Shown: positions 1-51,629 of the stretch, one piece after another | Layout: each line of letters starts with the position of its first letter | Position numbering within the stretch: the stretch's first letter is position 1 | DNA from: an uncultured Verrucomicrobiota bacterium | GTDB taxonomy: Bacteria; Verrucomicrobiota; Verrucomicrobiia; Limisphaerales; AAA164-E04 | Direction of reading: 5' to 3' | NCBI GenBank assembly: GCA_964415055.1 | Contig: CAYPZD010000020.1 | Span: 1-51,629 of the forward strand | DNA: 51,629 nucleotides | Notes under the pieces: model-generated | Told to the model about the DNA's origin: nothing | The model's database searches: none | Seen by the model: only the letters and a program-made list of their open reading frames with translations | Made by a program: the position numbers and the translations under genes

Positions 1-1
1 T

Positions 2-325
2 ATGATCACCCTAACTTCTCACTCAACTTGGGCCAGAAAGTCGACGGCCGGCACTTTGGGATGGATCCATGCGCGTAGGGATATGTTTGGTGAAAAAGTT
101 GCCTCTGATTACGTGGAGGTTTTTCAAATGATCGCAAAAAACTACGGTAAAGAGGAAGCGATGGTATTTTCTGGGGAGCATATGCTGCCACTTAATGTGA
201 TGTTCAGAAAAAACGATCTAGATCCACCATCGAAGGAAGTGATACTGAGTTTTATTGAGCGATCAAAAGTCAATTTCATTGCAGAGTTGTACTCTCGCCC
301 TGAGTTGTTCCCTAAAGAAGAATGA
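2..325 (+). CDS. Hypothetical protein, probably 5'-truncated at the window edge, in an AT-rich segment
   Basis: 107-aa ORF from the window edge with protein-like composition; no recognisable motif. Confidence 0.45.
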   Translation: MITLTSHSTWARKSTAGTLGWIHARRDMFGEKVASDYVEVFQMIAKNYGKEEAMVFSGEHMLPLNVMFRKNDLDPPSKEVILSFIERSKVNFIAELYSRPELFPKEE

Positions 326-562
326 TAAAAACTCCGTTCGGGGGAAACTGGACAAGATCAAATCAAGTAAAAAAAGTCGAAAAAAATGACTTAAGGATAT
401 GGGGGCAACTCTCAAAAAATTGGCATTTATTTGGTTTTCTTGCCTGGAATTTCTCTGAATTGTCCGGTATTGTAGATTCAAGTAGTAGGCCTAATCAGCT
501 ATCTCAAGCTCATCTAACAACCTGCTAAAAAGTGGGATAAACGGACGAAAAACGGGAGGATT

Positions 563-638
563 TGGTGGAGCCATGGGGAGTCGAACCCCAGACCTTCTCA
601 TTGCGAACGAGATGCTCTACCAACTGAGCTATGACCCC
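563..638 (-). tRNA. tRNA-Ala (anticodon CGC)
   Basis: Reverse complement GGGGTCATAGCTCAGTTGGTAGAGCATCTCGTTCGCAATGAGAAGGTCTGGGGTTCGACTCCCCATGGCTCCACCA: 76 nt, D-arm, TTCGA T-loop, anticodon loop TT-CGC-AA, G3:U70 Ala determinant, encoded CCA. Confidence 0.97.
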
Positions 639-686
639 ATCCAAAATGGTTCAGCCGAGGTGGTTGAATTCCTTGGCTGAGACTTG

Positions 687-716
687 ATCTTACTTTGCCC
701 GATTCCGCAGTGTCAA
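687..716 (-). promoter_or_regulatory. sigma70-type promoter for tRNA-Ala
   Basis: TTGACA (716-711), 18-nt spacer, TAAGAT (692-687), about 50 nt upstream of the tRNA. Confidence 0.6.
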
Positions 717-747
717 AATCAAAAGGGTGTGGTTCTTCAAGATATTC

Positions 748-843
748 CATCCTGAAAATCCTGTTCATCCTGTCTAAAAATGTATTCATTGTCACCTCCA
801 ATAGGTGGGTTCTTTTTTTTGAACCGCAGATTAACGCAGATTT
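748..843. repeat. Short 9-mer tandem repeats: (c/a)ATCCTGnn x3 and CGCAGATT x2
   Basis: catcctgaa-aatcctgtt-catcctgtc (748-774) and ttttgaaccgcagattaacgcagatt (~817-843). Confidence 0.6.
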
Positions 844-1068
844 TACTTTGGGTTGATTTGTTTGTTCCTGACAAGAACAGCCGTCAATTTAATCCTGGAG
901 TTCGCATTGGTTTCAAGAATCGCACCTCGATCATATATTCGGTGTTTACCTTGAAGATCCCTCAGGGTGGTGATGTGAAAGTCTGCGGAAAAAACACACC
1001 TACAGGGGGGATTCAAATGGGGGATTCCTTCTTTTGACATGGTGCGTGGTCTGTTTTAAAAAAGAGGC

Positions 1069-4000
1069 ATGCTTCAGCGTTTGTTTTTTTGTGTCCTTTT
1101 GGGGGTGGCGGGTTTGTCCCGGGCTGCCGAGCCGCGTCCGGCTCGTTTGAATGATATTGATATCCTCAAACATCTACAGCCCAATCCTGTTGATCTGTCC
1201 GGTAATGGCGGGGCGAATGCTACTCTCAAACAGGTTTTCTTGCCTGATGGTTTCAAGGCCGAGTTGATCGCCACGGAACCGGACATCGTTCAACCGATCG
1301 CCTTCACGTTTGATGAATTAGGACGTTTGTGGGTGGTGGAGGCGTTGAGTTATCCGGCGAAACGTCCGGAGGGTGAAGGCAGGGACCGTGTGGTGGTTCT
1401 GGAGGATTATGATGGGAATGGTTCGTTTGAGAAACGAACGGTTTTTACCGAGGGATTGAATCTGGTCAGTGGCATCGAGGTGGGGTATGGCGGTGTCTGG
1501 ATCGGTGCGGCGCCGCAGTTGTTGTTCATTCCGGATGCGGATCAGGATGATAAACCGGATGGGCCGCCCCAGGTGTTGCTGGATGGTTTTGGCTTTCAGG
1601 ACACGCATGAAACGTTGAACAGTTTTATCTGGGGACCGGATGGCTGGTTGTATGGCAATCAGGGTGTTTTCAATTATTCACAAATCGGCAAACCCGGTAC
1701 TCCCGTTGGTGAGCGCACGGAAATGCGGGCCGGAGTTTGGAGGTATCATCCGGTGCATCATCGTTTCGAAGTGTATGCTCATGGGGGGAGTAATCAGTGG
1801 GGGTTGGATTATGATCAACACGGGCAGTGGTTCATGACGCATTGCCGCAGTTACTGGGGGAAGGGGTTGACCACTCATGTGGTACGCGGTGGACATTATT
1901 GGAATCAGGCCAATGCACATTACCCTGACTTTATCGAGCCTTATCCTTCTGAAGGACTCGGTCATTTTAGAAACTTTTTGCTGGCATCGGCACGTTATGG
2001 TCATGGCGAAGGGGGCGCGGGTGCTCGGGGGACGCGTCGGGTTTATGGGGGACATTCCCATATTGGTACCATGTTGTATCAGGGAGACAACTGGCCAAGC
2101 ACGTATCGGGATCGGCTCTACACCCACAATTTACACGGTCACCAAATGAATGTTCAAGTGAATGAGCGTGATGGTTCCGCATACAATACAGTGCATGCCG
2201 GACAGGATTTTCTCTTTTGTTCCGATCCACGTTATATTGCCATTGATTTGAAGTATGGACCGGACGGTGCGGTTTACATTAACGACTGGTATGACACACA
2301 GCATTGTCACAATCCGAACAGCGAGCAATGGGATCGCAGCAATGGGCGCATTTACCGTGTTCAGTTTGAAAAAACGTTCAAACCCGTTCTGGTGAATCTA
2401 AGCAACAAGACCGATCGTGATCTTGCCTGGATGCAATTGCATCAGAACGCCTGGTACGCGCGCACATCGCGCCGGTTGTTGCATGAACGTGCGCAGAAGG
2501 GTGCGATTGCACAGGATGCTCTGGATGTGTTGCGCAACATGTCCACAGAGCATGCCGACGTGAACCGTCGCGTGCGCGCCCTCTGGACTTTGTTTCTTTG
2601 TAACGGAATAGGGGATCGGGATTGGGGTGTTTATCTTCGTGATGAGTCGGAGTATGTGAGGGCGAACGCAGTTGAGTTGTTGTCCGGTCTTGATCAAGCT
2701 CCCTTGTCGCCTTTGGGACAATTGGTTCTGATGTCGCAGAGTGAATCGTCTTCATTTGTGCGCCTACGGCTGGCTTCTGCTGCAATGCGATTGTCGGGCG
2801 ATACAGCCTGGAGTTTGCTCGAAGGTTTGGCCCGCCATACAGAGGATGCCGGAGATCGTTATGTCCCGTCCATGCTCTGGTTCGCCATTGCCCAAAAAAT
2901 GCCGGGCAACCTGGATCGCGTGTTTCAATGGCTTGAGCAGGAGGGACAAATCATACCTGTGTTGAAGGATTATATAGTCTGGTATGCTGCGAAACTGAAA
3001 GGGGAAGCTTTGGATCGTGCCATTACCTATCTTGATCGTTCAGGTGTAGAGGATCGCGGTCGAATGATGGGGGCCATTCATCTGGCCTTGAGGAACGAAA
3101 CCCGGGTTCCCATGCCGCGTCGTTGGTCCAGTGTGGCATCCAAATTGTATCGGAGTACGGATGATACGGTGCGTCTGCCGGCTGAGAAGGTTTCGGCCAT
3201 ATTCGGAGACCGAACAGTGCTTCCGAAAATGAGGGACATGTTGGCAGACAAGGGGCGATCCCTGGCGGAACGTACTCATGCACTCGATATCCTCAGCAGG
3301 TCCGGCGATGAAGCTTCGGTACCCCAATTCATTGAGTTGTTGGACGAGGCAGATTTTCAGTCAAAAGCCATCAACTTACTGGCCCGATTCGATCATCCCG
3401 ACAGCGCAGCGGCGTTGTTGGAACGATTGTCACGTTTTGAAGGAAAGGATAAAGCCGCCGTTTTTAATACGTTGACCGCGCGGGTGAGTTTGGCTGTTCC
3501 GCTTTTGGATGCTGTGATTGCCGAGAAGGTAGATCGGGATTTGCTGACGGCCTATTACCTGCGACAACTGCAGCAGTTGAACGCTCCGGCTGTGAATGAA
3601 CGCATTGACCAGATCTGGGGGAGCATTACCCAAACATCGGAAGAAAAAGCCGGGAAAATTGACGCCCTGCAACATACCTACAGCGAGGCGCCTTTGTGGG
3701 CATACAGTGCCAATGAAGGGAAACAATTTTTTCAATTGCTTTGCAGCAGTTGCCACCGGGTCCAAGGTGAGGGGACCGCAATCGGGCCCGATCTTGACGG
3801 GGCGGGTTCGAGCGGCAGTCGTTATTTTCTGGAAAACATTATCGATCCAAACGCCGTCATTGGTCAGAATTATCAGGTAACCGAGATCGAACGGACCGAT
3901 GGGGAAACGATTTCAGGTTTGTTCGTCAGTGAAAGTGAAACAGGCGTGGTCCTCCGCACGCTGACCGACAACATCACCATCGCCAAAGATGAAATAGCAA

Positions 4001-4101
4001 CCCGTAAACTCGCCACCCATTCCATGATGCCGGAGGGTTTACTGGACGGTTTGAACGAGCGGCAGGTGATTGAGTTGTTGAAATATCTTGGTTCCTTGTA
4101 A
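1069..4101 (+). CDS. PVC-type heme-binding CxxCH protein (DUF7133/glucose-sorbosone dehydrogenase-like propeller, HEAT repeats, C-terminal cytochrome c)
   Basis: Signal peptide; LPDGFKAELIATEP, WGPDGWLYG and GPDGAVYINDWYD propeller motifs; HEAT-like middle region; CSSCH; GPDL; SMMPEGLL tail. Confidence 0.92.
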   Translation: MLQRLFFCVLLGVAGLSRAAEPRPARLNDIDILKHLQPNPVDLSGNGGANATLKQVFLPDGFKAELIATEPDIVQPIAFTFDELGRLWVVEALSYPAKRPEGEGRDRVVVLEDYDGNGSFEKRTVFTEGLNLVSGIEVGYGGVWIGAAPQLLFIPDADQDDKPDGPPQVLLDGFGFQDTHETLNSFIWGPDGWLYGNQGVFNYSQIGKPGTPVGERTEMRAGVWRYHPVHHRFEVYAHGGSNQWGLDYDQHGQWFMTHCRSYWGKGLTTHVVRGGHYWNQANAHYPDFIEPYPSEGLGHFRNFLLASARYGHGEGGAGARGTRRVYGGHSHIGTMLYQGDNWPSTYRDRLYTHNLHGHQMNVQVNERDGSAYNTVHAGQDFLFCSDPRYIAIDLKYGPDGAVYINDWYDTQHCHNPNSEQWDRSNGRIYRVQFEKTFKPVLVNLSNKTDRDLAWMQLHQNAWYARTSRRLLHERAQKGAIAQDALDVLRNMSTEHADVNRRVRALWTLFLCNGIGDRDWGVYLRDESEYVRANAVELLSGLDQAPLSPLGQLVLMSQSESSSFVRLRLASAAMRLSGDTAWSLLEGLARHTEDAGDRYVPSMLWFAIAQKMPGNLDRVFQWLEQEGQIIPVLKDYIVWYAAKLKGEALDRAITYLDRSGVEDRGRMMGAIHLALRNETRVPMPRRWSSVASKLYRSTDDTVRLPAEKVSAIFGDRTVLPKMRDMLADKGRSLAERTHALDILSRSGDEASVPQFIELLDEADFQSKAINLLARFDHPDSAAALLERLSRFEGKDKAAVFNTLTARVSLAVPLLDAVIAEKVDRDLLTAYYLRQLQQLNAPAVNERIDQIWGSITQTSEEKAGKIDALQHTYSEAPLWAYSANEGKQFFQLLCSSCHRVQGEGTAIGPDLDGAGSSGSRYFLENIIDPNAVIGQNYQVTEIERTDGETISGLFVSESETGVVLRTLTDNITIAKDEIATRKLATHSMMPEGLLDGLNERQVIELLKYLGSL

Positions 4102-4159
4102 GGCGGTAGGGGGAGGAAAAGATCTGGATTTGCTTGGTGTCTAGAGTTATTCTAAGGGC

Positions 4160-4402
4160 ATGGATAGAGAAAGTACGTCTGAACTGGAACTGGAAATCGA
4201 ACGGTTAGAAAACGAGTTTCCTATGGTTTCTGGTATCGCATTCGCAGAGGCGCGACAAAAAGTTCTGGCTTCTGGTCAAAGCGTACTACAGGTCGAGGAT
4301 GGGGTTATCTATGAAGTGTTTCCTGATGGGAAAAGGGTCATAAGGAAAAAAATTGCCGCTCCTACGACCGTTGATTCTGGGATGAAGATAATTATTCAAT
4401 GA
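4160..4402 (+). CDS. Small protein, putative antitoxin/partner of the downstream zeta-toxin-like kinase
   Basis: 80 aa; ATGA overlap with the next gene; AT-rich like its partner. Confidence 0.65.
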   Translation: MDRESTSELELEIERLENEFPMVSGIAFAEARQKVLASGQSVLQVEDGVIYEVFPDGKRVIRKKIAAPTTVDSGMKIIIQ

Positions 4403-5154
4403 AGCAAGGGACTCCAAGGGTCCGAATGTTTGCTGGCCCAAACGGGTCAGGAAAGAGTGTTCTAAAGTCATATCTCCCCAAAGAGCTTCTCGGCATTTAT
4501 TTAAATGCCGATGAAATAGAGGCCCAAGCCAGGAAAAGCAAAACTTTGGATTTTAAATGTTATGAGATTGCGGCTACGACCAAAGAGTTGAAGGAGTTTT
4601 TCTTGGCTTCCGAATTGTTAAGGGAATGCTCTCATTGTTGTTTTCCCGCAATGCTTGGTTTTGATGAAATGGTGGTTGATTTTTCAAAAGTGGAAATGAA
4701 CGCCTACTATGCCTCAGTTGCAGTTGCTTTTGTGAGGCAAAAACTATTGGACCAACAAAGGACTTTCACATTCGAAACAGTCATGTCACACCCTGCAAAA
4801 GTGGAATTTTTGGACAAAGCCCAAAAGTTGGGTTATCGAACATATCTATATTACATCGCTACGGAGCATCCAGACATTAACATATCACGCGTTCAACACC
4901 GAGTTCGATTAGGTGGTCATGATGTGCCAACAAAGAAAATTGTAGAACGTTATGAAAGATCGTTGAGTCACTTGCTTGAAGCAATCAAACTTACCAATCG
5001 AGCATACATTTTCGATAACTCTATCACAAATAGCAGTGGTCAATTTCCGTGGATCGCTGAAATAACAGATGGCACGAGGTTGGAGCTGAAAACCACCAAA
5101 GTTCCTGATTGGTTCGTCAAGTCGGTGCTTAACAAATTACCGAATTCTCAGTGA
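4399..5154 (+). CDS. Zeta toxin-like P-loop kinase (COG4185-type)
   Basis: N-terminal Walker A AGPNGSGKS, YLNADEI, FETVMS, RVRLGGHDVP, YIFDNS. Confidence 0.88.
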   Translation: MKQGTPRVRMFAGPNGSGKSVLKSYLPKELLGIYLNADEIEAQARKSKTLDFKCYEIAATTKELKEFFLASELLRECSHCCFPAMLGFDEMVVDFSKVEMNAYYASVAVAFVRQKLLDQQRTFTFETVMSHPAKVEFLDKAQKLGYRTYLYYIATEHPDINISRVQHRVRLGGHDVPTKKIVERYERSLSHLLEAIKLTNRAYIFDNSITNSSGQFPWIAEITDGTRLELKTTKVPDWFVKSVLNKLPNSQ

Positions 5155-5163
5155 GTTAAATCT

Positions 5164-5198
5164 AATCTGTGACAATCTGAGTCATCAGCGGTTCAAAA
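5164..5198 (-). repeat. CGCAGATT-family short repeat
   Basis: Reverse complement ttttgaaccgctgatgactcagattgtcacagatt resembles 817-843 and 23841-23874. Confidence 0.55.
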
Positions 5199-5243
5199 CC
5201 AAAAAACGTAAAGCTGTCTTTATCCAAACGCACTCGTTGTTTT

Positions 5244-7415
5244 ATGAATATGACTTCCAAATACCGTGTGACAGAAATCATCACGCTTTTTTCAATTGTG
5301 ATGACATTCTCCTTGTGCCTGCACTTGGCTGCACAAACCCCGCCACCCAATATCATTCTCATGATGGCGGATGACATGGGGATGGGAGACACCAGCGCCT
5401 ATCAGGATTTTACAGGCAACGATGATACGGTTCAGGTCCATACACCCAATATGGATCGTCTGGCTCGATTGGGCGTAAGATTCACAGATGCGCATACACC
5501 TTCTTCACGTTGCACCACCACCCGATACAGCTTGCTGACCGGAAGATATTCCTGGCGCAGCCGGATGAAACACTGGGTGCTGTTCGGAGCGCAGGGTGAC
5601 CCGATGATTGAACCCGACCGACCCACCATTGCCTCGATGTTGCGCGGTGCGGGTTACGGAACGGCGATTGTCGGGAAATGGCATGTTGGGCTTCGATTTC
5701 GTCAATCGGATGGTAGTCCTGCTGCGGAGTGGAAAGATGCCGATCTAAGCAAGCCTCTGTATGATTCTCCGCTGGATCATGGGTTTGATTTTGTCCGGAT
5801 CACTTCGCGTTCGCATGGGACATCCGGACCGGATGCCGGTAAGGCAGTTAAGAAAGGCAATGGGCCAAACCAAAACGTCGGACCGGGGCATATTCATGGT
5901 CGGGATGTCGTGGCGGCATCGGGCAAAGGGAGATCTTTGATAGAAGATACTCCTGATGCGTATGTGTTGTCGAAACTAGGCAGCCGTCATTCGAACAGCG
6001 CCATGGAATTTTTGAACAATCACATCACAGGTGAAGTTTCCAAAGATCGACCATTTTTCCTCTATTACCCGTCCAATTCAAATCATGCTCCATATACTCC
6101 TGATACAGCCATCGGTGGTCAATCCGTGTCAGGCGCCGCTCGAACGATGTCAGGTTCATCGATGGATGCGCGACATGATTTCATTTATGAAAACGATGTG
6201 GCATTGGGGCGATTGATGGATTGGTTGGAGGCGACCCCCGATCCGAGAAATCCCGGGCATACATTGATCGATAACACGATGGTTATTTTTACCAGCGACA
6301 ATGGAGCCGAAAAGAACAACGATATCGCGACGGGTCCCTTTCGCAGCAACAAGGCATCTGTCTTCGAAGGTGGGCATCGTGTGCCGTTTCTTGTTGCTTG
6401 GAAAAACGGAGGTATAGGAGATGGGGATGCCAAAACACCAGGAGCAACACGAACCGATCTGATAGCGTTGCAAGACATGTATGCCACATTCGCAGCCATG
6501 GTGGGAAGTTCGTTGCCGGATTTGGCCGCAGGTCAAAAGGGTGCTGAAGACAGTTTCAACGTATTGCCCGCCATGCTGGGGGAAACATCATTTCGGCATC
6601 CGCCTATGTTTTTCAACGATCACAAGGAGGCCAGGGATGATCCCGCCGTATGCGCCATTCGCATTGATTCGCCGCGTGTGAATGGCAAAGTGATGGAAGG
6701 CCAGTGGAAACTTTTCTTTGACGCCAGCTTGTTGCGGGAAGGAAAGGCGCATCCCATAGCACTCTACAATCTTGCTCGGGATCGATATGAAAGTGAGAAC
6801 TTAATTGAGCATTCCAATCTGACAGAATTGGTGCAATGGATGACTGAAAGAGCAACAACATTCCGGAATATTGGGGGACATCGGTATGAAAAACTTTCGT
6901 TGGGGCAGCGTTTTTCGTATGACTGGAGGAATAAAATTCAATTGGCGCCTGGTTCGCACGGTCGGTTTATTTTGAACAAGAAAGAAGGGTTGACGACATT
7001 GAAAATGACGATCGCGCTTGAGAATCAAGGAGTATTGGCCCGTAGTTTTGGTTTTACCAAGCATTCGAATGGTTTTGGGGTGTCCAGTAATCGTTCTTTA
7101 AGTGTCAATGGCGGTGAGGCATTGTTCTTTCGATTCGATCAGGATGTGTTGATTGAATCTGTTTCATTGGTGGCAGGAGATGATGGAAGTTGTGGTGGAT
7201 ATTACGCTGTAGGAGAGCATCAACCTTTGGCCATCTATTGTGTCGATGCAGACAATGACGCCAAGGATCAACAAGGAATCCTAAGCGACCTCGGCGTGCT
7301 AAAACGGGGACAACCTCTGAGATTGGACACACATCCGCACCTTGGCGTCGAAGCGCCTGGTATTTGGCGCGTGGCCGGAATGTCGGTTCGAACGCTGGGG
7401 GAGAGAGGGAAATAG
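5244..7415 (+). CDS. Sulfatase (S1 family) with C-terminal extension
   Basis: Signal peptide; PNIILMMADDMG, CTTTRYSLLTGR, GKWHVG, FTSDNG, EGGHRVP. Confidence 0.92.
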   Translation: MNMTSKYRVTEIITLFSIVMTFSLCLHLAAQTPPPNIILMMADDMGMGDTSAYQDFTGNDDTVQVHTPNMDRLARLGVRFTDAHTPSSRCTTTRYSLLTGRYSWRSRMKHWVLFGAQGDPMIEPDRPTIASMLRGAGYGTAIVGKWHVGLRFRQSDGSPAAEWKDADLSKPLYDSPLDHGFDFVRITSRSHGTSGPDAGKAVKKGNGPNQNVGPGHIHGRDVVAASGKGRSLIEDTPDAYVLSKLGSRHSNSAMEFLNNHITGEVSKDRPFFLYYPSNSNHAPYTPDTAIGGQSVSGAARTMSGSSMDARHDFIYENDVALGRLMDWLEATPDPRNPGHTLIDNTMVIFTSDNGAEKNNDIATGPFRSNKASVFEGGHRVPFLVAWKNGGIGDGDAKTPGATRTDLIALQDMYATFAAMVGSSLPDLAAGQKGAEDSFNVLPAMLGETSFRHPPMFFNDHKEARDDPAVCAIRIDSPRVNGKVMEGQWKLFFDASLLREGKAHPIALYNLARDRYESENLIEHSNLTELVQWMTERATTFRNIGGHRYEKLSLGQRFSYDWRNKIQLAPGSHGRFILNKKEGLTTLKMTIALENQGVLARSFGFTKHSNGFGVSSNRSLSVNGGEALFFRFDQDVLIESVSLVAGDDGSCGGYYAVGEHQPLAIYCVDADNDAKDQQGILSDLGVLKRGQPLRLDTHPHLGVEAPGIWRVAGMSVRTLGERGK

Positions 7416-7447
7416 TGAATAGTGAATTTTGAATGGTGAATGAATGA
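7413..7447 (+). repeat. Heptamer tandem repeat (TnnTGAA x4-5) starting at the sulfatase stop codon
   Basis: tagtgaa tagtgaa ttttgaa tggtgaa tgaatga. Confidence 0.65.
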
Positions 7448-7450
7448 TGA

Positions 7451-7900
7451 GGTAGATCGTATCGTCTCGATGCGCTCCTTGTGGCTTTGGACTTCAATTT
7501 TACCATCCAATGGAAACTCTGGAGTTATTGAATGCATTTACCCTTGTGATGCATCCCTGAAAATGGCAGGGCATTCAGAACGCCGGGCTTCCCGAAACGA
7601 GAGGTGAATGGCATTTGGTATGCCACAAGGGACACGCCAGGGATCCACGCAGTCGCGGGACAAGCAGGCACGATCTACCAGTGGTGGCCTGCAGGTAGAT
7701 CGTATCGTCTCGATGCGCTCCTTGTGGCTTTGGACTTCAATTTTACCATCCAATGGAAACCCTGAAGTTATTGAATACCTTTACCCTTGTGATGCATCCC
7801 TAAACACGGCAGGGCATTCAGAATGCCGGGCTTCCCGAACCGAGAGGTGAATGGCATTTGGTATACCACAAGGTTTCGCGTCGAGACGACCCGATCTACC
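7451..7900. mobile_element. Two tandem REPIN/MITE-like units (GTAG family): 7451-7679 and 7694-7900
   Basis: Each unit starts GGTAGATCG and ends CGATCTACC, with inner CCTTGTGG/CCACAAGG inverted repeats and a near-identical ~150-bp interior. It lies between convergent genes; a third copy is at 43230-43457. Confidence 0.88.
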
Positions 7901-7906
7901 TGCCGC

Positions 7907-9436
7907 CTAATTATAACCCTCTCCCTCAACTCCTCTTTTAGTCGTAGGTGTTGAGATTCCATCCTTGCTGGTGTTGGTGTTGCGGAGCCGTGGTTTGCGT
8001 TTTTTGGGGGGGGCAGGGGGAACGGCATGATGATCCAAACCCGCTTCTTCGATGTTCAGTTGAGTAATTTTGGCCTGGATCTTGTTGATGAGGTTGGCGC
8101 ATTGAGTCAGAAAAATCAGGAAGATGCGATCACCACGCAAAGCTTCATGTGTGAGTTCGTCCAACGCTTTGAGTTTGATACGTGTGACCTTGTCCAGCAT
8201 GCCTCTCAGTTCGGGGATGCTGTTGGATTCCATTTGGGAACGCTCGATACTTAATGTCTTGGTGAGCAGGGCATCCAGTTTGTCTTTCTCCAATAACATT
8301 CGTCTTTCGACATCCTTTTCCTGGATGCGTTTCCAACGATCCCATAATAGATACAATCCGGCCACGAGAGCAACGGCCAGTTCCTTGAAGGCGGCCAGCG
8401 ATTCCATGATGTTGGCCATGTGTCCCACACGGTCGGATGGATTGAAAAACTGATGCGCCCGGGGATGATACCTTAGCTTGCTCCAGTCCCGTAGAATATC
8501 TTCGGTGCTGTGCAATGTGGGTAAATGCATCCAAAGGGATTGCTGAAAGACGCAATTGAGTAATTGGTCCACGACGACTGAATCAATGTCTTCACGCCCT
8601 ACCAATAAGGATGTGGTCGCCACCGTGACACAGTCCACATCAGTGGGAACAGTGCCAAATCCATACAGAGCTTTAGGTATCTTCATCTGGATGAAGAAGG
8701 AATTCTGCATGGCGATGGCCTCCGCGTATTCGATGGGGATGAGTCGGTAGTTCCCGGTATTCAAGAGTAACTTGAGGTCCGGATTCATCATGCCCGCCGT
8801 GACGATGGCTGCGTCGATCTCGGGGTGCTTGTCCAATTCCGTGAAATACATCTCGTGGGCTTCAAATGTGTCTTCGGTCAGGCCGTGGTAATCGAGGATT
8901 TCTTCCGCGGTGGACCTCATTCCCGAGTTCGGTGAACCAATGAGGATTTGGTGGTCGCGCAGGTCCTGAACACGGTGGATGTCCGATTCTTTGCGGACGA
9001 TGACGTGTACCAATTCTGGATAAAGTGGGGCAATGATGGAGAATCCATCCAGGGGAACTACATCTCCCTGCAGGATGGCCAGGTCAACGTCGTGATTGAT
9101 CAGTGATGAACGGTTTTCACCACTGCCGGAGCTGGAAACAATCTCCAATGTGGAATCCGTATGTTTCTGCCATATTTCACTCAGCAAGTCACCCACCTGA
9201 TGGTAGAGACCTCCGTCTTCCCCCGTGACGAGACGTAACCGAGATGGGGTTCGCTCCATGGTGGCGTACCATGCGATCACCGAGAAAGCGACCATGGCAG
9301 CCATGGTCCACGCCATCCAGATGCGGGGGCGGGATTCTTTGGACATCGGAACCACCTTTTTATGAGACTGCGTTTTGTTGTGTTGACGTTTGGGCCGTTT
9401 GTTTGGCCTGGGTGGTTTGGATGGATCCGGTTTCAT
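7907..9436 (-). CDS. TAXI-family (NMT1-like) solute-binding domain protein with N- and C-terminal TM segments and a helical tail
   Basis: TGEDGGLY, SSGSGEN, DLAILQGD, LYPELVHVIVRK, GSPNSG, YHPRAHQFF; TM WMAWTMAAMVAFSVIAWY and TM LAVALVAGLYLLW. Start taken at ATG 9436, 2 nt after the AAA stop. Confidence 0.85.
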   Translation of the reverse strand: MKPDPSKPPRPNKRPKRQHNKTQSHKKVVPMSKESRPRIWMAWTMAAMVAFSVIAWYATMERTPSRLRLVTGEDGGLYHQVGDLLSEIWQKHTDSTLEIVSSSGSGENRSSLINHDVDLAILQGDVVPLDGFSIIAPLYPELVHVIVRKESDIHRVQDLRDHQILIGSPNSGMRSTAEEILDYHGLTEDTFEAHEMYFTELDKHPEIDAAIVTAGMMNPDLKLLLNTGNYRLIPIEYAEAIAMQNSFFIQMKIPKALYGFGTVPTDVDCVTVATTSLLVGREDIDSVVVDQLLNCVFQQSLWMHLPTLHSTEDILRDWSKLRYHPRAHQFFNPSDRVGHMANIMESLAAFKELAVALVAGLYLLWDRWKRIQEKDVERRMLLEKDKLDALLTKTLSIERSQMESNSIPELRGMLDKVTRIKLKALDELTHEALRGDRIFLIFLTQCANLINKIQAKITQLNIEEAGLDHHAVPPAPPKKRKPRLRNTNTSKDGISTPTTKRGVEGEGYN

Positions 9437-9438
9437 GA

Positions 9439-11256
9439 TCAACGAATGCCTTTGGATTCCATGTGTTTGATTTCCGATTCCCAAATGGCACGCTGATCGT
9501 TTGTAACATCCGGATCGGGCAAGAGACTGCGTCGACTGCAATGAACGAGTGCCTGCAGTGTCTGGTAGTGCCGGGTGGATTCGATGGCGGCAGGAAGGTG
9601 GTCGTTGACCACCTCGAGGATTTCTTCCAAACGCAAGTGGTCTGCCTTTTTGAGCATCTTCGTGGCGATGAGTTCTGATCGCAGTGATGCCATGGCAGCG
9701 GCTGAATAATCTGCCAGTTTGGATGACAGTGAATCGATGGTCTCTTTGGGCGGACGTTTGTCGACGACTGGTTTAAGCATCCAGTCAATAAATGCTGCGC
9801 GGTCATCATTATCCGGATCCAGTACCGGGATGATCAAATCACCGACACGCCCGGGACGTCGGAGGTCAGGCGATAGTTGATGGATGCGTGCCGTGATCAA
9901 AAGCCAGAAGACACGCCCTCTCAAGCGTGGATCGCTCATCATGGCCTGTATCTTACCGGTCAGGCGTCGTTCGGTTTCATGAGCATTGGCGCCGATGGCT
10001 CCGAACTGGGTGTCGGCTTCATCCACAAATATCAGGACCTTTGAAAGCGCTTCCAGCACGCGTCGCAATCGTTCAAAAATGACATCGGTTTGTCCGAACC
10101 ATTGGCTGCGCAGGTTTTTGAGCACCAGAACCACCATATTCAGTTCCGAAGCAACCGCCTCAAAGATGAATGTTTTGCCGCTTCCAATCGGACCACACAC
10201 CGCCGCACCCGGGAGGGCCGCTTTACCCTGAATTCGGAATCGTGGGATGAGTTCGCTGTTGAGAAAACCTTTTAATTTCCGAAAGCCAACCACGTCTTTG
10301 AGTTGATGTTCGGGCTTTTTGAATTCGACGACAGAGCCTCCCAATTGATTCTGGATGAAGGATTCGACCTTGGCGACGACTTCTGACGGTTGAAGCTTTT
10401 CGCGGGCGTGAGAGGCGCCTTTGAGCAGTTGGAGCAGCGCTTGGAGTGAAAGTCCGGCTGTTAGAGTAGCCAATTGGGTTTGACTGCTCCACAGCTTGAG
10501 TTCCTCTCCATCATTCAGATGACGATTGAACCATGAAATGAAATGTTTTCGTGTGTCTTCGTCGGGTGAAGGGATTTCTGTTTCCAGTAGGTAAGGCAGG
10601 TTGGCGAGTCGATGATGGATCAGGCTGCGTGATTCGGCCAACATGATGACCGAGTCTTCCGAACGCAAAAATCCCTGGTCACAGAACCAATCCTGGCATA
10701 TGGCCACACGTTGTCGATCCACATCGCTGAGTTGGGACATGGGGGATTCGGGAAGCAGAAGGTCGGCCCCTTCGATCAGGATCAATAGATTTTGTTTAAG
10801 GATGGGTTTGCCATTGCGTGTGGTGCGTGAACACAGGCACATCTGGCGTAGCAACTCCAAAGCCAGCGTAGGATTTCCGATGGCTTTGTTCAGGTGGTGT
10901 TCAAAAGCATCTGCCACTGAATCCAAATCCGACTTTCCTTTTTCCAACATGCGTTGGATGGCCATTTCCTCGTCGCTCATGCCTGTGCGCCATTCCACCC
11001 AGGCACGTTTCATGAGTTCGGTATGTTCTTGATGCAGGAAACGGATGGGACCATTCAACTCATGAGTGATCAGGATGAAATCCGAAAGATCCCAATGGTG
11101 TAACAGAAATGGAAGAAGTGAGACATAATCTTCAAGTTCATCCTGTTTCTTGTAAAACAAATCATGAATGTTGCCCGTCAACAGCAACGTGCGCGCCTGA
11201 CCGGAATTCAGAATACGACCTGCTTGTTTGAGAAATGGTGGCGCTTCGCGGCTCAT
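9439..11256 (-). CDS. Classical-clade AAA+ ATPase (Ycf46/SpoVK-like; degenerate N-terminal AAA plus active C-terminal AAA)
   Basis: Walker A GPIGSGKT, pore loop LRSQWFGQTD, Walker B LIFVDEAD, SRH PDLRRPGR; degenerate N-terminal module (LILIEGAD). Confidence 0.9.
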   Translation of the reverse strand: MSREAPPFLKQAGRILNSGQARTLLLTGNIHDLFYKKQDELEDYVSLLPFLLHHWDLSDFILITHELNGPIRFLHQEHTELMKRAWVEWRTGMSDEEMAIQRMLEKGKSDLDSVADAFEHHLNKAIGNPTLALELLRQMCLCSRTTRNGKPILKQNLLILIEGADLLLPESPMSQLSDVDRQRVAICQDWFCDQGFLRSEDSVIMLAESRSLIHHRLANLPYLLETEIPSPDEDTRKHFISWFNRHLNDGEELKLWSSQTQLATLTAGLSLQALLQLLKGASHAREKLQPSEVVAKVESFIQNQLGGSVVEFKKPEHQLKDVVGFRKLKGFLNSELIPRFRIQGKAALPGAAVCGPIGSGKTFIFEAVASELNMVVLVLKNLRSQWFGQTDVIFERLRRVLEALSKVLIFVDEADTQFGAIGANAHETERRLTGKIQAMMSDPRLRGRVFWLLITARIHQLSPDLRRPGRVGDLIIPVLDPDNDDRAAFIDWMLKPVVDKRPPKETIDSLSSKLADYSAAAMASLRSELIATKMLKKADHLRLEEILEVVNDHLPAAIESTRHYQTLQALVHCSRRSLLPDPDVTNDQRAIWESEIKHMESKGIR

Positions 11257-11275
11257 GATGGATGTTGCTCTAGGT

Positions 11276-12196
11276 TTAAGCTTCTACCGGTATACGGGGT
11301 TTCTTGCCGTTCGGATCAAATACCTCATTCCTGACGGCGTCACGTTGTTCTTCAAAAATCTCGAAATCTCTGGTGGCGTCCGGATCAAATACAGGGGACG
11401 GCACATCGTAAACGATGCTTGCCCCTGGCGACTCAGTTAGTTGTTCTCCCTGCCAATCCCAGTATTGGGAGAGCCCAATCAAGCGGTCACCGACATAAAT
11501 CGCCTCGTTCAGCTCGTGGGTAACGATGATCAGAGTGAATGGGGGAACTTCGCCTTGCTTCAAAGCCGTCTTGTTTTCGGCATAAAGCAGGAGCAGTGCC
11601 CGTTGAAGTTCTTCGCGCGTTGCTTCATCCAGGGCTCCGAAAGGTTCGTCGAGCAGGATGATTTCGGGTTTCATGACGAGAGCCTGTGCGATGGCAACGC
11701 GTTGGCGCATTCCGCCGGACATTTCATGCGGGTAAAGGTGCATGGCGTCGCCCAATTTGACCCGATCCAGATACTCTGCCGCTAGTTTCAAGTGTTGTTT
11801 ACGCAGTTTGCGCCAGGCGAACCAGCGGAACGTGCGGAAAGGGATGTTGGTTTCATCCAGTTTTAAGCCGATCGCGACATTTTCAAGGGCTGTCAGAAAT
11901 GGAAAGAGTGAGTAGTGTTGGTAGACAATTCCCCTATCCCGCCCGGGACCGGTGACCGGGGCCGGTGTTGCTCCTTCTTCCTTGGAGTGCACCAGGATGT
12001 TTCCTTTGCGTGGTAAATGGGTGCCGACGATGGCTCGCAGTAATGTGGATTTGCCACAGCCACTGGGACCAACAAGGCTGACAAATTGTCCGCGCTCGAT
12101 TTTGAGGTTCACATCGTAAAGAACCTTTTTGCTCCCAAACCAGTGGGATACCGATTGGCAATGCAGGGCCAGTTGAGGTGTTTGTTTGTCGGTCAT
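11276..12196 (-). CDS. ABC transporter ATP-binding protein (NitT/TauT type)
   Basis: GPSGCGKS, DRGIVYQHYSLFP, MSGGMRQR, LLDEPFGALD, VTH. Confidence 0.95.
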   Translation of the reverse strand: MTDKQTPQLALHCQSVSHWFGSKKVLYDVNLKIERGQFVSLVGPSGCGKSTLLRAIVGTHLPRKGNILVHSKEEGATPAPVTGPGRDRGIVYQHYSLFPFLTALENVAIGLKLDETNIPFRTFRWFAWRKLRKQHLKLAAEYLDRVKLGDAMHLYPHEMSGGMRQRVAIAQALVMKPEIILLDEPFGALDEATREELQRALLLLYAENKTALKQGEVPPFTLIIVTHELNEAIYVGDRLIGLSQYWDWQGEQLTESPGASIVYDVPSPVFDPDATRDFEIFEEQRDAVRNEVFDPNGKKPRIPVEA

Positions 12197-12205
12197 GGAT
12201 TGCCT

Positions 12206-13009
12206 TTAATGACGTGCTTCAAACCAGGGTGAGATTTTACGCTGAAAGACTTTCAGCATGTAGTCCATGATGAATCCGAATCCCGCCAAAAGCGCAAGAT
12301 ACGGATAGACCACATTCATGCTGAGTAATTTTGACTGGATGCGGATGCGGTATCCGAAACCGACATCACCGAACAGCATTTCGGCTGCGATCAAATACAC
12401 CATGGCTGGCCCGATCATCAAACGTGTGGCGTCAATGAGTTTTGGCAGGACCTGGGGGAAGATGATGGTCCAAATGACTTCCATGTGGGAAGCCCCCAGC
12501 GTGTAAGCCTTGTATTGAAGTTCTTCGGGGAACTCTTTGACCGCCTGGTAAACGCTGATCGCCATCGAGGGCAGGATGCCAAAGACAATCATGGTAATAT
12601 ACATTTCCATCCCCAGCCCGACGAGGGCCATGAAGACGGCGAGCACCGCCGTGGCAGGGATTTTAGCCAAAAATGAAAGTGGGGGATGAAAAAAGGCCTC
12701 CATCGGGGTGAGACATCCCATGCCGATTCCCAGCAGGCAAGCTCCGGCGACCGCAATGCCCAGTCCGGAAAAAAGTCGGATGACCGTTGCTTTGGCGTCA
12801 TCCGTCAGCCAGCGCTCCTCCGTTCGTTCATTCCAGGTGACGGTCTTCTTGACACCTTCGGTGAGTTGCGTCCAGTTGGGGATGGTGGTGTCGTTTGGAT
12901 TGGCGATGTGCTGGCGGTGTGAAAGCCAGGAATACCAGGTCAGTAGGCATACAACGGACAAAATGCCTAGCGAAATCCTGGTCAATGAACTGATTGGGCG
13001 ACGTATCAT
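12206..13009 (-). CDS. ABC transporter permease (NitT/TauT, SsuC/TauC-like)
   Basis: About 6 TM segments, EAA-like loop (YKAYTLGAS), LIAAEML...GFGYRI. Confidence 0.93.
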   Translation of the reverse strand: MIRRPISSLTRISLGILSVVCLLTWYSWLSHRQHIANPNDTTIPNWTQLTEGVKKTVTWNERTEERWLTDDAKATVIRLFSGLGIAVAGACLLGIGMGCLTPMEAFFHPPLSFLAKIPATAVLAVFMALVGLGMEMYITMIVFGILPSMAISVYQAVKEFPEELQYKAYTLGASHMEVIWTIIFPQVLPKLIDATRLMIGPAMVYLIAAEMLFGDVGFGYRIRIQSKLLSMNVVYPYLALLAGFGFIMDYMLKVFQRKISPWFEARH

Positions 13010-13042
13010 AAGTGATGTTGTTGTTGATGAAAACGAAAGCGA

Positions 13043-13067
13043 TGGATTTTGGCGATGATAAAATCCA
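13043..13067. promoter_or_regulatory. Palindrome upstream of the ABC-AAA-TAXI operon, candidate operator
   Basis: TGGATTTT-N9-AAAATCCA, about 34 nt upstream of the permease ATG. Confidence 0.4.
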
Positions 13068-13125
13068 CAAGGAATTGTAGCTGGTGTAGTCTGTCCTATC
13101 GCATGGATACGTCGAGGACGTATTT

Positions 13126-13310
13126 TCTGGAGTGCGGCGTGCAGCGCCGCTCTGGATACGATCCGTCTACGCCAGAGGTAATCAGGTATACCTGGCGATG
13201 GCTTGCACGCTGACTGTATTCGTAAAAAGTAAATGAATGCGGTTGGAGGCAGGTAACCATCACGTTTCCCTGGCGTATCCAGAGCGGTGCGGTGATCACC
13301 GCAGTCCAGA
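13126..13310. repeat. REPIN (TGGA-type REP inverted pair)
   Basis: tctggagtgcggcgtgcagcgccgctctggatacg ... cgtatccagagcggtgcggtgatcaccgcagtccaga; same family as 26573-26818. Confidence 0.8.
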
Positions 13311-13341
13311 GTTGAGCTGGGTACTTTGTTTCATCCGGGTT

Positions 13342-16341
13342 TTACTGCATCAAATACCCGAACAGATCGCGTAGTTGTTGGTCGTTGAGTCCTTCCAGGA
13401 GTCCTTCGGGCATGAGGGATAGTTTGGAGGTCGTGGTTTCTTCGATGGCTTCTTTTTCCAGGACCATGGTTTGGGTGGGGGATTTGAGGACCATGGTGGA
13501 TTGGGTTTCCGGCCCTTTGAGTCCCTCCAGTGAACGTCCGTCTTTCATGTCGACTCGCAGCATGCGGTAGTCATCGGGAACGACACGGCTGGGGAAGAGG
13601 ATATTTTCGAGGAGGTAATCCAGGTTGGATCGGTCTGAACCCGTCAAATCCGGTCCCAGATCGCCACCTGTGCCGCGAAGTTTATGGCATGTGCCGCAGA
13701 GGGCGCTGAACAACTCGCGTCCAGTCGTCAGATCAGAACGGGTAGCTTCAAGAGCGGTTAATCTATTGTGCCAGTTTTCATGGAGGACTTTTTCTTCCAG
13801 ATCCTCCTTCATTGATTCCGGCCAGATGCTTCGTATGGTTTCCAGATGGGAAGGGTCGCTCATTCTTACCATTTTCCGGCGTTCGAATGCCTTGATGTCA
13901 CGTGCCGGGATGCGTTTGTTTTGGATGCCCTTCAGTAAATGCCCGATGCCTGATGCACGACTGATCAATGTTTCGATCACCGTGTCTTTGCCATGCCGTG
14001 ACATGCCTCCATACCGGCGTGTCAGCAGGTCACCGACTTCCTCCGACCATTGTAGCGACAAACCCTGCACCGCAATGTCGCTCATTTTGCGTTCTTGCAG
14101 CATGCGTTGAAGGAATGGGGTGTTGGATGCTTTGTTTGATTTGGCGAGTGTGTCGAGTGCGTTTCGTCGGGTATGGATGTCGCGTGTCTCGTCGCCGGCG
14201 ATGGCCATCAACGTTGCATCGACGCGTCCATCTCCGAACACCACGGCCAATTCATTGAGGTAGCCTGCGATCTCGGGGTTATTCGTGCGGTTCCAACGTT
14301 GGTAGACGATTTCCCAGTTATCGGGTTGGTCGGCCTTGCTCCATCCCTGGAGGGCCTCGCTCATCCCTTGAAGGATGATGGAGACATCCTCCTCACGATT
14401 GTTCTGAATGATGCGGTTGAGCAAAGCCGTTGCGACATCAGGACTGTTCTTTATTTCCTGGGTGAGACGTCTTACGGTCCAGCGCGCCAGGTCCCGCATG
14501 GGATGTTGGTCCAGGAAGTTCAATGCGGATTCGGGGTCTGAGGAAACTTTTGGTTCCAGGCTGTGCCAGATGAGCGCCGGCAGTTGTGGATCGTCGGTGA
14601 ACATTTGCTTGGTGCCGATTATGTTTGCCAATGCCCAGGCATCACTGCTGTTCAGATGGCGCAAGACAGAAGCCAGATAAAGCAGAGTCAGTCCGGAGTC
14701 TTCCTTGCGCGCACGGTTGATCAGGGCCTTAACCACTTCAGGTGTCGGTCGGGAGCCGTTGTCCGCAAGCAAGCGAATACTCCAGGCACGCATGTTTTCG
14801 TTGGGAGCATTGAGACGACGAATCAAGGCTTCCTGGCTGATGCCACCCGTGAGTGCCTGAGCCCATAGAATGCGGAGCCGGACAGGGATGGGACGCGGTT
14901 TGGTCATTTCATTGGTAAAGAAGTCGTGAGCTGCGTCCATATCGGCTCCAGTCAGGTATCGTTCGCGCAACAGGATTCTTGATTGTCGCACCCACCAGTC
15001 GTTTGAGTGGGTTTGGAGCTGCGCCAGTTCGAGTGTCGAAAGTTGCCGTAGGTTGGGGCGTGAGTGTGGTCGCGGATCCGCGGAGTGCGCCGATGGGTAG
15101 GTGATTTTATAAATACGACCCGAGGTCCGGTGAACGCCCGTGTTTTCGTGACATTCACCCACGTCAGACCAATCCAGAACATAAACGCCCCCGTCCGGAC
15201 CGTAAGTTAAATCGATACCCCGAAACCATGGATCCCGGAAGTGGACCAAATCCGGGCGGTGGGTGGCTTTGTATCCGGCGCCGCGACGTTCGATGTGATC
15301 GTGATTGATCCGTTGTCCATGCAGGCTGAGGGCAAAACTTTCACCTCGCATGGTTGAAGGCCATTGATCGCCCAGATAGATCATCAATCCCGAGTGAGCG
15401 TGACCGCCCCCCAGTTCTGATGTGCGATCGGACATGCCTTTCCGGATGTCCATCCATTGTTCGGTGGTGTCCCAGTGAACGTGGTCGGCTGTTTGGGGAA
15501 TCAGCCGATAAAGGTTCTGGCGTTTGGGTTCCCCATACATGCGTTCGAAGTAGGAGCCCGGAACTGCATGCCAAAGGTGTCCAATGACGGTGTTGATGAA
15601 GAACAGTTCGCCGTAATCATTCCAATCATGCCCCCAGGGATTGGTGGTTCCTTCGGCCACCATTTCCACTTGTTTGAGTTGAGGATGCCAACGCCAGATG
15701 CCGCAATGAAGACGGGTTCTGTCCTCGCGTTCCGATCCCGGAGGTCCAACAAGCGAGTCGGTCAGGATGCCGTGGCGACCATACAGCCAGCCGTCCGGTC
15801 CCCACTTGATTCCATTGGCGAGGTTGTGGCGTATTTTGTCTGCGTCAAATCCATCCAGAATGACTTCGGGTTGTGTGTCGGGAATATCATCGTGATCGCG
15901 ATCCGGAATAAACAACAGCTGTGGAGGTGCGATCACCCAAACCCCACCAAGTCCGAGTTCGACACCGGTGATGCGTTGGCCTTCATCCCAGAAGACGGTG
16001 CGTCGGTCGGAGATGCCATCACCGTTTTCATCGTTCAGAATAACGATCCGGTCCCGCATGGTGAGATCGAAATTCAAGCCGCTTTCGGCATAAGTATAGT
16101 TTTCCGCTATCCAGAGGCGACCGCGTTCATCGGTGGTGAGTGCGATGGGTTGTTGAACCTCCGGTTCATGAGCGAACAAGGTGAGATGATATCCTTCAGG
16201 TCGTTCTACTGCTTTTAATGCTTCTTCCGGTGTGGTGAACGGTATGTCCGAAGGTTCACTATTGTAGGGGGCACGAAAGTCCTGGGCATGATTCAACAGA
16301 CCGGCGGACAGGAACAGGAGTAGAAGCAGATGACGTAACAT
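13342..16341 (-). CDS. PVC-type heme-binding CxxCH protein (paralog of 1069-4101)
   Basis: Start reassigned to MLRHLLLLLF (signal peptide); WGPDGWLYG, GGHAH, GPDGGVYVLDW, CGTCH, GPDLTG, SLMPEGLL. Confidence 0.92.
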   Translation of the reverse strand: MLRHLLLLLFLSAGLLNHAQDFRAPYNSEPSDIPFTTPEEALKAVERPEGYHLTLFAHEPEVQQPIALTTDERGRLWIAENYTYAESGLNFDLTMRDRIVILNDENGDGISDRRTVFWDEGQRITGVELGLGGVWVIAPPQLLFIPDRDHDDIPDTQPEVILDGFDADKIRHNLANGIKWGPDGWLYGRHGILTDSLVGPPGSEREDRTRLHCGIWRWHPQLKQVEMVAEGTTNPWGHDWNDYGELFFINTVIGHLWHAVPGSYFERMYGEPKRQNLYRLIPQTADHVHWDTTEQWMDIRKGMSDRTSELGGGHAHSGLMIYLGDQWPSTMRGESFALSLHGQRINHDHIERRGAGYKATHRPDLVHFRDPWFRGIDLTYGPDGGVYVLDWSDVGECHENTGVHRTSGRIYKITYPSAHSADPRPHSRPNLRQLSTLELAQLQTHSNDWWVRQSRILLRERYLTGADMDAAHDFFTNEMTKPRPIPVRLRILWAQALTGGISQEALIRRLNAPNENMRAWSIRLLADNGSRPTPEVVKALINRARKEDSGLTLLYLASVLRHLNSSDAWALANIIGTKQMFTDDPQLPALIWHSLEPKVSSDPESALNFLDQHPMRDLARWTVRRLTQEIKNSPDVATALLNRIIQNNREEDVSIILQGMSEALQGWSKADQPDNWEIVYQRWNRTNNPEIAGYLNELAVVFGDGRVDATLMAIAGDETRDIHTRRNALDTLAKSNKASNTPFLQRMLQERKMSDIAVQGLSLQWSEEVGDLLTRRYGGMSRHGKDTVIETLISRASGIGHLLKGIQNKRIPARDIKAFERRKMVRMSDPSHLETIRSIWPESMKEDLEEKVLHENWHNRLTALEATRSDLTTGRELFSALCGTCHKLRGTGGDLGPDLTGSDRSNLDYLLENILFPSRVVPDDYRMLRVDMKDGRSLEGLKGPETQSTMVLKSPTQTMVLEKEAIEETTTSKLSLMPEGLLEGLNDQQLRDLFGYLMQ

Positions 16342-16355
16342 GGTGAAAGAGTGGT

Positions 16356-17324
16356 TTATGAATTCACTACATTTTGAGGGGTTCCCTCCAGAAATTGCCG
16401 GACGTTTTCTACCGCCGTATTGAGCAGTCGGGTGCGGGCAGCTTTGGTTGCCCATGCTATGTGTGGGGTGATGTAGCAGTTTGGCGCCTGGTAAAGGAGG
16501 CTTTCGGACCTGGGGGGTTCGAGCTCCACCACATCAATGCCGGCACCGGCGATGCTACCGTTCATCAAGGCGTCAGCCAGAGATCGTTCATCGACCAGTG
16601 GACCGCGACTTGTGTTCAGTAACAGCGCTGTCGGCTTCATTTTTGCCAGTCGGGCATCATTGATCAGGTATTGGGTTTCGGGTGTCAGGGGGCAATGCAG
16701 GCTGATGACATCCGATTGTTCGATGACTTCATCCAACGAGGTGAATCGTGTGTCGGGGTGTTCTGAAGGATCCAGGGAGTCTCGCTTGGTCGCAATGACA
16801 TGCATGCCGAATGCCCGGGCCAGCTTGGCAACTTCCTGTCCGATACGCCCGTATCCGACAATCCCCATGGTTAATCCATCCAGCTCTATCAGGGGATGTT
16901 TCCAGAAACAAAAATCCGGACAACGCATCCAGTCACCATTCATCACTGAATCGGAATGGTTCCCAACGCGCTGTGTCAGTTCCAGAAGCAATGCCATGGT
17001 CATTTGTGCAACGGATTTGGTTCCATAAGTTGGTACGTTGGTGACAGGGATCCCCCGGCTTTTGGCTGTGGCGGTGTCCACAATGTTGAATCCGGTCGCC
17101 AGAACGCCGATGTATTGCAGTTTGGGGAGTTTGACGAGGGTATCGACCGAAATGGGAGTTTTGTTGGTCAATACAATCTCCGCTTCTTGCGCCCGATCAA
17201 TAATATCCTCCACCGCAGTGCGGTCATGGATTTCGCAGGGATCTCCCAAAGCTTGAAGACCTTCCCAGCTTAAATCTCCCGGGTTTAATGTATAACCGTC
17301 CAATACAACAATACGTTTGCTCAT
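16356..17324 (-). CDS. D-2-hydroxyacid dehydrogenase (glycerate dehydrogenase/hydroxypyruvate reductase-like)
   Basis: IVVLDGYTLNPGDL, GIVGYGRIG, SLHCPLT, NTSRG, TPHIAW; start reassigned to ATG 17324. Confidence 0.93.
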   Translation of the reverse strand: MSKRIVVLDGYTLNPGDLSWEGLQALGDPCEIHDRTAVEDIIDRAQEAEIVLTNKTPISVDTLVKLPKLQYIGVLATGFNIVDTATAKSRGIPVTNVPTYGTKSVAQMTMALLLELTQRVGNHSDSVMNGDWMRCPDFCFWKHPLIELDGLTMGIVGYGRIGQEVAKLARAFGMHVIATKRDSLDPSEHPDTRFTSLDEVIEQSDVISLHCPLTPETQYLINDARLAKMKPTALLLNTSRGPLVDERSLADALMNGSIAGAGIDVVELEPPRSESLLYQAPNCYITPHIAWATKAARTRLLNTAVENVRQFLEGTPQNVVNS

Positions 17325-17386
17325 GAGTGAATGGATCTTATCTGCAGATTTGGAAACTGACAATCTTTAGGCGTGTTTTTGGTGTG

Positions 17387-17572
17387 GGCCACTTTCTGGC
17401 GAAAGCGGCTACAAGGTAGCTCTGGGCGTCCCGCCCGGAACCTCATGGCATACAAGTTCCGGTAATGATCCGATGAAAAACCCCGAGGCATCCAACAGCA
17501 AGATACCAAATTTCGAAAATCTTTTGGAATGATGCATGCGTTGGCGGGCCCCTTTCTGGCGAAAGCAGCTAC
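17387..17572. repeat. GTAG-type REP cluster
   Basis: ggccactttctggcgaaagcggctac (17387-17412), back-to-back gtagctctgggcgtcccgcccgga (~17416-17439), ggcccctttctggcgaaagcagctac (17547-17572). Confidence 0.75.
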
Positions 17573-17581
17573 TTGGAGGCT

Positions 17582-20200
17582 TTAATCGGTGTATTGTCTT
17601 CCCTCGGTGATCCCTTGGGCCAAGGTGGGATCTGTTGCGAATACCTTGACCTCTTCGGCTTGCAGTCGTGTGATGACCGTTCCGTTCTTGGGAATTAACA
17701 TTTCTTTTCCGTAGAGAAGATGAAGACGGTCTCCGTTCAAAGATTCCAACTCCGGAATCTCGACCGCCAGATGACGGTGCTGGTCCAGATTGATCACGAT
17801 GAGAAGTTGCTCCTCTTCCAGTTGGCAAAGGAGTGTTTTGACTCCTTGTCCTGAAGGTTCAAATAAATCGGGGATGATCCGCGCAGTGATTTGCTTGCGT
17901 ATCGGTGACATCAGGTAGGGCCCGATGTGGGAGAGTTCCGAGGTCAATGCATACAAAGATTGACGGAAGTCGGGATCGTCAATGGTGTTGGTTCCCCAAT
18001 ACAATATGCCTTTGGCCCCGTGAGCGATGGAATCGTAAGCAAGGTATCTTGATTGCGCAAAGCTAGGGTAGAGCCTCTCACGCTCGGGACGGATCGTGTG
18101 CCAGGAGAAGCCTTGAAGAACCATCCAGACAGGACGTCCTTTTCCGATGGTATCCCATCGTTTGACCAGTCTGCCACCACTTTGCATGTCGGTGCCTGTG
18201 GCGCGCACCGCGTAATAATCGCAACCAATGATATCGATGGGATCCACATAGCCACGTGAATAAAAGGCATCACTGTCGGCCGCCTCATTCATCCAGAAAG
18301 GGTGGTGATTGGGATCATTGCGTTTCAACCACTCGATGCTTTGGCGCATGCGATAGAGCAGGTCGGTTCCGACGGAATTCGCATATTGGGTGGCGATGGG
18401 TTTCTGATTCTCCCAATCCTCCCGGGTAAATCCAGCTCTGTCTTTCAGGAAACTATAAGCGGTGAAGGTCCAGATGATTTCATCGGGTCCTTCCCAGACA
18501 GCAAGAGCAGGGTGGTCCCATACGGATGAGGTTCGTTTGCGCAGGTTGTCCGACAGTCCATCCTGAACTGACAAGGAGATCCAGCCTTTCATCCCGAGGT
18601 CATGCAAGCGGTCGAGATCGCTGTGGTTGTTGGCGTGAACCAGGTTGATGCCAGCCCCGGCCATTCTGTTCAGTTCCAAATCCGTTTCGGGGAGTTCATA
18701 CATGCCGATTGGGAAGTGGGTCTGAGTCCAGGGCGCGACAGGTTTCTTTTGAATGACCGGGAGTATTCCCAGACTGAAATCTGCAGGGATATCGAGCCAT
18801 TCAGATGCAGAAAGTTTCAAGCTGACCTTCTCCTTGTGGGTGGTGAAGTTGGTACGTTTGATCAACACATGGTCGTTCAGCCGGAGTCCGGACACGATGG
18901 ACCCCGGCAGGGCTGGCACGTGGTGTTCAATGGGGATTCCTTTTTTGATGTAGTCTGAATACTGCATGGAATCTGCATAAACTTTGTGGAGCAGGGAAAT
19001 TTCTTTAGGCAGTTCCTTCTGCTGGCACCAGAGAAAGAACGAGTCATGACCACGCAACAGCATGTGCCAAAGCAGTTCCTGGTAATTTTCCTTTGAAAAC
19101 TGAGTGACTGTATCCGACCGCGGATTTGGCGGAGCGGTGGTATGCCAATGAACAAAGGGGACCGAGGGGGTTGCTGGAGAGGTGTGGGCACCTGCATTTG
19201 ATGCCACTTTGAGCATGTTGTAAAACCATCGATAATCGCTTGGTTCAAAAGGAAGTGAATCAAAAATGGGATACCAGGTGTAAACCACCGGCATGCTCAA
19301 GGTGTAGCCGGTGGCGTCGAATTCCGGAGCCCACTCACGATAGAGAGCCTTATGCTCATGGATGACTGGTGCGGTTTCGGGGAGTTTTTCGAAATAATCA
19401 AACCAGTAGCGGTAGCCATCGTGCGGGTGGACTGCGTAATTGCCCACCAATGCCCCGGGAAAGGCCTCCAGCACCGGCTTGGCAAACATGCGTTTTTGCA
19501 TGTCGCTACGCAGGCGGCGCAGAATGGTTTGGAACGTTCGGAAATCATGATCGTGCGGGAGATGTTGCTGGCAGCGAACACATTGTTTTGAATGCTCCCA
19601 TGCATCATTCCATTCCATCGGACCGTCAATTTCCCAATCGGCGAAAATGAAATCAATTTCCAGCCCTGCTTCATCGTAAGCTTCTACAAAGGATGCGATG
19701 CGTTGACGTATCACTGGAATACGATGTTCCAAAGCAAAAGGACAACCCGTTTTGGGGCCGAATGAAGTGTCCCAAAAAGCTTGGCCATGTTGATCGATGT
19801 GAGCTGTTGCATCAGTGCCGTCAAACAGAGAATACAAGCAACTGTTCGCATTGATGGAGATTTCCATGCCGAGGGCCTTTTGGATTTTGGCAATTCGGAT
19901 TCCTTCTTCAACGGTGGCTTCGAAGGATGAATGGTTCCAGTTGACACAATATCCGATGCCGCGTTGATCCAATTGGCCGAGTAGTTCGCGGGCTTGTGAA
20001 TCAGGTAGACCGTTTAAGGCATGGTGAATGGACCAGACATAAAGCGGCAAGCGGTTCAAACGAGGGTGTTCGAGTGGTTGGGTGTGATTGAGCACCGTTT
20101 GGATGTTGGGTGGAACAGGGGGCGTATCTTGAGCCAGGATGGATGGAATGGTCCAGATCAGGCTGATACCTGCGATCATTTGGAAAAGGATTCGTCTCAT
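17582..20200 (-). CDS. Secreted protein with two putative glycoside-hydrolase-like TIM-barrel domains
   Basis: Signal peptide; second half FPIGMY..HPALAVWEGPDE..DIIGCDYY..PVWMVLQGF..HGAKGILYW; first half ADWEIDGP, CVRC, LLRGHDSFFLW. Confidence 0.7.
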   Translation of the reverse strand: MRRILFQMIAGISLIWTIPSILAQDTPPVPPNIQTVLNHTQPLEHPRLNRLPLYVWSIHHALNGLPDSQARELLGQLDQRGIGYCVNWNHSSFEATVEEGIRIAKIQKALGMEISINANSCLYSLFDGTDATAHIDQHGQAFWDTSFGPKTGCPFALEHRIPVIRQRIASFVEAYDEAGLEIDFIFADWEIDGPMEWNDAWEHSKQCVRCQQHLPHDHDFRTFQTILRRLRSDMQKRMFAKPVLEAFPGALVGNYAVHPHDGYRYWFDYFEKLPETAPVIHEHKALYREWAPEFDATGYTLSMPVVYTWYPIFDSLPFEPSDYRWFYNMLKVASNAGAHTSPATPSVPFVHWHTTAPPNPRSDTVTQFSKENYQELLWHMLLRGHDSFFLWCQQKELPKEISLLHKVYADSMQYSDYIKKGIPIEHHVPALPGSIVSGLRLNDHVLIKRTNFTTHKEKVSLKLSASEWLDIPADFSLGILPVIQKKPVAPWTQTHFPIGMYELPETDLELNRMAGAGINLVHANNHSDLDRLHDLGMKGWISLSVQDGLSDNLRKRTSSVWDHPALAVWEGPDEIIWTFTAYSFLKDRAGFTREDWENQKPIATQYANSVGTDLLYRMRQSIEWLKRNDPNHHPFWMNEAADSDAFYSRGYVDPIDIIGCDYYAVRATGTDMQSGGRLVKRWDTIGKGRPVWMVLQGFSWHTIRPERERLYPSFAQSRYLAYDSIAHGAKGILYWGTNTIDDPDFRQSLYALTSELSHIGPYLMSPIRKQITARIIPDLFEPSGQGVKTLLCQLEEEQLLIVINLDQHRHLAVEIPELESLNGDRLHLLYGKEMLIPKNGTVITRLQAEEVKVFATDPTLAQGITEGRQYTD

Positions 20201-20216
20201 GATGAAAAAAACTGTG

Positions 20217-21746
20217 CTATGTGATCAAGCCCCGTATGACCTCGGCTTCCACCTCCACTCCGGTCAGACGCTGATCCAAGCCGGCATAGGGATAAGTCAG
20301 GTGCGTGTGATCGAGTCCCATTTGGTGGAGGATGGTGGCGTGCAGATCCCTTAGATGGTGCCGGTGCACGACTGCCCGTTCACCTATTTCATCTGTTTCA
20401 CCGTAACGCGTTCCAGCTTTGACACCGCCACCCGCCATCCAGTAGGTAAACCCCAGTGGATTGTGATCGCGTCCGCCCGGTTTGCCTCCGGTGTTGAACG
20501 TTTCAGAGACGGGTTGGCGTCCGAACTCGCCGCCCCACACGACCAGCGTTTCATCCAGCAGCCCGCGTTGATCCAGGTCTTGCAACAACCCGGCGATGGG
20601 TTTGTCGATCTCCGGACAGTGGATGTTCAAGTTCTCCTCGATACCATGATGTCCATCCCAGGAGTTTTGTCCTCCTGCCGCACCTCCACCGGAGTAGATT
20701 TGTATGAAACGAACACCACGTTCGACCATGCGCCGGGCGATGAGGCATTGTCTGCCGAACGGCTCCGGACCTACCGTGAGTTTGTGGGAACCTTTGGGCG
20801 CGCCGATGCCATAGAGCGATTGGATGGATTCGGGTTCGTTTTCGATATTCAGCGCTTCGGGAGCGGTCATTTGCAATCGAAACGCCAATTCGTAACTCTG
20901 GATTCTAGCCTCCAGTTCACTGGTGTTGGGACGTTCCTTTTGATGACGCTGGTTGAAGAACCGGGCCAGGTCGATCTGGTTGCGCTGCATTTCACGAGAA
21001 ATGCCTTCGGGGGGATTCAGGTTTAGGACAGGTGTCCCCTGGGTTCTCAGTACCGTTCCCTGGTAGGAGGCAGGCATGTATCCGCTGGACCAATTGGGGG
21101 AGCCCGTGGTGGGGCCGCCTCTTGGGTCGAGCATCACCACATAAGCAGGCAGGTTTTGATTCATGGATCCCAATCCATAAGTCACCCAGGCGCCCACGGA
21201 AGGGTGACCTTGGATGGCGCGGCCCGTGTTCATGTTCAACAGGGCGGAACCATGCGCAAAGGAATCACTATGCAACGAATGAATCACCGCGAGTTTGTCC
21301 ATGTGCTTGGACAAATGAGGAAGTGCATCGGAACACCAGAGTCCGGATTGTCCATGCTGACGAAAGGTCCTGCGACTTGCTTGAAGCACGGCTTTGGTCA
21401 GCGTGTTCCGTCGAAATTCATTTTGGAATGTTTGACCGTCCCGTTTTTGAAGTTCGGGCTTGTAATCGAACAGATCCAGTTGGGATGGTCCCCCGAACAT
21501 AAACAGGAAAATGCATGATTTTGCCTTCGGAGCAAGGTGCGGCAATGCTTTGGAGAAGCGGTTTGCGGCCGTGTTCTCGGCTTGCAGCATGCCTTCCAAA
21601 GCCAAAGAACCAAAACCTGCACCAAGGCTCTGGATAAATGATCGACGCGATCCTGGGCCGGATCGTTCAGGTTGGGACCCAACGTTTCGCTTAACCTTGT
21701 TTCTGCTCCATGACCTGTTCTGAACCTTCATGCGTCCTGCTTTCAT
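20217..21746 (-). CDS. DUF1501 domain protein
   Basis: Tat-like SRRSF, KAKSCIFLFMFGGPSQLDLFDYKP, RRMVERGVRFIQ, WDGH, GEFGR, GRDHNP. Confidence 0.95.
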   Translation of the reverse strand: MKAGRMKVQNRSWSRNKVKRNVGSQPERSGPGSRRSFIQSLGAGFGSLALEGMLQAENTAANRFSKALPHLAPKAKSCIFLFMFGGPSQLDLFDYKPELQKRDGQTFQNEFRRNTLTKAVLQASRRTFRQHGQSGLWCSDALPHLSKHMDKLAVIHSLHSDSFAHGSALLNMNTGRAIQGHPSVGAWVTYGLGSMNQNLPAYVVMLDPRGGPTTGSPNWSSGYMPASYQGTVLRTQGTPVLNLNPPEGISREMQRNQIDLARFFNQRHQKERPNTSELEARIQSYELAFRLQMTAPEALNIENEPESIQSLYGIGAPKGSHKLTVGPEPFGRQCLIARRMVERGVRFIQIYSGGGAAGGQNSWDGHHGIEENLNIHCPEIDKPIAGLLQDLDQRGLLDETLVVWGGEFGRQPVSETFNTGGKPGGRDHNPLGFTYWMAGGGVKAGTRYGETDEIGERAVVHRHHLRDLHATILHQMGLDHTHLTYPYAGLDQRLTGVEVEAEVIRGLIT

Positions 21747-23716
21747 TAATCAATCATGATGGTTTCATTCGCATTGAGCATCGCCAAACAAAGGTGGGCC
21801 CAGGCTTGTGCTGCTGCTTGTTGATTGCCATCGGATTTGAGGAGGTTTGTTTGGTTTTCATGCATCGCTTCGCATGCCCGCCGTTCATCGTCGGTGGGGA
21901 GTCGTTGCCAGAGGATTTTGAATAATTCATCGATGGTGCTTGTTTGATCGGCCAGATGTGCTGCGCGTTGTTGCATGAAGGTGTCGTTCAATAGCGTCAA
22001 TGCCTGTGGGGCAACGGTCGTGACCGGACGTCGCCCCAGGGAGAATGCGACATGACTTGCGTCAAACACTTCCAATAAGGGAAGGGGGAGTGCCCGTTTT
22101 GCATAGATGTAAATGCTCCGTCGGTTTTGATCTTCCAAAGGACTTGCCCCCCAGCCCTTGCGGGCACTGTCCTGTGTGCGATGAACTTCAGCAGGTAATT
22201 CCGGGTAGACGCCCGGACCGGCAGATTTCAAGTTCAAATCCCTGCTGAACGCCAACATGGAATCACGCAACACTTCAGCATCCATTCTACGCATCTCCTG
22301 ACGCCAGAACAATTGGTTGGACGGATCTTTCTTCAATGCAGCCGGCTGGTAAGCGCGTGAAGACATTCGGTAGGCGTTGCTCGTCATGATATATCGGTGC
22401 AGTTCTTTTAAACTCCATCCAGATTGGATCAGTTGGGTGGCCAGGTGATCCAACAATTCCGGGTGGGTGGCGCCTGATCCAGCTGATCCAAAATCGTTGG
22501 GAGTCGCGACAATGCCCCGGCCGAAATGATGTTGCCAGATGCGATTGGCGATCACCCGGGCAGTCATCGGATTATTCGGGAAAGAGATCCAACGGGCCAG
22601 GTCCGCTCTGGTATGGCCGGTGGATTTGCCTGAATTGGATCTCAACATCGCCGGAATATTGGCGGAGACTCTTTCAGCTTTGAGTCGAGGGTCTCCGCGC
22701 TGAAGACGGTGCGTGGTCCATTTTTCAGTCGGGATACGATCCGATATGGCCAGGGCCTTTTCGAAGGGAGGATACTGTTTTTGGAGTGCTTCGAGTTGTT
22801 GGGTGAGGGATTCCTGTTCATTGGATGGCGCGTTCTCAATGCTTGCCTCAAGGGATTGAATTTGTCGGGTGTGTCGCTCCTTCCAATCCGAAATCTCAAC
22901 TGGAGTGGCAAGAGTACGTGTGATGGATCCGATGGGACGTGATCCACCTCCAGTATGAGGTCGCCCATAGGGTTCGATCTGGTGGATGAAATCAAGTAGC
23001 TCGTAGTATTCTACCTGAGTCATGGGATCGAATTTGTGGTTGTGGCACCGGGCACAATTTACCGTGATGCCAAGAAAGGCCGATCCTATGGTCGATAGGA
23101 TGTCATCCAGTGCGTCGTAGTCGGCCTGCAGCGCGTCATCGGGTTCATCGTCATAGACATGCAGGCGGTAAAATCCGGTGGCGATGAGAGCTTCTGTTGA
23201 GTTGGGGTAGAGGAGGTCGCCAGCGAGTTGTTCGCGAAGGAACTGATCATAGGGTTTGTCGGCGTTCAGTGATTGGATGACATAGTCACGGTAACGCCAT
23301 GCTTCGGGTTTGGGTCCGTCCCGTTCGTATCCATTGGTTTCCGCATAACGGACGATATCCAACCAATGGCTTGCCCATCGCTCTCCATATTGTGGGCGGT
23401 TTAAAAGATCCTGAACAATATCATTCCAATGTTGATCCGAAGGGTTTTGTCCGAATGATTGAACATCTTCGAACGAAGGAGGCAGGCCAATCAGGTTGTA
23501 ATAAGCCCGCCGGATCAACTCCCGTGGAGAGGCCTCAGGATTCATGACGAGATCGGACTGCTTTAGTTCATCCAATATAAACGCGTCAATCGGATGAGAA
23601 ACATCGGTGCCCGGAATGGATGGGACAAGTGGAGGAGTCAATGGGACAAAAGGCCACCCTGCGGCGTGCAGATACGCAGCCTCGCAAAGCATCATGCAGA
23701 GTAACAGGGTTCTCAC
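21746..23716 (-). CDS. DUF1549/DUF1553 (PSD1) domain protein
   Basis: HPIDAFI, YGERWASHWLDIVRYAET, CARCHNHKFDP, NRIWQHHFGRGIV, HPELLDHLA, APQALTLLN; TAATG coupling to DUF1501. Confidence 0.95.
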   Translation of the reverse strand: MRTLLLCMMLCEAAYLHAAGWPFVPLTPPLVPSIPGTDVSHPIDAFILDELKQSDLVMNPEASPRELIRRAYYNLIGLPPSFEDVQSFGQNPSDQHWNDIVQDLLNRPQYGERWASHWLDIVRYAETNGYERDGPKPEAWRYRDYVIQSLNADKPYDQFLREQLAGDLLYPNSTEALIATGFYRLHVYDDEPDDALQADYDALDDILSTIGSAFLGITVNCARCHNHKFDPMTQVEYYELLDFIHQIEPYGRPHTGGGSRPIGSITRTLATPVEISDWKERHTRQIQSLEASIENAPSNEQESLTQQLEALQKQYPPFEKALAISDRIPTEKWTTHRLQRGDPRLKAERVSANIPAMLRSNSGKSTGHTRADLARWISFPNNPMTARVIANRIWQHHFGRGIVATPNDFGSAGSGATHPELLDHLATQLIQSGWSLKELHRYIMTSNAYRMSSRAYQPAALKKDPSNQLFWRQEMRRMDAEVLRDSMLAFSRDLNLKSAGPGVYPELPAEVHRTQDSARKGWGASPLEDQNRRSIYIYAKRALPLPLLEVFDASHVAFSLGRRPVTTVAPQALTLLNDTFMQQRAAHLADQTSTIDELFKILWQRLPTDDERRACEAMHENQTNLLKSDGNQQAAAQAWAHLCLAMLNANETIMID

Positions 23717-23840
23717 GCCCTAGAGGTTGCGGATGCTGATGGTTTTGTCAAGCAATTGACCCATTATCGGAGGTCCAAGATCCGTCTTGTATCCACTTTA
23801 GACCTCAGAACTTTGGAATCCCTTATCAGTGTCTAAGCAG

Positions 23841-23874
23841 TTTATCCGCAGATGTCACAGATTTACGCAGATAT
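23841..23874 (+). repeat. CGCAGAT-family 9-10-mer repeats
   Basis: tttatccgcagatgtcacagatttacgcagatat. Confidence 0.5.
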
Positions 23875-23974
23875 AGAAGGAAGATCCATTCGAATGGCAG
23901 CTGAAATTTGGGACACTATTTGGTGAATCAATTTGAGGAGATCGTCCCTCTATTTTTATAAAAAATTGAGATAA

Positions 23975-26428
23975 TTAGCGCTTCGCTTTGAGAGTGGTTG
24001 GTTTACCCAGGGTGCGGAGTTCCAGCTTGAGAGCGGGTTCATTTCCTTCGAACCGATAACCCAGGTTAATGGTTTGTTTCCCTCGATTGATCTTCAGGTT
24101 CTGGTCATTGATGGGGATTCTATCCTGTTCATGCCAGGAGTCATCATAGGTGATCAATTCCGAGTTTCCTGAATACTTCAAGGTTTCTCCAGGTTTTAAG
24201 GTGGATTTCAAATCCAGTGTCGTTGCTCCATTGATTTCAAGTGTCACGTCGATGGCCGGTGACTTGCCGGTGGACCGGATGATGAATTGCAAAGGTTGCG
24301 AATCATAGGGGTTGTTGAACTCGTAGGTTGAAAAGGCGATCATGCCGGGCTGTTCATTGTGTTGGTGGTCTTTTTTGAATGAGTAGACCGGACGCAAAAG
24401 CCATGATCCTTCAGGAGTGGATTCCAACTCAAATTCGTTTTGAATTTGCTGCAATGCTGGTTTCAGGGATTCAGGGAAGGCCCCATTCATGCGGGCTGTT
24501 TCCCATTGTTTGATTTTTTCGATGATCTGAGATCCCATCCCGTTTTGAGCAACTGTCTGTGGGCTCGTTGCGAGTGCGAATCCGGCGTCAAACCCTGCCG
24601 CCCGTGCGAGTAACCATTCGGCATCTTCCACGCTGGTTTGTTCATTCATTCGAAACCACCCCAACATGCGGGGCATCAGATTGCGGCTATAGTAGGCCTG
24701 GTTTTTCAAGCGATACAGAGTTTGGCTTTCGCGGAAGCCGGCATACCACGGTTCTCCCCAATTCATGCGTGTGTAGATGTGCCAATTGAAGTGTCCCGGG
24801 TTGCTGGCGTCATTGATCACCGATCCCCGGAGTCCGGGTTTCAAGCGATCAAACCAAGCTTTGGTGAACAGCGTTCTTCCGTACTGTCCCATTCCCGTGG
24901 ACCAATTGCCTTCGAGACCGTCAAACGATATTTGGGAGAGATTGGTTTGATTGAACAAATCGGCAATGTTGTGGGCAATTTCTGTTGAAAGTTCACTATC
25001 ACTGAGAAAGACGCGGTAGCCGTGATCCATCAGCTTGGATACTTTGCCTCCCTTTGGATGAGAGGAGGCGGTTGTATTCCAGGCTCCGCGTTGACATCCT
25101 GTTAAAAACCACGGTTCTGATTCGGTCACTTGTTGATAGCGTATCAGTTCATCCCCAATCATGACCGTGTTCATGGTCGTTTTCTTCTGAAAGAACAGAG
25201 GATCTTCGATAGGGATGCGATCCTGTGTAGCATCCACCTGATCGCTCAATGATGACGAACCGATCACTGCCAGACGCTGATCGGGTTTGGGGCTGACATA
25301 GGGATCGTTGGGTTTGATGAAGTTGGAAAGAGTGTGAACCCCAAGACGCACTCCGGAATCTTTGGCGCGGTCGACACACCGTTTCATGCTGTCCCAGTTG
25401 TCGGGGAATTGGCCCGGATTGAGTTTGAAATGTCCCCATGTTTGAAAAGGGCCTCCATGGTAAAGGTATTTCAGTCCCGCGCGCTTGGTGAGTTCGATGG
25501 CGTCATCCAAGTTCTCTTCACTGAAGGATACGATCAGGTAGGAAGCCGTTGCGTCCGGGGATACCTTGCCCCAGGCTCCGTCAATCACTGGGTGGGGAAG
25601 GTTTTCTGCCAGTTCGATGGCGCCGAGGGTCTCCAGCGCATTCTCAGCTGGACATCCAAACAAGGCAATCCGACTCCCGATCAGACCTCCGTCATCGTGT
25701 TTCGGGGCCACATATTGTTCATGCCCCCAATTGCTGATGGTTCTGCTTTGACTGCGGTCACGGCAAAAAGCCTGGATCACACTGCCGTAATCCTTGTGTT
25801 CTGCCGTGTTGCCGCGATAAAGCTGTTCACCTTCAAATTTGACTGAGATATCAGAATAGTCCGATCCATCGAAAATATTGTACATCGGCATGATGTCATC
25901 CTCCGTTCGAGGGAATCCACCCAGTGTTTTTGCATTCAGTGATTGTATGCCGATGGCAAAGTCCTGATTGCGTACAACACCGACTGTTTCGCCGACAATG
26001 GCCTTGATCGTTGTGGGATAAGGGCCCCATATCAGTAGGTCTGCCTTGCCTGCGGGTTCGACGGATAACAGTTCGAAAGTGATATGAGTTGTTTTGGTTT
26101 CAAATCCAACCTTCGCTTTGACGCCCGTTTCTTCAAACAACAAAACCGCATCTGAACTGTTGGGATTCCAAACCATGCGGTTGGGAGTGTGGAAAGATCC
26201 ATTGACACGTAAGCTGAGTAAAGGAGCCGGGATATTTGCGGGCAGGTATTCGGTGCCGCTGTTTGGATGCTTGAATGAACGTATTTGCCCATCTTCAATC
26301 CTGATGCTGAAGGATTCGCAGGAAAGCTCCTCGGCGAATCCCTCCGAAGAACTGCTGATCAGAAAAAAACTCAATACGATGATTGCCGATGCGCTCGCAC
26401 TTTGGCTAAACGATTGAAGAATGGGCAT
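23975..26428 (-). CDS. Secreted hypothetical protein, possibly glycoside-hydrolase-like
   Basis: Long ORF (>800 aa) with hydrophobic signal region; TIM-barrel-like motifs RLGVHTLSNF, QISFDGLEG, NWGEPW. Start uncertain (26428 or 26479). Confidence 0.7.
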   Translation of the reverse strand: MPILQSFSQSASASAIIVLSFFLISSSSEGFAEELSCESFSIRIEDGQIRSFKHPNSGTEYLPANIPAPLLSLRVNGSFHTPNRMVWNPNSSDAVLLFEETGVKAKVGFETKTTHITFELLSVEPAGKADLLIWGPYPTTIKAIVGETVGVVRNQDFAIGIQSLNAKTLGGFPRTEDDIMPMYNIFDGSDYSDISVKFEGEQLYRGNTAEHKDYGSVIQAFCRDRSQSRTISNWGHEQYVAPKHDDGGLIGSRIALFGCPAENALETLGAIELAENLPHPVIDGAWGKVSPDATASYLIVSFSEENLDDAIELTKRAGLKYLYHGGPFQTWGHFKLNPGQFPDNWDSMKRCVDRAKDSGVRLGVHTLSNFIKPNDPYVSPKPDQRLAVIGSSSLSDQVDATQDRIPIEDPLFFQKKTTMNTVMIGDELIRYQQVTESEPWFLTGCQRGAWNTTASSHPKGGKVSKLMDHGYRVFLSDSELSTEIAHNIADLFNQTNLSQISFDGLEGNWSTGMGQYGRTLFTKAWFDRLKPGLRGSVINDASNPGHFNWHIYTRMNWGEPWYAGFRESQTLYRLKNQAYYSRNLMPRMLGWFRMNEQTSVEDAEWLLARAAGFDAGFALATSPQTVAQNGMGSQIIEKIKQWETARMNGAFPESLKPALQQIQNEFELESTPEGSWLLRPVYSFKKDHQHNEQPGMIAFSTYEFNNPYDSQPLQFIIRSTGKSPAIDVTLEINGATTLDLKSTLKPGETLKYSGNSELITYDDSWHEQDRIPINDQNLKINRGKQTINLGYRFEGNEPALKLELRTLGKPTTLKAKR

Positions 26429-26572
26429 TATCAGTGTTTTCACGTGAATGAGGTTGCGGTCAGGTAAGGGTTTCGTCAAGCGTCCGAATAGCCTTTGGTT
26501 AAGGCTATGCGCATTTTATGGATCCAATTCCTTATCATCACGTAGAGAGGTTCCACCACGAGGAAAAGGGAA

Positions 26573-26818
26573 TTGATGGGCATCAGTAAACCGCAACGTT
26601 TTCCTGGCGTATCCAAAGCGGTGTCAAGCCACGCGCAGTCCATATTCGCGTCTTTGGATACGGTCCGCATACTCCGGCGATATACAACAGGCCCAACCCA
26701 ATACATTCACGTTTAGATTACCCTCCATGGAGAAGTGGAATTTGATGGGCATCAGTAAGCGGTAACGTTTCCCTGACGTATCCAAAGCGGTGTCAAGCCA
26801 CGCGCAGTCCATATTCGC
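26573..26818. repeat. Tandem degenerate REPIN array (TGGA family): ~77-bp direct repeats with 169-bp period
   Basis: ttgatgggcatcagtaa...cgtatccaaagcggtgtcaagccacgcgcagtccatattcgc at 26573-26649 and 26742-26818, with a truncated inverted arm ctttggatacg at ~26652. Confidence 0.85.
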
Positions 26819-26845
26819 ATTCGGGATGCACCTTTTCCATTTACG

Positions 26846-26874
26846 TTGAAAATGTCTGTCTTATGGGCTAGTGT
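26846..26874 (+). promoter_or_regulatory. sigma70-type promoter for iscA-hscB (short leader)
   Basis: TTGAAA-N17-TAGTGT, 9 nt before the ATG. Confidence 0.45.
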
Positions 26875-26883
26875 CTCCACCTC

Positions 26884-27276
26884 ATGGCAATGATCGCTGG
26901 TAAAGTTCAGAAAAAATTCGATGAAATCTCCTTTCGCAAAGGAGACGAACGCTTGATCAAACTCACCGGGAGCGCTGCGAACAAGGTGACCAAGCTCCTG
27001 ACCCGCCAAGGTCGCCCGGAAGGCGTTCTACGTGTTGCGGTGGTGGGGGGCGGGTGTTCGGGGCTCCAGTACAAGATGGATCTTCAGGATCGTCCGGCCA
27101 ATCGGGATATCCTGGTGGAATCACAAGGTGTCAAAGTGGTTGTTGATCCCAAGAGTGCTCTTTACGTGACGGGGTCCGAATTGGATTTCAAGGATGCGTT
27201 GCAGGATGGCGGGTTCAAAGTGAACAACCCCAACGCGGCTACGAGCTGCTCCTGTGGTGAAAGTTTCAGTGCCTGA
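26884..27276 (+). CDS. iscA: Iron-sulfur cluster assembly accessory protein (IscA/HesB family)
   Basis: GGGCSGLQY and NPNAATSCSCGESF. Confidence 0.93.
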   Translation: MAMIAGKVQKKFDEISFRKGDERLIKLTGSAANKVTKLLTRQGRPEGVLRVAVVGGGCSGLQYKMDLQDRPANRDILVESQGVKVVVDPKSALYVTGSELDFKDALQDGGFKVNNPNAATSCSCGESFSA

Positions 27277-27293
27277 TTTGTCCTTTCTTGTCT

Positions 27294-27896
27294 ATGGGAC
27301 ACCCGAATTACTTTGAAAGTCTCGAGCTTCCATTAACGCCTTTTCTGGACGAGGAAGTCTTGAAACAAAATTATCTTCGTCGCTCATCTGATGCTCATCC
27401 TGATCGGGCAAAGGGTGGTCCGGATGAAACGGAGTTGGATCCATCCGTGATCAATGAAGCGTTCAAACAACTTTCAAAAATGCCCACCCGGTTGCGACAC
27501 CTGTTGTTGCTTCTAAGCGGTGAGGTGCCGGAAAGTTTGAAACAGATACCCGAAGCGGTCGGGGATCGTTTCATGGAGGTGGGGGAAGTGTTGCGTCAGG
27601 CGGACTCCTTGCTCCGGGAGAAACCGGGGGAGGATGCGAGTGAATTGAGCAGGGTGCTCTTTCTTAAAAAAAGTCTGCCCATCAAGGGGCAGATGGAAAA
27701 GCTACAAGGACAGCTTCATCAGGATGAATCGGCTTTGAAGGATCGGCTTTCTGCTTACGAATCTTCCTGGAGTGAACATGTTCGCTCAGTACCTGATGAA
27801 TGGATCGATTCGCTCACCTTGATCTATCACGAGTGGACGTTTCTGGATAAGTGGCGACAGCAGCTTGGTGCACGGTTGCTGGAGTGCATGGTTTAA
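27294..27896 (+). CDS. hscB: Fe-S assembly co-chaperone, HscB-like J-domain protein
   Basis: NYFESLEL, HPD motif, INEAF, helical C-domain; directly follows iscA. Confidence 0.8.
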   Translation: MGHPNYFESLELPLTPFLDEEVLKQNYLRRSSDAHPDRAKGGPDETELDPSVINEAFKQLSKMPTRLRHLLLLLSGEVPESLKQIPEAVGDRFMEVGEVLRQADSLLREKPGEDASELSRVLFLKKSLPIKGQMEKLQGQLHQDESALKDRLSAYESSWSEHVRSVPDEWIDSLTLIYHEWTFLDKWRQQLGARLLECMV

Positions 27897-27910
27897 GGGG
27901 AGGTGTAGGG

Positions 27911-27977
27911 GGCCACATTCTGGCGAATGCGGCTACATGGGGATATGTGGGGGCCACATTCTGGTGAATACGGTTAC
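27911..27977 (-). repeat. GTAG-type REP doublet (41-bp period)
   Basis: ggccacattctggcgaatgcggctac and ggccacattctggtgaatacggttac; same family as 17387-17572. Confidence 0.8.
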
Positions 27978-28045
27978 TTGGGGTGATTTATGTGCTTTTG
28001 TGAGGGGGGCTTTTGGTTTATGAATGCTCCGGTTCCGCGAATTCT

Positions 28046-29449
28046 ATGACCCAAATGAATGATAACAGTGTGAGGCGTCCTGGTGTTTTATCAGGATGGC
28101 TGTCGGGGGCTCCCGAATTTGTTTTTGTCCTTTTTGCCGTAGTGGCTGCTTTCAGCACGTACTTTTGCATGTATGCGTTTCGAAAGCCTTTTACAGCGGC
28201 GACGTTCGATGGGCTGACTTTTTTCGGAACAGATGTGACGCTTAAGACCGCTTTGGTGATTAGTCAGATCCTGGGATATGCGATCAGCAAGTATGTGGGA
28301 ATCAAAGTTTGCTCTGAAATCAACCCTGCAGCTCGAGCCAAGGCATTGATTGGATTGATTCTGGTGGCTGAGTTTTCTTTGCTTTTGTTTGGGCTCGCTC
28401 CCGTGCAGTGGAAGTTTGCCGCGATCTTTTTCAATGGTTTGCCTTTGGGGATGGTCTGGGGACTGGTGGTCTGGTATCTGGAAGGGCGGCGTACTTCGGA
28501 GATTCTTTTGGCGGGTCTGAGTTGTTCGTTTATTGTCTCCAGCGGTATTGTCAAAGACATAGGCAGGGCGATGATGAGCGGTTCGATTGCCGATTTGTGG
28601 AATCATCTTCCTGTCCTGGGGCCCATGATTGCCCGGTTGATGGGTGAAGTGAGCGAAGGTTGGATGCCGGCTGTGGTTGGATTGCATTTCCTGCCCTTGT
28701 TCTTTCTTTCCGTTTGGATGCTGAATCAGTTGCCACCCCAGAGCTCAAAAGACATGGCGGCCAAAACCGAGCGAAAACCTATGGACGGTCGAAAACGGGT
28801 TTCGTTTGTGAAACACTTCCTTCCCGGGTTGCTCTTTCTGATGGTGGCTTACTTCTTCCTCACCGCGTATCGTGATTTCCGGGACAATTACATGGTCGAG
28901 ATTCTCGACGGGCTTGGCTTCAATTACGATGACAATCAAACCATCATTTCCCGAACCGAAACGTTGGTGGCATTTGGTGTCATAGTGGCCATGGCATTGC
29001 TGAATACCATCCGGCACAATCGGGCCGGTTTGGTTGCCGCGTATGCGGTCATGACCGGAGGGGTGGTCCTGTTGGGACTTAGTACGCTACTGCTGGAAAT
29101 GAACGTTATCAACGGATTCTGGTGGATGACCTTGACCGGGCTGGGATCCTACCTTGCTTATGTTCCTTACGGATCTTTGTTGTTTGATCGAATGATGGCT
29201 TCCACACGGGTTGTGGGGACGGCGGTGTTTGCCATTTATGTCGCGGATGCCATTGGTTACACGGGATCGGTCGGGATCCAGTTATACAAGGACCTGGCTC
29301 AAAGCGACATGTCCAGGCTCGGATTCTTTAAGGGATTTACCTGGTTTATGGCTGCATTGGGCACGGTTTGCCTGGTGAGCAGCTGTATTTATTTTGTCCG
29401 AAAATCTTCGGCTGCAGTATTGGAAGATGCGGCAAAAGATGAGGTTTGA
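28046..29449 (+). CDS. DUF5690 family MFS-like membrane protein
   Basis: About 12 TM segments; AAFSTYFCMYAFRKPF, NGLPLGMVWG..YLEGRR, RDFRDN, YVPY..LFDR, AD..GYTGS. Confidence 0.85.
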   Translation: MTQMNDNSVRRPGVLSGWLSGAPEFVFVLFAVVAAFSTYFCMYAFRKPFTAATFDGLTFFGTDVTLKTALVISQILGYAISKYVGIKVCSEINPAARAKALIGLILVAEFSLLLFGLAPVQWKFAAIFFNGLPLGMVWGLVVWYLEGRRTSEILLAGLSCSFIVSSGIVKDIGRAMMSGSIADLWNHLPVLGPMIARLMGEVSEGWMPAVVGLHFLPLFFLSVWMLNQLPPQSSKDMAAKTERKPMDGRKRVSFVKHFLPGLLFLMVAYFFLTAYRDFRDNYMVEILDGLGFNYDDNQTIISRTETLVAFGVIVAMALLNTIRHNRAGLVAAYAVMTGGVVLLGLSTLLLEMNVINGFWWMTLTGLGSYLAYVPYGSLLFDRMMASTRVVGTAVFAIYVADAIGYTGSVGIQLYKDLAQSDMSRLGFFKGFTWFMAALGTVCLVSSCIYFVRKSSAAVLEDAAKDEV

Positions 29450-32400
29450 TCGGATAAAGAGATATAGATGGAAAACAGGCTCCCTTTGCCGGGAGAGGAA
29501 GTGACACTCAAGCCAGCTCCCATTTCCCTGGCCATTTCATAGACCATCGACAGCCCCAATCCTGTTCCCCGGCGAGAGGAAAAGGCTTTGGTCGTATAGA
29601 ATGGTTCGAATATTCGGCTGACGATTTCATGTGAAATACCAACGCCGGAATCCTGAATGCGAAGGACGGCGAAGGGTGCTTCATTCTTTGGTTTCAAGGC
29701 GACATGCCCGGAGAATTCCCTGGTTTCTTCCAGACGTATCAGGATGCAACCTTCAGTCTCCATGGAATCCATGGCGTTGTTGATGAGGTTGATTAAAATT
29801 TGGCGTATCAGATCAGGCACGATGGTCACTTTGCCAATACTCGGGTTATCCAAAAATTCGATGCGATGACCGGTTGTATTTTCTTCAGTCAATTGAATGG
29901 CTTCCCGCGTGATGCGGTTGAGGTCATGTGGCTGGGATGGTTCGTTTTTTCTTCGCACATAGCCCAGCATGGAACGGACGATGCCTGCCCCCTGATCGAT
30001 GACGGAATGGATGCGATCCACGCGTTTCCTGACCTTTTCCGCATTGGTGGAATTGGCTTCGATGATTTGAACCGATCCTTTGATGATGGACAAAATACTG
30101 TTGAAATCATGTGCGATACCGGACGCGAGAGTACCCAGAGCTTTCATCTTCTGATCCTGCAACAGCTCATGGTTGGCACGTTCCAGTTCCCGGGTTCTGA
30201 TGGCGACGATGCGCTCCACTTCGGCGTAGCTTCGTTTGAGTTGGAGGTGACGGTTGACCGCAAATCCCGCCAGCAATACCGTCACGACAATCGCTCCGAT
30301 CGTCATGCCCATGAGTCTGGGGTCATCATGCCACGGGATGATGAAATCAAACCGGAATTCAGGGGGAGCCGTTTCGATGTTCCCGTTGCGGTCTATGGCT
30401 TTGACTTCCACACGGTGGGGGCCGGCGGGCAAATCCGAAAGAACGACCCAGTTGGTATGAGAAAAAGGTTTCCAGGGCTCGCTGTCTTTGCGATAGGAAA
30501 ACAGAAGGCGTGAGGGTGTGGTGTGTTCCCATCTGTCCTGCCCGTCGAAATGAATGATCGTTCCGTTGCGGAACCCCTTGTTGTTGATTGTTTCATCCAC
30601 ACGAATGTCCGTGACCGGTGCATCTCGGTCAAATTGTGGATTGTATTGGCAGATGCCTCGTGTGGTGGCTGCCAGGATGATACCTGCTGCATTTTCGTGG
30701 AGTTTGTAGATGGTGTTGCTGGAAAGTCCTTCCTGAATACTGTGACTGAGCCACGTTTCCTTCATGTACCTGTGAACCCCATTGTTGGTCGCCACCCATA
30801 CGGTGCCATCCCTCGCTTCCAGCATGTCGTTGATTTTTTCATAAGTGACGTGGACACTTTCCCATCGGTTGCCTTTGAGTTCGTATACATGGGATCCGGC
30901 GCCCAACCACAATCGACCATCTCGTAATTCGAGCAATTGACCGGGTGTGTCAAATCCCAGGCCTTCATCAGGATCAAATTGAATCCATTGATTGCGCTTT
31001 GTGTAAGCGATGCCGTGATTGGATCCGAACCATATTTCATCTGCTGAAACCAGTTCGGATGCCCATAGGAAATCGGTACCCGATTGGTCCGGGGGCAACG
31101 GGATCTCGGATGGGGTCAATTGCTCATTCAGATAGTTCCAGAAAATCGGAGTGTCAGAGGATGCTGAGGTGGCCCATAACAAAAGGGATCCGTTGTTTTG
31201 TATTGTAAGGACACGTTGAATGGCCAGGTCCGGGTTTTCCGATGCAATCGGCGTGAATTGCCTGGTCTTCGGATCGTATATGCGTGGGTTCCTGCCAATG
31301 TTCAAAGCAATTTTGCCGTTGTTCAGCAGGAAGAGTCCTTTGCCGGGCGTGAAGATGTTTTCCATGTGCTGGGGCCAGGGAATGCCTGTCCGCTGCATCG
31401 CTGAATCGTAGTGAACCAGTTCGTTTTCGGTGATCATCCATAGTCCGCCCGCTTCATCTCCCACCATATCAAAGACCGTTGATTCCTCCAGCTCGGGCAA
31501 TATGGTTTTCCAATAGGAAGGGGATTGGCGTACCAGTCCTTCACTCGTAGCGATCCACGCGCTTCCTTTGCCGTCGGTGACCACATCGAAGAATTGTCCT
31601 GCTTCAACGTCATTTGATGAGGTGGTCTGCCCTGAATGAACGTCGATTTGATAGATCCCCGTGTAGGTTGTTCCCCAGCCATCTCCGGCGTCATGTTCCC
31701 AATAGGTGCGTAAAACAACTTCCTGTGGAACAGCCGTCCAGGACCATTGTTTTCCATCATACTTTACGGCCAGACGGGGTTTGTTGGCAGATTCCCCGAC
31801 GAAAGTCATCACTTCCCCCGGATTCTCCAATGGACTGCCCAGGCGATAATCCCTGATGGAGTCGGGCAGGTGAATGGTCTCAGGTTCGGTATCTTCCATT
31901 TCCTTGGCAGGACCTTTGTAACGAATGAATCCGCCGGTTCCGGAGATCAGGACATCTCCCTGGCTTAATTCGATCATTTCAGCAAATGCGCTGAGGCCAT
32001 TCAATTTCAGGTCGATGATCTTGTTTTCCCGTGAATCGGTGGCGTTGAAGAGGTGAACGGCGTCATTGGCCAGGAATAGACATTGATTGATTTGCAGTGG
32101 AATCAGGCTGACTGGATGATGGAGCTGATCCACGACTCCTGTGTAAGCCCTGTTGATGGCTGGAATGGGATAACTTTTCCAGTGGTTCTTGGACCATAAA
32201 CGAATGCCTCGTGCATACACGGTCCACAATTGTGCGGAGCGACTCTCGTAAACACGTTTGGCCGATCCATCAGGCACGGCCTGGCTGGAGATGTCATAAC
32301 CGGTCAGTTCCGTGATGGTGTTCGCTTCCAGATGGCGAATCCAAACCCTGTCTCGCGGGCTGATTGTCACGCCTGCCGGCCCGGCACTGGGCAGGCCGTC

Positions 32401-32475
32401 TGACATACGGTAGTGGGTCCATCGCGATGATTCAGCCGCATTCAGGCCCGACAGACACATCCAGCCCCACAACAC
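29389..32475 (-). CDS. Sensor histidine kinase with periplasmic beta-propeller (Reg_prop) and Y_Y_Y domains
   Basis: DGLPS and WIATSEGL repeats, FSYRKD..LPAGPH..EVKAID, TM, H-box GIAHDFN, N-box NLINNAMD, DSGVGI, FEPFYTTK, GTGLGL; no receiver domain. Start uncertain. Confidence 0.92.
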   Translation of the reverse strand: MLWGWMCLSGLNAAESSRWTHYRMSDGLPSAGPAGVTISPRDRVWIRHLEANTITELTGYDISSQAVPDGSAKRVYESRSAQLWTVYARGIRLWSKNHWKSYPIPAINRAYTGVVDQLHHPVSLIPLQINQCLFLANDAVHLFNATDSRENKIIDLKLNGLSAFAEMIELSQGDVLISGTGGFIRYKGPAKEMEDTEPETIHLPDSIRDYRLGSPLENPGEVMTFVGESANKPRLAVKYDGKQWSWTAVPQEVVLRTYWEHDAGDGWGTTYTGIYQIDVHSGQTTSSNDVEAGQFFDVVTDGKGSAWIATSEGLVRQSPSYWKTILPELEESTVFDMVGDEAGGLWMITENELVHYDSAMQRTGIPWPQHMENIFTPGKGLFLLNNGKIALNIGRNPRIYDPKTRQFTPIASENPDLAIQRVLTIQNNGSLLLWATSASSDTPIFWNYLNEQLTPSEIPLPPDQSGTDFLWASELVSADEIWFGSNHGIAYTKRNQWIQFDPDEGLGFDTPGQLLELRDGRLWLGAGSHVYELKGNRWESVHVTYEKINDMLEARDGTVWVATNNGVHRYMKETWLSHSIQEGLSSNTIYKLHENAAGIILAATTRGICQYNPQFDRDAPVTDIRVDETINNKGFRNGTIIHFDGQDRWEHTTPSRLLFSYRKDSEPWKPFSHTNWVVLSDLPAGPHRVEVKAIDRNGNIETAPPEFRFDFIIPWHDDPRLMGMTIGAIVVTVLLAGFAVNRHLQLKRSYAEVERIVAIRTRELERANHELLQDQKMKALGTLASGIAHDFNSILSIIKGSVQIIEANSTNAEKVRKRVDRIHSVIDQGAGIVRSMLGYVRRKNEPSQPHDLNRITREAIQLTEENTTGHRIEFLDNPSIGKVTIVPDLIRQILINLINNAMDSMETEGCILIRLEETREFSGHVALKPKNEAPFAVLRIQDSGVGISHEIVSRIFEPFYTTKAFSSRRGTGLGLSMVYEMAREMGAGLSVTSSPGKGSLFSIYISLSDQTSSFAASSNTAAEDFRTK

Positions 32476-32633
32476 GATACCGCCCAGGCCTGTCCGTGCA
32501 CGGGTGAGTTTGACCGGCCGGAGAAGCTTTGTCAGGAGCTGTTGCGTGATTGGGTTCAGGGTTTTCGTGATTCAAAAAATCGCGCAAAACCCCGAGTCTT
32601 GCAATGCCTTTTTGATGTGGAGGATTCGGGTCC

Positions 32634-34055
32634 TCAGCCCCAGGGAAGTGAAAATGTTTTCACGGTGGTCATGCATTTGATGGCTTCGATGACTCCTTCC
32701 TTGATCCCAAGTCCTGAATCTTTGATGCCGCCGAAAGGAGAACACTCGATGCGGTAACCTGGAACCTCGTTGATGTTGACCGTTCCGCATTTCAGCTCCC
32801 GCACTGCTTTCAAAGCCTGCTCCATGTTGTTGGTGACCACTCCGGAGGAAAGTCCATAAGGTGTCGAATTGGTCAACTGAATGGCGTCATCCATGTCGTC
32901 CACTGCCAGCAATGGAGCCAGCGGGCCAAACGACTCGCTGGTCACCATCTCGGCATCGCGAGGGACATCGGTGATGACTGTCGGTTCCAGCAGTGCTCCC
33001 TTGCGCCCGCCACCGAGAAGCACTTTTGCGCCTTGAGCCACGGCATTTTCCACCGCCTGTGACAAGCGTTCAGCAGAAGGCTCATCGATCACCGTTCCGA
33101 CGCGTGTGTCCATGGAACCGGGATCCCCGGATGTGTATCTGGCGGCTTTTTTGACAAATGCCTCGGTAAACGCGTCCAGGATGGATCTTTGAACCAGGAT
33201 GCGTTTGACGGCGGTGCAGCGTTGTCCCGAGTTGCGGAAGGCTCCTTCACAAGCCAGATGCACGGCTAGTTCCATATCCGCATCTTCCAGAATGATGAGT
33301 GGGTCATTGCCCCCCAGTTCCAGAACGAGTTTCTTGTATCCGGCGGTTTTGGCGATGTGTTTTCCAACGGCCACACTGCCGGTGAAACTGACGAGTTCCA
33401 CCCGTTCATCCAGGACAAGGGGTTCGGCCACTGCCTGAGTCGGGCCCAACAACACGCTCAACATTTCGCCTGGAAGCCCGTTGTCGTACAAGAGTTCCGC
33501 CAGCCGGATGGCGCTTAGGGGAGTTTTTTCCGATGGTTTAAGAATGATCGGGGTTCCTGCTGCGATGGCGGGCCCCAATTTGTGAGCGACCTGGTTGAGC
33601 GGGTGATTGAAAGGGGTAATCGCGACCGCGAGGTTTAACGGTTCTCTCAGAGTAAAGATTTTTCGAGCCTTGCCCTGTGGTGATACGTCGCAACTGAACA
33701 CTTGCCCATCATCCTTGAGCGCTTCCATGGCTGAAAACTGAAGCACATCACACGCGCGTCCCACTTCGTAGAGCGTTTCCCGCAGACACAAACCGGCTTC
33801 GGAGGTGATCAGTTTTGCAAAGGATTCTTTCTCGGCCAGGAGCGCTCTTCTGGTTTTGTCCAGGATTTCGAATCGTTCGTAGCGCGTCAATCGAGAGCCC
33901 AATCCCAAAGCTTTCTCGATGGCCTGTTGTGTGTGGACGGCTGAGCATTCTGTGACTTGGGCGATGAGTTCGTTGTTGTATGGATTGTATACATCGACGT
34001 ATCGGTCGCTTTGAATCGCCTGGCCGGCCAGGTAACTGTGATGAATGGATGCCAT
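32634..34055 (-). CDS. phnY: Phosphonoacetaldehyde dehydrogenase
   Basis: ALDH motifs ITPFNHPLNQVAHK, FTGS, LELGGND, NSGQRCTAVKR, PFGGIKDSGLG.KEG; adjacent to phnA. Confidence 0.9.
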   Translation of the reverse strand: MASIHHSYLAGQAIQSDRYVDVYNPYNNELIAQVTECSAVHTQQAIEKALGLGSRLTRYERFEILDKTRRALLAEKESFAKLITSEAGLCLRETLYEVGRACDVLQFSAMEALKDDGQVFSCDVSPQGKARKIFTLREPLNLAVAITPFNHPLNQVAHKLGPAIAAGTPIILKPSEKTPLSAIRLAELLYDNGLPGEMLSVLLGPTQAVAEPLVLDERVELVSFTGSVAVGKHIAKTAGYKKLVLELGGNDPLIILEDADMELAVHLACEGAFRNSGQRCTAVKRILVQRSILDAFTEAFVKKAARYTSGDPGSMDTRVGTVIDEPSAERLSQAVENAVAQGAKVLLGGGRKGALLEPTVITDVPRDAEMVTSESFGPLAPLLAVDDMDDAIQLTNSTPYGLSSGVVTNNMEQALKAVRELKCGTVNINEVPGYRIECSPFGGIKDSGLGIKEGVIEAIKCMTTVKTFSLPWG

Positions 34056-34088
34056 GTCTGTTTAATGGATGTGTGTTCGAAGAAAGGC

Positions 34089-35336
34089 TTATTGCAAACC
34101 GTTGATGGTATAGTCGAAGATTTCGAAATTACGCGGATCACCCAGCAGTCTGGTCTGGTAATCGCTTTTGAGCGGGTGCGAAAAGACAAAGGGCACGATC
34201 TCTTCATAGCGGCCACCATGTGAGCGTAATCCAACTTTGAGTGCGCTCAGATCGTGATGAGCCGGGGTGCGTCCAAGAACGACATCCCGTCCGCTCATGA
34301 CCACCAGATCACCCATGCGATCTTCGGGCAGCTCCAGTTTTTGAGCTGCCAGGCTTTTATCTAGGACTTCGGTGACTCCTTCCTGTTGATGGCACCATTC
34401 GGCAACTTGATCGATGTTGCATTCTTTGGGGCAATGCACAACCGCAAAGGAACCCAGGGCGCCATGGTGGACGACATACGGATCGGTGATGGGCAGGATG
34501 ACGGTGAAACCGTCTCCGAATGTTTCCTTCAAAGCGGTTTCGAGATAAATGACATTGGGGGATCCATCCGGCTTTTGTTTGGCGTTCATGCCATGATCCG
34601 CCGTGATGCCGACTCGCGCGCCCAATGCCAGTAATTCGCCGATGGCGTTGTCCAGTTGACGGTAAAACTCGATGGATTCGGGCATCTCCGGTTCGTAGGT
34701 GTGCTGCATGTAGTCGGTGGTGGACAAATAGAGGAAATCAGAGCGACCTGATCGGAGCAGGGCCACGCCTGCTTCGAGAACATAAACACTGGCTTCACCG
34801 CTGTAAATATGTGGAGTGGGTTTCCCGACCATGTCCTCCACATCATCAATGCCGTGTTTTTCCAGGGTGGCTTGGTTGGCTTTTTCACTTGAGAAGGCGA
34901 TACCATCCAGTTGGTGGGCAAAAATGTCTCTCAATTTTTCTTTGGCGGTCACCACGCCGACTTTTCTCCCGGCTTTGGAAGCCGCAGACATGATGGTGGG
35001 GGCCCGCAGGAAGGAAGCGGAATTCATCATGACTTCTTCTCCGGTGTCCGGATTCAAAAAATAATTGCCACAGATACCATGGCAGGCCGGGGGGCTGCCG
35101 GTGACGATGGAGGCGTTGTTGACATTGGTGAAGGAAGGCAAGGCACCTCGGGCCTGCGCCCGATGCCCTTCGACACTGATCCGTTTCAGGTTGGGCATGG
35201 CGTCCCGGGCCAGGGCTGCGTCCAGATAGGCATCGGCCGATCCATCCAGACAAATGACCGCAATCGGGTGTGGAGGAACGTTGTAGTTGATGTCATTTAC
35301 CTGGAATGTCGCCGACTTTGGAGCTGTCGTATTCAT
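34089..35336 (-). CDS. phnA: Phosphonoacetate hydrolase
   Basis: VICLDG, PSFTNVNN, VTAKEKLR, YLSTTDYMQH, TADHGMN, LPITDPYVVHHGALGS, LRSHGG; start reassigned to ATG 35336. Confidence 0.95.
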   Translation of the reverse strand: MNTTAPKSATFQVNDINYNVPPHPIAVICLDGSADAYLDAALARDAMPNLKRISVEGHRAQARGALPSFTNVNNASIVTGSPPACHGICGNYFLNPDTGEEVMMNSASFLRAPTIMSAASKAGRKVGVVTAKEKLRDIFAHQLDGIAFSSEKANQATLEKHGIDDVEDMVGKPTPHIYSGEASVYVLEAGVALLRSGRSDFLYLSTTDYMQHTYEPEMPESIEFYRQLDNAIGELLALGARVGITADHGMNAKQKPDGSPNVIYLETALKETFGDGFTVILPITDPYVVHHGALGSFAVVHCPKECNIDQVAEWCHQQEGVTEVLDKSLAAQKLELPEDRMGDLVVMSGRDVVLGRTPAHHDLSALKVGLRSHGGRYEEIVPFVFSHPLKSDYQTRLLGDPRNFEIFDYTINGLQ

Positions 35337-35428
35337 GTGTGTCCAGACTAGGGGGATCAGGTTCCACAAGGCAATTGGTTTTCAGCCTTGGCTTGAATTT
35401 TTTTGGTTTGAGGTCATTTTGGAAGCAT

Positions 35429-36361
35429 ATGCGCAGCGTTTTGGTGACAGGAGGCGCCGGATTTATCGGGTCCAATCTGGTTTTGGAACTTCAGACCCGT
35501 CATCCGGAAGCCTGGATTGTGGTGGTTGATGATTTTCGATCCGGTCATTTCAGTAATTTGGAAGGATTTCGCGGGGACTGTATTGCGACGAATATGGCGG
35601 AACTGGACCTCTCAAAGCGGTTCCGTGACGGCGCATTTGATGCGATTTTTCATTTGGCCTCCATCACTGACACGACAGATCACGATCAGAAGCGTCAGGT
35701 GCACGACAACGTCGAAGGTTTCCGGAACATTTTAGACTGGGCATCGCATGATCAAACCCCGGTTGTTTATGCTTCATCGGCTGCTACTTATGGGAAGGCG
35801 CAATCAGTCATGACCGAGGAGACTGAGGCTTCACCTCAGAACGTGTACGCGTTCAGTAAAGTTCAATTGGACAATCTTGCCAGGTATTATCACCAGCAAC
35901 ATCCTGCCTGGAAGATCGTCGGGCTTCGTTACTTTAATGTCTTTGGACCTCGAGAAGCCCACAAAAGACATGCATCGAGTATGATCTATCAGTTGTTTCA
36001 GCAGATGAAGGCGGGTAAACGGCCTCGCATTTTTACCGATGGAGAGCAACGGCGTGATTTTGTCTATGTCAAAGATGTGGTGGAGGCCACAATTTTGTCT
36101 CTGATGGCACCGGATGCACGGATTTATAATGTGGGATCAGGGGAGTCTGCATCGTTTAACCAGATGGTTGCCGCCCTGAATCGTTCATTAGGGACTCAAC
36201 TGGAGGCGGAATACTTCGAGAATCCATATCCTTTTTACCAGAATTTTACCCAGGCGGACATTTCACTCGCTCAAAAAGAATTGAACTATCAACCCGCTTT
36301 CAATCTAGACCGGGGAATCTCAGATTATGTAGACTGGCTTCAAAAGGAGACTTCCTCTTAA
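35429..36361 (+). CDS. hldD: ADP-L-glycero-D-manno-heptose 6-epimerase (extended SDR)
   Basis: VTGGAGFIGSNL, YASSAATYG, YAFSK, GLRYFNVFGPREAHK...ASM, RDFVYVKD; start at ATG 35429. Confidence 0.88.
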   Translation: MRSVLVTGGAGFIGSNLVLELQTRHPEAWIVVVDDFRSGHFSNLEGFRGDCIATNMAELDLSKRFRDGAFDAIFHLASITDTTDHDQKRQVHDNVEGFRNILDWASHDQTPVVYASSAATYGKAQSVMTEETEASPQNVYAFSKVQLDNLARYYHQQHPAWKIVGLRYFNVFGPREAHKRHASSMIYQLFQQMKAGKRPRIFTDGEQRRDFVYVKDVVEATILSLMAPDARIYNVGSGESASFNQMVAALNRSLGTQLEAEYFENPYPFYQNFTQADISLAQKELNYQPAFNLDRGISDYVDWLQKETSS

Positions 36362-36382
36362 CGATTTGTAAACGTACTCAGT

Positions 36383-39300
36383 ATGACTGATCCCGCTCAA
36401 CATACCTCTCAAACCGGTGGCACTGATGATGCAGATGCCACTAAGATGAATCCATGGCCCAAACGCGCAGCGATCGGCGGTGGCATCGGCGTGGTAATTC
36501 TATTCCTCGCCTACATGGCCATAGGCAGTTCGTTCTTCGTTCGATCCGTCGTGCTGCCCATTGTGGAAAAATCAATGATGGCCAAGGTCAGCGTTGGTGG
36601 GGTTTCCTTTAGCCCTTTTTCGGGTATTGAACTTCAGGATCTGGATTTTTCACCCGCCGATCAGGAAACGATGGTGTCGGCAAAACGCGCATCGGTTCAA
36701 TACAGTCTGGGTGACATCATCGGGGGAACGATCAAATTGAACCAGCTTCATCTGGAAAACCCCACTGTTACGATCATCGAACGCGAGGACGGCAGCAGCA
36801 ATCTGACCGATTGGCTGAACAGTCTGCCGCCCAGTCCGGACGCACCCCTTCCGATCATGGACCTCAATGATCTGGATGTGGCGAATGGAACGATTGTCTA
36901 TCGGAAAATGGATTCCAGTCAGGCAGGGAGCCAAGTGGAAGTAGCCTTGTCAAAAGCGCATGTCTCCAGGATTGGGCAGGATCTTTCGGGAAACATCAAC
37001 CTGGAGAGCTTGATTCGGATGGTGAAACTCAATGGTGATTCGAATGATCAGGAAGAGCTTCTCTCGACTCAAATCGCACTGAAAGGTGATTTGGATTTAA
37101 ACGATGTGATGTTTCCGAAGAATTCATCCCTGTCTGGATCGATGACAGTGCAATCCACTTCACCGGCATATGCGGACTTGAAGGGGGTTGGCGGGGCGAT
37201 TTCTTTGTCTGTTCAGCCTGATTCCATTGAGGATGTCTCCATTCATTTCTCAAAGGATGGACAATCGGCTGGCAGTATTGAACTTTCGGGGCCGATGAAT
37301 TTCAACACCTTGGAAGGGGATCTTCAACTTGCGCTCAGCGGGTTGAACCGTCAGTTCCTGAATTTGGCCGGTGCCATCGTGGGATTGGATTTTGGGGAGA
37401 CGATTGTTGACGGGACATTGTCCTGCGTATTGACAAAGGGAGCAAGCCAGGTGGCTATCAGCTCTGTGACCACAGCCAAGGATTTTTCAGTGGCTATGGA
37501 TGGGATCGCTCTGCCTGCGATGGACATGGGGTTGAAGGTGGTTGCACGTTATGATGCGGAGCAGGAGTCCTTGCTCATCCGGGAATGGAACGTCAATGCC
37601 TCCAATGATGCCAAGACATGGCTGGAAGGATCCATCGACAAACCAGTTACTCTGTCATGGGGACTCAATCGGCAGAATTTCCAGGATTCGAAATTTCAAC
37701 TAAGCATCAAGCAGATGGACCTGGTTCCCTGGAGTTCGGTTCTGGGAGGCGTTTTGCAGCAGGGAGAATTGAACGGGGAATTGGATGTGGCTTTCCTCCA
37801 GCAAGGGAAACGCATCCAGGCAAGCGTTCAAAGTGAAGTCTCCAAGGCAAACTTCGTCGTGAGTGAACAGACACTGAATGACCAGCGCATCCAATTTGAA
37901 GCCGGTTTGACGATCCAGGATTTTACCCGACTCTTGGTGAATCATGGAAATATGGAGTGGACCAACGGTTCAGGAGACGTATTGGCTTCTGTTTACAGTT
38001 CTGGGGGCTACCAGCTCGATAAGCCGGGATTGCAATTCCAGGTGGATGCCACCGGTAACCTTCCCTTGTTGGGTTCGATGCTGCCTGTCGAGGGTATGTT
38101 GATTGAAAAGGGGGAAGGGAAATTGGCGGCTCGGATTCAACAGAAGGAGAACGGGTGGTCGGGTCATGTTCAAACGGCCTTATCAGGTTATACCGGCAGT
38201 TTTGCGGGTGTTCCATTTCAGCAGTATTCGCTTGAACTTGGCACGGATGGCAACTTGCAGGGTGAAACATTTCGACTTGGCGACACTCAGATAGCATTCA
38301 AAGAAGGCTATGATTTAGGAGGCTCCATCGGCGTGAGTGGTGAACTCGATCTGTCGGCCATGAAGGGCTCGTTCAAAATCCAATCCTCCGGTCTCAACCG
38401 GTATGCCTTACAACCAATGCTCGGGACAAACACAGGTGAGGGGCCTTTCAAAGATGTCAAATTGAATCTGGAAGGAGCGCTGGATTTGGATTATTCAGCC
38501 GAAAGTTCCTTCCAGGGGAAGGTTGATATCACCGACCTTCAGTATGAAGATACCGCAACCGAAACCACCCAGAAACTCATGACCGAATTAGGGTGGGATC
38601 TCGGCTGGACCGCAGAGAAACTTGATATTCGAAATGGAACCTTGAGATTATCCCCGACTGCGAAGGCCGGGAATATTGTAAAGGTATCCGGACACTTGCC
38701 ATTGCAGCCAGGTCTGGCGTCAAAAGGTGCCTTGAAAGTCAGTTCTGCATCCTTGGATTTGACTCCATACATGGATCTGTTGATGGCGCAAACGGAAACA
38801 AGCACGGAATCACCGGCTTCCGATACTCAGGAGAAGGAAGAGCCCGCAACCCCCACGCCCCCACCAACTGGCGAACCCAAGCCTCTGGAAGTGCCACTGG
38901 GCGAGTTCGACGCGCATGTGGATATCGGAAAGCTTTTCGCCCGCGAGCTATCCGTTCAGGATTTTAAGGGAAGGATGCTTTGGCAGACCAACACCCTTCA
39001 TCTGGAGCCTCTGTCCATGCAGGTGAATGATGGTACTGTAAAAGCTTCGCTACATATGGATTTCACCCAGCCTGACTGGGGTTATCGGATGAACTTTGAT
39101 GCCCAGAATGTCCCGGTTCAGGCAATCACTGATACGCTTGACCCCGCCAATAAAGGAAAAGTCAGTGGTTTGGTTTTAGCCTCAGGGGACTGGTCTGGTG
39201 CAGGCCTGACGGAACCCGCGCTGCAGCGCAATTTAAGCGGTACGATGTCGATGCAATACAAAGACGCGAACATCGAACTGGTCAGTCCCACCATCCGTTT

Positions 39301-39922
39301 ATTGATGTCTCCGATCACCGCTCTCCTGCGGTTGCCGGAGTTGATGAAGACTCCCATCAGTGGATTGGAAGCAAATGTGAATGTCCAGAATCAGACACTT
39401 ACTCTAAAAGACACCAAAGTGCTTTCAGATGCGTTTCAAGTGCACACAGGCGGGGAGATTCCACTAGCCAATGTATTGACCAACAGTGTTCTGAATCTTC
39501 CGGTTGAATTTCATTTGGAACGTTCCATTGCCAAAAAATCCAACCTCATTCCTTCAAGCGCCCCCAAAGATACACCCTTTGTTAAACTGCCGGATTTCGT
39601 CAAGTTGCAGGGAACGGTTGGCAAACCTGAGACAAAAACCGATAAACTGGTCTTATCCGGATTGTTGGTGAAGTCAGCCGCCGGACTGCCTCTCAATGTC
39701 GGGGAAGGCGCTGTCAATGCGCTCAAGGGAGTGGGCAATTTTCTGGTGGGTGATTCTGGAAAGAAGGAGGAGGATGAAGACGCTTCTGAGGAATCAAAAA
39801 AAGAAGGCCAGGAGGAGCCTTCAACCGGAGTCCTGCAACAAGTCAATCCGTTTAAACTATTCGATCAACTGCGGGGTAATCGGGATAAAAAAGAAGAGGA
39901 ACCATCCAAGGAGGAACAGTAA
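36383..39922 (+). CDS. AsmA-family (repeating beta-groove) protein
   Basis: N-terminal TM anchor, chorein-like segment (LENPTVTIIEREDGSSNL), ~1180 aa beta-rich, AsmA-like C-terminus (NLSG..., VKLQGTVGKP). Confidence 0.8.
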   Translation: MTDPAQHTSQTGGTDDADATKMNPWPKRAAIGGGIGVVILFLAYMAIGSSFFVRSVVLPIVEKSMMAKVSVGGVSFSPFSGIELQDLDFSPADQETMVSAKRASVQYSLGDIIGGTIKLNQLHLENPTVTIIEREDGSSNLTDWLNSLPPSPDAPLPIMDLNDLDVANGTIVYRKMDSSQAGSQVEVALSKAHVSRIGQDLSGNINLESLIRMVKLNGDSNDQEELLSTQIALKGDLDLNDVMFPKNSSLSGSMTVQSTSPAYADLKGVGGAISLSVQPDSIEDVSIHFSKDGQSAGSIELSGPMNFNTLEGDLQLALSGLNRQFLNLAGAIVGLDFGETIVDGTLSCVLTKGASQVAISSVTTAKDFSVAMDGIALPAMDMGLKVVARYDAEQESLLIREWNVNASNDAKTWLEGSIDKPVTLSWGLNRQNFQDSKFQLSIKQMDLVPWSSVLGGVLQQGELNGELDVAFLQQGKRIQASVQSEVSKANFVVSEQTLNDQRIQFEAGLTIQDFTRLLVNHGNMEWTNGSGDVLASVYSSGGYQLDKPGLQFQVDATGNLPLLGSMLPVEGMLIEKGEGKLAARIQQKENGWSGHVQTALSGYTGSFAGVPFQQYSLELGTDGNLQGETFRLGDTQIAFKEGYDLGGSIGVSGELDLSAMKGSFKIQSSGLNRYALQPMLGTNTGEGPFKDVKLNLEGALDLDYSAESSFQGKVDITDLQYEDTATETTQKLMTELGWDLGWTAEKLDIRNGTLRLSPTAKAGNIVKVSGHLPLQPGLASKGALKVSSASLDLTPYMDLLMAQTETSTESPASDTQEKEEPATPTPPPTGEPKPLEVPLGEFDAHVDIGKLFARELSVQDFKGRMLWQTNTLHLEPLSMQVNDGTVKASLHMDFTQPDWGYRMNFDAQNVPVQAITDTLDPANKGKVSGLVLASGDWSGAGLTEPALQRNLSGTMSMQYKDANIELVSPTIRLLMSPITALLRLPELMKTPISGLEANVNVQNQTLTLKDTKVLSDAFQVHTGGEIPLANVLTNSVLNLPVEFHLERSIAKKSNLIPSSAPKDTPFVKLPDFVKLQGTVGKPETKTDKLVLSGLLVKSAAGLPLNVGEGAVNALKGVGNFLVGDSGKKEEDEDASEESKKEGQEEPSTGVLQQVNPFKLFDQLRGNRDKKEEEPSKEEQ

Positions 39923-40324
39923 ATGAAACACATCCATTTCACCGCGTCATTACTCTGTTTGTTGCTGCTGGCTGCTTGCGGTAAAAATGAAGAAACTGCC
40001 GCCACGGAAGATGAACAGAGCCAAACTGAAGGGAACACCTCTTCCTCCGGTAATCCATTGACGGCTCCGGTTGATTATCTTGGGGCAGTGAATACGGCGA
40101 ATAAAATGGCCAATAAAACACTGGAGTTATCCCAGGTAAACAAGGCCTTACAGGAGTATCGCATCCTCGAGGGGCGTAATCCTGCCAGTTTATCCGTCCT
40201 GGTTCAGGAAGGTCTTCTGGCGAAGGAACCCACCGCCCCTTACGGGATGGAGGTCAAATACAACCCACAAACCGGACAGGTGGCCATCGTGCCTGTTCAA
40301 CCCGCTCAGCCCGCGGGGCGTTGA
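39923..40324 (+). CDS. Lipoprotein with pseudopilin/GspG-like C-terminal motif
   Basis: Lipobox LLAAC; ALQEYRILEGRNPASLSVLVQEGLL..P..PYG...Y; abuts the asmA stop (TAAATG). Confidence 0.75.
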   Translation: MKHIHFTASLLCLLLLAACGKNEETAATEDEQSQTEGNTSSSGNPLTAPVDYLGAVNTANKMANKTLELSQVNKALQEYRILEGRNPASLSVLVQEGLLAKEPTAPYGMEVKYNPQTGQVAIVPVQPAQPAGR

Positions 40325-40330
40325 GCGTTT

Positions 40331-40586
40331 TCGTGGTTCCATAACGAGAACTCCCATCTCCGAAGAGATGGGAGCCGGTGCGTGCGCCTCCAAGTTGGCG
40401 GGTGTCGTGCGGACGAGGAAGGTATGTGCGAATACCTGTGCGGTTCCTCGATTGCTGGTTGCTGTGCGCCAGACTTGGATGGCCAGATGGTTTGTTGGTT
40501 AGCGTAATCGATGGAACGAGTTCATCTCCCTTTGTTCTCCTTTTCTCTTTGCTATGATTCAGTTCGTACTATCCGTTCCTATCTCA
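40331..40586 (-). ncRNA. Candidate structured small RNA (sponge-like or 6S-like)
   Basis: Nested complementary segments, six CGCAC motifs, C(UUCG)G hairpin, upstream sigma54-like promoter, no sizeable ORF. Confidence 0.55.
40351..40374 (-). terminator. Perfect 10-bp hairpin with C(UUCG)G loop; intrinsic terminator or structural element
   Basis: CTCCCATCTC-TTCG-GAGATGGGAG followed by TTCTCGTT on the minus strand; may also terminate the + strand operon. Confidence 0.65.
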
Positions 40587-40597
40587 TTTGATAGAAC

Positions 40598-40612
40598 GCA
40601 GACTCGGTGCCA
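40598..40612 (-). promoter_or_regulatory. sigma54 (-24/-12) promoter
   Basis: TGGCACCGAGTCTGC: TGGCAC with exact GG-N10-GC spacing; one mismatch in the TTGC box. Confidence 0.6.
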
Positions 40613-40685
40613 TTCCAGAAAATGAGAGAATTGTAACATGATTGACTTGGTTTTGTGGACTTCTGGAGGCAGGATTGATGTCGTT

Positions 40686-43211
40686 ATGAAATCCACCACA
40701 GCTTGCTTTCGAGATATTTTGCGTCTGTTCGGCCCGGTTTTGTTGTTGATGCTGAGTGTTCAATCCTCTTTTGCGTCCCCCGAAGCTTTTGAAATTGGTA
40801 AATCACAGACCAACATGCTGCCGGGTGGTAAAGAGGCGGACGGTATTGTCGGGGATTTTCTGATGCGAAATAACCTGATTGAGGCCGTGATTTCAAATGA
40901 TGCACCTTTCCGGAAAGCGGACATGGGGGGCTGGTGGGACGCCGTGAGTCCCGGGTGCTTATATGACCTGACACTCAGAGGCGCCGATAATGACCAAATC
41001 ACCGTTTACTCCCCATCCAATCAGCGCGGACCGGTGACTTATGTCAGAGTGGCGGATGCCGGGGAATCGGGTGAGGCTGTCGTTGAAGTGTTGGTGTCTG
41101 CTGCGAGTAATGATGGGGTCGAAATCATTCACCGTTACCAGTTGCGTGACGATTGGCATGGTTTGCTCATTTCGACCCGCGTTCATAATCAATCCGACAA
41201 AGCAGTGGAATTTGATCCCATCGATCAATGGAAACCGACCAATGACAAGAAAACGGTGGCCGGCATCACTCTTTGGGATTCCATTGATCCTGCCGACAAA
41301 TGTGGATACGCCTCGGCATGGATGGAATTGGATGGGTTCATTGTTCCGGGAGTGGAACCTCTGACCATTGAATCGGGACAAAGCATGTCCTGGGCTCGAG
41401 CGATTGCTGTCGGGACTTCTCCAGCTCAAGCGTTTGGTTATCTGGCTGCGTTGAAATCCGGTTCCGGTACCTTGAATGGTATGATAAAAGCGCCCAATGG
41501 CCAGGGAGTAGCCACCGCAGCCGTGACATTGAAACGCGGTGAATCCACATTGACGGCCTATCCAGACTCGGACGGTCAACTGGGGCTGCAATTACCTGTG
41601 GGGGAATATGAACTTGATATCAGTGATATGGGAAGGTCGACAGTTCATCAAACCGTAAACATCACAGCCGACACTTCCACCTCTTTTCAAACGACCATGA
41701 ATTCCCCGTCAAAAATCGATTTTGACATTCGTGATTCGCAGGGACGTTCCATTCCCTGCAAAGTGCAGTTTAAGGGAGTGGAAGGTACAGAGACTCCCAA
41801 CTTGGGCCCGGCAAATCGTGCGCATGGTTGTGTCGATCAATTTCATTCTGAAAAAGGTGTCTTCAGCGTTCAATTGACCCCCGGGAAATATCAGGTGACG
41901 ATCACACACGGTATCGAATTTGGTCACATCCGAAAAATCATCGACCTTCAACCCGAAAGCACTTTGGCATTCAAGGGGCAGTTGAATCGACTGATCGATA
42001 CGAAGGGCTGGGTCAGTACCGATTTTCACAATCATTCCACCCCGAGCGGTGACAACACCACCAAGACGGATGATCGAATCATCAACCTGGCCGTCGAACA
42101 GATTGAATTTGCGCCCACCACCGAACACAACCGTCTCTATGACTGGACCCCGCACATTGAAAAACTCGGATTGACCCGGGAAATCCAGAGCGTGCCTGGG
42201 ATTGAGGTCACTGGGTCGGGGGCTCATTTCAATGCCTTTCCGTTGACTCCGGTTCCATTCACTCAGGATTACGGCGCTCCTCAATGGCAAAAGGACCCGC
42301 GTCTCAACGCCATCGTCCTCCGGGACTATCAGGGAGCAATGCCTGAACGTTGGGTGCACCTCAATCATCCGGACATGGTGGCGGATTTTGTGGATCGCGA
42401 TACTGATGGACGCCCGGACCTGGGATACGTTGGACTTGAAAATCTGGTGGATGCAGCTGAGGTATGGGGGCAGAACATTCTTGCAGACGCGCCTTATTAC
42501 ATCGCCGAGGCCGCCAACAAACAACCGATAGTCCGCAACCATCGTGAGTTTATCTGGAAACAAATGCTGAATACAGGCCGCAAGATGTGGAGTGTGGCCG
42601 TTTCCGATGCTCATTCAGTCCATGGCAACGGGGTGGGGGGATGGAGGACTTACATTCCTTCTTCCACGGACGAGCCCTCCAAAATTGATTGGAAGGAAAT
42701 TGTTCGAAACGCCAAAGCCGGCCGCATGATGATGACCACGGGGCCTTTTCTCGAAGTCACGACCGAGGATGGACAAATCAGCGGTGGCTTCACGCGCGCC
42801 CAAGGATCCATCCAGTTGCATGTTAAAGTTCAATGCACCGATTGGCTACAGATCGATCGCATACAGGTGCTGGTGAACAGCCGTAAAGACCCTTCGCTTA
42901 ACTTCACATCGAGCACACATCCGGATATGTTCCAGAACGGTCGGGTTTCATTCGATCAAACCATTGATGTGCCACTCAGTGAAGACAGCCATCTGATGGT
43001 GGTTGCTTATGGAGAAAACACAGACCTTTCCGTAGGCTACGGCAGCAGTACTCAGTCCTCATGGAAACCCTGTGCCTATCACAATCCCATTTATGTGGAT
43101 GTCGATGGCAACGGGTTTCAACCTAATGGAGACACCCTTGGATGGGAACTCCCAGTGAAACGTCTGGATGTGGACGAAGTCAAATCCATGATTGAACGCC
43201 GCAAACCCTGA
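40686..43211 (+). CDS. CehA/McbA-family PHP-like metallohydrolase, secreted
   Basis: Signal peptide; DFHNHSTPSGD, TTEHN, GAHFNAFP, HLNHP, SDAH; start probably ATG 40686. Confidence 0.85.
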   Translation: MKSTTACFRDILRLFGPVLLLMLSVQSSFASPEAFEIGKSQTNMLPGGKEADGIVGDFLMRNNLIEAVISNDAPFRKADMGGWWDAVSPGCLYDLTLRGADNDQITVYSPSNQRGPVTYVRVADAGESGEAVVEVLVSAASNDGVEIIHRYQLRDDWHGLLISTRVHNQSDKAVEFDPIDQWKPTNDKKTVAGITLWDSIDPADKCGYASAWMELDGFIVPGVEPLTIESGQSMSWARAIAVGTSPAQAFGYLAALKSGSGTLNGMIKAPNGQGVATAAVTLKRGESTLTAYPDSDGQLGLQLPVGEYELDISDMGRSTVHQTVNITADTSTSFQTTMNSPSKIDFDIRDSQGRSIPCKVQFKGVEGTETPNLGPANRAHGCVDQFHSEKGVFSVQLTPGKYQVTITHGIEFGHIRKIIDLQPESTLAFKGQLNRLIDTKGWVSTDFHNHSTPSGDNTTKTDDRIINLAVEQIEFAPTTEHNRLYDWTPHIEKLGLTREIQSVPGIEVTGSGAHFNAFPLTPVPFTQDYGAPQWQKDPRLNAIVLRDYQGAMPERWVHLNHPDMVADFVDRDTDGRPDLGYVGLENLVDAAEVWGQNILADAPYYIAEAANKQPIVRNHREFIWKQMLNTGRKMWSVAVSDAHSVHGNGVGGWRTYIPSSTDEPSKIDWKEIVRNAKAGRMMMTTGPFLEVTTEDGQISGGFTRAQGSIQLHVKVQCTDWLQIDRIQVLVNSRKDPSLNFTSSTHPDMFQNGRVSFDQTIDVPLSEDSHLMVVAYGENTDLSVGYGSSTQSSWKPCAYHNPIYVDVDGNGFQPNGDTLGWELPVKRLDVDEVKSMIERRKP

Positions 43212-43229
43212 ATCAAAGCCCCCCAAAAA

Positions 43230-43457
43230 GGTAGAACGTGCCAGCCTGTCCCGCGACTGCGTGGATCCTTGGCGCGTCCCTTGTGGTTATCAAATGCCAT
43301 TTACCTTTGGTTACGGGAAGCCTGAGGTTCTCAATACCCTGCCGCATTTGAGTACACACCACAGAGGTAAAGGTGTTCGATTACGTCAGGGTTTCCCTTG
43401 GATGGTAAAATTGAAATCGAAAGCCACAAGGAGCGCATCGAGACGATACGATCTACC
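43230..43457. mobile_element. REPIN/MITE-like unit, inverted and diverged copy of 7451-7679
   Basis: GGTAGAACGTG...CGATACGATCTACC; interior alignable to the reverse complement of 7451-7679; between convergent genes. Confidence 0.88.
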
Positions 43458-43534
43458 TGGAGCCCACCAAAGGTGGAATTTTTATAGCCTCTTTCAGTGC
43501 AATCCGCTTGATTCTTCGAATCAGAGTTTGATGA

Positions 43535-44044
43535 TCAGATCAAGTTGGCTGTTTTCTTGCGTGACTCGTTCGCCATCTGTTTCTTGTAATCGATGAGTTT
43601 GTTTTGAAGCTCGGGATTTTGTGAGGCAAGGATGGAAACGGCCAGTAACCCAGCGTTTTTTGCGTTGCCAATGGCGACGGTCGCCACCGGAATGCCTCCG
43701 GGCATTTGGACAATGGACAGCAGGGAGTCGAGCCCATTCAAGGCCTTGCTTTGCACGGGGACACCGATAACGGGGAGCGGCGTATGGCTGGCTACCATGC
43801 CAGGGAGATGCGCTGCTCCGCCGGCTCCTGCGATAATGACCTGCAGCCCTCGTTCGTGGGCTTGGTCGCCATATTCGGCCATGTCATGCGGTGTGCGATG
43901 AGCGGACACAACGCGTGCTTCAAATTCTATTTCAAACTGCGCACACACTTCCGCCGCAGCTTTCATGGTGGGCCAGTCGGAATCGCTACCCATGATGATG
44001 CCCACTCTGGGCCGGGTTCCATCGTTTGTCTGATCGTTTTCCAT
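43535..44044 (-). CDS. purE: N5-carboxyaminoimidazole ribonucleotide mutase
   Basis: [42 protein letters not shown]. Confidence 0.97.
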
Positions 44045-44046
44045 GT

Positions 44047-46728
44047 TCAATCTTCCTTGGATTCCTCTTTTTTGCCTTCCTTGGACGACTCGGCAGGGAT
44101 GGCAAGGGCTTCCAGTTTGTTCTTAAGATCGGCTAATTGGTTTTCGAGAGATTGGTGACTCGATTCCATCTCCTGAATCTTGTTGCGCAGGTTGCGCAGA
44201 TCATCGCCGGGTTGGTTCTGGCGATTGAGGGTGTCGATCGTGCTTCGTGCCGCTTTGTGTTCGGCAGAATCCGGATCAGCACTCAGCCATCCATTCATTT
44301 TTACGATGGCCCTGGAGTCGCCAAGCTTGGCCAAAGCGCGGATGGCTCCCAGGCGGATATTGTTCTTTGGATCCTGTAAATGACCCGTGATGAAACTCAA
44401 GACCATGGACTTGTCCTCCAGATGTCGGCTCAGTTGAGCCAGGGTGGACAGGGCGCTGGAATAGCCTCTTGTCGTGAATTCCTGTTTGCGTTGCATGAGT
44501 GTGTTCAGAATAGGCATGACATAGTCCGCGTCATCCTGGGATTCCATCGCTGAGATGGCGGCCTCGGTCAGACGGTTGCGGTAGGAGGCTTTGTTCAGGA
44601 ATTGAAGCAACACCGCCGGGATTTCCGCATTCCCATAATTTCCAATGGCATTCAGGGAACGACTCACAATCATCGGGTTGGATTCTGATTCCACAACATG
44701 TTTGGATGCGGCATAGGCGTCCGGATGGTAAAATCTCGCGACAGCCGATTGCACAGCATAGCGTACCCGGGCATCATCCTGGTCGCGGGATTCCAGCAAA
44801 GCGGCAAGGGATTCAGGTGTATGCATGCCACCCAGGGCGTCCGCAGCTTCCAGTCTTACTCCGTAAAACGGGTCGTTGTTCAATCGTTCCTTCAATGCTT
44901 CAATGGATTTTTGCGACTTGTTTTTTTCCAGATCCTTGACAGCAAAGACTCGTCCCATGACATCCGACTCATCCTTAAGTTGTGCCAATAGCAATGGCGT
45001 TGGTTTTGAAAAACTGACCTTGGCCAAAAGCGTGTATTCCGGATCGAATCGTACCACTTCAGGTGCATCGGGCAATGGGATGTAGAAATCTTCTGCTTTT
45101 TCACGGATGGTCATCGGGTGGTCGATCACGGCTTCGCTGGTTTTGAAGCGAATGGTGGCCGGGACTTCAAACAGCATGACCTTGTCGCCGATTTTCTGAT
45201 TCTGTTTCACGGAAACTTTTGCCAGTTTCAATTTTGAATCCCAGGAATAGGAGAGACTGAGGTCCGGGTGTCCTCCGTGAAAGACGTATTGATCAAAAAA
45301 TCTGTCAAAGGACTGACCTGACAGCTCTTCAATGACTGCGTTCAGGTTTTCCGTTACCACGACTCCGTAAGCGTGGCGCTCTAGATAGGTTTGAACGCAC
45401 TTGCGATACAAGTCTTCTCCTAACCTTGAACGGAGCATGTGAAGGATCCAGCTTCCCTTGGGGTAGGCTCGGTAACCGAATTGTTCCATGGGCCGATCGT
45501 AAGCGCGATGGACAATGGGAGTCTCATCGCTGTGTCTTCCGGCAAAGCCCCGTGCATTTTTATACATTTGATAAAGGAAGGCATCCCGCCCGTTTTTGTG
45601 TTCTTCGAACAAAGCGTCATAATAGGTGGCGAATCCTTCGTTGAGCCAGAGGTGACTCCAGTCCTTGCAGGTGACGAGATCACCAAACCATTGATGCGCC
45701 AATTCATGTGCGACAAGCCCCTGGCTGGATCGAAGGTTTTCCGTGTCGGAAGTGAAAAGGGTGCCGTCGGTGAGTGAAGTCAGGCTGGTGTTTTCCATGC
45801 CGCCTGCGACGAAGTCGTTGACGCAGATCTGATCGTATTTTGCCCAGGGATACGGCACGCCGATTTCCTCTTCGAAAAACGCCATCATTGCTTTCGTGTC
45901 TTGAAAGGAATTTTGTGCCTGCTCAATTTCAGAAGGCAGGGTCCAGAACGCCATGGGGATATTCTTGTAACGGTCCTCGATTTTGACGAAATACCCCGCC
46001 ACGACGGAGATGAGGTAATTCACGTGTGGCTTGTCCTGTAACCAGGTAAACGCTGTCAGGTTTGTGTTGGGGACTGATTCTTTCGAGGCAAGGTGTCCGT
46101 TGGACAATACTTCCATGCCAGAAGGAACGCGACAGGTGATTTCCGTTGTGAATTTTTCGTTGGGCGCATCAAAAGACGGAAACCAATGACGGGCTTCAAC
46201 CGGTTCGCCCTGGGTGAAAAGATGGGTTTCGCCGTCTTTATACCCCATTTCCGGAGTCCTGAAATACATGCCCTTACTGGGTTCAGCCGAGTGTTCCAGG
46301 TTGATCCAGGCTTCTTCATCAGGGAGGATTGCGTTTTCAAAATCAATGATTACAGCGTCCTCGGATACATGCCAACCGGAGATGGCGTGTGAGGCATTGA
46401 TTTCTCCAAAAGTCAGTTCGACGGCGTCCAATCGCAACTGGTCCAGTGGGTTTGCGATGGGTTTGAAAGTGATGTGGGTGGTGCCGGAGACGGTGCGTTT
46501 CTTGAAGTCCGGCGTGATATCCAGTTTGAGATGTTGGATGTCCACAAAACGGCTGGGGGCATATTTGCGGTGGTCGGGGGAATCCGCCGGCGCCAGAAAA
46601 TGAGCGTGTTTGGTGCAATAAACCTGTTCGAAAAGAGAGGTTTCACTTCGCAGAACGGGTTGAGTGACCAAAATAACGGCCATTCCCAACCAACTGAAAA
46701 CGCGGCTGTAAGCAAACATTGATTTCAT
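44047..46728 (-). CDS. M1 family aminopeptidase with HEAT repeats and C-terminal coiled coil
   Basis: [14 protein letters not shown]...WLNEGFA, YPKG; HEAT repeats; probable signal peptide. Confidence 0.93.
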
Positions 46729-46866
46729 GAGCCACCACTATGGCCAAACCGAAAAGAAATTCAATGGCATTTCGTGTTACTGACTCAGAGTTGTTGATTG
46801 CAAGGAGGTCTTTATGGCAGGGTGGGTGCCATCATAACCCGAAAATCTCAATCACAGGATCATTTA

Positions 46867-48564
46867 ATGAAGCTCATCACCAGATTGTTAGTTCTTTTTA
46901 CCACATTTTTGGCCTCGTCGATGTCCGCAGCGGACAATCCAAATGTGGTGGTAGTCCTGATCGATAACCACGGGTATTACGAATTGAGCAGGAACGGTCA
47001 TCCGGTTGTTCAAACACCTCGCATGGACAAGTTATCCGAAACAGGAGTCAATTTCACCGACTTCAATGCTCCTCCGTTTTGCTCTCCCAGCCGTGGCGCT
47101 CTCCTGACCGGGAGGTATGCTTTGAGGTATGGCATTCATAATACTGTTGGGGGTGTTTCCATTCTCCACAAAGACGAAACCACCATGGCGGATTTGCTGA
47201 AATCCGCCGGATACAGAACCGGGGTGTTCGGAAAATGGCATTTGGGTATGTCGCATCCATACACTCCCGATCTCCGAGGGTTTGACGAACACTTTATTCA
47301 TGGTGGTGGGGGTGTCAGTCAGTTGGAGGACTACTTCGGAAACAATCACATGAATGCGACTTACACCCACAATGGGCAGTATGTGAAATCCAGAGGCTTT
47401 TCCACGGATGTGTTGTTTGATCAGGGAATTGACTTCATGAATCGAAACCGTGAGAACCCCTTCTTCTGCCTCATCGCGACACCTGCCGTTCATTTCCCAA
47501 CACTTCTTCACCCTGAAACAGGAAAGCGACTCAAGGAGCGGGGTGTAAGGGATGAAAAGCAGTTGCCCATCTGGTCGATGATCGAAAATGTGGACGACAA
47601 TGTGGGGCGTCTTCTGGATTACCTTGAAACAAGTGGGTTAAAAGACAACACACTGCTATTTCTGATGTCGGATCAGGGCGTCAATGATCGCGGCGTCCCA
47701 CATCGGGCCGGCGAGGGAGCGCAGCGGGGTGTCCAATACGATGAAAAACATCAGGTTTATTGCATGGTGCAATACCCGCAGTTGACCGATAACAGACCGG
47801 GAGACCGATCGGAACTCACTGGAATGGTAGACGTATTGCCGACCGTGCTGGATGTGTGTGGAATCGATCAACCATCGAATCTGGACGGACAGAGCATGAA
47901 GCCGCTGCTGGGAAATGCATCAGATTGGAACGACGAACGCAAACTGATTGTTCAGTGTCCCCGGGCAAGAGATCGTTCGAAGTGGGGGAATGTTTCAGTC
48001 AAATACAAGAAATGGCGTCTGGTGGATGGAAAGGAATTTTACAACATTCAAGAGGACTACGGTCAGACAAAGAACATCATCGATCAACATCCCTGCCTGG
48101 TTAAAGACCTGACCCAAACCTATGAACAGTTTTGGAACTCGCTCCCACCTCAAAGCGAATTGTTGTCAGCCCATGTTCTGGGCGCCAAAGAAGCCCCGTC
48201 CGTCAGGTTGAACGGAATGGATTGGTATGAAGGGGGGCACCCGTGGCCACAGCAGGCTTTGGCTAAAAGAAACCAGCAGGGCAAATGGCGAGTAGAAATT
48301 GCAAGAGATGGTATCTACCGGTTTGAACTGCGTCATTATCCCCGCGAAGAACCGCGCCCAATCATGGCAGTCAAAGCATCCGTGCAAGTAGGTGATCAAC
48401 TAAACAGTGTTCCGCTCGATACCCTCGCCACTCATGCGGTGCTGCAATTGCCTTTGAAAAAAGGAACCTTCGATATGATCACAACCTTTCAACACCCGAC
48501 CGATCATGAAGGAAATAAGGAGTGGGGAGCTTATTATGTCCATGTAGATTTTGTCGGAAATTGA
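46867..48564 (+). CDS. Arylsulfatase-like sulfatase (S1)
   Basis: Signal peptide; PNVVVVLIDN, CSPSRGALLTGR, GKWHLG, SDQG; start at ATG 46867. Confidence 0.92.
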   Translation: MKLITRLLVLFTTFLASSMSAADNPNVVVVLIDNHGYYELSRNGHPVVQTPRMDKLSETGVNFTDFNAPPFCSPSRGALLTGRYALRYGIHNTVGGVSILHKDETTMADLLKSAGYRTGVFGKWHLGMSHPYTPDLRGFDEHFIHGGGGVSQLEDYFGNNHMNATYTHNGQYVKSRGFSTDVLFDQGIDFMNRNRENPFFCLIATPAVHFPTLLHPETGKRLKERGVRDEKQLPIWSMIENVDDNVGRLLDYLETSGLKDNTLLFLMSDQGVNDRGVPHRAGEGAQRGVQYDEKHQVYCMVQYPQLTDNRPGDRSELTGMVDVLPTVLDVCGIDQPSNLDGQSMKPLLGNASDWNDERKLIVQCPRARDRSKWGNVSVKYKKWRLVDGKEFYNIQEDYGQTKNIIDQHPCLVKDLTQTYEQFWNSLPPQSELLSAHVLGAKEAPSVRLNGMDWYEGGHPWPQQALAKRNQQGKWRVEIARDGIYRFELRHYPREEPRPIMAVKASVQVGDQLNSVPLDTLATHAVLQLPLKKGTFDMITTFQHPTDHEGNKEWGAYYVHVDFVGN

Positions 48565-48697
48565 ATTTCATATAAAACCGGTCTCAAGGGGAGCTGAATC
48601 TGATCATTAAGTTGATCGACGTTCCATTAAAATAACCCGCGGTTGAAAATTAGAAAGCCATTGGGCACAGGTTGCATCCATCAAACGCATCACCAAA

Positions 48698-48753
48698 GCT
48701 AACAACTAATAGCCAACAACTAACAGCTAACAGCTAACAGCTAATAGCCAACA
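48698..48753. repeat. Heptamer tandem repeat, RCYAAYA x8
   Basis: gctaaca actaata gccaaca actaaca gctaaca gctaaca gctaata gccaaca; 3 nt beyond the DUF1501 stop. Confidence 0.85.
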
Positions 48754-48756
48754 AAC

Positions 48757-50160
48757 TCACCCAATGACCTCATTGATCGGGCCGTTGCCTTCTTCGACCA
48801 GAAGTGAGACGGGGCCGAGTTCGGGGAGGAACATTTTGGTGTGGTCAATGCCGAGTTGGTGGAGGATGGTGGCATGGAGATCGCTGTAGTAGTGGCGGTT
48901 TTCGACCGCTTCATACCCCACTTCGTCGGTGGCTCCGTGGACCACGCCCCCCTTGATGCCGCCACCAGCCATCCATGAGGTGTAGCCTTTGGGGTTATGA
49001 TCGCGGCCGGTGGTGTTTTGCGACCAGGGGGTGCGTCCGAATTCACTGGTCCAGATGACCAGTGTGTCGTCCAGCATTCCACGCTGCTTGAGGTCTTTGA
49101 TCAATCCAGCGATCGGCTTGTCCGTGGCGCGGCAATGGGGCGCATGTTCCTTCATGTCGCCATGGGCGTCCCATCCGCCGTTGCCGCCGCCCGCATGACA
49201 GATTTGAATGAACCGCACGCCCCGCTCGGCCAAGCGGCGCGCGAGAAGCAATTGTTTCCCGAAGGCCTGTGTGTGATCTTCGTCGATACCGTAGAGGGAT
49301 TGGATATGCGTCGGTTCCCCGGCGAGATCGACCGCCTCGGGCGCGGACAGTTGCATGCTGGCGGCGAGTTCGTAGGCTTTGATCCGAGCCTGAATATTCG
49401 AATCAATGGAGTAGCGGCGACGAAAGTCGGCATTCATCGTTTCCAGGACTTCCATTTGGCGGTCACGTTCGGTTGTTGATCCGGTCTTGGGCGGGTGAAG
49501 GTTTGGTATGGGCGTTTCACTGGCTTGGAAAGGGGTCGCAGAAACCGAAGCCCCCAGATAACCCCCGGTGAGTTGCACCGGTGACGATGGGCGTCCGATG
49601 TTCACGAAACTTGGAAGGTTCTTGTTCACACTGCCGAGCGCATGGGACACCCAACTGCCGAAGGACGGGTGATCGAACGCCCGGCCCCGGTGACCGGTCG
49701 TGGTTTCAATCACAGCAGGAAAATGGTTGCCCTCATGGCACCACATGGATCGTACCACCGCAATCTCATCCATGACGCTTCCGACATGTGGAAACCAATC
49801 GGATACGGGAGTCCCGGACTGTCCGTAGCGCGTAAAAGTGCGAAGGCAGGGGATGACGGGACGCCGCATCTCGGCCAGGTTGTCGCCAAATCCGATGGCG
49901 TCGATGAATTTTCCGGCGTGTTGGTTGCCTTTCGGGTCAAAGGTGTCGATATGGCTGACGCCTCCGCACATGAAAAGAAAAATGACCGACTTGGCTTTCG
50001 GTTGAAAATGGGGCCCCAGCATGGCGTCCTTGATTTCTCCTCCCTCCGCCCAGATACCACCCAGCGCCACACCGAGAAAACCACCTCCGGCACGATGGAG
50101 AAAATGACGTCGCGAAACTGGTTTGTTCGAAAATAAATGTGGATTCAAATCAGCGGACAT
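48757..50160 (-). CDS. DUF1501 domain protein
   Basis: SRRHFL, KAKSVIFLFMCGGVSHIDTFDPK, RRLAERGVRF, WDAH, SEFGRTP, GRDHNP. Confidence 0.95.
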   Translation of the reverse strand: MSADLNPHLFSNKPVSRRHFLHRAGGGFLGVALGGIWAEGGEIKDAMLGPHFQPKAKSVIFLFMCGGVSHIDTFDPKGNQHAGKFIDAIGFGDNLAEMRRPVIPCLRTFTRYGQSGTPVSDWFPHVGSVMDEIAVVRSMWCHEGNHFPAVIETTTGHRGRAFDHPSFGSWVSHALGSVNKNLPSFVNIGRPSSPVQLTGGYLGASVSATPFQASETPIPNLHPPKTGSTTERDRQMEVLETMNADFRRRYSIDSNIQARIKAYELAASMQLSAPEAVDLAGEPTHIQSLYGIDEDHTQAFGKQLLLARRLAERGVRFIQICHAGGGNGGWDAHGDMKEHAPHCRATDKPIAGLIKDLKQRGMLDDTLVIWTSEFGRTPWSQNTTGRDHNPKGYTSWMAGGGIKGGVVHGATDEVGYEAVENRHYYSDLHATILHQLGIDHTKMFLPELGPVSLLVEEGNGPINEVIG

Positions 50161-51628
50161 AGATGAATTCGTCGAGGTTGAAAAGGAGCCAGGCAAGGTG
50201 TTTGAGGCGTTTGGAGTTACCTTCGAGATAATCCATTGCCATGCTTGTTTCTGTATCCGTGGGCCGCCTTGAAACTGTCAAGCGGTAGGCAAGTTCTACC
50301 GCTTTGTTTAAATCGCCATCGGTCGTTTCGAGAACACGATCGGCAAATAGAATGGAAGCTTTTTCGACTTCCGGACTGTTCATCAGGAACAAGGCCTGCG
50401 GAGCGGTGACGGTTTGTGTGCGGATGGGGCAGGGCTCACGTCCATCATCCACGTCGAAGGTCTGTAGAAAATTGGGTGTGACGTCCCGGCTCGCCGAATA
50501 ACCACGCCTGATATACACACCTCGCCGTTGCTTCGTCGTGTCGTCGCTCGGGATGAAAGAAGGGCCGCCAACTTTCAGGTCAAGATGGTCTGCAGCCGAG
50601 TGAATGGAATCCCAGATCACCTCGGCTTCCAGTCGTTTTAGAGGGAACCGCCAGAGATAAACATTCCCGGGATCGATTGCCAGGGATTCCGCGGATGCCG
50701 GACCGGCATCCGACGCCATCCGGTATGCCTCAGAAGTTACGATGAGCCGGTGCATGTGCTTCATGCTGTAGCCGCTGCTCACGAACTCAGAAGCCAGCCA
50801 GTCGAGTAATGCCGGGTGCGACGGCATGCCTGTTTGACTCCCGAAATCACTGGGTTGTTTGTGCAATCCCTTACCAAAATGCCATTGCCACATGCGGTTC
50901 ACAGCAACACGGGCGAAGAGCGGATTCCCGGGGGCAGTGAGCCAGTCTGCAAACGCTTCAATACGACCGGCGCGAAAGTCAATGTTGTCGTCTGCAAATG
51001 GCCAGCCCGGCTGCACTTCGTTCTTCAACTCGGGGCGGGTCGGATCTGCGCTGGTCAGAATGTAGCTCGGTTCCCTTTCGCGAATACGATCGGTTTCTAC
51101 AGTGTGAAAGACCGGGATGCTTGGAGTGGGGCGACGATTTTTGTTCACTTCGTTGAGCCGTTTTTGCAATGCGCGAGATTGATCCCGTACCTCATCGGGA
51201 AGGATCTCGTTGATTTTGCCACCGTCGATTCGGAGGATCGGGAAGTAGTCGTCGGCGATCTTCTGTTCTTCGACGGTACGCTGGTTTTCGGGCTTCAGAA
51301 TCACGGCACGCACATCCGGCGGCAGCATCTCGACACGCTCGTTATAGAGGCGTTGTTTGAAGGGAGCGAGGAGTTCTTCCAATTCTTTTTCCAATGGAGC
51401 GCGCGCCTTTTGGTTCTCGGCCATGACCTTGCCGGCTTCCAGCAGCGTTTCCGCGCTTGCCAAAGTCACCTTTCGTAAAACAAGAGGATCAAACAACGCC
51501 TTCATGGAGTAGTAGTCTCTCATTGATATGGGATCAAACATGTGATCGTGGCATTTGGCGCAGGCAACAGTCACCCCCATGAATGCCGAGGAAACGGTGT
51601 CCACAGCGTTGATGGCCAGATTGCCGCC
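50150..51628 (-). CDS. DUF1549/DUF1553 domain protein, 5'-truncated by the window edge
   Basis: CAKCHDHMFDP, NRMWQWHFGKG, HPALLDWLA, APQALFLMN; reading frame open to the edge. Confidence 0.93.
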   Translation of the reverse strand, partial: GGNLAINAVDTVSSAFMGVTVACAKCHDHMFDPISMRDYYSMKALFDPLVLRKVTLASAETLLEAGKVMAENQKARAPLEKELEELLAPFKQRLYNERVEMLPPDVRAVILKPENQRTVEEQKIADDYFPILRIDGGKINEILPDEVRDQSRALQKRLNEVNKNRRPTPSIPVFHTVETDRIREREPSYILTSADPTRPELKNEVQPGWPFADDNIDFRAGRIEAFADWLTAPGNPLFARVAVNRMWQWHFGKGLHKQPSDFGSQTGMPSHPALLDWLASEFVSSGYSMKHMHRLIVTSEAYRMASDAGPASAESLAIDPGNVYLWRFPLKRLEAEVIWDSIHSAADHLDLKVGGPSFIPSDDTTKQRRGVYIRRGYSASRDVTPNFLQTFDVDDGREPCPIRTQTVTAPQALFLMNSPEVEKASILFADRVLETTDGDLNKAVELAYRLTVSRRPTDTETSMAMDYLEGNSKRLKHLAWLLFNLDEFIYVR

Positions 51629-51629
51629 G

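Follow-up and report, generated by a model that had tools for sequence, protein, structure and literature searches.

A probable small RNA gene with a predicted sigma-54 promoter and clustered CGCAC motifs in an uncultured Verrucomicrobiota bacterium

Organization of the locus

The window, that is the whole stretch of 51,629 nt that was analyzed, belongs to the genome of an uncultured Verrucomicrobiota bacterium (G000; 5.5 Mb, 88.65% complete), and a congeneric genome (G004) served for comparison. In a spacer between two plus-strand genes, the minus strand carries a probable, unannotated RNA gene with a length of about 240 nt. The convergent neighbor encodes a 133-aa protein with, at most, weak lipoprotein-type N-terminal matches. 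The divergent neighbor encodes a secreted metallohydrolase, the frame of which is listed from 40638; the ATG at 40686, ahead of the signal peptide, is the likelier start. The hydrolase gene was present in 5 of the 22 family genomes and adjoins the RNA in G000 and G004 only. The features of the locus are as follows.

39923-40324, plus strand: gene of a 133-aa probable lipoprotein, convergent with the RNA (22/22 family genomes)
40341-40350, minus strand: U-rich tail UUCUCGUUAU (from the sequence; U-rich on the minus strand only)
40343-40586, minus strand: predicted non-coding RNA of about 240 nt (start placed from the GC of the -12 element, end from the terminator)
40349-40376, minus strand: terminator hairpin GGCUCCCAUCUC-UUCG-GAGAUGGGAGUU, 12 bp (from the folds; stem identical in G004)
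40378-40468, minus strand: six CGCAC pentamers (40464-40468, 40438-40442, 40426-40430, 40407-40411, 40382-40386 and 40378-40382)
40389-40479, minus strand: rod of three helices (MFE and centroid folds; G004 folds alike)
40510-40519, minus strand: 3' arm of a long-range helix, UCGUUCCAUC (RNAalifold)
40520-40561, minus strand: purine-rich spacer with GGA triplets, poorly conserved (57% identity, 25 of 44 columns)
40562-40600, minus strand: most conserved block, comprising the -12 element, the start region and the first ~25 nt (…GAGAUAGGAACGGAUAGUACGAAC; 38 of 39 positions identical in G004)
40573-40583, minus strand: 5' arm of the long-range helix, GAUAGGAACGG (RNAalifold)
40598-40612, minus strand: sigma-54-type -24/-12 box TGGCAC-CGAGT-CTGC (sequence, G004 alignment, rpoN present)
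40686-43211, plus strand: gene of a CehA/McbA-type metallohydrolase with a CarboxypepD_reg domain, divergent from the RNA

Conservation and distribution of the RNA

The RNA was found at the same genomic place in G004 (C1:4291030-4291297), with 78% identity to the G000 copy, while fourfold degenerate sites of the flanking genes were 32% (53 sites) and 36% (168 sites) identical. Identity varied along the locus, being 97% in the start region, 78% in the rod and 93% in the linker and hairpin. Since it fell to 38% directly 3' of the hairpin on the minus strand, the conserved unit ends at the hairpin. The RNA is single-copy in the G000 genome, and the dispersed copies that would have marked a repeat element were not seen. 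No reading frame within the RNA was conserved between G000 and G004. The first-pass annotation had reported no open reading frame of 60 aa or more across the core, which holds except that the 3' edge is overlapped by a 67-aa frame with a TTG start (minus strand, 40190-40393); this frame resembles its G004 counterpart over the 22 residues that cover the hairpin and no further. An 8-codon ATG frame at 40525 lacks its ATG in G004. We consider it highly probable that the stretch is a real, stand-alone non-coding RNA gene of the minus strand and that it is under selection.

The search for relatives gave a narrow distribution. BLAST detected the RNA in 2 of 61 relatives, G000 included, and both the full covariance model (R1) and the core model (R2) matched 2 of the 22 family genomes. 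With stricter filters, R1 matched G000 only among 151 genomes of the order. Scans with 19-mers yielded three metagenome-contig loci and seven genome-contig loci, of which R1 matched only L052 (327 bits, the score of G004); the others were chance word matches in other phyla without an R1 match and were discarded. The nhmmer search on loci around the 133-aa gene revealed no homologue outside G000 and G004. Both asmA and the 133-aa gene are retained in the six remaining species of the genus, and neither the hydrolase gene, a CGCAC cluster nor a -24/-12 box was found in the 1.5 kb downstream in these species. The RNA is thus known from two Verrucomicrobiota species, both represented by metagenome-assembled genomes only, and its occurrence is confined to a single small lineage within the phylum. 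The earlier suggestion of a system of PVC bacteria at large was not borne out, given that the RNA was detected in 2 of the 22 genomes of the family and that no other genome of the order had it among the 150 sampled.

Predicted structure of the RNA

The nested rod proposed in the first-pass annotation was recovered, with all three helices present in both the MFE and the centroid folds. The outer helix pairs UCCAAGU(C)UGG with CC(A)ACUUGGA, the middle helix CGAGGA with UCCUCG, and the apical helix AGGUAU with AUACCU around the loop UCGCAC. The rod folded alone gave z = -3.79, with none of 200 shuffles as good, and the rod together with the hairpin gave z = -5.83; for the whole 313-nt spacer z was only -1.89, with 3 of 100 shuffles as good. 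The rods of G000 and G004 showed an identical architecture when folded separately, which is the structural conservation in a relative that had been looked for. In the rod and linker, 5 of 46 paired positions differed between the two genomes, all with pairing kept, versus 17 of 58 unpaired positions (Fisher p = 0.03). As only two sequences were available, covariation rests on three double changes.

Upstream of the rod, RNAalifold paired columns 18-28 with columns 82-91 in a long-range helix, in which one pair shows a double change (UA to CG) and two others show wobble changes. The 3' arm of this helix contains the GTTCCAT sequence that had been thought to close the whole ~190 nt by pairing with ATGGAAC. 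This closing stem does form in the MFE fold of G000, but its 3' partner is absent in G004, and the consensus fold pairs GUUCC with an upstream AGGAAC instead, with one compensatory change. The purine-rich GGA stretch was likewise present as described; at 57% identity it is conserved less than any other part of the RNA, and no CsrA was found in G000. Folding of both strands, which had been suggested as a check, confirmed the rod on the minus strand but was not decisive for the strand; the plus strand folds as well, its alignment reaching -65.4 kcal/mol versus -57.4 kcal/mol for the minus strand. In the G004 rod, two G-U pairs correspond to A-C mismatches on the plus strand, which favors the minus strand, as does the U-rich tail behind the hairpin on that strand only.

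The perfect C(UUCG)G hairpin near the 3' end was also confirmed. Its core, CUCCCAUCUC-UUCG-GAGAUGGGAG at 40374-40351 (minus strand), extends to a stem of 12 bp, the sequence of which is conserved in G004. The terminator scan listed the G004 hairpin as terminator-like (12 pairs, tail TCTTTAATTA) but not that of G000, although the stems are identical. The element has the form of an intrinsic terminator, with a G+C-rich stem-loop and, behind it on the transcribed strand, a run of U residues.

The sigma-54-type promoter

The sigma-54 consensus is TGGCAC-N5-TTGC, with GG at -24 and GC at -12. The box TGGCAC-CGAGT-CTGC was confirmed at 40612-40598 of the minus strand, and its counterpart in G004 is TGGCAT-CAAGC-TTGC, so that GG, GC and the spacing are kept and the -12 element there is TTGC. 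The G000 genome encodes RpoN (Sigma54_DBD match at C23:30270-30746), and 11 matches to Sigma54_activat (PF00158), seven of them with E <= 1.5e-41, represent its enhancer-binding proteins. When the relaxed pattern TGGCAY-N5-NTGC was searched in the G000 genome, 27 of 131 matches fell in crudely defined non-coding DNA. At the wrong spacings N4, N6 and N7 the figures were 14/148, 6/108 and 10/121 (6-9%), so that non-coding enrichment was seen at the N5 spacing only. The strict box pattern gave 16 matches genome-wide versus an estimated ~21 expected by chance. Among the boxes closest to the consensus, TGGCATACCGGTTGCTT sits 54 nt before an ammonium-transporter gene (amtB).

Neither inverted repeats of at least 8 nt that could serve as activator sites, in 40600-40850 or its G004 counterpart, nor 8-mers of note in common with five other candidate promoters were detected; the amtB upstream region partly consists of N. 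A sigma-70 site, TCCACA-18-TACAAT (40659-40630, minus strand), was considered and not adopted, because the scan lists no sigma-70-like site in this region of G004. Taken together, the conserved box, rpoN, the enhancer-binding proteins and the enrichment at the N5 spacing support the proposed sigma-54 control, and the RNA is probably driven by this promoter.

Evidence from RNA libraries

The RNA was found in salt-marsh RNA libraries, six runs of which (X14 and X16-X20) hold 48-72% of the sampled words of a 551-nt stretch; in DNA runs that hold it, the share is 65-97%. Such an occurrence alone is not proof that a sequence is transcribed. In all four metatranscriptomes examined, the contigs covering the RNA ended within a few nucleotides of each other, at 40564, 40568, 40574 and 40574, and no RNA contig covered 40575-40630 in the four runs. 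These ends lie 12-22 nt inside the start at 40586 that is predicted from the box; contigs cannot map a start. The ends agree with a minus-strand RNA that has its 5' end close to this predicted start, and contaminating DNA does not produce fragments with such a fixed end. In two runs (X16 and X17), the contig end runs into 25 letters, read in the plus direction, which we take to be the adapter in which read 1 typically ends. In most stranded libraries the first mate is antisense to the RNA; assuming libraries of this common reverse-stranded type, the adapter orientation points to a minus-strand RNA. The minus-strand transcript anticipated in the first-pass annotation is therefore supported by the contig ends and by the adapter orientation in both informative runs.

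Leftward from 40564-40574, single contigs reached 39953 (X16), 39796 (X14) and 39004 (X17), and in X18 two overlapping contigs reached 39930. Since the contigs cross the hairpin into the 133-aa gene in 4/4 runs, termination may be leaky, or two convergent transcripts may have been merged. The contigs bearing the RNA had a mean word depth of 8.5-73 versus 2-6 in neighboring contigs, a measure by which genes cannot be ranked.

Clustering of CGCAC motifs

All six CGCAC pentamers reported at 40378, 40382, 40407, 40426, 40438 and 40464 of the minus strand were confirmed, and their placement in loops and bulges was upheld in that they are mostly unpaired in the predicted folds, lying in the rod's apical and internal loops and in its 3' linker. 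At a background rate of 0.00079 CGCAC per nt per strand, ~0.07 clusters of at least five copies per 100 nt on one strand were expected in the 5.5-Mb genome, and this cluster was the only one. Six copies within 95 nt of any 5-mer with at least three different letters occurred in 25 rows (~23 places) genome-wide. After dinucleotide-preserving shuffling, six copies of any 5-mer were reached in 0/5000 shuffles of the 113-nt core and in 2/5000 of the 240-nt RNA. The cluster is not a tandem repeat.

G004 keeps four of the six pentamers, which is about the expectation at the overall identity of the RNA; significance was reached solely in the comparison with unpaired bases outside the motifs, as 3 of 27 unpaired CGCAC bases had changed between G000 and G004 versus 14 of 31 other unpaired bases (p = 0.008). 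CGCAC is also the top 5-mer of the G004 core with four copies, a count reached by CGCAC in 1/5000 shuffles and by any 5-mer in 63/5000. The bases flanking the motifs vary between the two genomes. Recognition of a short word fits this pattern better than a long base-pairing seed, because the unpaired CGCAC bases change less and their flanks vary.

Alternative explanations

The first-pass annotation had offered a divergent 6S RNA as the alternative, in which the RNA would mimic an open promoter and sequester the RNA polymerase holoenzyme. The length of the RNA and its rod with internal loops are loosely similar to 6S RNA, and a whole-genome RF00013 search of G000 gave no match. However, RF00013 had no match in the 551-nt region 40200-40750 even at E <= 10, the RNA lacks a conserved closing stem, and G004 has a separate full-length RF00013 match (C1:1157649-1157830, 44.3 bits). 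With the G004 DNA as the query, the G000 orthologue, which the whole-genome search had missed, was located at C12:14304-14585 (94% identity over 282 nt; 42.2 bits, model positions 1-187), both scores being just under the 46.4-bit cut-off; a 6S match (E <= 1) was present in 14 of the 22 family genomes. As both genomes carry a separate 6S locus, the identity with 6S was rejected and is regarded as extremely improbable. Nor did the Rfam check assign the RNA to any other family, since at gathering thresholds a tRNA (566-638) was the sole match in the whole window. The candidates sR24, sR33, CRISPR-DR23 and PhotoRC-I, which scored 12-15.5 bits at E <= 10 in 40200-40750, were far under their cut-offs and were dismissed.

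Two further explanations accept the transcript but give it another role. The RNA may base-pair with mRNAs through its conserved 5' end, the loop ACAAACCAUCU or both, in which case the rod would be only a stabilizing scaffold and the CGCAC words incidental or extra seeds. Many base-pairing sRNAs carry the seed at the 5' end, and the first ~25 nt are indeed the best conserved part of this RNA (together with the -12 element, 38 of 39 columns), while the loop ACAAACCAUCU is identical in G000 and G004. Examples of sRNAs that act by base pairing under sigma-54 control exist, such as Qrr, as described in the available part of PMC10162802. However, the conserved 5' block is partly promoter and start region and partly paired inside the RNA, perfect 10-nt complements were found in 89 of 3850 crude translation-initiation regions versus an estimated ~94 by chance, no part of the RNA stood out in 10-mer complements apart from its own antisense, and GTGCG was not enriched near start codons. 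These negative results of the target search are weak because the gene starts are crude. Base pairing also leaves six copies of one pentamer with variable flanks unexplained, and we rate it as somewhat unlikely. Action in cis, considered quite improbable, could take the form of antisense read-through over the 133-aa gene, of disturbance of the divergent hydrolase promoter by the sigma-54 closed complex and by minus-strand transcription, or of a long 3' UTR of the plus-strand lipoprotein mRNA. It would account for contigs that continue from 40564-40574 across the hairpin and the 133-aa gene, for the joint occurrence of RNA and hydrolase gene at this site in G000 and G004 only, and for a plus strand that folds as well as the minus strand. 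Strandless contigs can, however, be composites of two convergent transcripts with an overlap at the hairpin, and the adapter orientation points to the minus strand in 2/2 informative runs. Moreover, the plus strand has no hairpin followed by a U-run before 40564-40574, the hairpin at 40349-40376 being without a plus-strand U-run, and identity is only 38% immediately beyond the hairpin in the 3' direction of the minus strand.

Proposed function and comparison with known systems

In the titration model, RNA polymerase with sigma-54 would bind the -24/-12 box at 40612-40598, and an enhancer-binding protein would trigger the start near 40586. The 12-bp UUCG hairpin and the U-rich tail would stop most transcripts near 40345. 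The resulting RNA would begin with a strongly conserved 5' end, followed by a purine-rich spacer of variable sequence and by a rigid rod of three helices that displays CGCAC, and it may work in trans as a multi-site decoy for a factor, probably a protein, that recognizes single-stranded CGCAC. The activity of this factor would thereby be placed under the signal that drives the sigma-54 promoter. Titration through CGCAC by the predicted decoy RNA is proposed tentatively, at less than an even chance, and the whole chain of RNA gene, sigma-54 promoter and CGCAC decoy is put forward with the same reserve. The narrower proposal, that a sigma-54-controlled sponge RNA titrates a not-yet-described CGCAC-specific factor, is judged unlikely. 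The single RRM-1 protein of the genome (C50:34906-35118) is a candidate partner. CsrA, Hfq, ProQ and RapZ (RapZ-like_N) were not found in G000, at 88.65% completeness.

CrcZ and CrcY of Pseudomonas are decoy RNAs for Hfq/Crc driven by sigma-54 and CbrB. The RNA described here resembles them as a stand-alone sRNA with a sigma-54-type promoter, a repeated unpaired short motif on a scaffold and an intrinsic terminator, but it differs in that the motif is CGCAC rather than A-rich, no sequence or Rfam match exists, Hfq was not found and the phylum is another. CsrB, RsmY and RsmZ are sponges of CsrA/RsmA that display GGA in hairpin loops. They share with this RNA a repeated short motif in loops or linkers that presumably titrates a regulator, whereas the GGA stretch here is the least conserved part (57%), CsrA was not found and there is no Rfam match. 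The RNA carries several mostly unpaired copies of a short motif, as protein-sequestering sRNAs do, but it has no Rfam match to them and another motif, and neither CsrA nor Hfq was found in G000.

To our knowledge, the paradigm of GlmY and GlmZ involves no repeated pentamer. These RNAs of Enterobacteriaceae are sigma-54-dependent, and GlmY is a decoy of RapZ, as stated in the available parts of PMC3045617 and PMC7073468. On the basis of the same parts, they are alike in their length of ~200 nt, their sigma-54 promoters and terminators and an extended, imperfectly paired stem-loop, with one of them acting by protein mimicry; in contrast, the RNA here has no Rfam match, a search of G000 for the N-terminal domain of RapZ found none and there are no GlrR-type repeats upstream. 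RbpB binds single-stranded regions, and a 41-nt motif is reported for it in the available part of PMC11697453, where no short RbpB word comparable with CGCAC appears; its supplements may hold further motifs. The literature searched on small RNAs and sigma-54 in Verrucomicrobia, and on CGCAC in RNA-binding proteins or sRNAs, yielded no such RNA.

Post-transcriptional control in Verrucomicrobiota is almost unexplored. Because the usual partner proteins of sRNAs were not found and the repeated word is clear, the RNA offers a concrete handle on an RNA-binding factor, and its sigma-54 promoter ties it to a signal-dependent activator. If the sponge reading is true, PVC bacteria would gain their first described sRNA circuit based on protein titration, and one with a new recognition word.

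Sequence elements of the RNA locus

The RNA gene, predicted to be non-coding and about 240 nt long, lies in the spacer between two plus-strand genes. All the elements named in the first-pass annotation were found in the sequence at their places; MFE and centroid folds alike predict the UUCG hairpin as well as the nested rod of three helices, and all six copies of CGCAC are on the minus strand.

Features of the locus
39923-40324, plus strand, gene for a probable lipoprotein of 133 aa, upstream of the spacer and next after an AsmA-family gene
40343-40586, minus strand, the RNA gene
40389-40479, minus strand, rod of three nested helices, followed 3' by a linker and the UUCG hairpin
40598-40612, minus strand, -24/-12 box
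40638 onwards (listed frame, 857 aa), plus strand, gene for a secreted CehA/McbA-type metallohydrolase, downstream of the spacer

Judged from the sequence, the ATG at 40686, immediately ahead of the signal peptide, is a likelier start for the hydrolase than the listed 40638, so that the spacer would extend to about 40685 and the 48 nt at the front of the listed frame (40638-40685) are probably non-coding. The block CCACAAAACCAAGTCAATC (minus strand, 40658-40640) matches the congeneric genome G004 at every position, and the codons after it diverge. At gathering thresholds, Rfam gave a single match in the window, a tRNA gene (566-638, minus strand, 66.3 bits).

A density of at least five CGCAC per 100 nt on one strand was found only at the RNA locus in the 5.5-Mb genome. 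Six copies of any 5-mer were obtained in 0 of 5000 dinucleotide-preserving shuffles of the 113-nt core and in 2 of 5000 of the 240-nt RNA. The cluster has no tandem-repeat structure, and the region occurs once in the genome; chance does not account for the cluster. Genome-wide, six copies in 95 nt of any 5-mer with at least three different letters gave 25 rows (about 23 places). The approximately 22 other places with one 5-mer at least six times in 95 nt include C10:43941-44044, C31:31123-31234, and C5:87628-87695, and some of their words contain GGA.

Conservation of the RNA

The source genome (G000) and G004 were compared. At 4-fold degenerate sites, the flanking genes were 32% and 36% identical, indicating that neutral sites are saturated, and the overall identity of the RNA was 78%.

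Identity of RNA segments between G000 and G004
-12 element to about +25: 97% (38/39)
Purine-rich spacer: 57%
Rod: 78%
Linker and hairpin: 93%
Just past the hairpin: 38%

The fall to 38% shows that the conserved unit does not reach beyond the hairpin. Of the 46 paired positions in rod plus linker, 5 were changed, always with the pair kept (double changes at two pairs, A-U to G-U at a third). Among unpaired positions, 3 of 27 CGCAC bases were changed versus 14 of 31 others (Fisher p = 0.008). G004 keeps four of the six CGCAC words, CGCAC is the commonest 5-mer of its core too, and the two sequences folded separately gave the same architecture. The closing stem proposed in the first-pass annotation was not conserved in G004; instead, GUUCC pairs with an upstream AGGAAC, with one compensatory change. 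This comparison of two sequences is suggestive, rather than proof, of selection acting on the RNA.

Strand and ends of the RNA

The strand is not settled by structure alone, because the plus-strand alignment folds equally well. The minus strand is favoured by four lines of evidence: the -24/-12 box points to minus-strand transcription; a U-rich tail lies 3' of the hairpin on the minus strand only; two G-U pairs of the G004 rod become A-C mismatches if read on the plus strand; and RNA libraries agree. The G004 hairpin was also listed as terminator-like in a scan.

The RNA is present in RNA libraries: 48-72% of the words of a 551-nt query were found in six salt-marsh metatranscriptome runs, which carry six study codes and share one year and one habitat, and are thus perhaps a single campaign. 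In all four runs examined, the contigs covering the RNA, which carry no strand information, ended at 40564, 40568, 40574, and 40574. In two of the four, the contig end was directly followed by 25 adapter letters, which we take to be the adapter found where read 1 ends, indicating that first mates read the plus strand into a fixed fragment end. If the libraries are of the common reverse-stranded type, this points to a minus-strand RNA whose 5' end would lie at the contig ends or a few bases upstream. The predicted sigma-54 start (40586) is 12-22 nt from these ends, a distance by which libraries of this type commonly fall short of an RNA's 5' end. The contigs run on leftwards past the hairpin into the 133-aa gene, which may reflect read-through or merging with the convergent mRNA. 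Position 39796, which falls in the 3'-terminal part of the AsmA-family gene, 127 nt ahead of the 133-aa gene, is the left end of contigs from two runs (X14 and X16); it could be the start of the lipoprotein mRNA or the read-through end of the RNA.

Predicted sigma-54 promoter

Sigma-54 and several enhancer-binding proteins are encoded in G000. Sites fitting the strict pattern TGGCAC-N5-YTGC number 16 genome-wide, roughly the chance frequency. The crude coding fraction of the genome is 0.879; by this crude division, 27 of 131 occurrences of the relaxed TGGCAY-N5-NTGC were in non-coding DNA, compared with 14/148, 6/108, and 10/121 for control spacings of 4, 6, and 7. The G004 box keeps GG and GC, and its -12 element is the consensus TTGC. 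No activator site was recognised upstream of the box. The evidence for the minus strand, sigma-54 dependence, and the ends of the RNA is consistent, but indirect.

Other -24/-12 boxes in G000
C3:41451-41465, TGGCAT(A/G)CCGGTTGCTT, canonical and among the closest to consensus, 54 nt ahead of a gene for an ammonium transporter, which is classically under sigma-54 control
C98:4429-4443, TGGCAT(A/G)CCGGTTGCTT, canonical, 85 nt ahead of a gene without a Pfam family
Window 46817-46831, minus strand, TGGCACCCACCCTGC, second strict box, in non-coding DNA, 89 nt upstream of where a gene for an M1-family aminopeptidase begins (44047-46728, minus strand)

The C3 and C98 boxes are nearly identical and may be under one common activator.

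Distribution among relatives

The full model (R1) and the core model (R2) each detected the RNA in 2 of 22 family genomes, and R1 detected it in 1 of 151 order genomes, namely G000. In G004, the gene order is the same (asmA, 133-aa gene, RNA, hydrolase), and a genome-contig locus, L052, had a model score equal to that of G004. Two 19-mer scans of public collections yielded, besides L052, chance matches only. In the six remaining species of the genus, asmA and the 133-aa gene are retained, with neither the hydrolase gene nor the RNA downstream. The RNA is lineage-restricted. The hydrolase gene is present in 5 of the 22 family genomes; in one, G010, the hydrolase orthologue is immediately preceded by an RNase P RNA gene (L032 2794-3181, minus strand; RF00010, 242 bits), at the position held by the RNA in G000 and G004.

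Identity and possible function

The RNA is not a coding gene. A divergent 6S RNA, the alternative offered in the first-pass annotation, was ruled out, since G000 and G004 each carry a separate full-length RF00013 match just below the cut-off. The one in G000 (C12:14304-14585; L046 1551-1732, minus strand; 42.2 bits, cut-off 46.4), which a whole-genome search with this family missed, is its probable 6S RNA. A CsrB-type RNA was rejected because a search for CsrA gave nothing and conservation is lowest in the GGA stretch, and GlmY and GlmZ because there was no model match and RapZ was not found. Searches for Hfq and ProQ found neither, and one RRM-1 protein is encoded. Bacteroides likewise lack Hfq and CsrA, and their RRM-1 proteins are described as global RNA binders with a preference for single-stranded regions (PMC11697453).

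We infer that the RNA would act in trans as a decoy, a rigid rod on which four to six CGCAC words are exposed single-stranded. A short word with variable flanks that is itself preferentially conserved suits protein recognition more than it would a seed for base pairing. The chief alternative is a base-pairing small RNA acting through its strongly conserved 5' end; this reading may hold even though crude counts of targets did not rise above chance. The RNA may also have a cis or antisense role at the locus.

In summary, of the sigma-54-driven decoy originally proposed, the RNA itself and its similarity in design to sigma-54-driven decoy RNAs hold, and the decoy function is plausible. The RNA is a real small RNA of a new family, belonging to none of those described.
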